In this document: in pieces, positions 1-64,000 of the stretch
How positions within the stretch are numbered: the first letter of the stretch is position 1
Layout of the letters: every line of letters starts with the position of its first letter
Assembly: GCA_963666055.2 (NCBI GenBank)
Contig: CAXWPH010000006.1
Span: 352,001 to 416,000, forward strand
From: Acidobacteriota bacterium
Lineage (GTDB): Bacteria > Acidobacteriota > UBA890 > WLXD01
DNA: 64,000 nt
Direction of reading: 5' to 3'
Position numbers and translations under genes: made by a program
The notes under the pieces: generated by a model
The model's database searches: none
The model's input: only the letters and a program-made list of their open reading frames with translations
Told to the model about the DNA's origin: nothing

Positions 1-442
1 CGAGCGCGCGATCGACACCAAGCAGCACTGTCGCGCGATGCTGACCCGTGCGTGGTCGCGATCAACCATCGCTACTCTCCGGCCGCGGCTCAACGACCGA
101 AGACCTTGGATAAAAAATCCCGCTCGATGACGAGCTCTCCGAATCTTCGCCCGCAGCTCCTTGATCTCCGCCTCCCGAGAGACCTCATCCCGCTCTTGCT
201 TGCCCGAGAAGCCGGCCAGTACCTTCTGCCGAGCCTTCTTCTTCCAGTTGGCGATCAGGTTCGGATGCACATCGTAGCGGGCTGCCAGCTCCGCCATCGT
301 CGCTTCCTACCGAAGCGCCTCCAAAGCGACCTTCGCCTTCAGCTCAGCAGGATAACTTCGTCTCTTCCGTGGCATTCCAGACTCCTTCTCCTTGGTCTGG
401 ATTCCACCTTAGCAAGCTGTCCGAATTTCGGGGTCCACCTCT
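1..442 (-). mobile_element. IS3-family insertion sequence remnant (left IR, orfA with internal stop and frameshift, start of orfB; runs off window)
   Basis: Minus strand from ATG at 375 reads MPRKRRSYPAELKAKVALEALR*EATMAELAARYDVHPNLIANWKK, an IS3 orfA HTH with a TAG. After a frameshift it continues GELVIERDFLSK, then orfB-like DRDHARVSIARQC. IR-like AGAGGTGGACCCCGAAATTCGGACAG at ~417-442. Confidence 0.85.
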
Positions 443-532
443 GGCTCAGCTCAGCGAGCTTCCGACGTCACTTGACGATGACCGCACGGCATCCGGCGGC
501 GTAGGCCAAAGTACCTGTCGAGAGCCCGTCTA

Positions 533-720
533 CTAGGCTCCGTAGCGCAGCCTAGCCACTGCACCTCGAGCGGCAAGCTCGCCGCGTGCGTAGCGAGCCG
601 GCATGGTCGGCGAGAGCCACCCGGCCAGCCTGCATTTCGACCAGGCCAGCACCAGCGGCGGCGAGTGACTGTGCCGAGCCGACCCGCAGCGAGTGCCCGG
701 ACACTCGACCTTCGAAACAG
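533..720 (-). pseudogene. C-terminal fragment of a Cre-like tyrosine recombinase
   Basis: FEGRVSGHSLRVGSAQSLAAAGAGLVEMQAGR (HxxR box), one extra G, then WLSPTMPARYARGELAARGAVARLRYGA* (Trp and catalytic Tyr box). No N-terminal part. Confidence 0.8.
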
Positions 721-770
721 CGGCACCGCGTTGGGCAGTACAACTGGCAACAGATGCTCGAGTGGAGATG

Positions 771-1919
771 CTACCGGCGAGCGGCGGGGAGCTTTTCCGG
801 CGGTTTGCGGTTCTTCTTGAAGAAACGCCAGACGGTATCGAGCCCGAAGTACACACCGTCGTCGTATACCGGCCAGCGATGGCCACCGTTCCAGGAACAC
901 GCCACCACCTGACGCCTGCGGGCGCAGTTGGCGCGCTGTGTACAGGCCCACCCCCGAACGCCATCGGCCGGGCTTCTGTAGGCTGTGTCGGTCACATCGC
1001 ATCTCTGTGACTCAGGACCGGCGAAGATCTCCGTCACCTCGGCCACCGGCGTGTACAGATATCCGTCGGAGCTGACCTCACCAGCGCCGGGTACGATCCG
1101 GTCGCGCTTGCCCCACACGCTCATCATCGACATGGGCTCGGACGGCGCACAGTTGAACCCGACGTGTAGCTGTCCGTGCGACGGGGATACGGCAGCGAAG
1201 CGGTCCGCTAGGTCGCATGCCATCCGTTGTACGAACATGCCGCCGTTGCTCAAGCCGGTCGCGTAGATCCGACGCGTATTGATGCAGTAGGCATTCTCGA
1301 TTTCGTCGAGCATGGCAGCGACGAAACCGACATCGTCGACACAATTGCACCAGTTACATCGAGCCGGACCGCATTCATCGGGAAACGGATATTGGAACGA
1401 GTCAGCGGTACAGGTCGGTCCCTCGGGACCCGGGGAACTGGCGCATGCGCCGTCGTTCCACGACGAGATCCGCCGAGATCCACCGACACGGAAGCGCGTC
1501 GATTCCGGGTACACGGCGATGTACCCCTTGGCATCGGCATGCAGGCTCATACCGGTTCCGTGCTCTGCAACCCTGGCGCTGCTGCTGTAGCCGTGAAAGG
1601 CCAGCACGAGGCTGTGGCGCTTGCTAGGCTTGTAGCTCGGCGGCAGATGCACGTTGTACGTGCGTTCGAGGCCATCGTAGGTCAACGTCAGCGTCTCTGT
1701 GGCGCCGGGTTGCGTCGGCGGTGCCTTGCCACAGCCGGCGCTTGCACTCGACCGCAACGTTGCCACGATGGGTTCCGGCTGCCGGGTCAGAAACGTTTCA
1801 CGGAGGCCGGCGATCGTCCCCGGATCGGAGAGCAGGAAGGCGGGTCCGAGGACACCGATCAACACCCCGAGGGCTGGCAACACGATCCGTGGCGTGACTG
1901 TTGGTAGGCTCTTCGGCAC
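771..1919 (-). CDS. Secreted or membrane-anchored alpha/beta-hydrolase, PHB-depolymerase/LpqC-like esterase
   Basis: LVLAFHG, AVYPES, DDVGFV, GLSNGG nucleophile elbow, GGHRWP. N-terminal hydrophobic segment. GTG start at 1919 with GGAG RBS. Confidence 0.85.
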   Translation of the reverse strand: MPKSLPTVTPRIVLPALGVLIGVLGPAFLLSDPGTIAGLRETFLTRQPEPIVATLRSSASAGCGKAPPTQPGATETLTLTYDGLERTYNVHLPPSYKPSKRHSLVLAFHGYSSSARVAEHGTGMSLHADAKGYIAVYPESTRFRVGGSRRISSWNDGACASSPGPEGPTCTADSFQYPFPDECGPARCNWCNCVDDVGFVAAMLDEIENAYCINTRRIYATGLSNGGMFVQRMACDLADRFAAVSPSHGQLHVGFNCAPSEPMSMMSVWGKRDRIVPGAGEVSSDGYLYTPVAEVTEIFAGPESQRCDVTDTAYRSPADGVRGWACTQRANCARRRQVVACSWNGGHRWPVYDDGVYFGLDTVWRFFKKNRKPPEKLPAARR

Positions 1920-2017
1920 GGGTGGACTCCGGGGAGATCGGCAGCTTCGGGTGGAGTTCACTAGCAGTCTATCGTGCTGCTTTCCAGGTTTGTCAAGCCG
2001 CCGCAGAGCATGAACTC

Positions 2018-2072
2018 AGGTTCAGGACCTAGTGGGTGCAAGCCCGTGAGGGTTCAAGTCCCTCCTTGGGTA
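2018..2072 (+). tRNA. 3' half of tRNA-Leu(CAG), truncated; att-site-like
   Basis: AGG-TTCAGGA-CCTAG anticodon arm, long variable arm GGGTGCAAGCCC, T-arm GAGGG-TTCAAGT-CCCTC, acceptor 3' strand CTTGGGT plus discriminator A. No D-arm or 5' acceptor strand upstream. Confidence 0.8.
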
Positions 2073-2159
2073 CTTCGGTTTAACCTCTTTCAAAATAAGA
2101 AGATACCGATGGGGACGGGGCATTTCGTCTCGGTCCATTTCCGCCGTTTCGACGGCGAA

Positions 2160-2180
2160 AGTTAACAAATAGTTAACAAA
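2160..2180. repeat. Tandem direct repeat AGTTAACAAA x2 (possible integrase arm-type sites)
   Basis: AGTTAACAAA at 2160-2169 and 2171-2180, an AT-rich patch about 90 bp downstream of the tRNA fragment. Confidence 0.5.
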
Positions 2181-2218
2181 ACGGTCGCGAATTCCGTCGT
2201 CGAGACCACCCGCCAACC

Positions 2219-2440
2219 GTGTCAGCCCGCTGCATCGATCATCGCAATGGCGAGCCGTTCCCGGCGGCAGGAACGAAGCTGGGCGGGGCGTCCGCCCAGC
2301 ACGCTGCCGAAGCCATGCGCTGGTATCAGTTGGCCGCCGAGCGGGGCCAGATCGCGGCGCAGGTCATGCTCGGCGGCATGTACGTCAAGTTGTCCGCCTA
2401 CGGCTACGGACGGATCGTCCTCAAGGACGAGTGTGAGTAG
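2219..2440 (+). pseudogene. Sel1-repeat protein fragment
   Basis: AEAMRWYQLAAERGQIAAQVMLGGMY matches one Sel1 repeat. No credible start or further repeats. Confidence 0.6.
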
Positions 2441-2855
2441 CTCGATACTAACCCTCGATGCCCGCCTCAGGGCAGCTGTGCAACAGGCGGTGGCTTCCGG
2501 GTTATCCGAGTGCTCCTTCCGCGAACTTCAAATCCGTTTCGAGCGCTTTTGAACCACCCTGACGTTTCGGCGTATTCTGCCCTTCTCAGCGGAAATAAAC
2601 GACATACAGCGGTACGATGTTTACGAGGATTGCGAGCAAATAGATCGGCTCAAGGATCGTGACAGGTCGCACTAGCCCTCCCGCTCCGCTGGCCAGCCGC
2701 TCCACGCCCTCCTTAGCGCCTTCAGGCTGGCCGGGCATCACCAAGACAACCGTTGAAAGTAAATTCACAGCAATCTGGCCGGAAGAGCGTGCGAACCGAG
2801 CCCCGGCCAGCCAGCCGGCGAGGTCATCGAGTATGACGAGACCTCCCTCAGAGGC

Positions 2856-3833
2856 GTGACGGTGGCAGATCTTGGAGCGCTGTTCTCCGAGGTCGTCGAG
2901 TCCTGGCCCTCCTATCGGGACAATCGAGCGTCCGGCAAGCCCGCCAAAGTGGACAGTAACCACCGAGCCTACCAGCTCGTGCTCAAGGATATCCCCCATG
3001 CGCTGACGGAACTCCTCGGGGACGCGGCTCCTCGCTTCAAAGTCGAAGGCTCGACCGGAGCCGGCAATGTCACGGCGGCCCCGTGGGTGGCCTCCTTTGA
3101 TCTACGGGTCACCGACAGCGCGACCCACGGGCTTTACCCGGTCTATCTGTTCTCTATTGATCTGCAGCGCCTCTATTTATCCGCAGCGATCGGCGTCACC
3201 GTGTTTCAGCAGCTCTTTGGCAGCTCGACAAGTTGCTACGACCGGCTGCGATGGGCACGTGAATTCGTTGCGAAGGTGGTCGATCTACCGAGCTGGGGAT
3301 TCGACATCGGGCCCCTGGATCTGGCCACTGATCGCCGGCGGCACAAGTTGCACGCGCTCTATGAGCAGGGGTCGATCGCACACCAGAGATACCGTCTTGC
3401 TGACCTGCCAACGTCGGAGAGCCTTGCCGCCGACTTGCGTCGCATGCTGAGGCTTCTACGAGGAGCTGATCTCGAACGATCTGGTCCCCGACCCGGCGAG
3501 GCTCGCTGAAAGCGCCGCGCCCGCGATCGAAGAGGCCCCGACCATCAGCTTCGAGGAGTTCACTCCGTTGCCGCCGGCGGATAAGCGCGGGAGTGGCGAC
3601 AGCACCAAATCGTCCAAGCCACGGCGCAGCCAGCAATCCAAGAAGGTAGGGGATGCTGGCGAGGCACACGTGCTCAGGTACGAGCGAGACCAGCTCGAAC
3701 AAGCCGGTCGCCCCGATCTAGCGAAGCGAGTGCGGCGGCTAGAGGAGATCAACGAGTACCCCGGCTGGGACATCACTTCGTACTATCCCGACGGCCGCGA
3801 GAAGCTCATCGAGGTCAAGGCGACCTCGGGGAG
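2856..3833 (+). pseudogene. McrB N-terminal-like (DUF3578) domain fused to DUF3883-type PD-(D/E)xK nuclease; frameshifted and truncated
   Basis: FKVEGSTGAGNVTAAPWVASFD..TDSATHGLYPVYLFS is DUF3578-like. One extra base near 3450 restores FYEELISND...KKVGDAGEAHVLRYE...PGWDITSY...LIEVKATSG. The sequence then switches to IS DNA. Confidence 0.75.
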
Positions 3834-3834
3834 T

Positions 3835-4045
3835 CTGGAGATCGGAGGCTGCATTCCGATGCCAGCATCGGGGACGATGGTGATCGTAGTTGTTGAGCCA
3901 GCGTTCCAGCGCGCGAGTTCGGCCGGCTGAGGTGCGGTAGCAAACACCTAGGCCAGTGGTCCTTGAGCGTTCTGAGGAACGGCTCCGGCTTGCCATTCGT
4001 TGGCGGCGTGTAAAGCCGGATGTACAGGTGTCGGATCTGGCGCCG
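3835..4045 (-). mobile_element. IS481-family transposase C-terminal remnant
   Basis: IRHLYIRLYTPPTNGKPEPFLRTLKDHW, and in a second frame YRTSAGRTRALERWLNNYDHHRP. Degenerate versions of the integrase-core PxTNGKAERF and YNHxRPH motifs. Confidence 0.7.
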
Positions 4046-4139
4046 CGCACGGAGCGGGTTGAAACGCTGACGTGCTCCGCAAGTTGAAACCACGCATAGT
4101 GAGAGATTGCTGAGACGTTGGCAAGAGTTTGCCTTTCGC

Positions 4140-4318
4140 CGAGCGGCGTGCAGAGGCAGTGGGGAGCCGACGGAGTCGGCCGTAGTGCTACGTCCGCCGC
4201 GAACACGCTCGGGGGAGCGGTTATAGCCACTCAAGCGGCAGGCGCTTGGTTCGCTGAGCCCGTGTCGATCCCGGAACAACTCGACCGCCGCGTGCCGGGC
4301 CACCATTTTCTTTGCAAT
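4140..4318 (-). mobile_element. IS3-family orfA/orfB junction remnant
   Basis: A-rich GCAAAGAAAATGG followed by ARHAAVELFRDRHGLSEPSACRLSG, resembling the IS3 orfB N-terminus (GLSERRAC). Confidence 0.55.
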
Positions 4319-4321
4319 GCT

Positions 4322-4610
4322 TCCCGTTTGAAGCCCGAACGTGGTCTCGATCCAACTCGCCAGTGGATGGGCTCGGAATAGCTCGTAGTCGCCGGGAAGC
4401 TGGGGCCGGCCTCCCTCAAGCGCCTCCCGGAGCTCGGCCTGGAACTGGGCGTCGGCTGGATCGCGGGCCGGCGTCGCTCGTCGCAGCGTCTCGCCGATCA
4501 CCGCCTCTGGCTTTACCGTGACACCGAAGAGCCGCGTCGCAACGTTCGCCACCTCGGCTCGCTGCTGATCGAGGCTCCCTGGTCCAGCGAGCGTGGCCGA
4601 CGTGCCTACT
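4322..4610 (-). pseudogene. Internal fragment of a large SF2 DEAD/DEAH helicase
   Basis: VGTSATLA (motif III SAT)...VATRLFGVTVKPEAVIGETLRRAT...HPLASWIETTFGL. No Walker A or DEAH motif present. Confidence 0.6.
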
Positions 4611-4703
4611 CGTCGAGTCCATCGAATGTTGGTTCGATCCGTGTCGCTTAGCAAATGTAAATGCGCCGGCGCGGTTCATACGCACCGCGGCCGCGGCTTC
4701 CTC

Positions 4704-5192
4704 CTATGCTCCGCCGTACGACACGTAGATCTTGCGAACGCCGTCAGGGACCGCGAATGTCCCCGTCCAACCCTTCGGCAGGACGACGCCGTCGCCCGGA
4801 CCATGCGTGCTCACCTCGCCGTCGGCATCGGTGAGGACGATCTCACCTTCGAGCACGTACATTAGCTCGTCGACCTCGTAGGGTTCCGGTATGTTGAGCA
4901 CGCCGGGGGTGGCCTCCCAAACGCCGATGGTGAGGTTGCCGTCGGCGCTTTGGTAGAAGGTGTGGCCGCGAGCGTCGAAGTCGCTGAGCTTCGAGTACGG
5001 ACCGAATTCGCCCAGCCCTTCGCCCGCTAGCTTGCTGCTTTCCAACTCGACCACCGCCATCGCGCGTCCCGCCGCCTCGGCGTACGGGGCCACCGGGCCT
5101 ACGTGGCCGACAATCGCGCCGACCGACAGCATCGCCACACTCCACGCCACCATGCCGAGCGCTCGAATCGAACTGCTCTTGCTGCCGCGCAT
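4704..5192 (-). CDS. Exported cupin (DUF861/EutQ-like)
   Basis: GVWEATPG, DELMYVLEGEIVLTD, GPGDGVVLPKGWTG, RKIYV. N-terminal signal-like segment. GGAGGG RBS. Confidence 0.85.
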   Translation of the reverse strand: MRGSKSSSIRALGMVAWSVAMLSVGAIVGHVGPVAPYAEAAGRAMAVVELESSKLAGEGLGEFGPYSKLSDFDARGHTFYQSADGNLTIGVWEATPGVLNIPEPYEVDELMYVLEGEIVLTDADGEVSTHGPGDGVVLPKGWTGTFAVPDGVRKIYVSYGGA

Positions 5193-5307
5193 CGCCTACC
5201 CTCCGCTTGTCGAGTGAAACTCATGCAACAGCATCGCGCGCCTGGTGCCGGTTGCGCAACCGGCGCCGTTAGCTCTCCACCACCGAGCCACCTCTCGTGC
5301 CGAGCCC

Positions 5308-5484
5308 CTAGCAGGCCGTGGTGAAAGTGTGGTGGGTCTGGCGACAGGGTTACGGCGATTTGGGGCCATCTGCAGCGTTGGCCTTCTTCGACGATGGCTA
5401 GGGCATCGCCTGTGTCAGGCCGCCTTGTATCCGGCCCCAACTCGCCGTAACCAGACCCACCACACTTTCACCACGGCCTGCTAG
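5308..5484 (+). mobile_element. MITE, internally deleted copy (177 bp)
   Basis: Perfect 34-bp terminal inverted repeat CTAGCAGGCCGTGGTGAAAGTGTGGTGGGTCTGG. Matches the 34690-34968 copy minus 102 bp between two AGGGT motifs. Confidence 0.9.
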
Positions 5485-5603
5485 CGTCGGAACTCGAAAT
5501 CCGCAACGAGTACGAGATGAGCCGACGCCACCAGCAAATCGCCCCCTTTCGGTATCGGCCTCTGCCCTATGGCCCGCAGAAGTATGCGTCCCATGTCAAT
5601 TCC

Positions 5604-6962
5604 TCACAAGGGATCTCCCGCATGAGGTCTCTCGGCGCCGGGATACGCCTTCGGCAGTGCGCCGAAGACGCCTCTGAGGATCCAGACCGTACCGACGATG
5701 ATCAGACTCAACATGATCCATCGGAGGAGGGTCGCGGCGAATCCGATATCCATCACCGGGACGCGGAAGTCGTACTGGATGAGCTCCGCCCCCCGCTCAG
5801 TCATCCAGTGCCAGCCCGTGTGTGCCAGGAAGGCCGACAGCACGATCGTGCCGAGCACCTCGGGAAGCCAACGTCGGAACAGGAAATCGAGCACCGGCAC
5901 GGTCAGCGCGAGAACGACGAGCTGACCGAGCTCCACGCCGACGTTGAAGGACAGCAGGGACGTGATGAGGTGGGCGCCGGCGAACTGCAGGGACTCCGAG
6001 AGGGCGAACGAGAATCCGAAACCGTGGATGAGCCCGAACCCGAACGCGATCATCCATCTGCGCTGCAGCTTCGCCCCGATGATGTTCTCGAAGGCCATGA
6101 ATACGATCGACAGCGCGATCAGCGTCTCGATGAGCGGGGGAAACCAGAGCGCGTTGGGAGCAAGACCGAGCGCCGACGCGATCAGCGTGATCGAGTGGGC
6201 GATCGTGAAGGAAGTCGCGATCGGAACGAGCGCCCAGAATCTCCGGAACGGCACGACCAAGCAGAACAGAAACAGCAGGTGATCGATGCCGTCGAGAATG
6301 TGCTCGAATCCCAGGACGATGAAGCGCCAGGCGGCCTGGTGCCACCGTGGGTCGAGCCTGAAGAGCCCCATGTTGCCGGTGTACTGGAAGGCGCGCTCTG
6401 GGCCACCGGCCGGCAGGAACCGAAGGACCGTCAGCGTGCTGAGCCCCAGGTGCGCCCAGCGGGCGTCGATGGTGAACTCGGAATCCTCCGAGGAGATGGG
6501 CCACTCCATGAGCACGTCGAGCATCGCCTGCTGCAACGGAAGATCCGTGCCGACCGGAAGAACGGGCGACTGTACATTGGCGAGGGCCGACTCGTAGCTC
6601 TGGAAGGCCCGATCCCCTGGAATGGCGATACGAACGTCGGTCACCTCCGGCAGACCCAGCGAGGTGCCCGCCTCGAACATCTCGACGTAGTTGCCGATCC
6701 ACTGGACGGCGGCTTCACGGCTGAGCTCGGCCGCCTCGGGTAGCTCCAGGTATCCGGGATCCCGCACAGGAAAGTTGTAGTCCCTCATCGACAGTAGAGG
6801 CACTCGAACCAGGGCTCGGATCGTGCCCCCCTCGGGAGCAACGAAAGCCTGGACCGTCACGTCGGCGGGGATCTCGTGCGCCTCCCCCGACCAGGTCGGC
6901 AGAAGCAGAACTAGCGCGACGACGAGCACGGCCGAGCGGCGGAGGCGCGCTTGGTCGGACAT
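5604..6962 (-). CDS. HupE/UreJ-family membrane protein with N-terminal exported domain
   Basis: Signal peptide then AHEIP. LGFEHILDGIDHLLFL, FTIAHSITL, FGFGLIHGFGF, FNVGVELGQ. Confidence 0.9.
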   Translation of the reverse strand: MSDQARLRRSAVLVVALVLLLPTWSGEAHEIPADVTVQAFVAPEGGTIRALVRVPLLSMRDYNFPVRDPGYLELPEAAELSREAAVQWIGNYVEMFEAGTSLGLPEVTDVRIAIPGDRAFQSYESALANVQSPVLPVGTDLPLQQAMLDVLMEWPISSEDSEFTIDARWAHLGLSTLTVLRFLPAGGPERAFQYTGNMGLFRLDPRWHQAAWRFIVLGFEHILDGIDHLLFLFCLVVPFRRFWALVPIATSFTIAHSITLIASALGLAPNALWFPPLIETLIALSIVFMAFENIIGAKLQRRWMIAFGFGLIHGFGFSFALSESLQFAGAHLITSLLSFNVGVELGQLVVLALTVPVLDFLFRRWLPEVLGTIVLSAFLAHTGWHWMTERGAELIQYDFRVPVMDIGFAATLLRWIMLSLIIVGTVWILRGVFGALPKAYPGAERPHAGDPL

Positions 6963-7098
6963 GGCCGGAAAGCTACCGCAGCCCGGGTGGAGAGGGCTAC
7001 CTCATCGGGTGACCGTTCGACGATTGTCGGATCGGCCCTCACAGTGTAGATTCCGGGCAAATTGAGCCTGCCCTTCTCTGCCAGGGAGATGGATTTCG

Positions 7099-8304
7099 AT
7101 GCAGAAGCGCAACCTGACCTACGGTCTGGCTTTGATCGCACTGATCACGGCCGTCGCCTTCGCCGCGGACGCCATGGACAACGTGGCCGCGGCCCAAACC
7201 GACGAGGTGCCGCTGTTCCAGGTAGACCCCTTCTGGCCCAAGCCGTTGCCGCACCACTGGCTGATGGGTGCCACCATCGGTGTGGCCGTCGATGCCAACG
7301 ACGGCATCTGGCTCGTGCATCGCAACACATCGGACCAGTTCGCCGCCAACACCGAAATCGGCATGGCGCAGTACCCGCCGGTCGCCTCGTGCTGTCGGCC
7401 CGCGCCCCCCGTTCTCCACTTCGACCAGGACGGCAACCTGCTCCACGCCTGGGGCGGACCGGGTACCGAGAGGGGTGACTACTCCTGGCCGGCGTCGAAC
7501 CACGGAATCACCGTGGACGACCTCGGGAACGTCTGGATCGGCGGCAACGGCGGCGAGGACCGGCACATCATCAAGCTCACCACCGACGGACAGTTCCTGG
7601 CTCAGTTCGGCATGCCGGGCGTGCCGCTCGACAGCAACAGCGAAACCAACTTCGGACAGGTCGCGAAGGTCTCGTTCGACCGAGAGAACAACGAGATCTA
7701 CGTGGCGGACGGCTACGGCAATCACCGCGTCGCGGTCCTGGACGCCACCAGCGGTGCCATGAAGCGCTACTGGGGTGCCTACGGAAACCGGCCGACCGAC
7801 GAGGCGCCGCCGGCTTATCAGCCCGGCGAGACCCCGCCGCAGAACTTCCGCACCCCGGTGCACTGCGCCGACCGGGCCAACGACGGGATGGTCTACGTCT
7901 GCGATCGTCCGTCGAACCGGATCTCGGTCTTTACCAGCGGGGGCGAGTTCATAAAGGAGGCGATCATCGCGCCCGCTACGCGGTCGCAGGGCTCGACGTG
8001 GGACGTCGCCTTCTCTCCGGACCCCGAGCAGCAATTCATGTACCTGGCCGACGGCCAGAACATGAAGGTCTATGTCATGGATCGTGAGTCGCTCGAAGTT
8101 CTCTACAGCTTCGGCGACGGAGGCCGCCAGCCCGGCCTCTTCTTCGCGGTGCACTCGATCGCCACGGACTCGGCTGGCAACATCTACACGACTGAGACAT
8201 ACGAGGGCACGCGGATCCAGAAGTTCACATATATGGGCATGGGCCCGAATCCTGGCGGTGATACGGGCGCCGCGTGGCCGGCCGACAGGCGTCGCAGCGA
8301 CTGA
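7099..8304 (+). CDS. Secreted NHL-repeat beta-propeller, PAL (alpha-amidating lyase)-like
   Basis: Signal peptide. FQVDPFWPKPLP, NHGITVD, YVADGYGNHRV, PVHC, CDRPSNRI, VHSIATDSAGNIY. Confidence 0.85.
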   Translation: MQKRNLTYGLALIALITAVAFAADAMDNVAAAQTDEVPLFQVDPFWPKPLPHHWLMGATIGVAVDANDGIWLVHRNTSDQFAANTEIGMAQYPPVASCCRPAPPVLHFDQDGNLLHAWGGPGTERGDYSWPASNHGITVDDLGNVWIGGNGGEDRHIIKLTTDGQFLAQFGMPGVPLDSNSETNFGQVAKVSFDRENNEIYVADGYGNHRVAVLDATSGAMKRYWGAYGNRPTDEAPPAYQPGETPPQNFRTPVHCADRANDGMVYVCDRPSNRISVFTSGGEFIKEAIIAPATRSQGSTWDVAFSPDPEQQFMYLADGQNMKVYVMDRESLEVLYSFGDGGRQPGLFFAVHSIATDSAGNIYTTETYEGTRIQKFTYMGMGPNPGGDTGAAWPADRRRSD

Positions 8305-8443
8305 TCGACCAGCCACAGCGGCTGTAGGGCTCGACGGCCTCACCTTTCGGGGTGGCTTCATAGGTCGGTGAATCGCGCCGGTCAGCCAGTCTGCATCGCC
8401 GTGTTGACGGATACAATCCACGGCTTGAACCGTCAGGAGCGCC

Positions 8444-8877
8444 ATGGACCCCGGCACCAGACTCGGACCCCACGAGCTCCTCGCCCCGCTTGGCGCGCGC
8501 GGCATGGGCGAGGTATATCTGGCCGAGGACACTCGGCTGCGCCGCAAGGTGGCGCTGAAGCTGCTGCCGGTGGAATACGCGTCGGAAGATGGGAATCTCT
8601 GGCGTGTCGCGTACAGCGAAGACGCCGGCTTCGCCGCCCGCCCGAGCGCATTCTCGAACAGACTGTGCCGAAGCGTGGCGGCAGCAGTCCCTTTGACGTG
8701 GGGTCGAACGGCCGCGTGCTGTTGCCCGACATTCGGCTCGAGGCCGGCCGCCCGCGCAGGCTAATCCACGTGATACTCCACTGGGATCAGGAAGTGCTCA
8801 ATCTCGGCTCTGCGAACCGCTCGGGCGGCTCGGGATCACGCCCCCGCCCGGCCGGTTCTGCGCCCCCCGGGGGATAG
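8444..8877 (+). pseudogene. Hanks-type Ser/Thr kinase plus beta-propeller gene with a large internal deletion
   Basis: MDPGTRLGPHELLAPLGARGMGEVYLAEDTRLRRKVALKLLP (subdomains I-II) is joined within ~50 codons to a C-terminal tail FDVGSNGRVLL...IHVILHWDQEV. No HRD or DFG. Confidence 0.8.
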
Positions 8878-8895
8878 CAACGGAGGACGACCAGC

Positions 8896-9906
8896 ATGAA
8901 TCAACCGCCATTACCCGATCAGATCATGCAGGTCGGCCTCGGGTTCTGGGGCTCCAAGACGCTGCTCAGCGCAATCGAGATGGAGCTGTTCACCGAACTG
9001 GCTCGCCAGCCCGCTGATCTGGAGGGTATCGAAAGCAGTCTGGGGCTCCACCCGCGATCCTCGCGCGACTTCCTGGACGCGCTTGTGGCGCTGGGGTTCC
9101 TGCATCGCAGCGACGGCGGCTACCACAACACCCCAGAGACCGACTTGTTTCTCGACAAGGCCAAGCCCTCGTACATCGGCGGCATGCTCGAGATGGCGAA
9201 CCAGCGTCTGTATCGGTTCTGGGGTGATCTCTCTGAAGCCTTGCGCACGGGAGAGCCACAGAACGAGGTGAAGCACGGCGGGAATCTGTTCGCGGAGCTC
9301 TACGCCGACCCCGCCGCTCTCGAGGGGTTCCTCGCCGCAATGACCGGCATCAGCCATGCGGCGAACCTGGCGATCGCTGAGAAGCTCGGCTGGGGCGACT
9401 ATGCGACGTTCGCCGACGTGGGCACCGCACAGGGCGATCTTGCTGCCCAGGTCGCGTTGGCGCACCCGCACCTGTCCGGAATCGGATTCGACCTACCTGC
9501 CGTGGCCCCGGTGTTCGAGCGGTACGTCAGCGGCCTCGGCCTGTCCGAACGATTGAAGTTCACGTCGGGCGATTTCTTCGAGGACGATCTTCCCCGGGCC
9601 GACGTCATCCTGATGGGCCACATCCTCCACGACTGGGATCTGGAGCAGAAGAAGCTGCTGGTCTACAAGGCTTTCGAGGCGGTCCCCGATGGCGGCGCCC
9701 TGGTGGTCTATGAATCCATTATCGACGACGACCGGTCGCAGAATGCATTCGGGCTTCTCATGAGCCTGAACATGCTCATCGAGACCACCGGCGGCTTCGA
9801 CTACACTGGCGCGGATTGCGCCCAGTGGATGACCGAAGCCGGCTTCCGCGAGATCCGAGTCGAGCATCTCGTCGGTCCGGATTCTATGGTGGTGGGCGTG
9901 AAGTAG
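8896..9906 (+). CDS. SAM-dependent O-methyltransferase with dimerisation domain
   Basis: [36 protein letters not shown]. Confidence 0.92.
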
Positions 9907-9964
9907 GTCCGCTCGACGATTCGGAGCCGGCAACCCAGCCCCTCCGCCGCACACCCGGTGCGAA

Positions 9965-10233
9965 ATGACCGTCACGGCCTCTCTCAACGTTCCCAACGGG
10001 ATATCTGTCGCCCGGCTGTTGATCGCCCCGTTCCTGTGGGTCTCGGGGTTGCTGGCGCTACCGCCGCGCTGTTCGTCTTCATCGTTCATGCGCTGTTGGC
10101 CTCGCCGAGCCCGGGGTTACTGTGGCTTACCGCCGGGTTGCTCGTCCCGAGCTTCGCGGAGATCGTGCGCCTGGTGACGCCGGATCCGTCGTTCGACTCC
10201 GACCAGCCGACGATCTTGACGCGTCGGTCCTGA
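9965..10233 (+). pseudogene. CDP-alcohol phosphatidyltransferase (PgsA-like) remnant with internal deletion
   Basis: LNVPNGISVARLLIAPFLW resembles the PgsA N-terminus and is joined out of frame to a hydrophobic C-terminal segment. The DxxDGxxAR motif is absent. Confidence 0.55.
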
Positions 10234-10264
10234 AGCTCCAGGCGCCTGGAGTAACGCTGCGAGA

Positions 10265-11833
10265 CTAGCCAGAGTGCGGCAACGGCCTGCCGAACACAGT
10301 GAACTCGAGCACCCCAGGTCGAAGATCTGCTGGCCAGCCGGTGATCGTCAGCCTGACGTAGCGGCACTCCACCGGGGTGATCTCGTCGAACTCGACGGCG
10401 TTGTCGCGGTCGTTGACGGTCTTGTCGACAACGATGGTGTACGTGTCGCCGTCCAGCGACACCTCGATCTTGTAGTGGCGGATCCTGGAGCCGTCGCCGC
10501 GGTTGTTGGGGCTGGACTCATCCTCCACATCGCCTTCGGGGAGCGCGAACAGGATCCGCGCGGAGTCGACGACGTAGTCCTGTGACCAGCCTGCCGCGAG
10601 ATCAAGCTCCATCCAGGGTTCGGTGTCGTCCTTGGCAGGCGCCCACCAGGTTCTGGCGTTGTTATCGAAAGCGTAGGGGGCGTTGCGGCCCGGGGCCTCG
10701 CTGCTGACCACGTAGTTCTTGTCCTGCGACAAGGGCAGCGAACCGCTGTCGTTGCCCTCCCAGGGCCTGTCCCTGACTCCCGGCGCCCACTGTGGAGTCT
10801 CGGATGGGCCGTTGATGAACATGTTGCCCTGCTCGTCGAAGCCGACGGGATCCATGCCGATACGGCGCTCGAACATACGGTTCCAGTTCCGATACAGCAG
10901 CGTGTAGATCGCCCACAGGCTCCCGTCGGGGCCCTCGACGACGCTGTGGTGACCGGAGCCGTTGATCAGCCCGCCGTGATGAACGAGGATCGGGCTGCCC
11001 TCGTAGTAGCTGTACGGACCGAGTGGCTTATCGCTCGTGTATACGCCCACGCCGTAGGTAATCCAGTCGGTTCCCGGGGCGGCGTACTGCAGGTAGTAGG
11101 TGCCGTTGTGCTTGGTCATCCACGGCCCTTCGATCCAGCTCTCGGCGCTCATCTCGTTGCGGCTACCGTAGCGCTCCCACACATGCGCGGGCTCGAAGCG
11201 GAAGAAGTGCTCGTAGGGGCCCGCGAACCTGCGCAGGTCGGTTCGATCGAGCTCGACGCCGTAAACGCCGTCGGTGCCACCGCCGGCGTAGTAGAGGTAG
11301 ACGCGGTCGTCGTCGTCGACGAATACCGCTGGGTCGAATACGCCCCCGTCCTCGCAGCCGTTACAGAGGTCACGTTCTAGCCGGCGCCCGTCGTGGTCGA
11401 CGAAGTCGCCGAAGAACTCGAAGGGGCCCAATGGGTCGCGGCTGCGAAACAGACCGGAGTCGTTTCCGGTCAGGTACACGTAGCCGTCATAGACAAAGGC
11501 GGTGGGCGCCGAGATACCGCGGCCTTCCGGGATGGATACGCGGCGGTGCTGCCAGCGCACCAGGTCGTCGGATGACCAGACGGCAGCCCCGGAGCGCCCA
11601 CCGGGCGAGACCCCGCCGGTCAGGTACAGGTAGTACTTTCCGCCGAGCTCGATGACCGTCGGATCGGCCAGCCGCCCGGCATTCTCCATCACCAGCGGGT
11701 TGACGTAGCGCAGCCGCTGTTGCGACTGGGCTCTGACGCCACTGTCCGCGTCGCCCGCAATCACCCGGGCAGAAGTCGGTGCGACCGCCCAGAGCGCTGC
11801 CACGATAGCCAGCACTGCTGCTCGACGGTGCAT
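10265..11833 (-). CDS. Secreted GH43 glycoside hydrolase with C-terminal F5/8 type C (discoidin) domain
   Basis: LADPTV, VFDPAVFVDDD, WIEGPWM, GSGHHSVV. C-terminal YAFDNNARTWW...CRYVRLTIT. Confidence 0.9.
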   Translation of the reverse strand: MHRRAAVLAIVAALWAVAPTSARVIAGDADSGVRAQSQQRLRYVNPLVMENAGRLADPTVIELGGKYYLYLTGGVSPGGRSGAAVWSSDDLVRWQHRRVSIPEGRGISAPTAFVYDGYVYLTGNDSGLFRSRDPLGPFEFFGDFVDHDGRRLERDLCNGCEDGGVFDPAVFVDDDDRVYLYYAGGGTDGVYGVELDRTDLRRFAGPYEHFFRFEPAHVWERYGSRNEMSAESWIEGPWMTKHNGTYYLQYAAPGTDWITYGVGVYTSDKPLGPYSYYEGSPILVHHGGLINGSGHHSVVEGPDGSLWAIYTLLYRNWNRMFERRIGMDPVGFDEQGNMFINGPSETPQWAPGVRDRPWEGNDSGSLPLSQDKNYVVSSEAPGRNAPYAFDNNARTWWAPAKDDTEPWMELDLAAGWSQDYVVDSARILFALPEGDVEDESSPNNRGDGSRIRHYKIEVSLDGDTYTIVVDKTVNDRDNAVEFDEITPVECRYVRLTITGWPADLRPGVLEFTVFGRPLPHSG

Positions 11834-11911
11834 GAGGCCTCTCCCGACTCCAGCGTGGCGAAGCCGTAAGCGCACCACATCCCAGGTCGGATGTGAGGAT
11901 GGAAGCTCAGC

Positions 11912-11944
11912 CTAGCAGGCCGTGGTGCGGGCGTGGCGGGCTAG
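11912..11944 (+). repeat. One-ended degenerate MITE terminus
   Basis: CTAGCAGGCCGTGGTGCGGGCGTGGCGGG-CTAG resembles the MITE TIR. The right CTAG contains the stop codon of the adjacent minus-strand gene. Confidence 0.7.
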
Positions 11945-13404
11945 CGCTGCCGCCCGCGCGGCATGCGCTCGAGCATCGAATCGAGCTCCTCGGCATCGAT
12001 GACACCGTCGCCGTTGGTGTCGGCGCGGTCGAAGAAGCGCTCGCGCATCGGCTCAGGCACCTCGTCGCGGACAATCAGGCCATCCGCGTTGGTATCCCAG
12101 CTCCGAATCCGCTCGCGCATCATGTTGCGGCCAGGTCTGCCCTGCCCGCCGCCTGGCATTCCACCAGGTCCACCCGGTATGCCGCGGCCCCCGCCGAACC
12201 GGCCTCCAGCGCCGCGGCCGAAGGCACGGCCGCCATCGGGATCTGCCACCAGCGAGATCTCGTAGCTTTGCGTCACCGGGATGCACCAGGTGTTGTCGTT
12301 GTCGCAAGCGTAGTAGGTAACGGTGAGCTCGAGAGGCTCTTCGCCCTCACTCGGTGGGTGATCGGCATTGATCTCGACGAGAAACTCGCGTGGGTCGGCG
12401 TCGGCCTCTTGCTCGACCTCGGGGAAGGTCGCCGTCGCTGGATTGAGCTCCACGCCCTCGGGCGACGCGATCGAGTACTCGGGCTGCGGCGCCAGGTTGT
12501 TCCAGTGCACCCGGTAGATCGGATCGAGAACAAAGCCGAGGTAGAGCTGTCCCTTGCCCTCCTCCAGAACGCCCGGGCCGGCCTCGACGCGGAGCTTGGC
12601 GTAGGCCGGAAGATCGTTGACCGAATCGGTCAACTCGATCTCCAGCGGCTGCATGCGCCCCGGGAGCTGGAGCCGCGGCACGACGCCGGTCGCCACCGTG
12701 GGCTCGTAGTAGTCGGGGGCGGGCATGTCGAGGTCGGCAACGGAGGTCGGATCGTCCACCGGTCCGACGAGTCTCTCCAGGTCAGCGCTCAGCGCCGAGG
12801 GATCGCTCCACGCCCGTCGCGCCACGACCTTGCCCTCAGGGTCGATCACCAACTCGGCGTTGGGCACGTCCCCCAGGGCTCGCTTGAGCTCGTTGTCCAT
12901 GTTGTCGGCAATCCAGGTGACCTCGGTGCCGAGTGCTCGCTTGGCTTCGGCGATGTGCATCAGACGCTCCGCCAGCGTTAGCGGCTGCACGTAGCCGTTC
13001 AGCCCGGGGTGGGCGAGCGTTTTGTAGACGTAGAAGAACTCGACGCCTTCAGGACCGTAGTCCCGTAGTAGGGTCTCCACCCGGGAGACCTTGCTCAGGA
13101 AGGGCGGTCACGTGAGGCAGCCGAGGATCACCACCGAGTGGTGACCCTGCAGCAGCTTCTCCAAGGAGACCGGATTGCCGGCATCGTCGTAGACGGTGAT
13201 GTCGGGCATCGACTCGCCGATGCCTGGCGCCACCGCGTCGAACTTCCGGTTCATCATGTCGCGGCCGGAAAAGCCCTGGCCACGGTCGATTCCCTGGAGC
13301 CGCTCGCGGACGCCGCCCTGTGCGATCGCCGGCGGGGCGATGCTCAGAACGATCACCGCAACGAGCAGGCTCGAGAGAGTTTGCCTTGCCAGTCGGATCT
13401 CCAT
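11941..13404 (-). CDS. Predicted selenoprotein (487 aa, Sec99): signal peptide + deiodinase-like thioredoxin fold + DsbD-N-like domain + EF-hand pair
   Basis: ORFs 13108-13404 and 11941-13080 are in frame. Read-through of TGA 13108-13110 gives VILGCLT-U-PPFLSKV...FFYVYKTLAHP, matching deiodinase GSCTUPPF and FLxVYIxEAHP. Hairpin downstream of the TGA. Confidence 0.88.
13072..13090 (-). promoter_or_regulatory. Candidate bacterial SECIS element
   Basis: mRNA GGUCUCC-CGGGU-GGAGACC: perfect 7-bp stem with a G-rich loop, beginning at +18 after the UGA. Confidence 0.75.
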
Positions 13405-13481
13405 GTCTCACTCATAACGCAATCGAGCCAACCAGGTATAGTCCAGGGCCGTAAAGTTTTGTAAACGTTCGCCCTGCCGAG

Positions 13482-15113
13482 GTGGAATTGAGCGCAACAG
13501 AACAGAGAAACACCCGCGTCGCGACATGGACCGACCTCGAGGACGGCAAGCCGGCGTACGCGCTGGTGGCGGGCGTCGATCTCGTCGTCTTGCGAGCCGG
13601 CACCGACGTATCGGTCTTCTACGGCCGCTGCCTGCATCGCGGCGTGCTGCTTGCCGATGGCCGTGTGGATGGCGATCGACTGGTGTGCGGCGTGCACGGC
13701 TGGAGCTACGATCTCCAGACCGGCGTGACACCACGCGGCAAGGTGCTGCCGCGTTTTGCGGCATGGCTCGACGAGGAAGCGGACGCGGTAATGGTCGACG
13801 CGGCCGAGGTCGAAGCGTGGCGTAGCGGGCACCCGCAACCGTACAAACGCGACGAGTACCTGGGCCTCTACGCCGATCCGACGGGCACTTCGCTCGAGCC
13901 CTACAACCGGCACATTCAGAACCTCGCCGAGCACGGTCTCGAGAAGGTCGGTCACCACGGTCCGGTCTCAGCGATGGGCGTGGCGCTCACCGAGCTGCCA
14001 CGATGGGACGACCTGCAGATCGTCACCGCTCAGCTCGCCCGCAAGCCGCTGCTCGACGAAGCCGAGGTCGGCACCGAGCTGGTCGTCGGGCCGAACGCGG
14101 CCAAGCCCCTGCGACTCGAGATCCCGTTGTTCGTGAGCGACATGAGCTTCGGTGCCATCAGCGCCGAGGCCAAGGTTGCCCTGGCGACCGGTGCCGAGAT
14201 GGCCGGCACCGGAATCTGCTCCGGTGAGGGCGGCATGTTGCCCGAGGAGCAGGAGGCCAACTCGCGCTACTTCTACGAGCTCGCCTCGGCCCGCTTCGGC
14301 TGGGATCTCGACAAGGCCGCACGGTGCCAGGCATTTCACTTCAAGGGCGGGCAAGGTGCCAAGACAGGAACCGGCGGCCATCTGCCCGGACACAAGGTAT
14401 CGGAGCAGATCGCCGAGGTCCGCGGCCTCGAGCCGGGGCAGGCAGCCATCAGTCCGGCAACCTTCCCCGACCTGACCACCCCGGAGGATTTCCGCCAGGT
14501 GGCCGACGAGGTGCGCGAAGCGAGCGGCGGCATCCCCATCGGCTTCAAGATCTCGGCGCAGCATATCGAGGACGACATCGACTTCGCTCTCGAGGTCGGC
14601 ACCGACTACATCATCCTCGACGGCCGCGGCGGCGGCACGGGCGCCGCTCCCGAGCTCTTCAAGAAGAACATCTCGGTGCCGACGATCCCGGCGCTGGCGC
14701 AGGCCCGCCAACACCTCGGGAAGTCGCGCGATGTGACGCTGATCATCACTGGGGGGCTCCGAACCGAGGCTGACTTCGTGAAGGCCCTCGCCCTCGGGGC
14801 CGACGGCGTCGCGCTCGCCAACTCGGCGATTCAAGCGATCGGCTGTCTCGGAATGCGCGCTTGCCACACCAACAACTGTCCGGTCGGGATCGCGACGCAG
14901 CAGGGACACCTGCGGGCCCGCCTGGTGATCGAGGAGTCGGCACGCCGGTTGAACACCTACCTCGCCGCGACGGTGGAGCTGATGCAGGTGATGGCCCGCG
15001 CCTGCGGGCACGCGCATCTGAACCAGCTCGATGCCGACGACCTCACGACGTGGAGCCGCGATATGGCGTCCCTCGCCGGAGTTCGCTACGCCGGAGTAGG
15101 CAACACGCGGTAA
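13482..15113 (+). CDS. Rieske [2Fe-2S] domain fused to FMN-binding glutamate-synthase-like domain
   Basis: CLHRG...CGVHGWSY (Rieske). SDMSFGA, SGEGG, GQGAKTGTGGHLPG, DGRGGGTGAAP, CLGMRACHTNNCP (3Fe-4S). Confidence 0.9.
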   Translation: MELSATEQRNTRVATWTDLEDGKPAYALVAGVDLVVLRAGTDVSVFYGRCLHRGVLLADGRVDGDRLVCGVHGWSYDLQTGVTPRGKVLPRFAAWLDEEADAVMVDAAEVEAWRSGHPQPYKRDEYLGLYADPTGTSLEPYNRHIQNLAEHGLEKVGHHGPVSAMGVALTELPRWDDLQIVTAQLARKPLLDEAEVGTELVVGPNAAKPLRLEIPLFVSDMSFGAISAEAKVALATGAEMAGTGICSGEGGMLPEEQEANSRYFYELASARFGWDLDKAARCQAFHFKGGQGAKTGTGGHLPGHKVSEQIAEVRGLEPGQAAISPATFPDLTTPEDFRQVADEVREASGGIPIGFKISAQHIEDDIDFALEVGTDYIILDGRGGGTGAAPELFKKNISVPTIPALAQARQHLGKSRDVTLIITGGLRTEADFVKALALGADGVALANSAIQAIGCLGMRACHTNNCPVGIATQQGHLRARLVIEESARRLNTYLAATVELMQVMARACGHAHLNQLDADDLTTWSRDMASLAGVRYAGVGNTR

Positions 15114-15117
15114 TTCC

Positions 15118-15672
15118 ATAGCAGGCCGTGGTGGAAGTGTGGCGGGCCTGGTTACGGCGAGTTGGGGCCAGATGCAAGGCAGCCTGACGCAGGCAATGCC
15201 CTAGCAGGCCGTGGCGAAAGTGTGGTGGGTCTGGTTACGGCGAGTTGGGGCCAGATGCAAGGCGGCCTGACACAGGCGATGCCCTAGCCATCGTCGAGGA
15301 AGGCCAACGCTTGCAGATGGCCCCAAATCGCCATAACCCTTCGGGCGACAGGGGGTTGCGCGCGCATGCTGCGTCGTTCCTCGTCAACGATGGGGCAACC
15401 ATCGCCTCCTCCTTTCTCCTTGCCTCCACTTCGCAAGTCCCTGTCGCCAGACCCACCACACTTTCACCAGGGCCTGCTAACCATCGTCCAGGAGGGCCAA
15501 CGCCGCAGATGGCCCCAAATCGTCGTAACCCTCCGGGCGATAGGGGGTTGCGCGTGTATGCTACGTCGTTCGTCGTCAACGATGGGGTAACCATCGCCTC
15601 CTCCTTTCTCCTTGCCTCCGCCTCGCAAGACCCTGTCGCCAGGCCCGCCACACTTCCACCACGGCCTGCTAG
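15118..15672 (-). mobile_element. Nested MITEs: a 280-bp copy (15201-15480) inserted into the internal CTAG of another 279-bp copy
   Basis: The outer copy is interrupted at GCC-CTAG and resumes at CCATCGTC. Removing the inner copy restores a 279-bp element colinear with the reverse complement of 34690-34968. Confidence 0.9.
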
Positions 15673-16679
15673 GCTTTCTGTTCGAAGCCGAGCTCCGGGT
15701 TGAGGCGTCCGCCGCCGCTCATCTCCTTGCCGTCGAGGTAGATGGTGGGCGTCGAGAGCATGATGTCCATGTGGAAGTCGCAAGGCCCGACGGTGCCGCC
15801 GAAGGTCGGGTTCTGATAGCCGAAACCGAAGTCGACGGCCGCCAGCTTGCGCTCGTCCTCGATCATGTGGCCGGAGATGCCGGCCTCGGGGTTGAGGCCG
15901 ATGCTGAAGTGGCAGAGCTCGTAGATCGCCGGCTGGCCGCAGCTCTCCAACCATTGGCGCATCGTGTCGGCCTCTTTGCCACCGTCCACCGATGTCACGA
16001 CACCGCTCTCGAGGGTGAAGCTGTACGGCTCGTCGACGATGCCCTGCACGCTGTCGCTGGCATCGATGACGACAGTGCCGTTGATCGTATCTTCGAGCGC
16101 CGCGATGCTGACCTGGGCACCGGGGAAGAAATCGATCTCGCCGTCTTCGGTCAGGGCGCCGTCGCCGACCTTGCATTTGCGATCGCCGAGGCGGAACTCC
16201 ACGTCGGTTCCCTCGGGCGAGGTGACGTGGCAATGGTCGGCAACGTGCCAGAGATCGACGACACGATCGACGTTACGCAACATGGCGTCGACGTCGACGT
16301 TCAGGAGCCCGCGCATGACGTAGTCCTCGACGCCGGCGATGGCGCAGAACAGCGCCCGGGTACCGTTCGCCCGCGCTTCCAGCATCGGCTTGGAGGCGTC
16401 GATGCCATCGTCGCAGATCGACAGGATGAGCCGGCTGGCGCGAATCGCGTCAGCGAGGATCGGTCCCGGCTTGGTGGCAACGTCCTGGGTTGCCGACACC
16501 GGCTTGACGATGAGCTGAGCATCAGCGCCGGCGCGAATGCCGGCGTCGAGCAGCACTTTCGCCAGCACCTGATCGGCACTGGCGTCGGCTAGAACGAGCA
16601 GCGCGTCGCCGGGCTCCGGCCGGACGAGGCTCTTGATAACGATGTCGCCGAACTCTTCCGAATGCAGGGTGGGGGCCAT
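15669..16679 (-). CDS. M29/leucyl-aminopeptidase-like metalloenzyme (NicX-like fold)
   Basis: HVTSPEGTDV, INGTVVIDAS, LCHFSIGLNPEA, EDER, HMDIMLSTPTIYLDG. The TAG stop lies in the MITE-flanking CTAG. Confidence 0.75.
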   Translation of the reverse strand: MAPTLHSEEFGDIVIKSLVRPEPGDALLVLADASADQVLAKVLLDAGIRAGADAQLIVKPVSATQDVATKPGPILADAIRASRLILSICDDGIDASKPMLEARANGTRALFCAIAGVEDYVMRGLLNVDVDAMLRNVDRVVDLWHVADHCHVTSPEGTDVEFRLGDRKCKVGDGALTEDGEIDFFPGAQVSIAALEDTINGTVVIDASDSVQGIVDEPYSFTLESGVVTSVDGGKEADTMRQWLESCGQPAIYELCHFSIGLNPEAGISGHMIEDERKLAAVDFGFGYQNPTFGGTVGPCDFHMDIMLSTPTIYLDGKEMSGGGRLNPELGFEQKA

Positions 16680-16721
16680 CTCGCTCCCTCGTGTCGGTGG
16701 CAGGTGAAACAGGCGGATCGA

Positions 16722-17468
16722 TCAGATTGGTTGGGCTTGCAAGATCTTGGGCTTGCTGAACGCACGCTTGCTCTGCGACAGGCGCAGGCGTGCGAGGCTT
16801 TCGGCCATCATGGCGGAAGCCTGGATCGGCTCGATTACCGGCACGTCGAGCCCTTCGCGCAGCCGCTCGATGACATCCAGCCCACCATAGCCGATTACCG
16901 AATCGGCGCCGTCTTCGGTCACCGCCAGACGGCCTTGCTCGAGCATCTCTGCCGGAAGGGCCGCCCCTCCGGCGGCGAAGTCCAATGATCCGGCGAGCAC
17001 ACTGCGGACCGACGCCAACTTGTCCTGCAGGCCATAGCGGGCGGCAACTTCCTCGTAGCGGCGCGCCCGACTGCCAGTCTGGCGGCCGCTGCTCGATCCC
17101 GGCATCAGGAACGAGAATCTGCGCCCCACCATCGAAGCGTAATGCATCGCCGCCTGCGCCTCGCCAATTACCGGGATATCGAGCGCCTCCTTGGCGGCAA
17201 CTACGCCGGGCTCCCCGAGGCAGCCCATTGCGACGGCGTCGTAGCCCGCCCGCTCGGCGTCGATCGCCGCTTGAACGTGCTGCAGAGCGACCAGCTCCGA
17301 GGTGTACGAGTCGCTGATCGCCTCGACCGGTGCCTCGGGCAGATCGGCCAGCGTGATCTCGACGTCGGGGCTGGCCAGCGGTGCCAGCAGCTCGCGATGG
17401 ATGTCGCCCCACGATTGCAGCCCGTCGCGCACCGGAATGATGGCGTAAATGCGGATCCGGCTATTCAT
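16722..17468 (-). CDS. Asp/Glu/hydantoin racemase family protein
   Basis: AERAGYDAVAMGCLGEPGVVAAKEALDIPVIG, DGADSVIG, VPVIEP. ATG overlaps the upstream TGA. Confidence 0.85.
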   Translation of the reverse strand: MNSRIRIYAIIPVRDGLQSWGDIHRELLAPLASPDVEITLADLPEAPVEAISDSYTSELVALQHVQAAIDAERAGYDAVAMGCLGEPGVVAAKEALDIPVIGEAQAAMHYASMVGRRFSFLMPGSSSGRQTGSRARRYEEVAARYGLQDKLASVRSVLAGSLDFAAGGAALPAEMLEQGRLAVTEDGADSVIGYGGLDVIERLREGLDVPVIEPIQASAMMAESLARLRLSQSKRAFSKPKILQAQPI

Positions 17469-19042
17469 CAGCCTCCCTCCAGCCACATGGGATAGACGTT
17501 CTGCGTCAGCGGGTGTCCCTTCGTCGGGTTGTAGCCGCGCACGTAGTCGCGCTGAGCCGACAAGGCCACCATCGTCACCACCGGGGTGAACGGCATGTCG
17601 TCGCGTAGGATCTCCATCGCCTCCCGGTACATGTCGCACCGCAGCGCCGAGTCCATCTCGCTGACGGCGTCGTCGAGCAGCCGGTCTACCCGCGCGCTTG
17701 AGTAGAAGGCGAAGTTTCGACCGCCGTTACCGGCCTGGCTCGAGTGCGCCAACCGAAACAGGTACTGGTGTGGATCGGGCGAAGGTACGTAGATCCAAAT
17801 CGTGCCCACATCGGTGGCGGTCTCGAGCGACGCGTAGTTGGCAACCTTGGCATCGAACTCGATGTCGAGCGCCTTCAGCGTAATGCCGAGATCGGCCGCG
17901 CCCGCCTGCAGCAGCAGGAAGAAGTCAGTCTCTCCGGTGGTACCTTCGAAAGCCATGCTGAGCTCGAAACCGCCATCGGGATAGCCGGCGGCACTCATCA
18001 ACCGTCGCGCCTCGTCGAGGTCGGTTCGCTCCGGCGGCGTCGCGGGGTCGAAGCAACCGGCGCCATCGGGAAGCGGTCCCCGGGCGATCACCGCGTTGCC
18101 ATGCCTGAGGTGCGCAACGTGGCCGCGGTAGTCGTAAACGAGCGCCAGCGCCCGGCGTACCCGCGGGTCGCGCAGCTCCTCGGTCTGCGTGTTGAAGGCG
18201 AAATAGAGCTGGTTGAGCGTCGGTTCCCGATTGAGCACGACGCCGTCGACGCCCCGCAGCGCCTCGAAGCTGTCAGCGCTCGAAAGGTAGATCCAATCGG
18301 CATCGCCGCTCTCGAGCGCCATGCGCCGTGTGCCCTCTGCCTGGATCATGCGGAAAACGGCGCTGTCGATGTGCTTGCCTGCCCATCCCTTGAAGTAGTC
18401 GGGAAAGCGCTCGATCGTGTAGCTCTGCTGAGCCTCGAACGACACCAATCGGTACGGTCCGCTGCCCGCCTCGTGGTCCTGAAGCCACCTCTGTCCCCAG
18501 TCGCCGTCCTGCTCATGAGCACGCACGAGATTCGCGTTGAGAATGTAGAGGTGGCTGAGCGCCGGCAGGAGCCCCGGGTACGGTGCCGACAGCAGGATCG
18601 CAACGGTGCGCTCGTCGATGATCTCCGCGCCAGCTATGAGCGACATGTAGGCGTACACACCGATCCCCAGCGCCACCATCCGCTCGATCGTGTAGGCAAC
18701 GTCGGCGGCGCCGACCGTAGAACCGTCGTGGAAGCGCACCCCCTCGCGGAGACGGAACGTGTGCCGAAGCCCGTCCGGCGACAGCGTGGCGCTCTCGGCC
18801 AGCTCCATCTCCAGCTCCATGGTCCCCGGCCGGTACTGAATGAGCGAGTTATAGAGGTTGAGCGCCGGGTTGTTGATGCGGCTGTCCTCGGCCCCGATCG
18901 GATCGAGACCCGGCGGAGCCCCCTCGATCAGGGCCACGAAGCGGGAGCGGGATGGGGTCCGCTCGCCGACGCACGCCAACGATGCCGCGAGTAGTACGGT
19001 CGCCAGAACGAAACGGGAGTCGACTCGAGCGCGGCCGCGCAT
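17468..19042 (-). CDS. ABC transporter substrate-binding lipoprotein, family 5 (Opp/Dpp-like)
   Basis: Lipobox SLAC. LAES...TFRLREGVRFHDGS, GSGPYRL, DPRVRRAL. Start approximate. Confidence 0.9.
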   Translation of the reverse strand: MRGRARVDSRFVLATVLLAASLACVGERTPSRSRFVALIEGAPPGLDPIGAEDSRINNPALNLYNSLIQYRPGTMELEMELAESATLSPDGLRHTFRLREGVRFHDGSTVGAADVAYTIERMVALGIGVYAYMSLIAGAEIIDERTVAILLSAPYPGLLPALSHLYILNANLVRAHEQDGDWGQRWLQDHEAGSGPYRLVSFEAQQSYTIERFPDYFKGWAGKHIDSAVFRMIQAEGTRRMALESGDADWIYLSSADSFEALRGVDGVVLNREPTLNQLYFAFNTQTEELRDPRVRRALALVYDYRGHVAHLRHGNAVIARGPLPDGAGCFDPATPPERTDLDEARRLMSAAGYPDGGFELSMAFEGTTGETDFFLLLQAGAADLGITLKALDIEFDAKVANYASLETATDVGTIWIYVPSPDPHQYLFRLAHSSQAGNGGRNFAFYSSARVDRLLDDAVSEMDSALRCDMYREAMEILRDDMPFTPVVTMVALSAQRDYVRGYNPTKGHPLTQNVYPMWLEGG

Positions 19043-19124
19043 GATCGGCAAGGCCATCCTGCGCGACGAATGGCTATCGAGGCTCGGCGAAGCGGCAAAT
19101 CCGTGTCCGGCGCCCAACATGCTC

Positions 19125-20552
19125 TCAGTGAATCAGCAGGATTCGTTCATTGGGGGGATAAAGATACTCGACCCCCCGGCTGGTCACGATGTGATTGCCC
19201 TCGATGTTGATCGACACGGGGTAGCCGGGACGTTCGGGAAGATTCGTGTGAACCATGTACTCGAAAGAGAACATATGGTTCTCCTGAATCACCAAGTGAT
19301 CTCGGTCTGATCGGAATGGTGCCACCGAAGGCCCCACCGTCACCAGGCTGCCGCTGTTGTTGCCCTGACTGTGGAGGTCGATGGAAAACCCGGACCTGTC
19401 GGTGTCGATCAGTGCCTCCTGCACGAGCTTGTAGTCGTCTTCGCCGATGTCGATAAAGGGTGTGTAGATGTAGTCGGCGGCTTCCAGGGCCTCGACGATG
19501 GCGGCCAAGGTCTCACCCGCCGTTCTACCCACCCTGATCTGGCCGCGGATAATCTCGCGAGCCCCGACGGCTCGATCGAAAGCATGCTGAATGCTCGCCG
19601 GCGCGGCCGTCTCTCCTTCTCGAAGGACATAAGCGTTGCGCTTGTAGTCGGTGGAGAAGTAGTCGAGATACCTGACCCCGGTGTCGTAGCTCAGGAAATC
19701 ACCGCGCTGGATGACGTAGTCGCGGCCACCGGATCGCCTAGGCGTCGATGCGGTCGCCGAATACAAAACGCCGGGCGAGCCCGCGCCCCCGTCGGGACCT
19801 CGCAACAGGCCCCGCTGGTGAAACTGCTCCCGCACCCACGCACCCACCTCTCCCAAGGTGGTCGTGCCCGGCGTTATGACCTCGTTGGACAGCGCCCGCT
19901 CGAGGATTTTCCGGTGTATCTCCAGCGCGTTGGCGTAGGCGACGATCTCGCGTTGGGTCCGGCGCACACGGAAGTCGGTGATCACGTTTTCCGCCGAGAT
20001 GATTCTCGCCGAGTACTCGGGCCCTAGGATTCTCTCGAGCTTGACGTACTGCGAGTGAGATATGCCGTCGGCGATCGCCAGCCAATCGGATGTATTGACC
20101 GCGATCGTCTCCGGGTCCCTCTCGGCGACGAAATCGCGCAGCTCATCGTAGACCGAGAAGTCTTGATCACCGTAGTCATAGCCGGCGATCGCCATACGGA
20201 TCTCCCGTGAGCCGAAGATGTCGAAGAAATCCCGATTCCCTCCGCCGCCGAACAGCGCTCGCTCGATCCGGTCGCCTCCGCGGTCGGTGAACACGAGGTA
20301 GCCCCACGCGTTGCCGAACTGCTGGACCATCGGATCGGGATCGCCCAGGCGGGTGACGTGAATCCACATGTCGACGTTGTTGTCACGCATCGCCCCGGGA
20401 AGGATCAGGTCGAGCTTCTCGGTCCGCATCAGATGGAGGATTTCCGCACTCGCTTTCGCCGTCATCACATCCGACTGCGCGTAGGCGAGCGTTACGGTGA
20501 ACAACGCAGAAATCGAAAGCACGGCTGCCTGCACAGGCATTGTGAACGTCAT
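19125..20552 (-). CDS. Secreted M24 (Xaa-Pro peptidase-like) family protein
   Basis: Signal peptide. LPGAMRDNNVDMWI, IQRGDFLSYDTG..YSTDYKRNAYVLREGE, LHSQG, SFE, IEGN. Confidence 0.85.
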   Translation of the reverse strand: MTFTMPVQAAVLSISALFTVTLAYAQSDVMTAKASAEILHLMRTEKLDLILPGAMRDNNVDMWIHVTRLGDPDPMVQQFGNAWGYLVFTDRGGDRIERALFGGGGNRDFFDIFGSREIRMAIAGYDYGDQDFSVYDELRDFVAERDPETIAVNTSDWLAIADGISHSQYVKLERILGPEYSARIISAENVITDFRVRRTQREIVAYANALEIHRKILERALSNEVITPGTTTLGEVGAWVREQFHQRGLLRGPDGGAGSPGVLYSATASTPRRSGGRDYVIQRGDFLSYDTGVRYLDYFSTDYKRNAYVLREGETAAPASIQHAFDRAVGAREIIRGQIRVGRTAGETLAAIVEALEAADYIYTPFIDIGEDDYKLVQEALIDTDRSGFSIDLHSQGNNSGSLVTVGPSVAPFRSDRDHLVIQENHMFSFEYMVHTNLPERPGYPVSINIEGNHIVTSRGVEYLYPPNERILLIH

Positions 20553-20594
20553 GACGTTCTCCCTCGGCTATCTACGTGCACCCGCATGTGGGAC

Positions 20595-21485
20595 TCAGCG
20601 TACCGGCGGCGGCTGTGAAACAAGCCACCGATACATGCCACGCACGTTCAATGGGAAGTACTCCTCGTAGCGACCCCAACTCTCGTATTGCGCTAGACGT
20701 ACGGTCGCTGCAGCTTCGTCTTCCGATTTGCCGGCCGCGATCGCTTGTCGCACGACCTCCTGTAACGCGTCGTAGTAGACGATCTGGTCGTCGATCGACT
20801 GCCGATCTCCCGGCGGATCGTGTCCGAACAGCATCGTCTCGTAGCTCAGCTCCTGCACACGCCGCAGGGTATCGAAGAAGTCGGGAAACTCGTGCGCATA
20901 CAGATCCCGATAGGGCGTCGTGCGGTTGGTTACGAAGTCGACGGCAAAGGCGATCTTGTCCTCCCTCAGGAGCGCCACGAGCATGTTGTCCGTGTGGCTC
21001 TTGCCCAAGTAGTAGAGGTCGAGAGTTCGCCCACCGTGGTGGAGCGTCATGCGATCGGTAAAGGTGATCGTCGGGAGCGGTAGAGCAGGGTCTGCCGCCA
21101 CCCGGATCGGCTCGACGGCATTGGCGTGCGCGATGATCGGCACCTCTCCGAAAGCGGCTTGCAAGACCATCGCGCCGGTGGCGTGATCATCATGGCTGTG
21201 GCTGTAGATGATCGCCAGCAGCTTCGCTCCGGGCGCCACCCGCTGGATCTCCCGAGCGTAGACTCCGGCAGCCTCGACCGACAGCGGATCGAACGCGATC
21301 ACACCATCTTGCGTGACGACGAAGAGATTGTAATGCCCTCCGTAGCGGAACTGATAAACACCATCGGCCACCTCAGTGGTCTCCCAATCACCCTGGGGCA
21401 CCGGCAACCCCGAGGCCGTGGTGAGGAGCCCCGAGATCACGGCAAGGGCAAGGGCCAATGCTCCGATCCGGTACGTACATCGCAT
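20595..21485 (-). CDS. Secreted metallo-beta-lactamase-fold hydrolase
   Basis: YSHSHDDHATG, KSHTD, FGHD. Signal peptide. GAGGAG RBS before ATG 21485. Confidence 0.9.
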   Translation of the reverse strand: MRCTYRIGALALALAVISGLLTTASGLPVPQGDWETTEVADGVYQFRYGGHYNLFVVTQDGVIAFDPLSVEAAGVYAREIQRVAPGAKLLAIIYSHSHDDHATGAMVLQAAFGEVPIIAHANAVEPIRVAADPALPLPTITFTDRMTLHHGGRTLDLYYLGKSHTDNMLVALLREDKIAFAVDFVTNRTTPYRDLYAHEFPDFFDTLRRVQELSYETMLFGHDPPGDRQSIDDQIVYYDALQEVVRQAIAAGKSEDEAAATVRLAQYESWGRYEEYFPLNVRGMYRWLVSQPPPVR

Positions 21486-21753
21486 GCTCAACTCCTCGGT
21501 CACAGGCTGGAAGGTAATCGGCACGGATTCTAGATGATCTTTCGAACAATCTCCGGAACCCCCCGTTGTCACTCCCCCGGACCAGAGATAGATTCCAACC
21601 TCGCCGCGAAGTCGCGGTGCGAAGCTGACCGCCAAGGGAGGCACATCGTGCGTAGGACGTGCACTTTTCCCGTTCCTCATCGTTGCCGCCGAGTACGAAG
21701 CGCGGTCGCAAGAGTCGTCGGGACCCATCAGCAGGCCGGCGCCGCAAAACGAA

Positions 21754-23532
21754 GTGCGTTTGGAAAAAGCCCGCATGGTCCCAATGCGGGACGGGGTACG
21801 GCTCGCAACCGATCTGTATTTCCCGGAAGTTGCCGACGAGACACTGCCCGTCGTCCTCATCCGCACTCCCTACAACAAGAACGAGTTTCGCGACGACAAA
21901 GACAGCGACGCCTACATGTTCGCGTCACGAGGCTTCGTTGTGGCCGTGCAGGACAGCCGCGGGAAGTTCGAATCCGAGGGGATCTACTCGCCGCCGGCGG
22001 GCAGCGAGGCCGAGGACGGCTACGACGCCGTCGACTGGATTGCCAAACAACCTTGGTCCAATGGTAAGGTCGGGATGCACGGTTGCTCATATCCGGCCGA
22101 GGTGCAGGCCGCCACGGCGCCGCTGAAGCACCCGAACCTGACCACGATGATCCCCCGAAACGGGCCGTTCATCGGTGCCGCGAACGGCCGGTATCGGTAC
22201 TGGTCGGGCTTCAAGGGCGGGGTTCTCGACTTCGCAGCCACCCTGCCGTGGTACTTCAGCAGCGGCAACAAGTATTCCTTCAAGCCACCTCCGGGGCTCT
22301 CAGACGAGGAGATCGCCAAGATCCGCGAGTTCTACCATCCGGAGGCAAGCGCGGCACCGGAGCCGGATTGGGAGGAGCTCGTCTGGACGTTGCCCCTCAT
22401 CGACGTAATGAACAAGGCGGGGGCGCCGCCGAATGATTTCCTCGACCTGGTGACGCGGGATTTTGACGACCCGTGGTGGCACGACACGATGGGCTACTAC
22501 GACGGCACCGAGACCATCGCCGTCCCGGCTCTACACGTGAGCTCCTGGTACGACATCAGCGTCGACGAGACGATCTACGAGTTCAACTACTTCCGCGAGC
22601 GAGCCGTTACGGAGATCGCCGCCGACAATCAGTTTCTGATCATTGCCCCAACGACCCATTGCAGCTATGACCGCGCCATAGAACACACCCTGGTCGGCGA
22701 TCGGGATATCGGCGACGCGCGACTCGACTACTACTCGATCTATATCAAGTGGTTCGAGTACTGGCTCAAGGGAGAACAAACCGGCGTCACGGACATGCCG
22801 AAGGTCCAGTACTACACGATGGGCAGCAACGAGTGGCGCTCCGCCGACAGATGGCCGCTGAGCAAGACCGAATTCACCAAGTACTTCCTGCACAGCGGTG
22901 GCGATGCGAACAGTCGCTACGGCGAAGGGCAGCTTTCCACCATGGCTCCCGGCGACGAGCCCGCGGACATCTTCTTTTACGACCCCGCACATCCGGTGCC
23001 GTCCATGGGTGGTCCACGGGGTACCTCCTGGGGCACATCCTCCGGTGCGATTGATCAAGGTAGCATCGAGGTTCGCAACGACGTGCTGGTCTACACCACA
23101 CCGCCGCTGGAAGAAGGCATCGAGCTGACCGGCCCGATCACCGCCGTGTTCTACGTGTCGTCTTCGGCGAAGGATACGGATTTCACCGCCAAGCTCGTGG
23201 ACGTGTACCCCGATGGCACGGCCTACAACATTCAAGGTGGAATTCTGCGCGCCCGGTATCGCGAAGGATTCACCAAGAAAGTATGGATGGAAGAGGGCGG
23301 CGTGTACCGGATTCAGGTCGACCTGGATGCCACGAGCAACTACTTCGCACCGGGGCACAGGATTCGACTACAGGTGTCGAGCAGTGACTTCCCGGCCTAC
23401 GAGCGCAATCTGAACACCGGCGGCAACAACTACGATGAGACGGAATGGATCATCGCCGAGAATACGATCCATCATTCCCAGCAATACCCCTCTCATCTGG
23501 TCCTCCCGGTGATTCCGAGTCGGGACGACTAG
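21754..23532 (+). CDS. CocE/NonD family hydrolase
   Basis: VPMRDGVRLATDLY, RTPYNK, QDSRGKFESEG, GCSY, SWYD. The true start may be GTG 21648 (good RBS) with a frameshift. Confidence 0.92.
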   Translation: MRLEKARMVPMRDGVRLATDLYFPEVADETLPVVLIRTPYNKNEFRDDKDSDAYMFASRGFVVAVQDSRGKFESEGIYSPPAGSEAEDGYDAVDWIAKQPWSNGKVGMHGCSYPAEVQAATAPLKHPNLTTMIPRNGPFIGAANGRYRYWSGFKGGVLDFAATLPWYFSSGNKYSFKPPPGLSDEEIAKIREFYHPEASAAPEPDWEELVWTLPLIDVMNKAGAPPNDFLDLVTRDFDDPWWHDTMGYYDGTETIAVPALHVSSWYDISVDETIYEFNYFRERAVTEIAADNQFLIIAPTTHCSYDRAIEHTLVGDRDIGDARLDYYSIYIKWFEYWLKGEQTGVTDMPKVQYYTMGSNEWRSADRWPLSKTEFTKYFLHSGGDANSRYGEGQLSTMAPGDEPADIFFYDPAHPVPSMGGPRGTSWGTSSGAIDQGSIEVRNDVLVYTTPPLEEGIELTGPITAVFYVSSSAKDTDFTAKLVDVYPDGTAYNIQGGILRARYREGFTKKVWMEEGGVYRIQVDLDATSNYFAPGHRIRLQVSSSDFPAYERNLNTGGNNYDETEWIIAENTIHHSQQYPSHLVLPVIPSRDD

Positions 23533-23551
23533 TGCCCTGTAGGCACCCGGC

Positions 23552-26347
23552 CTATTGGAACGTCTTGTCGTACCAGAAGTCCTGAAGGATGCGCGACGTC
23601 TGCGTGAGGACCGCTCCACCCGCCTGCAGCTGTACCCGGTATTGTCCGGGCTGAACGCGGTGTAGCACGTACTCTCTTCCCCGCATTCCCGGCCGCCCCT
23701 GCACTCTCGTCCTCAGCGAGAGTCCGGTTCGGCCGACCTCCTCGTCGGGGGCTCCGAAGAACTCGTTGGTGTCGTAATAGTCGTAGAAAGGCTCCGGCTC
23801 ACCGGTTCTCATCTGCTCATCCCAGCGGGCTACCGCTTCCGGCGATTTCTTGGCGCCCCGCCGAGTCATTCCCCACATGACGCTGTTGAGTCCCGCGTTC
23901 CCCGGACCCTCGAGCTCATTGATCAGAATCACCCCGTCGTAGACCGACAGGGTCACGCCCTCCGGAATCCCGTTCTTGAGGTAGTAGTTGAGCATCACGC
24001 CGTGCGGCTCGTTCTCGCCTTCGAAGTTCTGATCGGCGACCGCAGTCTGCCGTGGCATGACCCACTGAACCTTCGTCTCGATCTGGAACAAATGGGCGTC
24101 GCTGTCGATGACCTCTTGGGTCAGCTCCTGAAGCGGCGAGATGTCGGCGATATAGAAGCCGCGCCCGAAGGTGCCAACCACGAGATCGTTCTCGCGCGGA
24201 TGAATGACCAGATCGTGCACCGGAACGGTCGGAAGGTTGTTCTTCAGCTCACTCCAGTGGCGCCCGCCATCGAGCGTCACGTGTACGGTTCGGTCGGTTC
24301 CCACGAAGAGCAGATTCGGGTTCTTGTGATCTTCGCGGATCACGTTGATGCTCTCGTCGGGCAAGTTGCTGGCTATTGATGTCCAGGTGTCGCCGTAATC
24401 GGTCGTCTTGTAGACGAACGGTGCGGAGTCGACCATGTGGCGGCCCGTGAACGTCACGTAGGCGGTGCCCGCAGCGTGGTGCGACGCGATGATTCTCGAC
24501 ACCCAGTATTCGGGGTTGTCGGGAATATTGTCGTTGAGGAGCGTCCAGCTCTCGCCGCTGTCACGGCTCACCTGCACGTTGCCGTCATCGGATCCGGCCC
24601 ACAGCACACCCTGTTCGACCGGTGATTCGTCGATGGTTGTCAACGTGCCGTATTGACTGACCTCACGGCCGCCGAACTTCGACTCGTCGTGCTTGGTGAG
24701 GTCGGGGCTGACTTCCTCCCAGCGCTCGCCGCGGAACGGAGACTTCAGAAGAATGTTGGCCCCGTGGTAGATCACGTCCGGGTTGTGCGGTGAGATCAGC
24801 AGCGGGGCATTCCAGTTGAAGCGGAGGTCGCGGTTACCGCGGTAACGGATCCTACGTCGCACGCCAGTCTTCTGGTCGTTGCGCGAGAGGCCACCGAACT
24901 GTGATTCCGAATAGAGCCAACGGCCGTTCGTCGGGTCGACCAAGTTGTAGAAACCATCGCCGCCCTGCACGTGTTCCCAATCCTCGAAGCGGATGGGGAA
25001 CCTGCCCTTCTTGGCGCTCGGGCCCTTCCAGGAGCCGAAATCCTGCAGGCCGGCATAGACGTTGTAGGGATACTCCATGTCCACGCCGATGGCGTAGATC
25101 TGCGCCATCGATACGTTATCGATATGGAGCCAGTTCGCCCCCGAGTCGAAGCTCATCGCGAAGCCGTAGTCGTATCCCAACAACATATGCTCGCTGTTTT
25201 CCGCATCGATCCAGAGAACGTGATTGTCGCCGCCGTACTCGAAGGCACGCGACCAGCTTCGACCGCCGTCGGTCGATCTGTGGACCATCGACGCCATCAC
25301 GTAGACGGTGTTCTCGTCGATGGGGTCGACGACAATCTGGCCGTAGTAGTTGTTGCGCTCACCGACGGCGGCTTCGGTGGTCTGGCGCCACGAATCCCCG
25401 CCGTCGTCGGTTCGGTAGACGACGTTCCCCACCGGTTCAACAGACGCCGGCTGGCCAGCCTGGACCTCACGCCAACGATCTTCGTAGGAGACTTCGGCGG
25501 AATTGTCGTTCTCGATGACCGCGTAGAGAATCTCCGGATTCCGCCGGTACATCGTCAGACCGATCTTGCCGAGCAATCCGCCGGGAAGACCATTCGATAG
25601 CTTCGTCCATGTGGAACCGCCATCAGTTGTCTTGTGAATGCCGCTGCCGGGGCCGGAGCCCGAAAACCCCCAGGGCCTGCGAATCCGCTGGTAGGTCGCC
25701 GCATAGAGAACGTCGGGGTTGCGCGGGTCCATGACGACGTCGGTAGCGCCGATCGCAATACCGTCGACGACGACTCCAAGAGACTGGGCCCATTTCTGGC
25801 CGCCGTTCGTGCTCTTGTACACGCCGCGCTGTGGACTATCCGCGTAGTACTGGCCCTGCGCCGCGACATAGACAACGTCGGGATTGGTGGGATGAACGAC
25901 CAGTCTTCCGATCTGTCCCGACTCCTGCAGGCCGACGTTCAGCCATGTCGTACCACCGTCGCCCGAACGATAGACGCCGTCGCCGTAGTAGGTGCTGTTT
26001 CTGAGGTTCCCCTCCCCGGTACCGACGTAGACGATGTTGTCGTCGGACGGGGCAACGACAACGTCGCCGATCGACGATGTTTGCTCATCGTCGAATATCG
26101 AATCGAACGTGGTCCCGTTGTTGACCGTCTTCCACAATCCTCCAGGGCCGGCGCCAACGTAGAACACGTACGGATTCTGCTGCGATACAGCGAATGCAAC
26201 CACTCTGCCACCCGGACGCGTCGGGCCGATTTCTCGGTAGTGCACCCAGTCGAGAACATTGCCTGAGCCTGACTGCCCCCGAGCGCCTGAAGCGACCATG
26301 GTGGCCAGCAGCACAAAACTCAGAGCGATCCGCTTGGACGACTTCAT
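23552..26347 (-). CDS. Secreted BNR/VPS10 (sortilin-like) beta-propeller glycosyl-hydrolase-like protein
   Basis: Signal peptide. REIGP..GGRV, repeated SxDGGxTW BNR motifs, GGDGF, RFNWNAP. Confidence 0.9.
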   Translation of the reverse strand: MKSSKRIALSFVLLATMVASGARGQSGSGNVLDWVHYREIGPTRPGGRVVAFAVSQQNPYVFYVGAGPGGLWKTVNNGTTFDSIFDDEQTSSIGDVVVAPSDDNIVYVGTGEGNLRNSTYYGDGVYRSGDGGTTWLNVGLQESGQIGRLVVHPTNPDVVYVAAQGQYYADSPQRGVYKSTNGGQKWAQSLGVVVDGIAIGATDVVMDPRNPDVLYAATYQRIRRPWGFSGSGPGSGIHKTTDGGSTWTKLSNGLPGGLLGKIGLTMYRRNPEILYAVIENDNSAEVSYEDRWREVQAGQPASVEPVGNVVYRTDDGGDSWRQTTEAAVGERNNYYGQIVVDPIDENTVYVMASMVHRSTDGGRSWSRAFEYGGDNHVLWIDAENSEHMLLGYDYGFAMSFDSGANWLHIDNVSMAQIYAIGVDMEYPYNVYAGLQDFGSWKGPSAKKGRFPIRFEDWEHVQGGDGFYNLVDPTNGRWLYSESQFGGLSRNDQKTGVRRRIRYRGNRDLRFNWNAPLLISPHNPDVIYHGANILLKSPFRGERWEEVSPDLTKHDESKFGGREVSQYGTLTTIDESPVEQGVLWAGSDDGNVQVSRDSGESWTLLNDNIPDNPEYWVSRIIASHHAAGTAYVTFTGRHMVDSAPFVYKTTDYGDTWTSIASNLPDESINVIREDHKNPNLLFVGTDRTVHVTLDGGRHWSELKNNLPTVPVHDLVIHPRENDLVVGTFGRGFYIADISPLQELTQEVIDSDAHLFQIETKVQWVMPRQTAVADQNFEGENEPHGVMLNYYLKNGIPEGVTLSVYDGVILINELEGPGNAGLNSVMWGMTRRGAKKSPEAVARWDEQMRTGEPEPFYDYYDTNEFFGAPDEEVGRTGLSLRTRVQGRPGMRGREYVLHRVQPGQYRVQLQAGGAVLTQTSRILQDFWYDKTFQ

Positions 26348-26429
26348 CACTGCCTCTCCTGAAACCCCGGCGCCCAACGAGCCCGAACACACTTCTCAGC
26401 ATTTTCTGTATGGCTCGGCGAAGAGGAAA

Positions 26430-27161
26430 TCAGCTGTTTGATCGGCTCGCTGTTTGTCGGCGCAGTCTGCCAGCCGGCGCTTCGGGTTGCCAATCCGGTC
26501 CACGTCCTTGAGGAGCGCCTTCACCGCCTGCCCACTGCCTGCGAGTCGATCGCCGGCAGCCGCGCACCTCGAAGATGGCCTCCAGCTCAACCGGCATGTT
26601 CGCCGGCAACGACGCCATGCCGACGGCGCTACGCCCGCCCTTTCCTCTCTCCTCGCCGAACACTTCGACGAGCAGCTCGCTGAAGCCGTTGATTACCTGC
26701 GGCTGCTGACCGAAGTCAGGCGTGCAATTCACCATGCCGAGCACTTTCACCAGCCTCACTACCTCATCGAGGCTGCCCAAGGTGTCGCGCACGGTGCTCA
26801 GCAGGTTGAGCCCGGCGACTCGCGCCGCCGCATATCCCTGTTCCACCGTCATGTCGGCGCCGATCTTTCCCGGCATAGGCGATCCATCGGGATAGCGTGG
26901 CGTATGACCTGCGGTGAACAAGATGTTGCCGGTGCGCACCGCCGGCACGTAGACCGCGACCGGACGTGGCGGCGGTGGCAACTCGATGCCGAGCTCCCGC
27001 AATCTCTGCTCGGGGGTCACACCCTGCGACAACCCGACCGCAGACGCCTCCGATGCCTCGGCGACGGCAGCCTCGCCCGATGTCAGCGCAAGAAGCGCGC
27101 CGCCAGCGGTGGCCAGACACTGGCTGCGCAGGAACCTTCGACGAGTTTCTCGTATCGACAT
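26430..27161 (-). CDS. RidA/YjgF-family protein with Tat signal; atypical C-terminal extension
   Basis: TRRRFL Tat motif. PEQRLRELGIELP, YVPAVRTGN, VINGFSELLVEVFGE, RSAVG, PVELEAIFEV. Confidence 0.85.
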   Translation of the reverse strand: MSIRETRRRFLRSQCLATAGGALLALTSGEAAVAEASEASAVGLSQGVTPEQRLRELGIELPPPPRPVAVYVPAVRTGNILFTAGHTPRYPDGSPMPGKIGADMTVEQGYAAARVAGLNLLSTVRDTLGSLDEVVRLVKVLGMVNCTPDFGQQPQVINGFSELLVEVFGEERGKGGRSAVGMASLPANMPVELEAIFEVRGCRRSTRRQWAGGEGAPQGRGPDWQPEAPAGRLRRQTASRSNS

Positions 27162-27301
27162 ACGTAAGTGCCTCCCTCTTGGCCCCGCTTGGGGGCAGTG
27201 ATGTCGTCCGTTTTGCCCGGGTGGGCTGAGCCGGCCGCGTGATTGTGCCCAAATCCGCGCCTGCGCGGAACTGGGCACGGCGATTCCTGCTCACGCACGG
27301 A

Positions 27302-27321
27302 CCCCCCCCCCCCCCCCCCCC
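27302..27321. repeat. C20 homopolymer
   Basis: 20 consecutive C in the divergent intergenic region. Confidence 0.9.
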
Positions 27322-27453
27322 GGACGGCGCCACAGCGGTTTCCCAGCAATCATCGCGCTTGCACCACAGTCTGGTAGCGGCAGCCCGGGTGCATCGGCTA
27401 CGGTCGATCGGCGCTGCCAGCGCAGCGGCACCTACCAGATCTGGAGGCTCAAG

Positions 27454-28571
27454 ATGAAAGTTGCTCGACTCCTGGCGATCGCTTGCTCGCTGCCATTGCT
27501 CGGCGCCGCCCTCCTGACCCCGCAGGAACCGGTCCGCTGGGACGTCGGCGGCGAAATACTCGACGAGGCGTTCAACAATTCCCAGGTCATGGAGAACGCT
27601 GGCTGGCTGACCGATGTGTTCGGGCCGCGCAACTCCAAGTCGAGCGGCTACCGGGCGGCGGCCGAGTGGTCACGGCAACGGCTCGAGGACTACGGGCTCT
27701 CCAACGCCCGGCTGGAGCCGTTCGAGTTCGGCCGTGGCTGGGAAAACAAGTACTCCTCGTTCCACATGGTCGAGCCGCAGTACATGCCGATCATCGGCTA
27801 TCCGGCAGCCTGGTCGGCGGGCACCAACGGCAAGGTCCGACTGCAAGCCATCCACGTGAACCTCGACGAGATCGAGTCGGCGGCCGACCTGGAGCCGTAC
27901 CGACAAGAGATCGCGGGGAAGGTAGTTCTGATTGAGCCCTTGCGCGACCTCAGCGACCAGTATGGGCCGTCGATCACTCCCTACAGCGAAGCAGAGCTCG
28001 ACGACATGGCCAGGATCCCGATCGGTCCGGCCGAATCGCGCCAACGTCGTCGACGCGGCGACGGGCTATCGCTGGAGCAACGTATCGACCTGGTCTTCGA
28101 GGCGGGCGCTACGGCAGTGGCGCGCACCGACGGAAGCCACGCCTACGGCACGGTCGACGGCGCGGTGAATGGCTACGCAATGGTGCGGCGCATGTGGGAG
28201 ATGACTACGACAAGCTGTCGGCATACTTCAACGTCGACAACGGCGCTGCCCGAATCAAGGGCGTCTCAGTGCTGGGAAGCGAGGCTATCCGGGGGATCTT
28301 CACCGAGTGGATCAAGCCGCTGCACAACCTCGGGATGAGACATCTGTTCCCCACCGGAATGGCACACGAGGCGTATCAAGAAGTCGGACTGCCGGGCTTC
28401 TATTTCCGCCAGGATCGCCGCGACGACCGCCGCTACCACTCCAACATGGACGTCTACGATCGCCTCATCCCCGAAGACCTCATGGCCAATTCGGTGATCC
28501 TGGCAACGTTCGTGTATCACGCCGCCATGCGCGACGAGATGCTGCCGCGGGTCGCTCCGAGACCCTGGTAG
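27454..28571 (+). pseudogene. M28 (carboxypeptidase Q-like) peptidase with internal deletion
   Basis: N-part (WLTDVFGPR, FEFGRGW, AWSAGTNG) joins out of frame at ~28197 to the C-part (SAYFNVDNG, YHSNMDVYD). The HxD, D and EE zinc/catalytic motifs are missing. Confidence 0.8.
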
Positions 28572-28619
28572 AGCTGCGCGCGCGGCCATCCAGATGCCCG
28601 AGCGACTTGCGTGCCCGCG

Positions 28620-28665
28620 ACGAAATGTCTACATTGCATATAAGTCTGCAAACTAGATATTTCGT
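28620..28665. promoter_or_regulatory. Imperfect palindrome, candidate PadR operator
   Basis: ACGAAATGTCTACATTGCA-N8-TGCAAACTAGATATTTCGT, 16 of 19 positions paired, ending 20 nt before the padR start. Confidence 0.6.
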
Positions 28666-28685
28666 TCCGGACGCAGGGGCAACAC

Positions 28686-29024
28686 ATGGGTAGGTCAGGT
28701 TTCGCCGGCGAGTTCGAACAGATGGTCCTGCTGGCGATTCTCCAGGCCGGGGACGAGGCACATGCCCCGGCGATCGCGGCGGAGCTGGAGGGCAAGGCCG
28801 GGCGCCGGGTCTCGCGCGGCGCGCTCTACGCCACCCTCGAGCGGCTCGAGGCCAAGGGTTGGATCCGCTGGCAGATCGGCGCACCAGGGGAAGATCGCGG
28901 CGGCTACCGTAAGCGGGTGTTCGATCTCACCGACGAGGGGATCGCGACGCTACGCGTGGCGCGACGCGCCATGCAGGCGATGGCCCGCGGTCTCGAGGAC
29001 GTCCTGACCGAGTCCACCTCATGA
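28686..29024 (+). CDS. PadR-family transcriptional regulator
   Basis: GEFEQMVLLAIL, VSRGALYATLERLEAKGWI, GGYRKRVFDLTDEG. Confidence 0.92.
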   Translation: MGRSGFAGEFEQMVLLAILQAGDEAHAPAIAAELEGKAGRRVSRGALYATLERLEAKGWIRWQIGAPGEDRGGYRKRVFDLTDEGIATLRVARRAMQAMARGLEDVLTESTS

Positions 29025-31672
29025 GCGGTGCTTTCAAGCCGCCGTTGGTGGCACGCTGCCTGTTGCGCCTACGGGTGGGCAACGAGCTGACCGGCGAAGC
29101 GATCCGCGGCGATCTGTGGCAGGAGTATGCGGAGCGCCGCCGTCGCGAGGGCGCCCTCGCTGCCGCTGCCTGGTACTGGCGCGAGGTCGCCAGCATCGCC
29201 AGCCAGCGTCGCGGCGCCGGGGGTCGGTTGCGCGCCTGGGCGGCCGGGTGGCACGCCGATGCGCGCTACGCGTTCCGCAACCTGCGCCGAGCGCCAGGAT
29301 TCACCCTGCTGGCGATCGGCCTTCTCGCCCTCGGGCTCGGTGCCACGACAAGCATCTTCACGGCCGTCAACGCCATGTTCCTGCGGCCACCGCCGCTCGT
29401 CGAAGACCCCGGACGGCTGCTCAACGTCTACACCTCCGATCACCGTGGGCGTACCTACGGTGTGTCCTCCTACCCGGACTACCTCGCCATTCGGGACGGC
29501 GTCGACGACTTTGCCGGGGCCACTGCGTTCATGCTCGGCTTGGAGACGAAGATCGGAACCGCCGGGTGGACCCGCGCGGTGTTCAGCAGCGCCACCTCGG
29601 CCGACTATCTGGAGCTGCTCGGAGCCACGACCAAACAGGGCCGCTGGTTCGCCCCGGACGAGGTCGGGCCCGATGCGCCAGGCGACGTGATCGTGCTCGG
29701 CTTCAACACCTGGCAGCAAGAGTTCGGCGGCGACGAAGGGATCGTGGGGAGCGAGGTCCGGGTGGATGGGCGGCCGGCTACCATCATCGGCATCGCGCCC
29801 GCTGGGCTGCTGGCGCCGGGGTTCCCGGTGTCCCCGGGTGCCTATGTGCCGCTCGCTGGCCCCGATATGGGACACCGCGGCAGCCGCTCTCTCCTGGTCC
29901 TCGGAAGACTGACCGACGGTGCGACGCTCGCCAGCGCCCAAGCGCAGCTCGACGCCCTGGCGCTCGAAGTTCATGAGCTCGATCCCGGCTATTCCTCCGA
30001 CCGCAACGGTGATCCGCGTAGGTTCAGCGCCCTTTCGGAGTTCGACGCAAGGCTCGACCCCGAGTCACGGACGGGCGCGGCGAGCTTCATGGGCCTCTTG
30101 CTGATCGTCGCCGGGCTCGTGCTAGCCATCGCTTGCTCCAACCTGGCGAACCTGCAGCTGGTTCGTGCCAGTGTCCGCGGCGGCGAGATCGCCGTCCGTC
30201 GGGCGCTTGGCGCCGGCCGGCGGCGTTTGCTGCAAATGCTGCTCGCCGAGAGCTTGCTGTTGGCCCTGGGCGGCGGCCTGGTCGGGCTTCTTCTCACCGT
30301 TGCCACGGCCAGGATCGTGCCGAGCCTGGGGATCATCCCGGGAGGGGTGGTCATCGACCTGGCGGTCGACCTCAGAGTATTGGCCTTCGCGCTGGCCGCA
30401 AGCCTGGTTACGGGCCTGTTGTTCGGCCTGCTTCCGGCGCTACGCGCCGCCCGGCCCGACCTCACGACCGGGTTGCGCGGCGCGGCCGGTCAGATTGCCT
30501 CGGGGCGCAACCGGCTGCGCTCCGGGCTGGTGCTCGTGCAGGTTACCGGCTCGGTCATTCTCCTGGCCATGGCAGGGCTGTTCCTGCGCAGTCTCGAGAG
30601 CGCCGTAGGTATCGATCCGGGCTTCGACCCCCGGGATGTAGCGCTGCTGCGGCTCGACGCGTCCGAGCTCGACATGAGCCGCGAGGAGGGACTCGCGCTG
30701 TTCGATCGGGTAGCCGACCGGCTACGCTCAGCAAGCGCCGTTGAGGACGTCGTCTATGCGTCGCGTGTGCCGCTCAGTGGTAGTTGGGAGCGCCGATCGA
30801 TCGAGATCGACGGATACCAGTCGCCGGACGGGGACAACCCCGCAGTCGCTGTCCACGCGGTGACGCCCGGCTACTTCCGCCTGATGCGCCTGCAGCTGAT
30901 GCGTGGCCGCGGGCTCCGCCACGAGGATGTCGACGGGGCTCCTGACGTGGCCGTCGTCAATCAGGCGTTCGCCGACCGCTACTGGCCGGGACGCGAGGCG
31001 CTCGGCGGGCGCCTGAGCATCGAAGATCGGCAGATCGAGGTAGTAGGGCTCGCCGCCACGACGCTGGCGCGCCAGGTGGTCGAGGACCCGACACCACAGG
31101 TCTGGGTAACGCTAGCCCAGATCTACCGCCCCGCCATGATCTTGCACGCCCGGGCCCGCACGCCCGCCGATGCGACGGTACTGGCGCTGGTCCGATCCGC
31201 CGTTCAAGAGGTGCGGCCGGACCTTCCGATTCTCGAACCGATCTGGATGACCGACCTGACGCGCAACGTCACGCTGCCGCAGCGGGTCGCGTCCACCGTC
31301 CTGGCCATCGCCGGAGCCATGGCCCTGCTGCTGGCTACCGTCGGCCTCTATGGCGTCATCGCCTTCACGGTCCGCCGGCGCACTCGCGAGCTCGGCATCC
31401 GCATGGCGCTCGGCGCCGGGCGGGCCACGCTGGTGCGCACCGTGCTGGCTGACACCGCAGCCATGACCGGCCTCGGCTTGACCATTGGCCTGGCCATCGT
31501 CGTTGCGCTCGGCCAGGTCATGGGCTCCTTCTTGCTCAACACTGACCCGCTCGACCCTCTGGCGCTGGGCGGCGCCGCCGTCGGGCTGGGGCTAGCAGCC
31601 ATGCTGGCCGTGATCGGGCCCGTCCGGCGTGCCACTCGAATCGACCCGGTACGCGCGCTTCGCGCCGAGTGA
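29021..31672 (+). CDS. ADOP-type duplicated MacB/FtsX ABC permease
   Basis: DARYAFRNLRRAPGF, IACSNLANL, EIAVRRALGAGR, GLYGV, RTRELGIRMALGA, IDPVRALRAE. ATGA overlap with padR. Confidence 0.93.
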   Translation: MSGAFKPPLVARCLLRLRVGNELTGEAIRGDLWQEYAERRRREGALAAAAWYWREVASIASQRRGAGGRLRAWAAGWHADARYAFRNLRRAPGFTLLAIGLLALGLGATTSIFTAVNAMFLRPPPLVEDPGRLLNVYTSDHRGRTYGVSSYPDYLAIRDGVDDFAGATAFMLGLETKIGTAGWTRAVFSSATSADYLELLGATTKQGRWFAPDEVGPDAPGDVIVLGFNTWQQEFGGDEGIVGSEVRVDGRPATIIGIAPAGLLAPGFPVSPGAYVPLAGPDMGHRGSRSLLVLGRLTDGATLASAQAQLDALALEVHELDPGYSSDRNGDPRRFSALSEFDARLDPESRTGAASFMGLLLIVAGLVLAIACSNLANLQLVRASVRGGEIAVRRALGAGRRRLLQMLLAESLLLALGGGLVGLLLTVATARIVPSLGIIPGGVVIDLAVDLRVLAFALAASLVTGLLFGLLPALRAARPDLTTGLRGAAGQIASGRNRLRSGLVLVQVTGSVILLAMAGLFLRSLESAVGIDPGFDPRDVALLRLDASELDMSREEGLALFDRVADRLRSASAVEDVVYASRVPLSGSWERRSIEIDGYQSPDGDNPAVAVHAVTPGYFRLMRLQLMRGRGLRHEDVDGAPDVAVVNQAFADRYWPGREALGGRLSIEDRQIEVVGLAATTLARQVVEDPTPQVWVTLAQIYRPAMILHARARTPADATVLALVRSAVQEVRPDLPILEPIWMTDLTRNVTLPQRVASTVLAIAGAMALLLATVGLYGVIAFTVRRRTRELGIRMALGAGRATLVRTVLADTAAMTGLGLTIGLAIVVALGQVMGSFLLNTDPLDPLALGGAAVGLGLAAMLAVIGPVRRATRIDPVRALRAE

Positions 31673-31782
31673 GCTGCGCGCACCAGAGCAGCCGGCCGGT
31701 GCCGACGCGATCGGTGCCGTCGGCTGGGACGTCTGGCGTCACTTACAGACCCAGGAAAGCGTCTCGCTGTTGCTCGATCGCC

Positions 31783-33413
<1,631 letters not shown>

Positions 33414-33417
<4 letters not shown>

Positions 33418-34559
33418 TTCGGCAGATTCATCGGCCGATAGTAGGGCCTGTCCCCGAGCTGCTCGAACTTCGCCACCCAGTTGCTTCCGGCCTGCTCCGG
33501 CGCGAACGACCAATCCTGCCGATGGTAGTTCCAGCTATCGGGGTTGAGCTCCTGCGCGGTCTCCCAGTACTGGTTCGCCAGATCCTCTTCACCCGCCAGG
33601 TGCAGGTGCGCTGCGAGGCGGAAGTTGGCATCGGAAAGAGCCTGGGCGGAGGTTCGGGGCGTGAAACCGGCAGCGACCTCTCCGGTGCCCAACGCGTAGA
33701 TGCTGTCGCTACCGTTCTCCACCCAATCCCGCACCGCGGGAAGGTAGTCGTCGGTGCCGAAAGACAGGTCGCCAAACTCGTACAAGCGTGTGTATGCACC
33801 CTCATCCTGCCGAACGATGACCCCATGCTCGTTGATCAGTACCGCCGTCGGAACGTTCAGCATGTCGTAGAGGGCGCTGACCGCGTGGCGTGAGTCGATC
33901 AGGGTCGTGAAGGTCGCGTTCGCGGCGTCATAGAAAGAGCCGGCGGCGGCCTCGCCACCGGTGTCCTGGGCCACGGCGACGATCTCGAAATTGTTGCCTC
34001 CAAGCTCCTCGTATACCTCCTGCCAACCTGGCAGGTCGCGGGAGCAACCTCACCACGAGGCCCAGGTGAGCAACAGCACCTTCTTGCCGCGGAAGTCGGA
34101 AAGGCGCACGAGGGTGCCCTGGCGGTCCGGAAGCTCGAAGTCCGGCGCCACAGCGTTGTCGATCAAGCCGCTGCGCAGAATCGGCGGCTCGCTGAAGCTC
34201 CACGTGCGATGCGTGCGATCGACGACGTAGGCCTGATCGAGCTTGCGCGCGAAGGCGGTGAGACTGAACCACCGCTGGGCATCGCGATTGACCACGATGT
34301 CGCTGTCGTCGTCCTGATTGACTGGAATACACAGGGAGTCCAGGCACGCGCCTTCCGGTTTGAGCTCGAAACCGTTGATCCGGGTCAGATCCTCCGGCGT
34401 AACCCAGAGATCGGATGGGTCCGCAAGGGTGCTCTCGACGGTTACAACGCGGTCGATGTACAGAACGGTGATCGGTTCCGGCTCGATCCTGGCGCACGCC
34501 GGAGTGGTTGCCAACGCCGCCGTGAGAAACGCGGCTGCGGTCCGATGTCGTCGGTTCAT
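33414..34559 (-). CDS. Predicted selenoprotein (381 aa, Sec170): TlpA/ResA-like redoxin lipoprotein with WASWUGC motif
   Basis: ORFs 34050-34559 and 33414-33974 are in frame. Read-through of TGA 34050-34052 gives APDFELPD..LSDFRGKKVLLLTWASW-U-GCSRDLPGWQEVYEELGGNNFEIVAVAQD, a continuous thioredoxin fold with later NVPT. Hairpin downstream. Confidence 0.9.
34019..34035 (-). promoter_or_regulatory. Candidate bacterial SECIS element
   Basis: mRNA CCUGCCA-GGU-UGGCAGG starting at +15 after the UGA. The AGGU apex resembles the E. coli fdhF SECIS loop. Confidence 0.78.
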
Positions 34560-34689
34560 GGTGTCCTCTCCAGCGTTGACGTCTCCTCGGTATTCGCTTG
34601 TATATCACGCCCCGAGCAACCCGCCGGGACTCGGACGGAAGCGCGAGGTCATCGCGAGCCAGCCGCGTTGATCGTACCGCCGGCAGACC

Positions 34690-34968
34690 CTAGCAGGCCG
34701 TGGTGAAAGTGTGGTGGGTCTGGCGACAGGGTCTTGCGAAGTGGAGGCAAGGAGAGAGGAGGAGGCGATGGGTACCCCATCGTTGACGAGCAACGACGCA
34801 GCTTACGCGCGCAACCCCCTGTCGCCCGAAGGGTTACGGCGATTTGGGGCCATTTGCGGCGTTGGCCTTCCTGGACGATGGCTAGGGCATCACCTGTGTC
34901 AGGCCGCCTTGCATCTGGCCCCAACTCGCCGTAACCAGACCCACCACACTTTCACCACGGCCTGCTAG
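34690..34968 (+). mobile_element. Full-length MITE (279 bp including flanking CTAGs)
   Basis: Perfect 34-bp TIRs, internal hairpin CGATGGGTACCCCATCG, no transposase, homologous copies elsewhere in the window. Confidence 0.9.
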
Positions 34969-34979
34969 CATCTGACCTT

Positions 34980-36050
34980 ATGGCAACACCGGTACGGATC
35001 GCCCTGCTCGGCAACTCGCATGCGGAAGGCGTGCAGCTGCCCGCACTCAAGCATATCGGCGGCAACGAGGTGGTCGGGATCGCCGGCCGCGATGCCGAAA
35101 AGGCCGCGGCGAGTGCACGGCGCTGGGGGATCGGTCGCTCGACTTCCGACTGGCGTGAGCTGCTAGAGCTCGATCCCGATCTCGTGATCATCGCCACGCC
35201 GGTGCATCTGCACGCCGAGATGGTGCGCGAGGCACTGAGCACCGGTGCCGCGTTGCTGTGTGAGAAGCCCTTCACGCTCGATGTACGAGACGCGGAAGAG
35301 CTCGCTGCGCTCGCCGAGGGCCGCCTGGCCCTGATCAACTATCAGCTCCGCTGGAACCCCAACCGCCGCAAGATGCGGTCGCTGTGCCAGGACGGGTTTG
35401 TGGGCGAGGTGCTGCACGTACGCGCGGACCTGCTGCTGAACACCCCCGGATTTCAGCACCGACCGTACACTTGGTGGTCGCAGACGTCGTGTGGCGGTGG
35501 CGTGCTAGGCGCTACGGGAACGCACCTGATCGACAATGTGCAGTGGATGCTCGGTCCGATCGAGGCCGTGAGCGCGCGTCTGGAGACGTTCGTCAAGCAA
35601 CGCGAGGATGCCGAGGGGGTCACGCAGCCGGTGACCTCCGATGATTTCGCCGAGCTTTGGCTGCGACTGGGGAGTGGCGCACAGGTGAGCCTGACAGCCA
35701 GCCTGGCGTTGCCCGGCGTGGCGCGCTGGTTGTTGGAGATCGCCGGCAGCGAGCGAACACTCTGCCTGGAGCGCGAACAGCACTTGACCGGCGGCCCTCA
35801 CGGAGACGATTTGGCGCCAATCGTCACAGACGTCCCCTGGCGCCCGCCGGAACACTACGGGATTCAAGGGCGCGGGCCATTCGCCGCCCTCGAGGCGCCT
35901 TTCCTCGAGGCCGTCGTCAACGCGGTGGCGAACGGAAGGACCGAGCTGGAGGAGGCAGCGACGTTTGCCGACGGCTTGAGCAACGTACGCATCCTCGCGG
36001 CGGCGCGGCAATCTGCGCGCACTGGCGGAGGCTGGATCGACTGTCGCTAG
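34980..36050 (+). CDS. Gfo/Idh/MocA family oxidoreductase
   Basis: DLVIIATPVHLH, LCEKPF, GGGVLGATGTHLID. Confidence 0.92.
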   Translation: MATPVRIALLGNSHAEGVQLPALKHIGGNEVVGIAGRDAEKAAASARRWGIGRSTSDWRELLELDPDLVIIATPVHLHAEMVREALSTGAALLCEKPFTLDVRDAEELAALAEGRLALINYQLRWNPNRRKMRSLCQDGFVGEVLHVRADLLLNTPGFQHRPYTWWSQTSCGGGVLGATGTHLIDNVQWMLGPIEAVSARLETFVKQREDAEGVTQPVTSDDFAELWLRLGSGAQVSLTASLALPGVARWLLEIAGSERTLCLEREQHLTGGPHGDDLAPIVTDVPWRPPEHYGIQGRGPFAALEAPFLEAVVNAVANGRTELEEAATFADGLSNVRILAAARQSARTGGGWIDCR

Positions 36051-36091
36051 GAGACGGACGCGACCTGCGATCTGGTCGGTGCCGCGCTAGC

Positions 36092-37027
36092 CTACGAGGT
36101 GGCTACCGGCTCCTGACTCACCGCTTCCGCACTCGGTCGAGTCGCGGCACTGTCGCGTACGATCTGCAACACGCGCTCACGCTCCTCGCCAATCAGCGGC
36201 AGGCGCGGCGCGCGAACCGTCTCCGTGCCATAGCCCATCTCGGCGCAGGTGAGCTTGATGTACTGCACCAGCTTCGGATGGCTGTCGAAGTGCAACATCG
36301 GCATGTACCACCGGTAGATTTCCAGCCCTCGCTCCCAATCCCCGGCCATCGCCGCGTCCCACATCAGGCGATTCTCGCGCGGAAACGCGTCCACCAAGCC
36401 GGAGATCCACCCGGTACAACCGAGCATGATGCTCTCCAGCGCGACATCATCGAGGCCCGAGAAGATCGGGTAGCGGTCGCCGAGCGTGTTGAACAGGTCG
36501 GTGATTCTCCGCACGTCGCCGGAGGCTTCCTTGATGCAGACGATATTGTCGACGTCGGCGAGCTCCTGGAACATCTCCGGCGTGATGTCGACGCGATACA
36601 CGGGCGGATTATTGTAGCACATGATCGGCAAGCTCATCGAGGCTGCCACGGTGCGGTAATGGTTCACCGTTTCGCGCGGGTCGGAGTTGTAGACCATGGC
36701 GGGCATGAGCATCAGCCCATCCATGCCAGCCGCCTGGGCCGCCTGGGCGGTGGTGCAGGCCCCCTGAGTGGTGTATTCGGCAACGCCGTTGAGGATCGGG
36801 ACGCGATCGCCGGCGACTTCCTTGGTCGCCTTCAACACTTCGACCTTCTCGTCGAGCGACAGCGAACAGTTCTCGCCAATCGTGCCCAGCATGATGAGGC
36901 CGTGGATGCCGTCGTCGAGCAAGGCCTCCACGTGTTCTTGGGTGGCCGGGAGATTGAGCGAGAAATCGTCGTGGAACTGCGTGGGAACGGCGGGGAATAC
37001 CCCTTCCCAATCAACCTTGAGTGTCAT
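36092..37027 (-). CDS. DapA-family lyase (possibly the pyrroline-hydroxy-carboxylate deaminase of hydroxyproline catabolism)
   Basis: WEGVFPA, LGTIGEN, YNNP, IKEASGD, KLVQYIKL, VRAPRLPL. Confidence 0.88.
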   Translation of the reverse strand: MTLKVDWEGVFPAVPTQFHDDFSLNLPATQEHVEALLDDGIHGLIMLGTIGENCSLSLDEKVEVLKATKEVAGDRVPILNGVAEYTTQGACTTAQAAQAAGMDGLMLMPAMVYNSDPRETVNHYRTVAASMSLPIMCYNNPPVYRVDITPEMFQELADVDNIVCIKEASGDVRRITDLFNTLGDRYPIFSGLDDVALESIMLGCTGWISGLVDAFPRENRLMWDAAMAGDWERGLEIYRWYMPMLHFDSHPKLVQYIKLTCAEMGYGTETVRAPRLPLIGEERERVLQIVRDSAATRPSAEAVSQEPVATS

Positions 37028-37083
37028 GGCGTGCTCTCTTCTCGGGCGTAGCTGAAGCTCATACGCGTAGCGTAGTCGAAGCG

Positions 37084-38208
37084 CTATTGATCGGTTTCCG
37101 GCGGAACCTCGATGCCCAGCCTCAGCAACGGGTGAGTTTCCGGCGCGGTGATCGCGTTCAAGACCTCGAACTGCAGGTCGAAGCTGGATCGGTCCTCCCC
37201 GGTTAGGCCAAGCACTACCTGGCCGTGAGGCGGCACTCGGAAAACCGACGGGTGATTGTAAAACCGGTGTCCGGCGATGCTCCGAAGCTCGAACGCGGCG
37301 TCGGAAACATTCGACAGCGTAACGTCGACCAGCGTGCTGTCGGCCCGATACCCCACGCTCGACACAGTCAGCGAGGCCTGGATCAGCGGCATCAACACCT
37401 CTTCGCGACCGATCAGCGAGTTGTCCATCCAGGCGACGGTGCGGTTGGCGCGGAGCGCCCTGTGCACCGATTCGGCGCTGCGTTCCTCGGCGAACACGAG
37501 CGTCACGGTGCGATGAGCGCCGTCGTGAATCGCGTAGTCCCAGTCGATCAGACCGTGGATATCCGAGACCCCGAGAATCGCCAGGTCGTGATCGAGCGCG
37601 ATCTGCAGCGACTCGGCCGAGTAGATGTACTCGTTGGCCACCTCGATACCATGCAATTGCCCAGCCGCAATCAGCCGTTGATGCATGTCGGGAAGTAGCG
37701 CGACACCGTCAGGAGCTTGCGACGTCCAGGAGGGGTGGTTCCAGAACACGAACGCGCCCTGTCGGTTGGCCGCTCGGAAAGAGTCCATCGGATCGTCGGC
37801 CAGCAACGCGTTCGCGTCGGTGATGAAGACCGCATTCACATGCCCGGGTGGCATGTCACGGGTCACTTCGGCGCCGTTGACAACGATGAGGTCGGACTGC
37901 GCGGTCTGAACGTACTCGGTAGCGACAATGTACGAGCGATTCCTGTCGGGGTGTGGGATGTCTTCGGAGCGCGGCTGATACTCCAGATGCTCGGTGACCG
38001 CCAGGAGATCGAGCCCGTCTCGATCCGATTCGTCCACTCGAATGAAGGGCCACACCAGGCCATCGGAGAACACCGAGTGCGTATGCAGGTCGACGGCGAG
38101 CGTCTGATAGCCGGGGACGTCGGGGAACTCGATCGCCCGCTCTTGGGCGAGCGCCACCCCGCTGCTCACTGCTACGGCCACCGTGAGAAAGCCGAGCCGT
38201 TTCGTCAT
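37084..38208 (-). CDS. Secreted PHP-domain phosphodiesterase (Sb-PDE-like)
   Basis: DLHTHSVFSDG, TEHLEY, GAEVTR, GHVNA, WNHP, SDIH. Confidence 0.9.
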   Translation of the reverse strand: MTKRLGFLTVAVAVSSGVALAQERAIEFPDVPGYQTLAVDLHTHSVFSDGLVWPFIRVDESDRDGLDLLAVTEHLEYQPRSEDIPHPDRNRSYIVATEYVQTAQSDLIVVNGAEVTRDMPPGHVNAVFITDANALLADDPMDSFRAANRQGAFVFWNHPSWTSQAPDGVALLPDMHQRLIAAGQLHGIEVANEYIYSAESLQIALDHDLAILGVSDIHGLIDWDYAIHDGAHRTVTLVFAEERSAESVHRALRANRTVAWMDNSLIGREEVLMPLIQASLTVSSVGYRADSTLVDVTLSNVSDAAFELRSIAGHRFYNHPSVFRVPPHGQVVLGLTGEDRSSFDLQFEVLNAITAPETHPLLRLGIEVPPETDQ

Positions 38209-38363
38209 CGGGTCCTCCTTCTGTCTCCAGCGGCCCTGCGGACTCTGTCTCCAACGCCGCGAAAGTCGACCTTGCCGCCCCTCATAGTGCGGAACAAGCG
38301 CCGATAGTCAAGGCGTGCGCCGCCAGCCACGACGCTCTTCCGCAGCACCGCGCCCGTGCCGTG

Positions 38364-39473
38364 CTAGTTGCTGCGCAACAACTTGTAGCAAAGAAGCTTG
38401 GAGAGGTTGAGGAGCAGCTTGCTCGCCGCCACCGGATCTTCAGCCATGAGCTCGCGCAGGGCACTCTCGCTCAGCGATAGCACACGGGTGTCGTCCTGGG
38501 CCGCGTAGACATCAGCCGACCGCGGGCTCTCGAGAAGGAACGCCATCTCGCCGACCACGTCCCCCGAGGTGCAGACCGCCACCACCTTCCCGTCCACCCG
38601 AACCTCCAGCAAACCGGTGAGCACAACGAACAGGTTGTGCGCCACGTTGCCTTCCTTGATCAGATGGTCGCCCTGGCGACACTCGATGGTGTTGCTCTTG
38701 GACAGGCAACGCTCCTGTTCCGTGTCGTCGAGGCCATCGAAGAGATGGATCGGGTTCTGGGACAGCTCGAGAGCGTGGTCGATGTCTGACCAGTAGCGCT
38801 GCTTGTTGGTGAGAGCAGAGCTGGTCACAGCACCCTGGTCAGCCAGCAGATCGACAAGGCAAGCGGGCACGCGCGAGTCGGTGCCGAAATCAGGCAGGAT
38901 CGACACCAGGGACGATCCGATGGCTCGCATGTACTCCAGATCCTCGGGCACCAACACCAGCGGAATCAGGTATCCGGTCTCCGGGCTGTTGACGTTGGCA
39001 CTCGAGTACGTGCGGAATCCCATTCCCATGTAGAGATTGAGCAGGTGCGGCTCGCAGTCGCCGAACGTCAGCTGAATCCGCTTCTCCCTGACGAGATCGA
39101 GGTAGCGCTTGAACATGCGGAATACGAGGTCGGTGCCACGCTGCTCTGGTGTCACCATGAAGCGCTCACCGACGAGCATCTGCTGGCGTGGGATCTTCTC
39201 CAGAAACGGCGCCAGGTCATACTGCTCGACGTGGCGGTCGCTGAACTCGGCGTCCCCGCCCCAGGTCAAACGCATCGTTCCGACGGTATGGCCTTCCTGA
39301 TCACGGGCGTAGTAGAGGCGGCCCGCCGCATCATCGGGTTCAATCAGCAAGCGCTTGTCGTGGTCGGCGATCGAGCCGTATCGATTCATCTCTTCGACGT
39401 AGATCTCGTAGCGAAGTCGATAGACGGCTTCACGCTCGTCGTCTGTCTCAGCGCGGTGTATCTCAGGCTTCAT
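38364..39473 (-). CDS. GNAT/FeeM-like N-acyltransferase fused to C-terminal cyclic-nucleotide-binding domain
   Basis: AVYRLRYEIYVEEM, VGTMRL, RFMVTPEQRG, LYMGMGF. C-terminal LIKEG, LFVVLTG, GDVVGEMAFL..PRSADV. Confidence 0.85.
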   Translation of the reverse strand: MKPEIHRAETDDEREAVYRLRYEIYVEEMNRYGSIADHDKRLLIEPDDAAGRLYYARDQEGHTVGTMRLTWGGDAEFSDRHVEQYDLAPFLEKIPRQQMLVGERFMVTPEQRGTDLVFRMFKRYLDLVREKRIQLTFGDCEPHLLNLYMGMGFRTYSSANVNSPETGYLIPLVLVPEDLEYMRAIGSSLVSILPDFGTDSRVPACLVDLLADQGAVTSSALTNKQRYWSDIDHALELSQNPIHLFDGLDDTEQERCLSKSNTIECRQGDHLIKEGNVAHNLFVVLTGLLEVRVDGKVVAVCTSGDVVGEMAFLLESPRSADVYAAQDDTRVLSLSESALRELMAEDPVAASKLLLNLSKLLCYKLLRSN

Positions 39474-39508
39474 GACATCGAGCCCTCGAGCTGCCGAGTC
39501 TGCCGACG

Positions 39509-40270
39509 TTACGGCAAGTGCTCGTGCGCCATGTCGGGGATGTTGTAGGGCACCGGGATGACCTGCTCGGCAAGGCGTAGCTTGAGCAGCTGTAAGAAGG
39601 TAACGTCGATCGGATCGAGCTCGACCAGCAGCTCACCGGGAAGCTCGCTGCGCTGAGGGACCCAGCCATCTCCCTCACGGGCCAGATCCTGTACCTGCAG
39701 GGCGACGCCGTCGCCGACTTTCACCGGCAATTGGTCGAAGTGACGCCCGCGAACCACCACCGCGCCCGAGGCGGGGGCGCTGATCGATTCGAGCTCCATA
39801 CGCTCGGGCTCGACCGATACCACTCGCAAATCCGTGACCACGACTTCGAGCCGAGAGCGCGGACGATCACCGGCGGCGATCTCAGCGAGGGTGACCTTCT
39901 GCGCTGTGCGCACGATGTCCAGCCAGGCATCCCGACTGGCGCGGTGATCCAGAATCCGGTCCTCGACCACCATCCCCTCGAGCACCCAGTCCGGGTCCGC
40001 ATAACGGAACCGAAAGTATAGCTGCTCGTCGCTGACATCCGCCTCCACGAGCGCCACCCCATCGGCTGACGTCGAGTCGACGACGACAGCCTCGGCACCG
40101 GGCAACCAGCCATCGATCGCCGCGCTGGCCACCAAGGGTGGAATCGGCGGGGTACTCGGGCTGCAACTCGACGCGGCCAACAACAATGCCGCCACCAGGC
40201 ACGCGCGGGTCGATCGCACACCATCCGACAGCGGATCGGGGTTCATGTCCTGCCCCCCTTGAGCGGTCAT
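39509..40270 (-). CDS. Hypothetical lipoprotein
   Basis: LLLAASSC lipobox-like segment, acidic composition. No family recognised; start uncertain. Confidence 0.55.
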   Translation of the reverse strand: MTAQGGQDMNPDPLSDGVRSTRACLVAALLLAASSCSPSTPPIPPLVASAAIDGWLPGAEAVVVDSTSADGVALVEADVSDEQLYFRFRYADPDWVLEGMVVEDRILDHRASRDAWLDIVRTAQKVTLAEIAAGDRPRSRLEVVVTDLRVVSVEPERMELESISAPASGAVVVRGRHFDQLPVKVGDGVALQVQDLAREGDGWVPQRSELPGELLVELDPIDVTFLQLLKLRLAEQVIPVPYNIPDMAHEHLP

Positions 40271-40277
40271 GGAGAGG

Positions 40278-40314
40278 AAAAGAGAAAACCCCCGCGGACA
40301 TCGCCCGCGGGGGT
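40278..40314 (-). terminator. Rho-independent terminator
   Basis: Minus strand ACCCCCGCGG-GCGATGT-CCGCGGGGGT followed by TTTCTCTTTT, just downstream of the stop at 40341. Confidence 0.85.
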
Positions 40315-40340
40315 AAGTCTCGGCAAGTCTGATCGCGGGA

Positions 40341-40697
40341 CTATTTGCTGACGTGCTCGACGCTGCTGACCTTCATGACCTTGAGGCCGTCGCGCTCCAT
40401 CATCGTGCCGGTGATGTTGACCTGATGCGCCGCGTGGTTGCTCAGCGACTTGAAGGCGTCCATCTCATCGCTGTCGGGCATCAGCACGAGCACCTGGCCG
40501 TCATCCGTCAACAAGGAGGCCGGGACCCCCATTTCCAGGCACATCTCGGTGCAACCGACCTCTTCCGGGCCGTGGGCATCGGCAGCGTAGCAGGCGGTGT
40601 CGATCACCCTGCCGGAGATAGTCTCCTGCATCGGCGCGGCGACCGCCACGGGGGCGACGATCATGACTAGCGCTAGGGCTGAAGCTACTCGCTTCAT
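40341..40697 (-). CDS. Small secreted OB-fold-like protein with Cys motif
   Basis: Signal peptide. ISGRVIDTAC...CTEMCLEMGVP, QVNITG. GAGGAG RBS; followed by a terminator. Confidence 0.8.
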   Translation of the reverse strand: MKRVASALALVMIVAPVAVAAPMQETISGRVIDTACYAADAHGPEEVGCTEMCLEMGVPASLLTDDGQVLVLMPDSDEMDAFKSLSNHAAHQVNITGTMMERDGLKVMKVSSVEHVSK

Positions 40698-40837
40698 AGG
40701 GAAATACTCCTCAGTCGAAGGAATCGTTGTGGATTGGAGCCATTCCCAGGCTAGCAACCCTGCGGCTGGAGCGTGTCACGCTGCACGACCACCGCGTGAC
40801 GTAGCGTACAGGAGCCGGCGAGTCTTGCCACCGATGC

Positions 40838-42769
40838 TCAATGAGCATCGGGGACCGATGTAGGCTCCGCCGCAGCGCCCAAGGCGACCCAGTTGACGTA
40901 GCCGATCATCATCTCCTCGAACGTCTGCTCGCCCCAGACTACCTCTGCCGTCGGGTCGGGGTTGGCCGGATTGCCGGCGCTGTTGTCGTACCAGGCGGTG
41001 GCCCGAAGAATTGTGCCCGCAGCAATGGGGCGCGGTGACCGAAGAACGTAGTTGAGCTGCCAGTTGAAGTCGTACCGAGGAATCGACAGCAGCTCCTCGA
41101 CGTCACCGCCGGGCGAGACAAGCTCATAGCGGAAGGCGATACCGCGTACATGCGTGTGCGGCAGCAGCGAAAGCAGCATCGCCGGTTCGTCGAAGGTGTA
41201 GTCAGCGACCACCTGGTGGCGCCCCGCTCCGGGCGGAATCGCAAAGCGCATATTGAGCGCCGAGTCAGTACGCACCTCGGTGTGGCCGTGCTCCTCGGCG
41301 AAGTACAAGCCTATCCTGGTGCGGTCGACCACCTCGCGGCCATTCGGCGTGTAATGCAGCTGCACCTTGAGCCACGCGCCAGCCGGCAACAGCTTGCCGA
41401 ACCCCTGGGGAAACCGCACACCGTCCTGTCCGGGGACGTTGCTGGCGAAGTAGCCGCGCGCTCCACCCTGCTGCACGTTCTGTGCGTCGGGGTCGCCTTC
41501 AAGGGCGCGCTCACGCACCTCTGGATCCTCGACGAAGAGCAGCACATGGTGCACCACCTCGGGAGCACCGGGAAGGATCTCCACGGCCTGCACCCAGCGA
41601 TCCTCGGCGAAATTCGTCTTGATGTACTGGTACTGGTAGTCGATGACGCCTTCCGCCGGCACCGTGAACCCCTCGGGGACCGGCAGATCCGCGTCGGGCT
41701 CACCGAGGGTCCAGCCCTCGGTCCAGCGGATGGGAATCGGTGCGTCGGCAGCATCGCCCTCCGGCGTGCCATCGGCGAGCCACTGCTTGAACGTCGTCAT
41801 CTCCTCGGCACTGAGCGATGGGTCGTTGGCCCACTCCTCATGCCCCTCGGCGAACCAGGGCGGCATGAGGCCGTCCGCAAGCACCCATTCGATCATGCCC
41901 TTCCGACGTACGACGTCGCGGTACTCGACCAACGGAAAGGGACCAGCCGCGCCGGCGCGATGACAGCGCTGGCAACGCGCCTGCACGATACGGCTTACCC
42001 GGTTGTGCCAGGTGGGTGGCGGGGTCGAAGTCGCCGCCAGCGCCGCCTCATCGAACGACAGGTAGCATCCGGGCGCCAGCGTCGCGCGCACCGCCGGCAG
42101 CCTCGCCGCGGCCGTCGCTTCGAGCGCACCCCGCAGAAACTCCTGGTCGGCGGCAGGCTTCGTGTAACCGAGGCCATATTGATCGTCCACGGCTCCGCGG
42201 TACATCAGCGTGCGAGCCGCGTCGAGTACGAAGACCTCTGTCGAGGTAACCGCGCCCAGCGCGGCTGCGATGCGGCCCTTTGGATCGACGACATACTCGC
42301 CGACGAAGCCATACCACTCGATCTCTTGGTGACCCTCCTCGGGGGTGCCGTATGGCATCGGGTCGACGAAGAGAAATTCGAAGCCCGACTTGTCGAACTC
42401 CCGCTCCATGGTGGCAAGGCGGGGCCCGTACTTCTTCGAGAGCGGGCATCCCGGATCACGCATTGCGATGACCAGGCCTCGCGATCCGGTCAGCGCAGAG
42501 ATCCGCGTCGTTCGGCCCGTCAGAGTCTTCAGCTCGAGGTCGGGAATCAGCTCGCCAACGCGGGCGGCTTCATTGCCCAAGACGACGGGCGCGCCACGAT
42601 ACTGCAACGCGTGCCCCGAATCTTCCTGCGAGGCTTGGTGCTGCCGGGCAGCCTGCGGCGCAGGCGGCGAGACGGTCGCATCCACCCACGCTGCGGGAGC
42701 GAGAAACACCCCGCCGACCAGGAGCCCACAGGTCGCAGCAAACATCCAGTACCGGCTTGTCGGTTTCAT
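40838..42769 (-). CDS. Secreted redoxin + c-type heme + copper type II (PHM-like) monooxygenase fusion
   Basis: GCPLS and YRGAVDDQY (redoxin), CQRCH heme motif, VVHHVL, QLHY, PHTHVRG, EEMMIG. Confidence 0.85.
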   Translation of the reverse strand: MKPTSRYWMFAATCGLLVGGVFLAPAAWVDATVSPPAPQAARQHQASQEDSGHALQYRGAPVVLGNEAARVGELIPDLELKTLTGRTTRISALTGSRGLVIAMRDPGCPLSKKYGPRLATMEREFDKSGFEFLFVDPMPYGTPEEGHQEIEWYGFVGEYVVDPKGRIAAALGAVTSTEVFVLDAARTLMYRGAVDDQYGLGYTKPAADQEFLRGALEATAAARLPAVRATLAPGCYLSFDEAALAATSTPPPTWHNRVSRIVQARCQRCHRAGAAGPFPLVEYRDVVRRKGMIEWVLADGLMPPWFAEGHEEWANDPSLSAEEMTTFKQWLADGTPEGDAADAPIPIRWTEGWTLGEPDADLPVPEGFTVPAEGVIDYQYQYIKTNFAEDRWVQAVEILPGAPEVVHHVLLFVEDPEVRERALEGDPDAQNVQQGGARGYFASNVPGQDGVRFPQGFGKLLPAGAWLKVQLHYTPNGREVVDRTRIGLYFAEEHGHTEVRTDSALNMRFAIPPGAGRHQVVADYTFDEPAMLLSLLPHTHVRGIAFRYELVSPGGDVEELLSIPRYDFNWQLNYVLRSPRPIAAGTILRATAWYDNSAGNPANPDPTAEVVWGEQTFEEMMIGYVNWVALGAAAEPTSVPDAH

Positions 42770-42959
42770 TCGTTTCTGTCCAGTCGAGCGGCCGAACCTA
42801 CGCGGCGCGGAGAGCATCGACGAATAGTACGTTGCTGGACATCCCGGGGCCACATGCGCCTTCCGCGACGCTGCCGCAGCGCGTCATTGGGCTATCGGAC
42901 GAGAGACAGCGCCGGCGATTCAACTGCGCCAGGTAACCAGGCTCGCCCACGTCCTGCTA

Positions 42960-43787
42960 TCAGCGTGCTGCTGTAGCAGAGATGCGCACGCCGCCCACGG
43001 CTCCGGACGCGAACAGGTCAGCGACGACACGGTAGAACTCCTCGAGGCCGTCGACGATCTCCGATCCGTGGACGTCGACGTTGCGTTCTCGGGCGGCGTC
43101 GAACGATCGCGAGCGCTCCGAGGTGAACACCGCCCACGCTGCCGACATGTCCTGTACGACGATGTCGGTGAAGTGCGCCGCCTCCAGGTGAGCACGGTAC
43201 TCATCAGGCGACGGAAGGTAGGGGCACTGGACCTCCCGCCGCAAGTGACGCCACTGCTGGTCGCTGGGCTCCTGGAGCTTGATGAAGTCCTCGATCCAGA
43301 TGCTCCCGCCGGGCTTCAACAGCTGCCGGCAGACACCGAACAGGCGCCGGCGCTCGGGTATGTGCAGGAATACGAGGAGCGACAACAGCACGTCGAAGGC
43401 CCCGCCAAACAGATCGCCGTCGATATCGGGATCGAGCATGTCACCGGCACGATGCAGCACTCGATCGGAGAGGCCGCAGCGACGCGTCAGGTCCTTACCC
43501 AATCGATGAAGATCGGGCTGCAACTCGAGAGCCGTGACCTTGCATCCGGCCCGGTCAGCCACGTAGCGTGCCGGACCGCCGATGCCCGAGCCAACGTCGA
43601 GCACGCGGCTGTCAGACGTTAGCGCCAGATCCTCGATCGCAGCATCGAGCGCCTCGAGCCCGTGATAGTGGTATTGATCGTGTGCGACGAGATCGTTGAC
43701 CTCGAGTGGCTCCCCGTCACCGAGGCCGTCGGCCCGCAGTTCGTCGTAAATACGTTCTGCGTGATAGTAGAGCTTCATCTCCTTCAT
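42960..43787 (-). CDS. Class I SAM methyltransferase (sarcosine/dimethylglycine N-methyltransferase-like)
   Basis: DQYHYHG, VLDVGSGIGGPARY, FLHIP, LLKPGG. Confidence 0.88.
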   Translation of the reverse strand: MKEMKLYYHAERIYDELRADGLGDGEPLEVNDLVAHDQYHYHGLEALDAAIEDLALTSDSRVLDVGSGIGGPARYVADRAGCKVTALELQPDLHRLGKDLTRRCGLSDRVLHRAGDMLDPDIDGDLFGGAFDVLLSLLVFLHIPERRRLFGVCRQLLKPGGSIWIEDFIKLQEPSDQQWRHLRREVQCPYLPSPDEYRAHLEAAHFTDIVVQDMSAAWAVFTSERSRSFDAARERNVDVHGSEIVDGLEEFYRVVADLFASGAVGGVRISATAAR

Positions 43788-43804
43788 CGACGCACTCGCA
43801 CGCT

Positions 43805-45259
43805 TCAGTCCACCCGCTCGAAAACCAAGCCCCTGGCCCTTCTGCCATCCAGGGTAAACCCCGTCACCCGGCCAGCCGGGGAACGCTCGAAGGTAACCGT
43901 CAGACGCGGGGATGCGAACACCCCACCACCCGCGGCCTGTAGCTGCACTGGATCCCTGCCGGGGATCGTAAGCTCGAGCCCCTCGTCCGTCCGCACCACC
44001 TCGTAGGTGGCATTGACCTCGCCGCCATCGTATGAGCCGGTGTAGCCGGCGAGATCACGGTCCGTCAGCTGCACGGCTGCCACGGGTTCGGCCTGCGCCG
44101 CGCTGCTGCTCGTTGGCGATGCCAACGGCGCAAGCTCGGGAACGAGCGATCGTAGATAAATATCGGCTATCTCGAGGGCCAGGCGAACGGCGTTGGCGTT
44201 ACCACCGTTGACCGCCGTGAACACCGCCAGGCGCTGCTCGGGATAGCGGACGGTATGCGCGGTGAACGCGGCGAAACCGCCGGAGTGGTGTACACGGCGC
44301 AGACCCCGGTCGTCGTCGAACGTCAACCCGAACGCGTAATCCAGCTCCTCGCCGCTATTGAGCACCCCTCGCTGGCTCATCTGCTCCATGAGCTCGGGGT
44401 CGCCGTGCTCGAGGTGAACGAACCAGTGGAGCATGTCCTGCGCGGTAGTGAACACGCCGCCGGCGCCGACGAAGTCGCGCTGCGACATGTAGAGCCGCCA
44501 CCCATCGGTATCTAGATCGCGGACATATCCATAGGCGCGCTCCGGAACGACGGCACCGTGGTCGTCCTTGAACAGCGAGCTGCGCATGCCAAGCGGCTCG
44601 AAGATCTCGTTGCGTGCGAACTCCGCCATCGTCTTGCCGGTAACCCGCTCCACCAACACCGCAATCAGGAAGTAGCCCGAGTTGCTGTAGAGAAACTGAT
44701 CGCCGGGAGGAAAATTGAGCCCGCGCTGCCGAGCCAGCAGCTCGAACGTCGCGGCGGTGGTGGCGAGTTGATCCGATCGGTACCCGGCGAAGCCCGCAAG
44801 CTCGTTGTAATCGCGCGGCCCACTGGTATGGTGCACGAGGTGGCGCACCGTCACGACCCCCTCGGGGTAGAGCGGAATCTCCGGGAGGTGCTTCCGAATG
44901 TCGTCGTCCAGGCGCAGCTTTCCCCGTTGGGCCAGAATCGCGATAGCCATGGCGGCGAACTGCTTGGAGACCGAGCCCACCCGAAATACCGTCGACGGCG
45001 TGTTGGGGATTCTGTACTCCAGATTCGCGAGCCCGAAACCACGCGCGTAGACGAGCTCGCTGTCCAGGTACACGCCGAGCACACCCCCTGGTCCGTCGTC
45101 CAGATCGTACGGCGCCACTAGCTCGTCGACCGCGACAGATCGGCCGTCCGCGGTTCCGGATCGAACGGAAGGTGCCCCCGACCCGTCTCGACCCGCCGGA
45201 TCAGAGCCAGCGGCGGCAACCGCCAAGGCGAGGGCAACATGTTTCCACGTACGACTCAT
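43805..45259 (-). CDS. Secreted serine hydrolase, beta-lactamase class C/D-aminopeptidase family
   Basis: FRVGSVSK (SxxK), YSNSGY, HSGG. Confidence 0.92.
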   Translation of the reverse strand: MSRTWKHVALALAVAAAGSDPAGRDGSGAPSVRSGTADGRSVAVDELVAPYDLDDGPGGVLGVYLDSELVYARGFGLANLEYRIPNTPSTVFRVGSVSKQFAAMAIAILAQRGKLRLDDDIRKHLPEIPLYPEGVVTVRHLVHHTSGPRDYNELAGFAGYRSDQLATTAATFELLARQRGLNFPPGDQFLYSNSGYFLIAVLVERVTGKTMAEFARNEIFEPLGMRSSLFKDDHGAVVPERAYGYVRDLDTDGWRLYMSQRDFVGAGGVFTTAQDMLHWFVHLEHGDPELMEQMSQRGVLNSGEELDYAFGLTFDDDRGLRRVHHSGGFAAFTAHTVRYPEQRLAVFTAVNGGNANAVRLALEIADIYLRSLVPELAPLASPTSSSAAQAEPVAAVQLTDRDLAGYTGSYDGGEVNATYEVVRTDEGLELTIPGRDPVQLQAAGGGVFASPRLTVTFERSPAGRVTGFTLDGRRARGLVFERVD

Positions 45260-45399
45260 CCCTCCCCTCCCTGCTGAGCTGCGTCCGCGGCCGGAGCCTG
45301 GCTTCGGCCGTCAGAGCGTACACTGGCGCACAACGTTGAACCGATCGGTGCTCGGCACCTGCGTGATCACCACACCGCGATGTGCCGACGAAGAATCCG

Positions 45400-45602
45400 C
45401 CGATCCGGCGGCTTCGAGTTCCATGCAAATGGAGTCGTTCGCCCACAGCATCGCCGCCGACCAGGAGCCCGAGGTTTCGGCCGAGGACGGGATCAAAGCG
45501 CTACGCGCGCTGCTCGCCGTCTACCAAAGCCACGAACGAGGCACCGCGATCAAGATCGGAAATTCTCAGGAAACAAGCGCGGGCGACGGACCCGAGCCGT
45601 AG
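45400..45602 (+). pseudogene. C-terminal remnant of a Gfo/Idh/MocA oxidoreductase
   Basis: QMESFAHSIAADQEPEVSAEDGIKALRALLAVYQSHERGTAIKI matches the family C-terminus. No Rossmann domain upstream. Confidence 0.65.
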
Positions 45603-45617
45603 CTCTCCAGTTGTCCC

Positions 45618-47690
45618 TCACGCCATATCCGCGAAGCCCTTGCGGTCAGCAACGAGCTGCTCGAGCAGCTGCGAGGGTCGCCAGAAGTCGTCCTCGTCTT
45701 GCTGCTCGAACTGCTTCAAGGCCTCCAGTACGGTCGGCAACCCGATGGTGTCGGCGTAGAACATGGGCCCTCCCCGATACACCGGCCATCCGTAACCACA
45801 CACCCAGACCACGTCGATGTCGCTGGGCCGGCTGCTGATACCCTCGGCGAGGATCTTGGCGCCCTCGTTGATCATCGGATAGAGGCTGCGCTGCAGGATC
45901 TCCTCGTCGCTGAAGTCGCGGCGTGTCTTCCCCATCGTCTCCGAGATCTCCAGGATGAGCTTCTCGACGTCGGGCTCAGCACTGCTGGCACGGGTCTCCG
46001 GATCGTAGTTGTAGTAGCCGGCGCCGGTCTTCTGACCGCGCCGACCCATCTCGCACAGTCGGTCGCGCACCGTCTGACCTCCGGCGGGCGTGCCATCCCA
46101 ACGAAGATCGAGACCGGCGAGATCGGCCATCGCAAACGGCCCCATCGGCATGCCGAACTCGAAGTTGACGCGGTCGACGTCCTCGGGCAAGGGGCCCTCG
46201 AGGATCATGCGGTCCACCTGGGCGCTGCGCTGAAACAGCATACGGTTGCCGATGAAGCCGGGACACACGCCCGAGACAACCGCAACTTTGCCGATCTGCT
46301 TGGCCAGGGCCATCACCGACGCCACGACCTCCTTGGAAGTGCGTTCGGCGCGCACCACCTCGAGCAACCGCATGATGTTGGCAGGGCTGAAGAAGTGGGT
46401 ACCCAACACCATCTCAGGACGCTGCGTCACCGCGGCGATCTCGTTGACGTCCAGTGCTGAAGTATTGGTTGCCAGTATCGCGCCGGCCTTGGCGATGCCG
46501 TCGAGCTTCGTGAAGACCTCTTTCTTGAGCTCCATGTTCTCGAAGACAGCTTCGATAATAAGGTCGCAGTCGGCGAGCCCCTCGAGCGACAAAGTGGGCG
46601 TAAGCAGGTCCATCCGCTCATCCACCTGCGCCGGGGTGATCCGCCCGCGCTTGGCGGTGCGATCGTAGTTCTTCCTCACTACCCCGAGGCCGCGGTCGAG
46701 CGCATCCTGCCCGGTCTCGACGATGGTGACGGGAATCCCCCGGTTGAGGAAGTTCATCGCGATACCGCCACCCATCGTTCCCGCGCCTACGATTCCAACC
46801 TTGTTGATGGGGATTTTCGGCGTGTCCTTGGGAACATCGGGGATCTTGCCCGCCTGGCGCTCGGCGAAGAAGTAGTGGCGCTGGGCAGCCGACTGCTCGC
46901 TGTTGAGCAGCGTGTCGAATCTCTCGCGCTCGGCTCGTATGCCCTCGTCGAACGGCTCGGATATGGCGTCTTCGACGCATTGGATGATCGCCTCGGGCGC
47001 TTCGAACCCGCGTGTCCTGCGCGCAATGGATCGGCGGAACCGTTCAAACAGCTCCGGGTCCTTCCTCGCTTCCTCGATCTTGTCTTCAAGGTCGCGCACC
47101 TTCAGCAGCGGCCGACCTTCCTCGACTACTTGCTTGGCGAAAGCCAGCCCGCCTTCGAACACGTCATCGACGATCTCGTCGATGAGACCGTTCTGAAGAG
47201 CGAAATCAGCGCCCACCATCCGGCCCGACACCATCATCTCGAGAGCCTTCTCGACGCCAACGACTCTCGGCAACCGTTGCGTCCCGCCCGCCCCCGGCAA
47301 GATCCCCAACTTCACTTCCGGCAGACCGAAACGGGCCGTCGCGATAGCCACGCGGTAGTGGCAACAAAGCGCCGTCTCCAGCCCGCCGCCGAGTGCAGTG
47401 CCGTGGATGGACGAAACGACGGGCTTGGATGCGCCCTCGATCACGGCGTGCATTTGGGACAGCGGCACGCCTTCCGTTGGCCGACCGAACTCCTTGATAT
47501 CGGCCCCAGCGAAGTACGTGCGACCCTCGCACAGGATCAAGATCGCGTCAGCGGCCTGGTCGGCGTCGGCTCTCAGAACTGCCTCGTGCAGCCCATCCCG
47601 TACTCCCCGGCTCAGGGCGTTCACCGGAGGATTGTCGACGCGGATCACCGCGATGCCATGGTCAACGTCCATTCGCACCATATCGGTCAT
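45618..47690 (-). CDS. Bifunctional enoyl-CoA hydratase/3-hydroxyacyl-CoA dehydrogenase
   Basis: NPPVNAL, AGADI, ALGGGLE, PEVKLG, GAGTMG, EAVFE, NTS, HFFSPAN. Confidence 0.95.
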   Translation of the reverse strand: MTDMVRMDVDHGIAVIRVDNPPVNALSRGVRDGLHEAVLRADADQAADAILILCEGRTYFAGADIKEFGRPTEGVPLSQMHAVIEGASKPVVSSIHGTALGGGLETALCCHYRVAIATARFGLPEVKLGILPGAGGTQRLPRVVGVEKALEMMVSGRMVGADFALQNGLIDEIVDDVFEGGLAFAKQVVEEGRPLLKVRDLEDKIEEARKDPELFERFRRSIARRTRGFEAPEAIIQCVEDAISEPFDEGIRAERERFDTLLNSEQSAAQRHYFFAERQAGKIPDVPKDTPKIPINKVGIVGAGTMGGGIAMNFLNRGIPVTIVETGQDALDRGLGVVRKNYDRTAKRGRITPAQVDERMDLLTPTLSLEGLADCDLIIEAVFENMELKKEVFTKLDGIAKAGAILATNTSALDVNEIAAVTQRPEMVLGTHFFSPANIMRLLEVVRAERTSKEVVASVMALAKQIGKVAVVSGVCPGFIGNRMLFQRSAQVDRMILEGPLPEDVDRVNFEFGMPMGPFAMADLAGLDLRWDGTPAGGQTVRDRLCEMGRRGQKTGAGYYNYDPETRASSAEPDVEKLILEISETMGKTRRDFSDEEILQRSLYPMINEGAKILAEGISSRPSDIDVVWVCGYGWPVYRGGPMFYADTIGLPTVLEALKQFEQQDEDDFWRPSQLLEQLVADRKGFADMA

Positions 47691-47806
47691 CTTCGCGATG
47701 GCTCCCACGTTAGATTCGTGCTAGACCCCTTACGCTCGAGAGAGCTTACACAGACAGGATGATCGGCGCCGGAGCGAAGCTGACCACCCGACCGAAGGAG
47801 TGCGTG

Positions 47807-48997
47807 ATGCGTGAAGCAGTTGTCGTGGCGAGCTCGCGGACGCCGCTCGCCAAGTCGTTTCGTGGCTCACTGAACATGACGCGGCCCGACGACTATCTGG
47901 CGCACTGCATCAAGGACGTGATCGCCAAGGCACCCGAGCTCGACGCCGCGGAGGTGGAAGACGTCATCGCCGGCTGTGCGCGTCCGGAGGGTTCGCAGGG
48001 TTCGAACGTCGCCCGCGTGGCGGCGATCAGGGCAGGGCTGCCCGTCCAGGTAGCTGCCACCACCGTGAATCGATTCTGTAGCTCTGGCCTGCAGGCGGTG
48101 GCCATGGCAGCACATCAGATCATCCAGGAGGGCGCCGCAGCGGCGATTGGCGGCAGCGTCGAGAGCATCACCCAAACCTTCTCGGCCAAGGTCGACCCGA
48201 ACCCGTGGGTGCAGGAGCACAAGCCAGGCATCTACCTGGTCATGGGCGACACCGCCGAGGTGGTAGCGAAGCGCTACCAGATCAGCCGCGAGGTTCAGGA
48301 CGAGTACGCGCTCTCGAGCCAACTGCGCACCGCGGCGGCACAGCAAGAGGGCCGGCTGGACGAGGAGCTGGCACCGATGCAGGTGACTCGTGCCATCATC
48401 GACAAGAAGACCGGCGACGCTGTGGGCGAGGAAGAGCACTCCCTCGAGGTCGACGAATGCAATCGTCCGGATACCACGCTCGAGGGCCTCGCATCCCTGA
48501 AGCCATACTTCGACCGCGACAGTGGCCACGGCACCGTTACCCCGGGTAACTCGTCGCAGCTATCCGACGGCGCGGCGGCAACATTGCTGATGTCACGCGA
48601 GCGCGCCGAGGCTCTGGGCATCACGCCGAAGCTGCTGTTCCGCGGCTTCGCCGTGGCCGGATGCGAGCCCGATGAGATGGGCATCGGACCGGTGTTCGCG
48701 GTGCCGAAGTTGCTGCAGCGTCACGACCTCTCGGTCGATGACATCGATCTCTGGGAGCTCAATGAGGCCTTCGCCGTGCAGGTGGTCTATTGCCGCGACC
48801 GGCCCGGCATCGATCCCGACAAGCTCAACGTCAACGGCGGCGCGATCTCCATAGGCCATCCGTTCGGCATGACCGGCTCGCGCATGGTCGGCACGCTCGC
48901 CAACGAGATGGTCCGCCGCGGCGCCCGCTACGGCGTAGTGACAATGTGCATAGGCGGTGGGCAGGGTGCCGCCGGGCTCTTCGAGCGCTGCCAATAA
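47807..48997 (+). CDS. Acetyl-CoA C-acyltransferase (thiolase)
   Basis: [28 protein letters not shown]. Confidence 0.95.
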
Positions 48998-49017
48998 CCG
49001 GCGACAGGAGCGTCAGC

Positions 49018-50220
49018 ATGCTCTTCGAGATCTCTGACAAGGGAAGGCGCCACTACGAGCGGGTGCTCGAGTTCGTAGAGACCAACATCGTCCCCAACGA
49101 AGAGCTGTACGAGCAGCAGGTAGCCGAGGGGGATCGATGGGCGCCCGTTCCGATCATGGAGGAGCTCAAGCAGAAGGCCAAGGATGCCAGCCTGTGGAAC
49201 CTGTTTCTGCCGGAAAGCGAGCTCGGCGCGGGCCTCACGAATCTCGAGTACGCCCCGATCGCCGAGCTCACTGGCAAGTACCGCATCGCCGGTGAAGCAA
49301 TGAACTGCTCCGCGCCCGACACTGGCAACATGGAGGTGTTGGTGCGGTACGCCAGCGACCAGCTGAAGGAGCGTTGGCTGACGCCGCTGTTGAACGGCGA
49401 GATCCGCTCGGCGTTCTGCATGACCGAGCCCGACGTCGCCTCGTCGGATGCAACCAACATCCAATCACGCATCGAGCGCGACGGCGACGAATACGTGATC
49501 AACGGTCGCAAGTGGTGGACGTCCGGCGCCGGCGACCCCCGCTGCAAGGTCTTCATCTTCATGGGCAAGACGGATCCCGAGGCGTCGCCGTACGAGCAGC
49601 AATCGATGATCGTCGTTCCGCGCGACACGCCGGGCGTGGAGATCCTCCGAACGCTCAACGTATTCGGCTATGATCACGCGCCGCACGGGCATGCCGAGAT
49701 CGAGTTCACCGACGTGCGGGTTCCCGCCTCCAACTTGCTACTGGGGGAGGGTCGTGGCTTCGAGATCGCCCAAGGCCGTCTGGGCCCAGGGCGGATCCAC
49801 CACTGCATGCGCTGCGTCGGCGTAGCGGAACGCGCCCTCGAGCTCATGTGCCGACGCGTGCGCGAGCGCGTCGCCTTCGGACGGCGGCTGGCAGACATGG
49901 GCGCGATTCGACAGGACATCGCCAGATCACGGATTGAGATAGACGCAGCACGGCTGCTGGTGCTGAACGCCGCACATCTGATGGATACGGTCGGCAACAA
50001 GGCGGCCCGGAAGGAGATCGCCGCGATCAAGGTATTGGCGCCACAGATGTCGCTCGACGTGATCGATCGCGCCATTCAGGCCCACGGTGGCATGGGTGTC
50101 TGCCAGGACACCTTCCTCGCCTTTGCCTGGGCGGAACAGCGCACGCTTCGCCTGGCCGACGGGCCCGACGAGGTCCACCGGGCTCAGATCGCCAAGCTCG
50201 AGCTCAAGAAGTACGAATGA
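49018..50220 (+). CDS. Acyl-CoA dehydrogenase (ACAD10/11-like)
   Basis: [51 protein letters not shown]. Confidence 0.95.
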
Positions 50221-51245
50221 GCGGCCCGCAAGGCCTGATCGAGATTCGAGACAACCACCGCTTCGACGAACAGGCGCTGCACGAGTACCTACGCCAGCAA
50301 CTGCACGGCTACTCTGGCCGGGCACAGATTCAGCAGTTCTCGGGCGGGCAGTCCAACCCCACCTTCTTGCTGACCGAGGCGGAGCGGTCCTGGGTGCTGC
50401 GCAAGAAACCGCCCGGCAAGCTGCTACCCAGCGCGCATCAGGTCGAGCGTGAGCACCGCATATACGAGGCGCTGGCGAACAGCGACGTCCCAGTGCCCGC
50501 CGTGCACCTGCTGTGCGACGACGCATCGATCATCGGCACGCCGTTCTACGTGATGGAGTACGTGCAAGGGCGGATCTTCTCCGATCCCAACCTGCCCGAC
50601 GCGAGCGCATCCGATCGCCGCTCGATCTACGCCGAGATGATGCGCGTGCTCGCCGCGCTACACACCGTCGACTATGAGTCCAACGGACTGCTCGACTTCG
50701 GCAAGCCGGGCAACTACTTCGTGCGCCAGATCGGTCGTTGGACCAAGCAATACCTGGCGGCGCAGACCGACTCCATCCCGTCGATGGACCGGCTCATGGA
50801 GTGGCTGCCCGAGAACGCCCCTCACGACGACACCACGACGATCGTTCACGGCGACTACCAGCTCTACAACATCGTGTTCCACCCGACCGAGCCGAGAGCC
50901 CTGGCAGTGCTCGACTGGGAGCTATCGACGCTTGGCCACCCGCTGGCCGACCTGGCCTACAACTGCATGAAGTACCACGGCGAGGCACCTGGCGGCTCGG
51001 TCGGCGGAAACCCCGATGTGCCTGGTGAGCGCGAGGTCGTGGCGAGGTACTGCGAGCTCGTGGGGCGGAGCAGAATCGACAACTGGAACTTCTGCCTGGC
51101 GTTCTCGTTTTTCCGGCTGGCGAGCATTCTCCAGGGCGTCTACAAGCGCGGCCTGCAGGGAAACGCGGCGTCTTCCCGAGCGCTACAGATGAAGGACATG
51201 GTCGCGACGACCTCGGCGGCGGGCTGGCAGCTGGCTTCTGCCTGA
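50217..51245 (+). CDS. APH-family phosphotransferase (ACAD10/11 N-terminal-like)
   Basis: [42 protein letters not shown] overlap. Confidence 0.93.
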
Positions 51246-51259
51246 TGGAACCAGCGCCC

Positions 51260-53027
51260 CTACGAACATAGCGGCCTCAGCGCGTGCACGAACGCGGCAG
51301 GCACGGTGGGATTCGCGAGCCCCCGCTCCCCGACGCCCTGACGCGCGATCCGAATCGTCGTGATGCCGTTGGGGAACATGATGACGCGCTGACCGCCCCA
51401 GCCCGACATGTACGACAGCTCGAGCTCGCATCCGTCGCCGGCGACAAACGGCCAGTGCCAGGTAGCCATGTGGTACGTGCGCATGCCTGCGTCGGTCGGA
51501 CGCCCGTACGGGAGTCCTCGGGTCGGCGTCTCGTACATGAGCTCGGCAAGCTTGTCTCGATGGAGAATCTGCCGTCCGTCGTGCTCGCCCTGATTCCGCA
51601 TCAGCATGGCGATGCGGGCCAGGTCTTCTAGCGTCGGAAAGAAAGCGCCCTGCACCATCGGGACGCCGACCGAGCCGTCGGGCTCGAGTGTCAGGGCCGC
51701 CGCCGGGTGTGCGCCGATTGGCCCATAGACTTCTTCGAGCAGGAACTCCCAGAGGTTGGCGGTCGGGCCCTCCTGTTCCTTCAGGTACGCGTCCGCCACA
51801 ACGCCGACGAGGAACATGTCCTGGTCGCGATAGCGGAAGACCTCCCCAGGACCCCAGGGGTGGTTGGTGGCGGCAAGCAACCCGGTGACCTTCTCGCGGC
51901 GTGAGTCGAGCGGGTACCACTCGTCGTAGCGCACCAGATAGCCATCGCTCTGGTTGTTGGGCTCGGTTACCTCGCTACCCTCCCCCACGCCGGTGGCCAT
52001 GTTCAGCGCGTCACCCACGGTGACGCCATCGTACCCGTGGTGGGGTGGAGTGGCCTCGATGTAGTCGAGGATCGGCAGATCGAAGACCTGCGGACCGTAC
52101 TTCTGTGCCAGCGCCAGCATCGCCACAGAGGCCATGGCGGTCTTGGTGGCCGACCAGACGCCGAAGCGCTGATCGTCGCAATAGGGAAGATCACCGAATG
52201 GCGTGTAGCAGGGGCTCCGGTAGAGCACGCCGTCCCGCAACAGCGCCAGCGCGATGATGTTATCGGGGCTCACCGTCTGGTCGGCCCCCTCGAGAGCTTC
52301 TGGCCCCACGCCTGCCCCGAGCTCTTCCCACGGCGCCACGGGCAATCGGCCGGCCAGCTCAGCGGCGTAGTCGGCCACCAGAGCGTCGACGTTGGCGGGG
52401 GGTGTGGGATCGTGGGCGATGTCCAGCTGCCCCCAGGCCTCGAAGAACTCCTCGACGTAGAACGGACTGGTCAGGGTGACGATCTGATAACGGAGCTGTG
52501 ATACCTCGTCGCCGTTGTAGAGGAACATCGCAACACCGTTGTGCGACTCGCCCTCCAGCGAGTTAGCCAGCGCGAACCCGAACGAGGCTCGCGACCACTC
52601 ACCATCGGCAGGCTCGGACCCAGATCCGCCCCGGAAAAACGAGGATGTCCCAGTAGCTACCGCCGGTCTTCAACGAACCGACCCGTATCAGCCCCCGATC
52701 TAGGGGTACCAGACGATCGCCGTGTGTGAAGAACGACAGCGACACACCGGGAAACAGCTGGGTGTCGCGATCAAGCACCATTCGCTTGGCGAACTGCGCC
52801 GGATCGGTGCTCATCTCCGCAGTCTCGAGGAGCAGCGTGCCCTCGAAGGAAGCGTGGGCGGGAGCGGCGCTGGCGCCGGGAAGGAAGGCGGAATTGGGCA
52901 TCACGCCCTCCGCGACCGCCGCGTCGACGAGCGATTCGGCGGACAGCTGCGGCGGCACCGACTGGTCACATCCGGTCAGCAGGAACACGTAGAGAAACGT
53001 CGGTGTCAGGTGCTTTCGAATTCGCAT
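51260..53027 (-). pseudogene. Beta-lactamase-family serine hydrolase lipoprotein split by one extra base (possible sequencing error)
   Basis: LLTGC lipobox. Removing one G at 52619-52621 joins PGRIW to SEPADGEWSRASFGFAL...MFLYN. SATK motif. Confidence 0.8.
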
Positions 53028-53079
53028 GGCCTTTGTCCTGGTGGCGGAAACAGGCGCTGGGTGACAAGCCGCGTGTTTC

Positions 53080-54502
53080 CTACCAGAGCTGTTCCTCCTT
53101 GACCGGGCCTTCGTCCCACATCTGCGCGCTCGAGATGTTCGGCATCCCCCAGTCGTTGCCGTTCCAGCCCGAGAAGCCCTTGAGACGGAAAGCCCAGAAA
53201 CCGGAGTTGAAATCGCTCACCACGATGAGGCCGTCGGCATCGCGCACATCAACGCCCCAGGCGCCAGTGTAAATGTTGCCGGTGGTGGCCTGCGGCGGCC
53301 GTTCGCCGTCGCCGTAGAGCAGCGGTCCTATTCGAGTCTGGTAGTAGCCCAGCGTGAAGGGGTGGGTCGGATCGGTCATATCGACGATCTGCAGTCCGTC
53401 GTCCTGGGCTGAGATGAAGACGTACGGCCAGCGCACCTCGTGGTTGTGGGTGGAGCCGCCGAACTTGGCGATCCAGGCGCCGATACCGGACCCGGTAATG
53501 ACGTTGGGCGTACGCTCGTCCCGATCCTGGCGGCCGAAGATCGAAGAACCGCACTGGTGAGTGCTGGTAGGTCGGCTCGGGCATGCCGACGGCGTAGCGG
53601 CCGTCGGGCGTCGGGGTGAAGGTGTGCCCATCCATGACGCCCGGAATGCCGGTGACCGTGGTGAGCAGGCGAGGGTTCTCGACGTCGGTGACGTCGAAGA
53701 CGTGGAAGCCGCCGGTGCCCGCCCCATAGAAGCGATCCTGCTCGGCGTCGGGCAGGTACCCCATGAACATGTCGTGCCATTGGCGGCTGCGCTCCGCTCT
53801 GGGCGTCGGGACCCGAATGTTCGAGACCGGCTCCGTGATGCCGCGGCCCAGCTGTCCGAAGTCATACAGGAAGACGTCTTCAGACTGGGTGGTCGCAGCG
53901 AGCAGGGCGCGACCATTCGAGTGCCTGTAGGTGAAGATGTTGTGGATCCCGCCGACCATATCCGGTAGTCGGATCTCCGCCACCTTGCGCACCGTCGAAG
54001 CATCCGGCAGCCCGGTGACGTCGAAGACCACAGCGCCGAGGTCAGCGTCCGGTCCGCCCTGTCCGAACTGGCACGACACCACCACGTAGTAACGGCCGTT
54101 GTCCTTGGCGTATTTGATGTCGACGCACCCAGTGCCCTGATGCAGGTCCGGATCGTCGATGATCCAGCGGTACAGGACCCTCGGTTTGTCCGGGTTCTCG
54201 ATGCTGATGGCGTAGAAGCCGGAATAGCCGAAACGCTGGGCTATGTAGGCGTAGGGCCGCGACATCTCCTGTTCGATCTCGATGTCGGCATGACTGAAGC
54301 GGATGCCGGGCAGCGGCAAATGCGACACCAACTCGATGTTGGGTGTGCCCGGCATACCGACCGGGTGGCCGGTCTCCGGCTGGATGCAGGTCGGATCGCC
54401 GAAACAGGTCACCTGAGCTCTGGCGCTGGTAGCGGAAAGACAGACAGCCGTGGCAGCGACGAGGATGATCGCAAACGGGGTCAACGGGCTCTTGCGGTGC
54501 AC
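53080..54502 (-). pseudogene. Secreted LVIVD-repeat protein split by one extra base near 53525
   Basis: ADIEIEQEMSRPY, GIHNIF, WHD, GHTFTPTPDG in one frame; HNHEVRWPYVF, GLQIVD, GAWGVDVR in the next. Total length is 3n+1. Confidence 0.8.
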
Positions 54503-54597
54503 GGAATGCTCCTGAGTCTCGAGGGGCGTTCGTCGCTCATCCCCTGGCGCGGGGCGACGACGGCGGGATTATCGGCGCGAGGTGATCGTCAGGCAAC

Positions 54598-54619
54598 CTA
54601 GCAGGCCACGGCCTGCTAG
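54598..54619. repeat. Collapsed MITE (22-bp palindrome)
   Basis: CTAGCAGGCC-AC-GGCCTGCTAG is the outer ends of both TIRs joined. It contains the stop codon of the CGNR gene. Confidence 0.85.
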
Positions 54620-55203
54620 GCGGTCCGCGCCCGAAACCGCCGCGCCTTGGCGCGGTTTCCGCAGGTGGCCATATCGCACCAGCAGCGACTGTGGTTCTTG
54701 CTCGTATCCACGAACAGCCAATCGCAGCCGGAGGCGCGACACGTCGTGACGCGTTCGAGCTCATCGCCCACCAACAAGTCCGCCACAGCGCGCGCCAGCG
54801 GCCACAGAGGCCGGCACAGATCCACCGGGCGTCCGCCTTGCCAGCAACGCTCGAAGCGGCCGTCAACGGAGACGATGCGAGCACGCGATTCAGCCTCTGT
54901 GACCTCTCGATTGATCGCCGCCAGAGCTTCGCGAGGCGCACCACGTCCCCCGATCGCGGCCTCGACCAATCGTTGAATGGCGTCGGCCAGCGTGTCGGCG
55001 CGCGCCACCACCGCGGTCGCATCGGAGGGCCGTCGTCGCGCCGTGCGCGCCAGTCGGTCGGCCTCCTCGACAGAGAGCGTTCCCGAACGCCTGGCAATCT
55101 CCAGGAGACCCAGGTAGGGGCGCGCCGGGTCAAGCTCGCGCATCGTCTGACGGTTGTTAGCCAGATCCAGCCCAGCGTTCCCGGCGACCAGATCGATGCT
55201 CAT
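54616..55203 (-). CDS. ABATE/CGNR zinc-finger protein
   Basis: GLDLAN. CRASGCDWLFVDTSKNHSRCWCDMATCGNRAKARRFR. Confidence 0.92.
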   Translation of the reverse strand: MSIDLVAGNAGLDLANNRQTMRELDPARPYLGLLEIARRSGTLSVEEADRLARTARRRPSDATAVVARADTLADAIQRLVEAAIGGRGAPREALAAINREVTEAESRARIVSVDGRFERCWQGGRPVDLCRPLWPLARAVADLLVGDELERVTTCRASGCDWLFVDTSKNHSRCWCDMATCGNRAKARRFRARTA

Positions 55204-55241
55204 TTGATCTCCGCGACTATCGGTATGACTACTCTTTACGA

Positions 55242-55317
55242 TAACCGTCATTATTATATTTGACAAGTTACGGATCGACATACTACCGTAACTATCAAAA
55301 TAAACTTTTACTAGTTA
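55242..55317. promoter_or_regulatory. Two 29-bp TAAC-N21-GTTA operator-like sites
   Basis: 55242-55270 TAACCGTCATTATTATATTTGACAAGTTA and 55289-55317 TAACTATCAAAATAAACTTTTACTAGTTA in an AT-rich divergent intergenic region. Confidence 0.7.
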
Positions 55318-55356
55318 TTACCGAGTTTACTAGTTCTTATCGAGGAGACGCCAGCC

Positions 55357-56298
55357 ATGTCTACCTTGACCGAAGCTTCCCCCCGAGAAGCTCTCATCGA
55401 GCGTCGCCACCGACTCCAGCACCTCGTCGACGGCATCGGCGCAGCTCCGGATCTGGCGCGTTTAATCGCCGAAGTCGACGATGCGCTGGAACGCTTCGAT
55501 CAGGGCACGCACGACGTTTGCGTTGTCTGCGACGAGTCGATGCCCGAGGAGCTCGACCGTCACCCGATGGGTCGCTACTGCCTCTGTGATCTAACCAAAC
55601 AGCAGGTCCGGGCGCTGGAGAACGACCTGGAGACCGCCTGGAGCATCCAGGTCGGCCTGTTACCTGAGCAGGACGTCAGCGTCGGCGGCTGGACGAGCCA
55701 CTTCCGATATTTGCCGGCCGGGCCGGTTAGCGGCGACGTAGTCGACCTGGTTGCTCACCCCGACGACTCGCTCTATTTCCTACTCGGCGACGTTGCCGGA
55801 AAGGGCGTGTCGGCCGCACTGCTGATGGCTCATCTCGGTGCTCACTTCCGCCGCCTGGCGGAAGAGAAGTTACCGATCGCCGACACCGTTCGGCAGCTCA
55901 GCGACAAGCTTGCCGAGCGTACGGGACCGGCACGCTATGTCACCTTGGTGGCAGGTGTGGCGTGGCCCGACGGCCGGCTGCAGCTCGCCAGCGCCGGACA
56001 CTTGCCTGCGCTGCTGACGCGTTGCGGCGCAGTCGAGCGGCTGGACGCCACGGGTATCCCTGCGGGCCTGTTCCAAGGCAGCGACTACGGCGTGCACGAG
56101 CGCACGCTGGCGGCGGGCGAGTCGATCGTGCTCTACACCGACGGCCTGGTCGAAAGCACCGACCCGGGGGGCGACGAGTACGGAATCCCGCGCCTGTCGT
56201 GCGAGCTCGAGGCGTGGCGAAGCCTGGCGCCCGATGCCCTGGCGGCGACGGTTCTGTCTGCCGCCGAGGCGTTCCGAGCCGGCGCACCGGCAGGCGAT
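55357..56298 (+). CDS. RsbU/SpoIIE (PP2C) phosphatase with N-terminal DksA/TraR-like zinc finger; native C-terminus lost
   Basis: CVVC...YCLCD. VSGD, LGDVAGKG, SAGH, LYTDGLVE. Homology stops at APAGD, before the expected D-x-T strand; the ORF then runs on antisense to 56622. Confidence 0.85.
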
Positions 56299-56748
56299 GG
56301 CGAATCCGTTGTCCTTGTAGCGGCGGATCTCGACCAGATCGAACCGGATGTCGCTGTCAGCGTACGAATCGTTCAGCACGTCCATCTGGCGGTTGCCGCG
56401 ATCGTCGGTCACATTGAACTTGCCGTTCTTTTTGGTGACCACGTGGACCACCACGGGAATCGTCGTGACGCCGCGCTCGGCACGCATCGCCATCGCCCGC
56501 CTCATATAAGGGGCCAACAGGCGATCGGTCAGCTCACGCTCCTCTCTCGTCACCGTCCGCGCGGCGCAACGAACACCGAGATGGCGGTTCCGGGCGGGAC
56601 CGGAGAAGATGTCTTGCGGTAAGCTCCCGCGCTCCACGCGGCTCTGCTGGGCAAGCGCCAGGACGGCGCGAACCGCTTCGTCCTGCGCCTGCGCGACGGA
56701 ACCCGGGACCAATAGGGTGACAGCAACGACCAGGCAGGCTGTTTTCAC
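56290..56748 (-). pseudogene. N-terminal part of a secreted M43 (pappalysin/ulilysin-like) metalloprotease
   Basis: Signal peptide, RCA Cys-switch-like motif, TIPVVVHVV, QMDVLNDSYA, IRFDL. Truncated before HExxH. Confidence 0.75.
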
Positions 56749-57025
56749 GGCTGGTTCTCCGAGAAGAAGGCACTTCGCTCAGTCTTCAACGCGAAATCGA
56801 GCGCACAAAAGGATCGTCCGGCGGGGCATTCTTTATTTCTCGTGCGCGTGAGCGGCGCCCTAGTCGCTATGGCCTCAACGCCCCTGGCGACCTCGGCAGC
56901 ACTCGCCCGGGCGATGCCGCGAAGGCGGCGACCGTTACCCCGGCCGCAACCAACCCGGGCCATGACGCGATCGCGTCGATCGAAGCGCTGGCACCTTCGA
57001 CGCGATGCTTCTGTGCGCCTCATGC

Positions 57026-58564
57026 CTAACCGACGATCTGCTCCATGTACCATTCGGCGAAATTGCTCGGACCGGTCTCAGCGGTTGAGTAGCGTCCGGA
57101 CCTGTAGCTGCCCGACCGCACGCCCTGCTGGTTGTTCTCCACCACCCAGATGTCTTCCTGGATGGTGATGTGCCACAGCGCCATCAGCTCGTCACGATCG
57201 TAGTCGCGCCCCTCTACCGCGTCGGGGTGTACGAGCCATATCAGCTCGCAGTCAGTGAGGGCCGGCCCACGTGGCGTGAACCGCGCGATGGCGACGTGAT
57301 CGTCGTAGCACTGCGCGTAATAGGAGAAGAAGCGTGTCGCCGCGATCCTTGTCCCGTACGTCCAGTCGTCGATATTGGGCAGCAGCGGCGCCAGCGGCTT
57401 GCCGTCGACCGAGCCGGTCATGTAACCGGAGTTGAGCCTCCCGAAGACCCCGTAGGTCTCTGATCCAGATCCACCTCCACTCCCCATCCCCATGCCACCG
57501 CCGAAACCGCCTCCGAGATTTCTTTGCCCCTCGGGTTTGACCCAGGCACGCACGCTGGCGGCGCGCTGAGCGTGCTGCTCGGGGGTGCCTTCCATGTCGT
57601 AGTTGTGTGTCGTCACCAGCGACTTGTGCGCCGGCCCGCAGTGGTAGCACTCCTGAAAGTTCTCCAGCGCCAGCTTCCAGTTGCCGGAGATCGAGTACTT
57701 CTGCCGCACGGCGACCTTGAGCTCGGCGGTGCCGTAGTACTCGAGCGTCGGGCGCAAGCCACCGACCTGTTCGTCGAAGTCCGGGGGCTCGGCCGCCTGA
57801 GACAAATTGAGGAAGATGTTGCCCTCGAGGTTGCGCAGGTAGCACGGGATGAGCCCGTTGTCGGCCGGATCGAAATCCTCCTGCATGCCGTAGGCGTAGA
57901 TGAGGCTGCCCTCGGTGTCATAGGTCCAGGCGTGGTAGGGGCAGCGGAACACCGGGCTACTGCCGTTGCTACCGAGCTGCTTCACCGAAAGGCGGGGGTC
58001 CCCCGGCACCGCGTCGCCATCATGTCGGCACAGCCGCGATCCGCGATGCCGGCACACGTTGTGAAACGCCTTCACGTCGCCGCCGTTGCCACGCACGACG
58101 ATGACGCTGTCGTTGCCGCCATACTCGAAGACGAAGTAGTCGCCGGCGGTCGGAATCCGGCAGGCGACGTCGGCGAACATCCACTGGCTCTCTCTGAGAA
58201 ACGCCTCATCCTTCAGGTAGTGTTCCTCGTCGAAGTAGTACTCGCCCGCGATCGTCCTGCCCGGTTGCCAGCCACCCGGGTAGCTCTTGCGAGTGGATGT
58301 GGCCGGAACCGCGCTCGGGTGCGCACCGACGCCCCCGTAGCCGATCACATGCTCCGGCGGCGAGACGCGCGGCGCCGGCAGCGCGGCGCGATTCGCCGCC
58401 GACACCTTGCCGGCGGCCGTCGGAGCAGCACCGGTGAGGGTGTCTCCGCGCAATGCCGTCGGGAGCGCTACCGCCGCCGCACCGGCAGCCACCGAGGTCT
58501 TGGCAAAGGTCCGCCGGCTGACTGTGGTAGCGGTTGCTGCTTCGTCGGGGTCGCTGTTGCCCAT
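57026..58564 (-). CDS. Rieske non-heme iron oxygenase alpha subunit (GbcA/CMO-like) with Tat signal
   Basis: VSRRTFAK. NVCRHRG...CPYHAWTY. NWKLALENFQECYHC..AH. QED. Confidence 0.9.
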   Translation of the reverse strand: MGNSDPDEAATATTVSRRTFAKTSVAAGAAAVALPTALRGDTLTGAAPTAAGKVSAANRAALPAPRVSPPEHVIGYGGVGAHPSAVPATSTRKSYPGGWQPGRTIAGEYYFDEEHYLKDEAFLRESQWMFADVACRIPTAGDYFVFEYGGNDSVIVVRGNGGDVKAFHNVCRHRGSRLCRHDGDAVPGDPRLSVKQLGSNGSSPVFRCPYHAWTYDTEGSLIYAYGMQEDFDPADNGLIPCYLRNLEGNIFLNLSQAAEPPDFDEQVGGLRPTLEYYGTAELKVAVRQKYSISGNWKLALENFQECYHCGPAHKSLVTTHNYDMEGTPEQHAQRAASVRAWVKPEGQRNLGGGFGGGMGMGSGGGSGSETYGVFGRLNSGYMTGSVDGKPLAPLLPNIDDWTYGTRIAATRFFSYYAQCYDDHVAIARFTPRGPALTDCELIWLVHPDAVEGRDYDRDELMALWHITIQEDIWVVENNQQGVRSGSYRSGRYSTAETGPSNFAEWYMEQIVG

Positions 58565-58599
58565 GTTGATCTCCCTCAAAAGCCTGAGACGCGTAGTGT

Positions 58600-60468
58600 T
58601 CAGAAGTCTATTTTGACAGCGCGCGGGGCTTCAAGGGGCGCCGATCCGGGGTCCCTCCGAATCGACGTGCCGTGCCGATGATCGGCTGTTTCCGACGGCA
58701 CCAGAAAGAGGCCGTGCCGTCGTGCCCAATCACCAAGGGCGCGGCTGCTAGTCCAGCGCACCAAAGGCGCCGCCAACAGCATCCCAGCGAAGATGGGCGC
58801 CAGCCAGAGGGCGAACGCGGTGCTGTAATACAGCGTAGCGCCGGCCCAGGCGAAGCCAATCACGGTAATCCAGGAGGTTTTCCTGGCCGCGGTGGCCCAC
58901 GAGACGTCCCTTCCGTGCCGCCGCTGAGCGCTCCACTGAATGGTGTGTCCCGTCAGCACGCTGAGCACGGAGCGCGAGTGGTAGATCATCATCAGCGGCG
59001 CGGTAACAACTGCGAAGACCATCTCCAAGAATGCGCTGAGGACGAGCCGTCGGGCACCCCCGAAGGACCTCCGATGACGCGCGATGCCGAGCGTCAGACC
59101 CAGGAGCTTCGGGACGAACAGGATGAGCGTGGTGACGACGAGAAGCGACGGGAGCAGAGACGAGTCAGGCAACGGTAGCCCGGCAAGCACGGCATACGGC
59201 ACGGCGGGAGCCAGGTTCACGCCGGCGCTGTCGAGCAAGACGTACGCGGTGCTCGCCAATAACAACAACAACCACAAGACCGACGACACGTAGCCCAGCG
59301 CGCCAAGCACGAAGTGCAGCCGGCTTATCGGGTGCAGGCCGCGCGTCAGCAGCAGCCGCAGGTGCTGGAGGCTCCCCTGAGCCCAGCGGCGGTCGCGCTT
59401 GGCGTAGTCGAGGATGGTGCCCGGAACCTCCTCGTAGCTTCCATCAACGAACGGCAGCACGTATACGTGCCATCCGGCGCGTCGCAGGAGCGCCGCCTCG
59501 ACGAAGTCATGACTCAAGATCTCACCCCCCCAAGGGGGCTTGCCACGGAGCACGGGTAGGTCGCAATGGTCGGTGAAGGCGCGCACCCTCACGATGGCAT
59601 TGTGCCCCCAGTAATTAGCGGCGTCTCCCTGCCAGAAGCTTTGACCCGTCGCCAGCATCGGGCTGTAGAGACAGGCGGCAAACTGCAACAGGCGACCGAA
59701 GAGCGTCGTCTGACAACTCGGCACCGGCACGGTCTGGATGAGCCCGGCTGCCGGGTTGGATTGCATTGCCAGCACCAGCTCCACCAGCGCCGGCCCGCTC
59801 ATCACGCTGTCGGCGTCGAGCACCACCATGAAGTCGTAGAGCGCACCCCAACGCTCGCAGAAATCGGCGATATTGCCGGCCTTACGACCCACGTTCGCCT
59901 GCCGACGTCGATAGTGCAGCGACACAACGCCCGCCCATTGGGCGCGGACTTTCTCCCAGGCAACCTGCTCGTCACCAGCGATCGCCTCGTCCGTCGTATC
60001 GCTCAAGAGATAGATGTCGAAGACTCCCGCCTCGCCGCTCGCCACCAGCGAGCGAATCGTCGCCCCCAGACCACCCATGACGCGTGCCGGCTGCTCGTTG
60101 TGGATCGGCATCACCACCGCCGTTCGCGTGGTGATTGTGCTGTCCGGAGTGACGCTCGAGGTCGACGCGGCAGGCGACAGTGGATCGCGTCGGGCGAGCT
60201 GCAGCGCGAACCCGATGACCGAGTTCCAGAACGCCACGGATATCCACGCGAACGTCAGCGCGAACAGCGGCAGGATCGCGAGCTCGAGAGGTGTCAGGCC
60301 GGCGACGCGGAATATGCCGAGCATCATGGCGGTAGCGGCCAGCGTGGTGATTCCGACCAACCCGAAGAACAGGCACCGGCGCGCCCCGATGCGCCCGGCG
60401 CTGAGGATGCGCCCGCCGCGCGGTTTCGCCGACGACGAGCTACTGGGAAGGGTCCGGGTACCAGACAT
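58600..60468 (-). CDS. opgH: Glucans biosynthesis glucosyltransferase H
   Basis: MPIHNE, LSDT, RKAGNI, LDADS, YWGHNAI, LSHDFVEAA, RDRRWAQG. Confidence 0.95.
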   Translation of the reverse strand: MSGTRTLPSSSSSAKPRGGRILSAGRIGARRCLFFGLVGITTLAATAMMLGIFRVAGLTPLELAILPLFALTFAWISVAFWNSVIGFALQLARRDPLSPAASTSSVTPDSTITTRTAVVMPIHNEQPARVMGGLGATIRSLVASGEAGVFDIYLLSDTTDEAIAGDEQVAWEKVRAQWAGVVSLHYRRRQANVGRKAGNIADFCERWGALYDFMVVLDADSVMSGPALVELVLAMQSNPAAGLIQTVPVPSCQTTLFGRLLQFAACLYSPMLATGQSFWQGDAANYWGHNAIVRVRAFTDHCDLPVLRGKPPWGGEILSHDFVEAALLRRAGWHVYVLPFVDGSYEEVPGTILDYAKRDRRWAQGSLQHLRLLLTRGLHPISRLHFVLGALGYVSSVLWLLLLLASTAYVLLDSAGVNLAPAVPYAVLAGLPLPDSSLLPSLLVVTTLILFVPKLLGLTLGIARHRRSFGGARRLVLSAFLEMVFAVVTAPLMMIYHSRSVLSVLTGHTIQWSAQRRHGRDVSWATAARKTSWITVIGFAWAGATLYYSTAFALWLAPIFAGMLLAAPLVRWTSSRALGDWARRHGLFLVPSETADHRHGTSIRRDPGSAPLEAPRAVKIDF

Positions 60469-62107
60469 AGGTCCAGGTTTCGGTCAGCTTGGCGCCGTCG
60501 GCTGTGAGGAAAAGCCGCATGTCGGCCGGACGCTCGCCATCGGGTATCAAGTCGAAGGTGGCGCGCCACCCGGCGCCGTCAGGAAGCAGTTGCACACTCG
60601 GGCTCGACGTTTGCCCGCTGGAAGTCTCCAATACGGCTGCTACAAGCCCCGCGTCTTGGAGTGCTGAGGTAGCCGGCGCACCGAAATCGATCACGAACCG
60701 CCGATGGCTGCGCGGCGGCGGGTCGCTTTGGCCAGGCAAAGCATCCCATCCGACTCGTGCGCGCTCAACTTGCAACAAGCTCTGCGCATCCAACCGTCGA
60801 TCGAAGGTGATGAGCCGATAGCGGTATCGCCGGCTCTCCCCGGCGAGGAAGGGCTGGTCGGGCGCCCAGTAGGCGACGATGTTGTCGTTGGTTTCCGAGC
60901 TCGTCGGAATCTCGACGAGCTCCACGCCTCCACTCCCCCAGGCGGCATCCTCGGTGTCGACCCATACGCTGGGACGGCGCTGATAGTTGGTCTCGAGGTC
61001 GAGGTAGGCCTCGAACCGCCGGGCGCGCTGAATCAAGCCGAAGCCACGTGGATCACGGTCACGCAGCGAGGTAACGCGCACCTCACGACGGTTGCTGAGC
61101 GGCCGCAGAATCCACTCGTCGGCCCTGGTCCGCATCAACAAGCCATCCGAATCGTGCACTTGCGGACGGTAGTCGTCGAATTCCCGAGCTCGATTCGGGC
61201 CGTAAAGGAACATGCTGGTCAGCGGGGCGACGCCGAGCTTGGCAATGTCCCGGCGGGCGTGCAATCGGGCGTCAACCCGGAGAACGGTGCTCGCCCCCGG
61301 CTGCAGATCGAAGCGGTACGCGCCGGTGACCGACGGACTGTCGAGCAAGGCGAAGAAGACCAGCGCGGTGTCGGCCGGAGCCGGACGGAGAAGCCAAAAC
61401 TCACCAAAGACCGGGAACTCCTCGTGCCCCGGCGGCACCACATCAACAGCCAGGCCCCGACCGGAGAGCCCATGAACCTGTCCGCCTCCGACCAGGCGAA
61501 AGTACGAGGCACCCAGGAAGACGGCTACCTCCTGGCTGCGATCCGGGCTCTCGAGAGGATAGTGAACGCGGAACCCGGCGTAGCCGAGCTCCGGCGTGAG
61601 CATCTCGGCGACACCGGCGAGCGTCTCGGGGTAGCGAAAACTCTCCCGGTCGAGAAATAGCTCATCGATGCGCCCGTCTTCGACGGCGTGAATGCGCACG
61701 GGCTGCTCATAGCGGAAGCCCGGATGGAAGAACTGCACCTCGAAGAGCGTCTCGCCGCGCCACAGGGCCGCCTCCGGCCGAAACTCGATCGAGCGATACT
61801 GCGCATCGTCCAATTGCGCTAGAGCGTCGGGCGTGACGCGCCCGCCTGCCGTGTACGGGAGCTGCGCCAACCTGCGCGCCCGCTCGTCGACATACTCCTG
61901 CAGCGCGGCAGCGGTGACCGGGCGCGGGAGTGGCACAGATGACTCGGCAGCGCGTCGCTGGTGCGCCGTTGCCGCCGCGGGTTCGTCCTCGACCGGCTTG
62001 GTGTGACGGCCGCCCGTCGATAGTGTGGGGTCCGACCCACAAGCCGAGAACGCCAACATCGCCAAGAGCACTAGCAACGGCCGCGCAAGCCAGGCACTGA
62101 GCTGCAT
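60440..62107 (-). CDS. opgG: Glucans biosynthesis protein G/D with lipoprotein-like signal
   Basis: FLGASYFR, GLSGRGLA, EEFP, APLTSMF, RPQVHDSDGL, GFGLIQR, DNIVAYW, TETW. FSAC lipobox. Confidence 0.93.
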   Translation of the reverse strand: MQLSAWLARPLLVLLAMLAFSACGSDPTLSTGGRHTKPVEDEPAAATAHQRRAAESSVPLPRPVTAAALQEYVDERARRLAQLPYTAGGRVTPDALAQLDDAQYRSIEFRPEAALWRGETLFEVQFFHPGFRYEQPVRIHAVEDGRIDELFLDRESFRYPETLAGVAEMLTPELGYAGFRVHYPLESPDRSQEVAVFLGASYFRLVGGGQVHGLSGRGLAVDVVPPGHEEFPVFGEFWLLRPAPADTALVFFALLDSPSVTGAYRFDLQPGASTVLRVDARLHARRDIAKLGVAPLTSMFLYGPNRAREFDDYRPQVHDSDGLLMRTRADEWILRPLSNRREVRVTSLRDRDPRGFGLIQRARRFEAYLDLETNYQRRPSVWVDTEDAAWGSGGVELVEIPTSSETNDNIVAYWAPDQPFLAGESRRYRYRLITFDRRLDAQSLLQVERARVGWDALPGQSDPPPRSHRRFVIDFGAPATSALQDAGLVAAVLETSSGQTSSPSVQLLPDGAGWRATFDLIPDGERPADMRLFLTADGAKLTETWTYVWYPDPSQ

Positions 62108-63731
62108 GTCCACGATCGCCTCGACGTCGCGCTTCCGGGCCATTGTCCTGCGGCTCTTGCCCGCGTGGATGCTCATCAACGCCATGTTGCTGGCACCCCA
62201 GTGGCTGGTGGCCGGCAGCATCGACGGGGTGTGGATAGCGGCCGAGTCAGGCTTGGCGGTGGGTCTCCTGGCGCTGCTGCCGCGTTGTCGGTGGAGCCGA
62301 TTGCTCGCCACCCTGACTGCCCTCGTTTTGGTTGTCCTGAGCATCGTTGTGCTCGCCGATACCATCGCGCGGCAAAGTCTCGCACGTCCGCTCAACCTCT
62401 ACCTCGATGTGAGCCTGCTGAGCGCCGTCCTGAACCTCCTGCGCGGCGCCCTCGGCCCCGTCGTAGCGACCTTGGCAGTGCCCGTCGCCCTGCTCGGCGC
62501 CGGCCTACTCACCTGGCTCTTGGCGCGCCTATTGGAGCCCACGGAGACACCGCACGGCGCATCGATCGTGCGGGCCGCGGGTATCGTATTGATGGCGTTC
62601 TCGGCGCTCGCGTTGCTTGGCGGGCAGGCACCCCGGGTAACAGAGATGATGGGGCGCCCGGCGGTGCGGGTGGCGACGCAACAAATCCGACATTTTTCCC
62701 GGATGTTGAACGAGCGGGAGCGCTTCGAGGCCGAGATGGCAGCCTCGCAGAACAGCTACGCCAGCCTGCCAGGTCTGCTGCAGCGTCTCGACGGGCGCGA
62801 CGTGGTGCTCGGATTCATCGAGTCCTATGGCATGTCGGCGATCACCGACCCACGCTACGCCGATGTCGTCGTGCCCCGGCTCCACGGGCTGGCCCGTCGC
62901 ATGGCCTCGGCGAATCTGTACCTGGCCACCGGAGCACTCATTGCCCCCATCCAGGGAGGTCAGTCGTGGCTCGGGCGCGGATCGATTCTGAGTGGCCTGT
63001 GGCTCGAGAACCAACTGCGATACGACCTGCTGTTGGCGAGCCGGCGCGAGACGCTGATCGACGATTTTCGCCACGCTGGGTACCGCACCGTAGCGTTGAT
63101 GCCGGCGATCACACTCGCCTGGCCCGAAGGGGAGCGCCTTGGCTACGACAACATCTACGCATACAAAGACATCAACTACACGGGGCCGGCGCTCAACTGG
63201 GTAACCATGCCCGATCAGTTCACATGGTCGTACTTGGAGCAGCAAGTGCGCCACGACGATGATCCGCGACCGCTGTTCGCCGAGGTTGGCCTGATCAGTA
63301 GTCATGCGCCGTGGACGCCGATCCTGACCGTCCTGGACGACTGGGACACGATCGGAGATGGGGAGGTTTTCATGCGCTGGCAGGGTGCCGGGGAGCGCCC
63401 GGGCGACCTGTGGCGAGATTACGATCGGGTGCGGGAGCACTATGCGTTGTCGATCGACTATGCCATTCAGGCGGCGACGGCATACGCCGAGCGCTACGTC
63501 GACGACAACACGCTGCTCCTGGTGCTCGGCGACCACCAGCCCGCCCCGATCATCACCGGGGATGGCGCCAGCCGCGCCTCCCCGGTGCACGTGATCACCG
63601 CCAGCCCAGCGCTCCTGGCGCCGTTCCTGGAGTGGGGTTTCGTCGAAGGTGGTATTCCTGACCCGAGCCAGTCGCCGCCTCGCATGGACGCTTTTCGCGA
63701 CTGGTTTGTCCGCGCCTTGAGCACCCCATGA
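62106..63731 (+). CDS. Membrane-anchored alkaline-phosphatase/sulfatase-superfamily protein
   Basis: Several N-terminal TM helices. FIESYG, GGQSWL, MPDQF, SSHAPW, LGDHQP. Start uncertain. Confidence 0.85.
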   Translation: MSTIASTSRFRAIVLRLLPAWMLINAMLLAPQWLVAGSIDGVWIAAESGLAVGLLALLPRCRWSRLLATLTALVLVVLSIVVLADTIARQSLARPLNLYLDVSLLSAVLNLLRGALGPVVATLAVPVALLGAGLLTWLLARLLEPTETPHGASIVRAAGIVLMAFSALALLGGQAPRVTEMMGRPAVRVATQQIRHFSRMLNERERFEAEMAASQNSYASLPGLLQRLDGRDVVLGFIESYGMSAITDPRYADVVVPRLHGLARRMASANLYLATGALIAPIQGGQSWLGRGSILSGLWLENQLRYDLLLASRRETLIDDFRHAGYRTVALMPAITLAWPEGERLGYDNIYAYKDINYTGPALNWVTMPDQFTWSYLEQQVRHDDDPRPLFAEVGLISSHAPWTPILTVLDDWDTIGDGEVFMRWQGAGERPGDLWRDYDRVREHYALSIDYAIQAATAYAERYVDDNTLLLVLGDHQPAPIITGDGASRASPVHVITASPALLAPFLEWGFVEGGIPDPSQSPPRMDAFRDWFVRALSTP

Positions 63732-64000
63732 CGGCCTGGTGGGGTCTGCTCCGCTCGCTGATCCTGTACTGGCGTCCGGGGCGTCAGCGCCGCCTCAGGC
63801 ACCTTTATCGTCCCTTCGTCGGGTCGGGCGACCTCGTCTTCGACGTCGGTGCGCACCTGGGCGATCGCTCGGTGGCTCTCGCAGCCCTCGGCGCCCGAGT
63901 CATCGCGATCGAACCGCAGCCGCGCGCCGCGCGCTGGCTGCGGTGGTTGGTCAGGTCAAGCGATCGAATCACCGTGCGGACAGAGGCGGTCGGTCGAATG
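63728..64000 (+). CDS. FkbM-family methyltransferase (partial, runs off window)
   Basis: ATGA overlap. Translates as MTAWWGLLRSLILYW...GDLVFDVGAHLGDRS...ARVIAIEPQP. Confidence 0.88.
   Translation, partial: MTAWWGLLRSLILYWRPGRQRRLRHLYRPFVGSGDLVFDVGAHLGDRSVALAALGARVIAIEPQPRAARWLRWLVRSSDRITVRTEAVGRM

Follow-up and report, generated by a model that had tools for sequence, protein, structure and literature searches.

A predicted UGC-type, ResA/TlpA-like selenoprotein with an N-terminal cysteine pair in an Acidobacteriota genome

The closest catalogued relatives of the protein described here are found in two family entries. In 2008 a GOS family 'Prx-like (UGC-containing)' with 46 sequences was listed (PMC2398784), and this entry, in the part of the paper accessible to us, gives no architecture, location or activity. 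The second is NF041054 of NCBIfam ('WAxxUGC_long'), an equivalog of 354 positions named as a ResA-like WAxxUGC motif-containing protein. No functional study of the UGC/WAxxUGC family was found in the literature searched (supplements may list the gene), and the terms UGC, TlpA, ResA and NF041054 are all absent from the main text of PMC13326102. This is in agreement with a preliminary description of the locus, made from its letters, which had noted that related WAxxUGC proteins are annotated without an established function; NF041054 is indeed curated, and reviews list the family.

The gene under study lies in a window of 64,000 nucleotides, the whole stretch of DNA that was analysed, taken from contig CAXWPH010000006.1 of an Acidobacteriota bacterium, and positions are those of the window unless another contig is named. 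Judged by its sequence, the protein is a member of the catalogued UGC (WAxxUGC) family, and the family itself is not new.

The gene and its internal TGA codon

The gene is encoded on the minus strand, from an ATG at 34559 to a stop TGA at 33416-33414, and comprises 381 codons when an internal TGA (34052-34050) is read through. This TGA is residue 170, in the context WASW-U-GCSRDLPGW. Translation with table 11 breaks the gene into two ORFs of 169 and 186 aa, and the plus-strand frame at 33414..34559 is not the gene. A promoter search of 31500-35100 gave no match of the sigma-70 type. The main features at this level are the following.

33414..34559, minus strand: whole gene of a predicted UGC-type ResA/TlpA-like selenoprotein, 381 aa with Sec at residue 170
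34564..34571, minus strand: ribosome-binding site GGAGAGGA, called from the sequence, 4 nt 5' of the ATG
34050..34052, minus strand: in-frame TGA, predicted Sec170, at the first (attacking) Cys position
34044..34046, minus strand: C172, second Cys of the U-G-C motif, the loop being CxxC minus one residue
34019..34035, minus strand: putative SECIS hairpin, +15..+31 after the TGA, with 7 pairs and a GGU loop

The internal TGA is not a sequencing error, since the contigs of runs X2, X3 and X8 show no other letter there: those of X2 and X3, which may be the source samples, are identical over 33322-34700, and that of X8, from a separate study, spans the TGA with four differences, all elsewhere.

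Pairing of Sec with Cys among homologs, for which the preliminary description had suggested an alignment, was observed in two datasets. A search of the protein database gave 649 matches, and in the best 120 of these, all full length, the U170 column holds Cys in 117, although such a search returns unbroken proteins only and is biased toward Cys forms. The genome loci reverse this picture. Examination of 87 loci (the best 80 of 149 from one search plus 7 from another; one without the motif and one with two copies) gave 87 motif rows, among which the TGA form predominates, with 78 TGA against 9 Cys codons, and the TGA recurs at the same codon across several phyla. The full-length Cys homologs cover 87-100% of the protein, in keeping with the claim that the fold continues unbroken across the TGA; the placement of this codon at the N-terminal active-site position, as U170 in WASW-U-GC, was also confirmed, on the minus strand, which had been left out. 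In one genome (G405) the two forms, TGA and Cys, coexist, at loci L021 and L061.

The sel genes, on which the preliminary description had made the selenoprotein reading depend, are present in the source genome (95.7% complete), with selA, selB and selD each above the curated cut-off, together with two tRNA-Sec genes. When selB was searched for in the genomes of 31 TGA loci and of all 9 Cys loci, a set of incomplete genomes in which kin are not independent, it was present in 31/31 of the TGA-form genomes (30 above the cut-off) versus 2/9 of the Cys-form genomes, one of these two also holding a TGA copy.

A hairpin at +15 (CCTGCCA-GGT-TGGCAGG, 34035-34019) had been pointed out before and stands. 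The test of its stem (6 pairs) used 76 distinct TGA genes, after merging two duplicates, and 2000 synonymous redraws with the codon usage of this genome: the stem is intact in 72 of the 76 genes versus a mean of 22.8 (maximum 35) in the redraws, and in none of the 9 Cys genes. Compensation is seen at the pair +15:+31 (C-G in 44, T-A in 28) and at the pair +16:+30 (C-G in 66, T-A in 8). The SECIS call rests on this conservation and compensation and not on energy, because the fold of the 96-nt region is unremarkable: its folding energy is no better than that of shuffles (z -0.61), and the minimum-energy fold of the fragment makes just part of the hairpin. A scan of the 64-kb window at Rfam gathering scores matched nothing either, so that the SECIS prediction proposed earlier is borne out by conservation and compensation but not by energy or Rfam. 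Similar hairpins, with a CGGGT loop, follow other Sec candidates of the source genome. Since the TGA/Cys pairing, the compensated hairpin and the Sec machinery coincide, we hold it as virtually certain, from sequence comparison, that the internal TGA is recoded as selenocysteine.

Several further observations were made in this genome. The two tRNA-Sec genes (G000:C6:7932-8029 and C13:66090-66187) differ at one base, and further tRNA clusters are also doubled (C7/C10, C14/C15), for which duplication or strain mixing is possible. Within the window, the segment 11944-13407 (minus strand, TGA from 13110) is a deiodinase-like Sec candidate, GCLT-U-PPF, with a signal-like N-terminus, an NF038285 score of 62.8 bits versus a cut-off of 250, and a hairpin GGTCTCC-CGGGT-GGAGACC at +18; it is probably the first selenoprotein to which the preliminary description, calling the present one the second, alludes. 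Two paralogous TlpA-like Sec candidates, L009 (G000:C14:570897-571577, minus strand) and L010 (G000:C12:215974-216303, plus strand), share FASW-U-AGC (UxxC), a hairpin of the CGTGCC/CGGGT/GGCACG type and about 390-400 aa of additional C-terminal sequence; for the L010 copy, no NCBIfam family scores above its cut-off. A redoxin, L013 (G000:C15:964654-965019, plus strand), has an in-frame TGA in WSPT-U-LAC (UxxC), and a quick fold found no clear +15 hairpin for it. ARAGORN reports a 78-nt tRNA with a CUA anticodon ('Pyl') at G000:C5:65608-65685, minus strand; PylS (TIGR02367) was not found above cut-off in the source genome, and this tRNA could be a relic or could suppress amber codons. The window also encodes, at 40838-42853 (minus strand), a protein joining an AhpC-TSA domain to a C-terminal region that has a heme motif (CQRCH) and is copper monooxygenase-like.

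Domains, export and neighbourhood

In the structure model (pLDDT 92.5, pTM 0.88), a loose N-terminus is followed by a beta-rich domain, a thioredoxin fold and C-terminal helices. The corresponding segments are listed below.

34491..34559, minus strand: predicted signal peptide, residues 1-23, with low pLDDT at residues 1-20
34496-34494, minus strand: C22 in TPAC, which fits a non-canonical lipobox or an A-x-A signal peptidase I site
34185..34478, minus strand: N-terminal beta-rich domain, residues 28-125, no Pfam family, weak fold likeness
34329..34346, minus strand: C72-x4-C77, on two strands of a predicted beta-hairpin, each Cys in 231/232 sequences
33699..34175, minus strand: ResA/TlpA/DsbE-type thioredoxin-fold domain, residues 129-287, with P237 at the cis-Pro position
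33546..33650, minus strand: single TPR-like helix pair, residues 304-338
33510..33533, minus strand: conserved WNYHRQDW motif, residues 343-350, with R347 in 230/232 sequences

The nearest folds of the thioredoxin-fold domain are DsbE (Z 15.5) and ResA (Z 15.2), with an rmsd of 2.2 over 140 and 137 aligned residues, and ResA is the top Foldseek match; AhpE and Bcp folds reach a Z of about 12. Pfam assigns the domain to AhpC-TSA (PF00578) with 70.9 bits, the cut-off being 26. In the alignment with relatives, the U-G-C loop is one residue shorter than in CxxC proteins and the following D/E-x-P stays in register, C-x-x-D-x-P of the UGC proteins aligning with C-x-x-E-x-P of their CxxC relatives. 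Four residues (C172, W179, P237 and W279) are invariant in 232/232 distinct sequences, and D199 is kept in 231/232. At the C-terminal end the model shows helices at 304-321 and 325-338, residues 306-342 match consensus TPR proteins, and Pfam TPR_2 matches 42/103 aligned rows. The TlpA/ResA fold, the U-x-C spacing, the N-terminal Cys pair in EGACLDSLCIP (C72 and C77) and the TPR-like C-terminus, all of them read earlier from the letters, hold up well against these data.

The N-terminal domain is predicted with high confidence when folded alone (pLDDT 96.2), and no Pfam family was found on it. Its best fold match is residues 52-151 of 5h3k_A, a Synechocystis hypothetical protein (Z 6.2, rmsd 3.8, 90 aligned), and it matches usher N-terminal domains with Z of 4.8-5.6; matches with Z under 8 may lie within the range of common arrangements. 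The C72/C77 pair is likely functional, since it is kept in both Sec and Cys forms (231/232), and it is retained in signal-less forms too. Interdomain covariation is weak (Neff 150), the best pair between the N-terminal and thioredoxin domains, D84-D232, having rank 36, and is too weak to place C72/C77; it gives slight indications of packing between the 343-352 motif and residues 202-210, and of proximity of residues 84-90 to 232 and 254-268.

To place the signal peptide in the family, we built a FastTree tree of 125 rows, excluding the window's own locus together with duplicates, loci that were truncated or frameshifted and one containing unknown residues (L029, L033, L040, L051, L058, L089, L096, L099, L100 and L101). 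The branch of the protein contains 92 rows (support 82), with an inner group of 91 rows (support 98). By a crude home-made heuristic rule, a signal is present in 85/92 rows of this branch, 23 of the 85 being twin-arginine, and at least 2 of the 7 misses are due to late start picks; the types include Sec, Tat and a few lipoprotein signals. By the same rule, the 14-row branch with the top NF041054 members and another branch of 13 rows are signal-free. Export therefore appears typical of the branch, as opposed to these two signal-less branches, and the protein itself is likely exported, judging from its N-terminus and its kin.

The preliminary description had gone further and proposed a membrane-tethered lipoprotein. 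The cysteine it relied on is there (C22 in TPAC), but TPAC fails the prokaryotic lipoprotein pattern, which is passed by just 4/80 genome loci and 4/120 database homologs, and the relatives have mostly cleavable or twin-arginine signals. A junction Cys is found in 4/4 genus members read (TPAC, TPAC, TPAC and TVAC, of which TVAC passes the pattern), and the relative G039 has LAAC. These sequences suggest about even odds for a lipid anchor in this genus, and such an anchor would be at most local to it.

ORF clustering over 80 genome loci and the window, disregarding the selenoprotein gene and the shadow frames that overlap it, revealed no conserved partner, no cluster occurring in more than 6/81 loci. 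Neither metal-handling genes nor a cytochrome c maturation neighbourhood recur among these 81 loci. Since no neighbour is conserved, no partner or substrate is indicated. In the window, an acetolactate synthase large subunit gene (31783-33417, minus strand; NF006187, 780.8 bits, above cut-off) has a start codon that overlaps the selenoprotein stop codon as ATGA. This gene also adjoins the selenoprotein gene in G002 and lies near it in G001, and is absent directly after the selenoprotein stop in G003 and G004; TPP enzymes near four distant homologs are 24-39% identical to it. We rejected it as a functional partner, as it directly follows only in G002 among the relatives read and given this low identity of the TPP enzymes. 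Translational coupling to Sec readthrough is conceivable for it in the window and in G002. The family is patchy, with NF041054 at E 1e-30 in 22/401 genomes of the phylum and the family present in 7/41 genomes in the search of relatives. At L093, two near-identical selenoprotein gene copies (L093:6477 and L093:12143) stand 5.7 kb apart, together with an adjacent ABC permease, possibly by tandem duplication or as an assembly artefact.

Possible functions of the protein

Because of the ResA-type fold, the cis-Pro loop, the acid residue and the presence of the Cys pair in signal-less forms, we favor a periplasmic disulfide reductase/isomerase. In the proposed mechanism, (i) SelB would read the +15 hairpin and insert Sec170; (ii) the signal peptide would direct the protein to the periplasm, where it is perhaps lipid-anchored in this genus; (iii) the Sec170 selenolate would attack a substrate disulfide held by the cis-Pro loop on one side and by the conserved, helical C-terminal lid on the other; (iv) C172 would resolve the adduct, leaving a strained U170-C172 ring; (v) the C72/C77 hairpin would re-reduce U170-C172; and (vi) C72/C77 would be recharged in turn, with a membrane protein of the DsbD/CcdA type as donor or, in signal-less forms, with reductants of the cytoplasm. 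A role of the Cys pair as an internal electron relay, suggested in the preliminary description, is plausible, since C72 and C77 lie on adjacent strands and are kept in signal-less forms, in which a purely structural disulfide is less expected. One DsbD_TM-type gene exists elsewhere in the source genome, and it counts for the recharging of the relay. For the scheme as a whole, with attack by Sec170, resolution by C172 and relay through C72/C77, the sequence and model data suggest a probability of roughly 0.45.

Peroxidase activity of the GPx/Prx type, in which peroxide would oxidise Sec170, C172 would resolve and C72/C77 would recharge, is the strongest of the other possibilities and is still unlikely. 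Peroxiredoxins are marked by the motif PxxxT/SxxC and glutathione peroxidases by WNF at the cis-Pro loop. In the protein the A-S-x-U-G context is like the GPx motif, and Pfam GSHPx matches residues 141-196 with an E of 3e-4 and 60/103 aligned rows at E up to 0.05, yet its 20.7 bits fall below the cut-off of 27, NVP replaces WNF, and the peroxiredoxin motif is missing, position -3 being Ala in 120/120 homologs. Likewise, the AhpE and Bcp folds speak for a peroxidase and are outranked by ResA and DsbE. The invariant D199, H225, R250 and W343/N344/R347 could make a catalytic set, and the accessible literature entry does use the name 'Prx-like'.

It is somewhat less probable still that the UGC site is a disulfide reductase/isomerase while C72-C77 forms a purely structural disulfide in a substrate-recruiting domain. 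Usher N-terminal domains, which bind protein cargo, are among the nearest folds of the N-terminal domain, and structural disulfides are common in exported proteins; however, an usher likeness with Z under 8 may be a mere common arrangement, and branches that lack a signal, and are probably cytoplasmic, also retain the pair. Joint binding of a metal or cluster by C72, C77, U170 and C172, in a chaperone, sensor or detoxifier, would account for four near-invariant S/Se ligands and for the twin-arginine signals in 23 rows, this route often going with folded, cofactor-loaded cargo; as the branch mostly uses ordinary signals and metal-handling neighbours do not recur, we consider it improbable. That the TGA is a true stop, in a pseudogene or between two separate genes, is very improbable. 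In favour of this, the 96-nt region has an unremarkable folding energy, and halves were found: among the best 150 representatives, 32 stop exactly at WAxx, and many others begin immediately past it. But such halves are the expected output of gene callers at a Sec codon, full-length Cys forms exist, and in several phyla the same codon is TGA, accompanied by a compensated hairpin and by selB.

The practical consequence of this splitting is an annotation fix, since gene callers cut the gene at the TGA. Natural Sec and Cys versions, available even within G405, make the U-x-C chemistry and the possible Cys relay easily testable. The biology is modest, the family having been listed since 2008 without a function in what is accessible of that source, and the putative interest of a follow-up would be limited to the exported branch and to the U-x-C plus Cx4C chemistry. 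Speculatively, and with doubt, the exported UGC branch could be a self-contained periplasmic redox machine made of U-x-C, a Cx4C hairpin domain and a TPR-like lid, the Cx4C domain playing the electron-shuttle role of nDsbD with a different fold and the lid supplying W/N/R to the active site. If true, this would be a Sec-based route for repairing the envelope or for defence against peroxide; it would occur widely, in Acidobacteriota, Planctomycetota, Hydrogenedentota and marine Gammaproteobacteria, with annotation cutting it into two pieces.

Comparison with catalogued families

The protein probably corresponds to the 2008 GOS 'Prx-like (UGC-containing)' family, a match made by description: both have an AhpC-TSA domain, the UGC motif and one Sec, as far as the accessible part of the GOS entry goes.

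Against NF041054, profile positions 6-204 and 230-352 are matched, and both have in common the Cx4C N-terminal domain, WAxx-U-G-C, the +15 position of the hairpin, the TPR-like helix pair and a C-terminal RQ motif. With 278.8 bits versus a cut-off of 300, the protein is by score not formally a member. Fourteen sampled relatives of the same branch obtain 253-328 bits, of which 3 pass (301.5, 317.5 and 328.3) and 11 fail, so that the branch straddles the cut-off; the protein itself has the motif and the full three-part architecture. The top NF041054 members (L103-L112; 479-498 bits) start about 116 residues before U, without a signal peptide and without the first hairpin, whereas the present protein has 169 residues before U. 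Our data add to the UGC family a division into signal-bearing and signal-less branches, much of the signal-bearing branch being missed by the NF041054 cut-off.

With ResA, TlpA and DsbE (CcmG), the protein shares the WASW lead-in, probable export, an acid residue three after the second Cys and, as predicted, the extended thioredoxin fold with its cis-Pro loop. It scores far below the ResA (76 vs 170) and TlpA (58 vs 230) family cut-offs, and it differs from these proteins by U-x-C in place of a CxxC or UxxC site and by its extra N-terminal domain and helical C-terminus.
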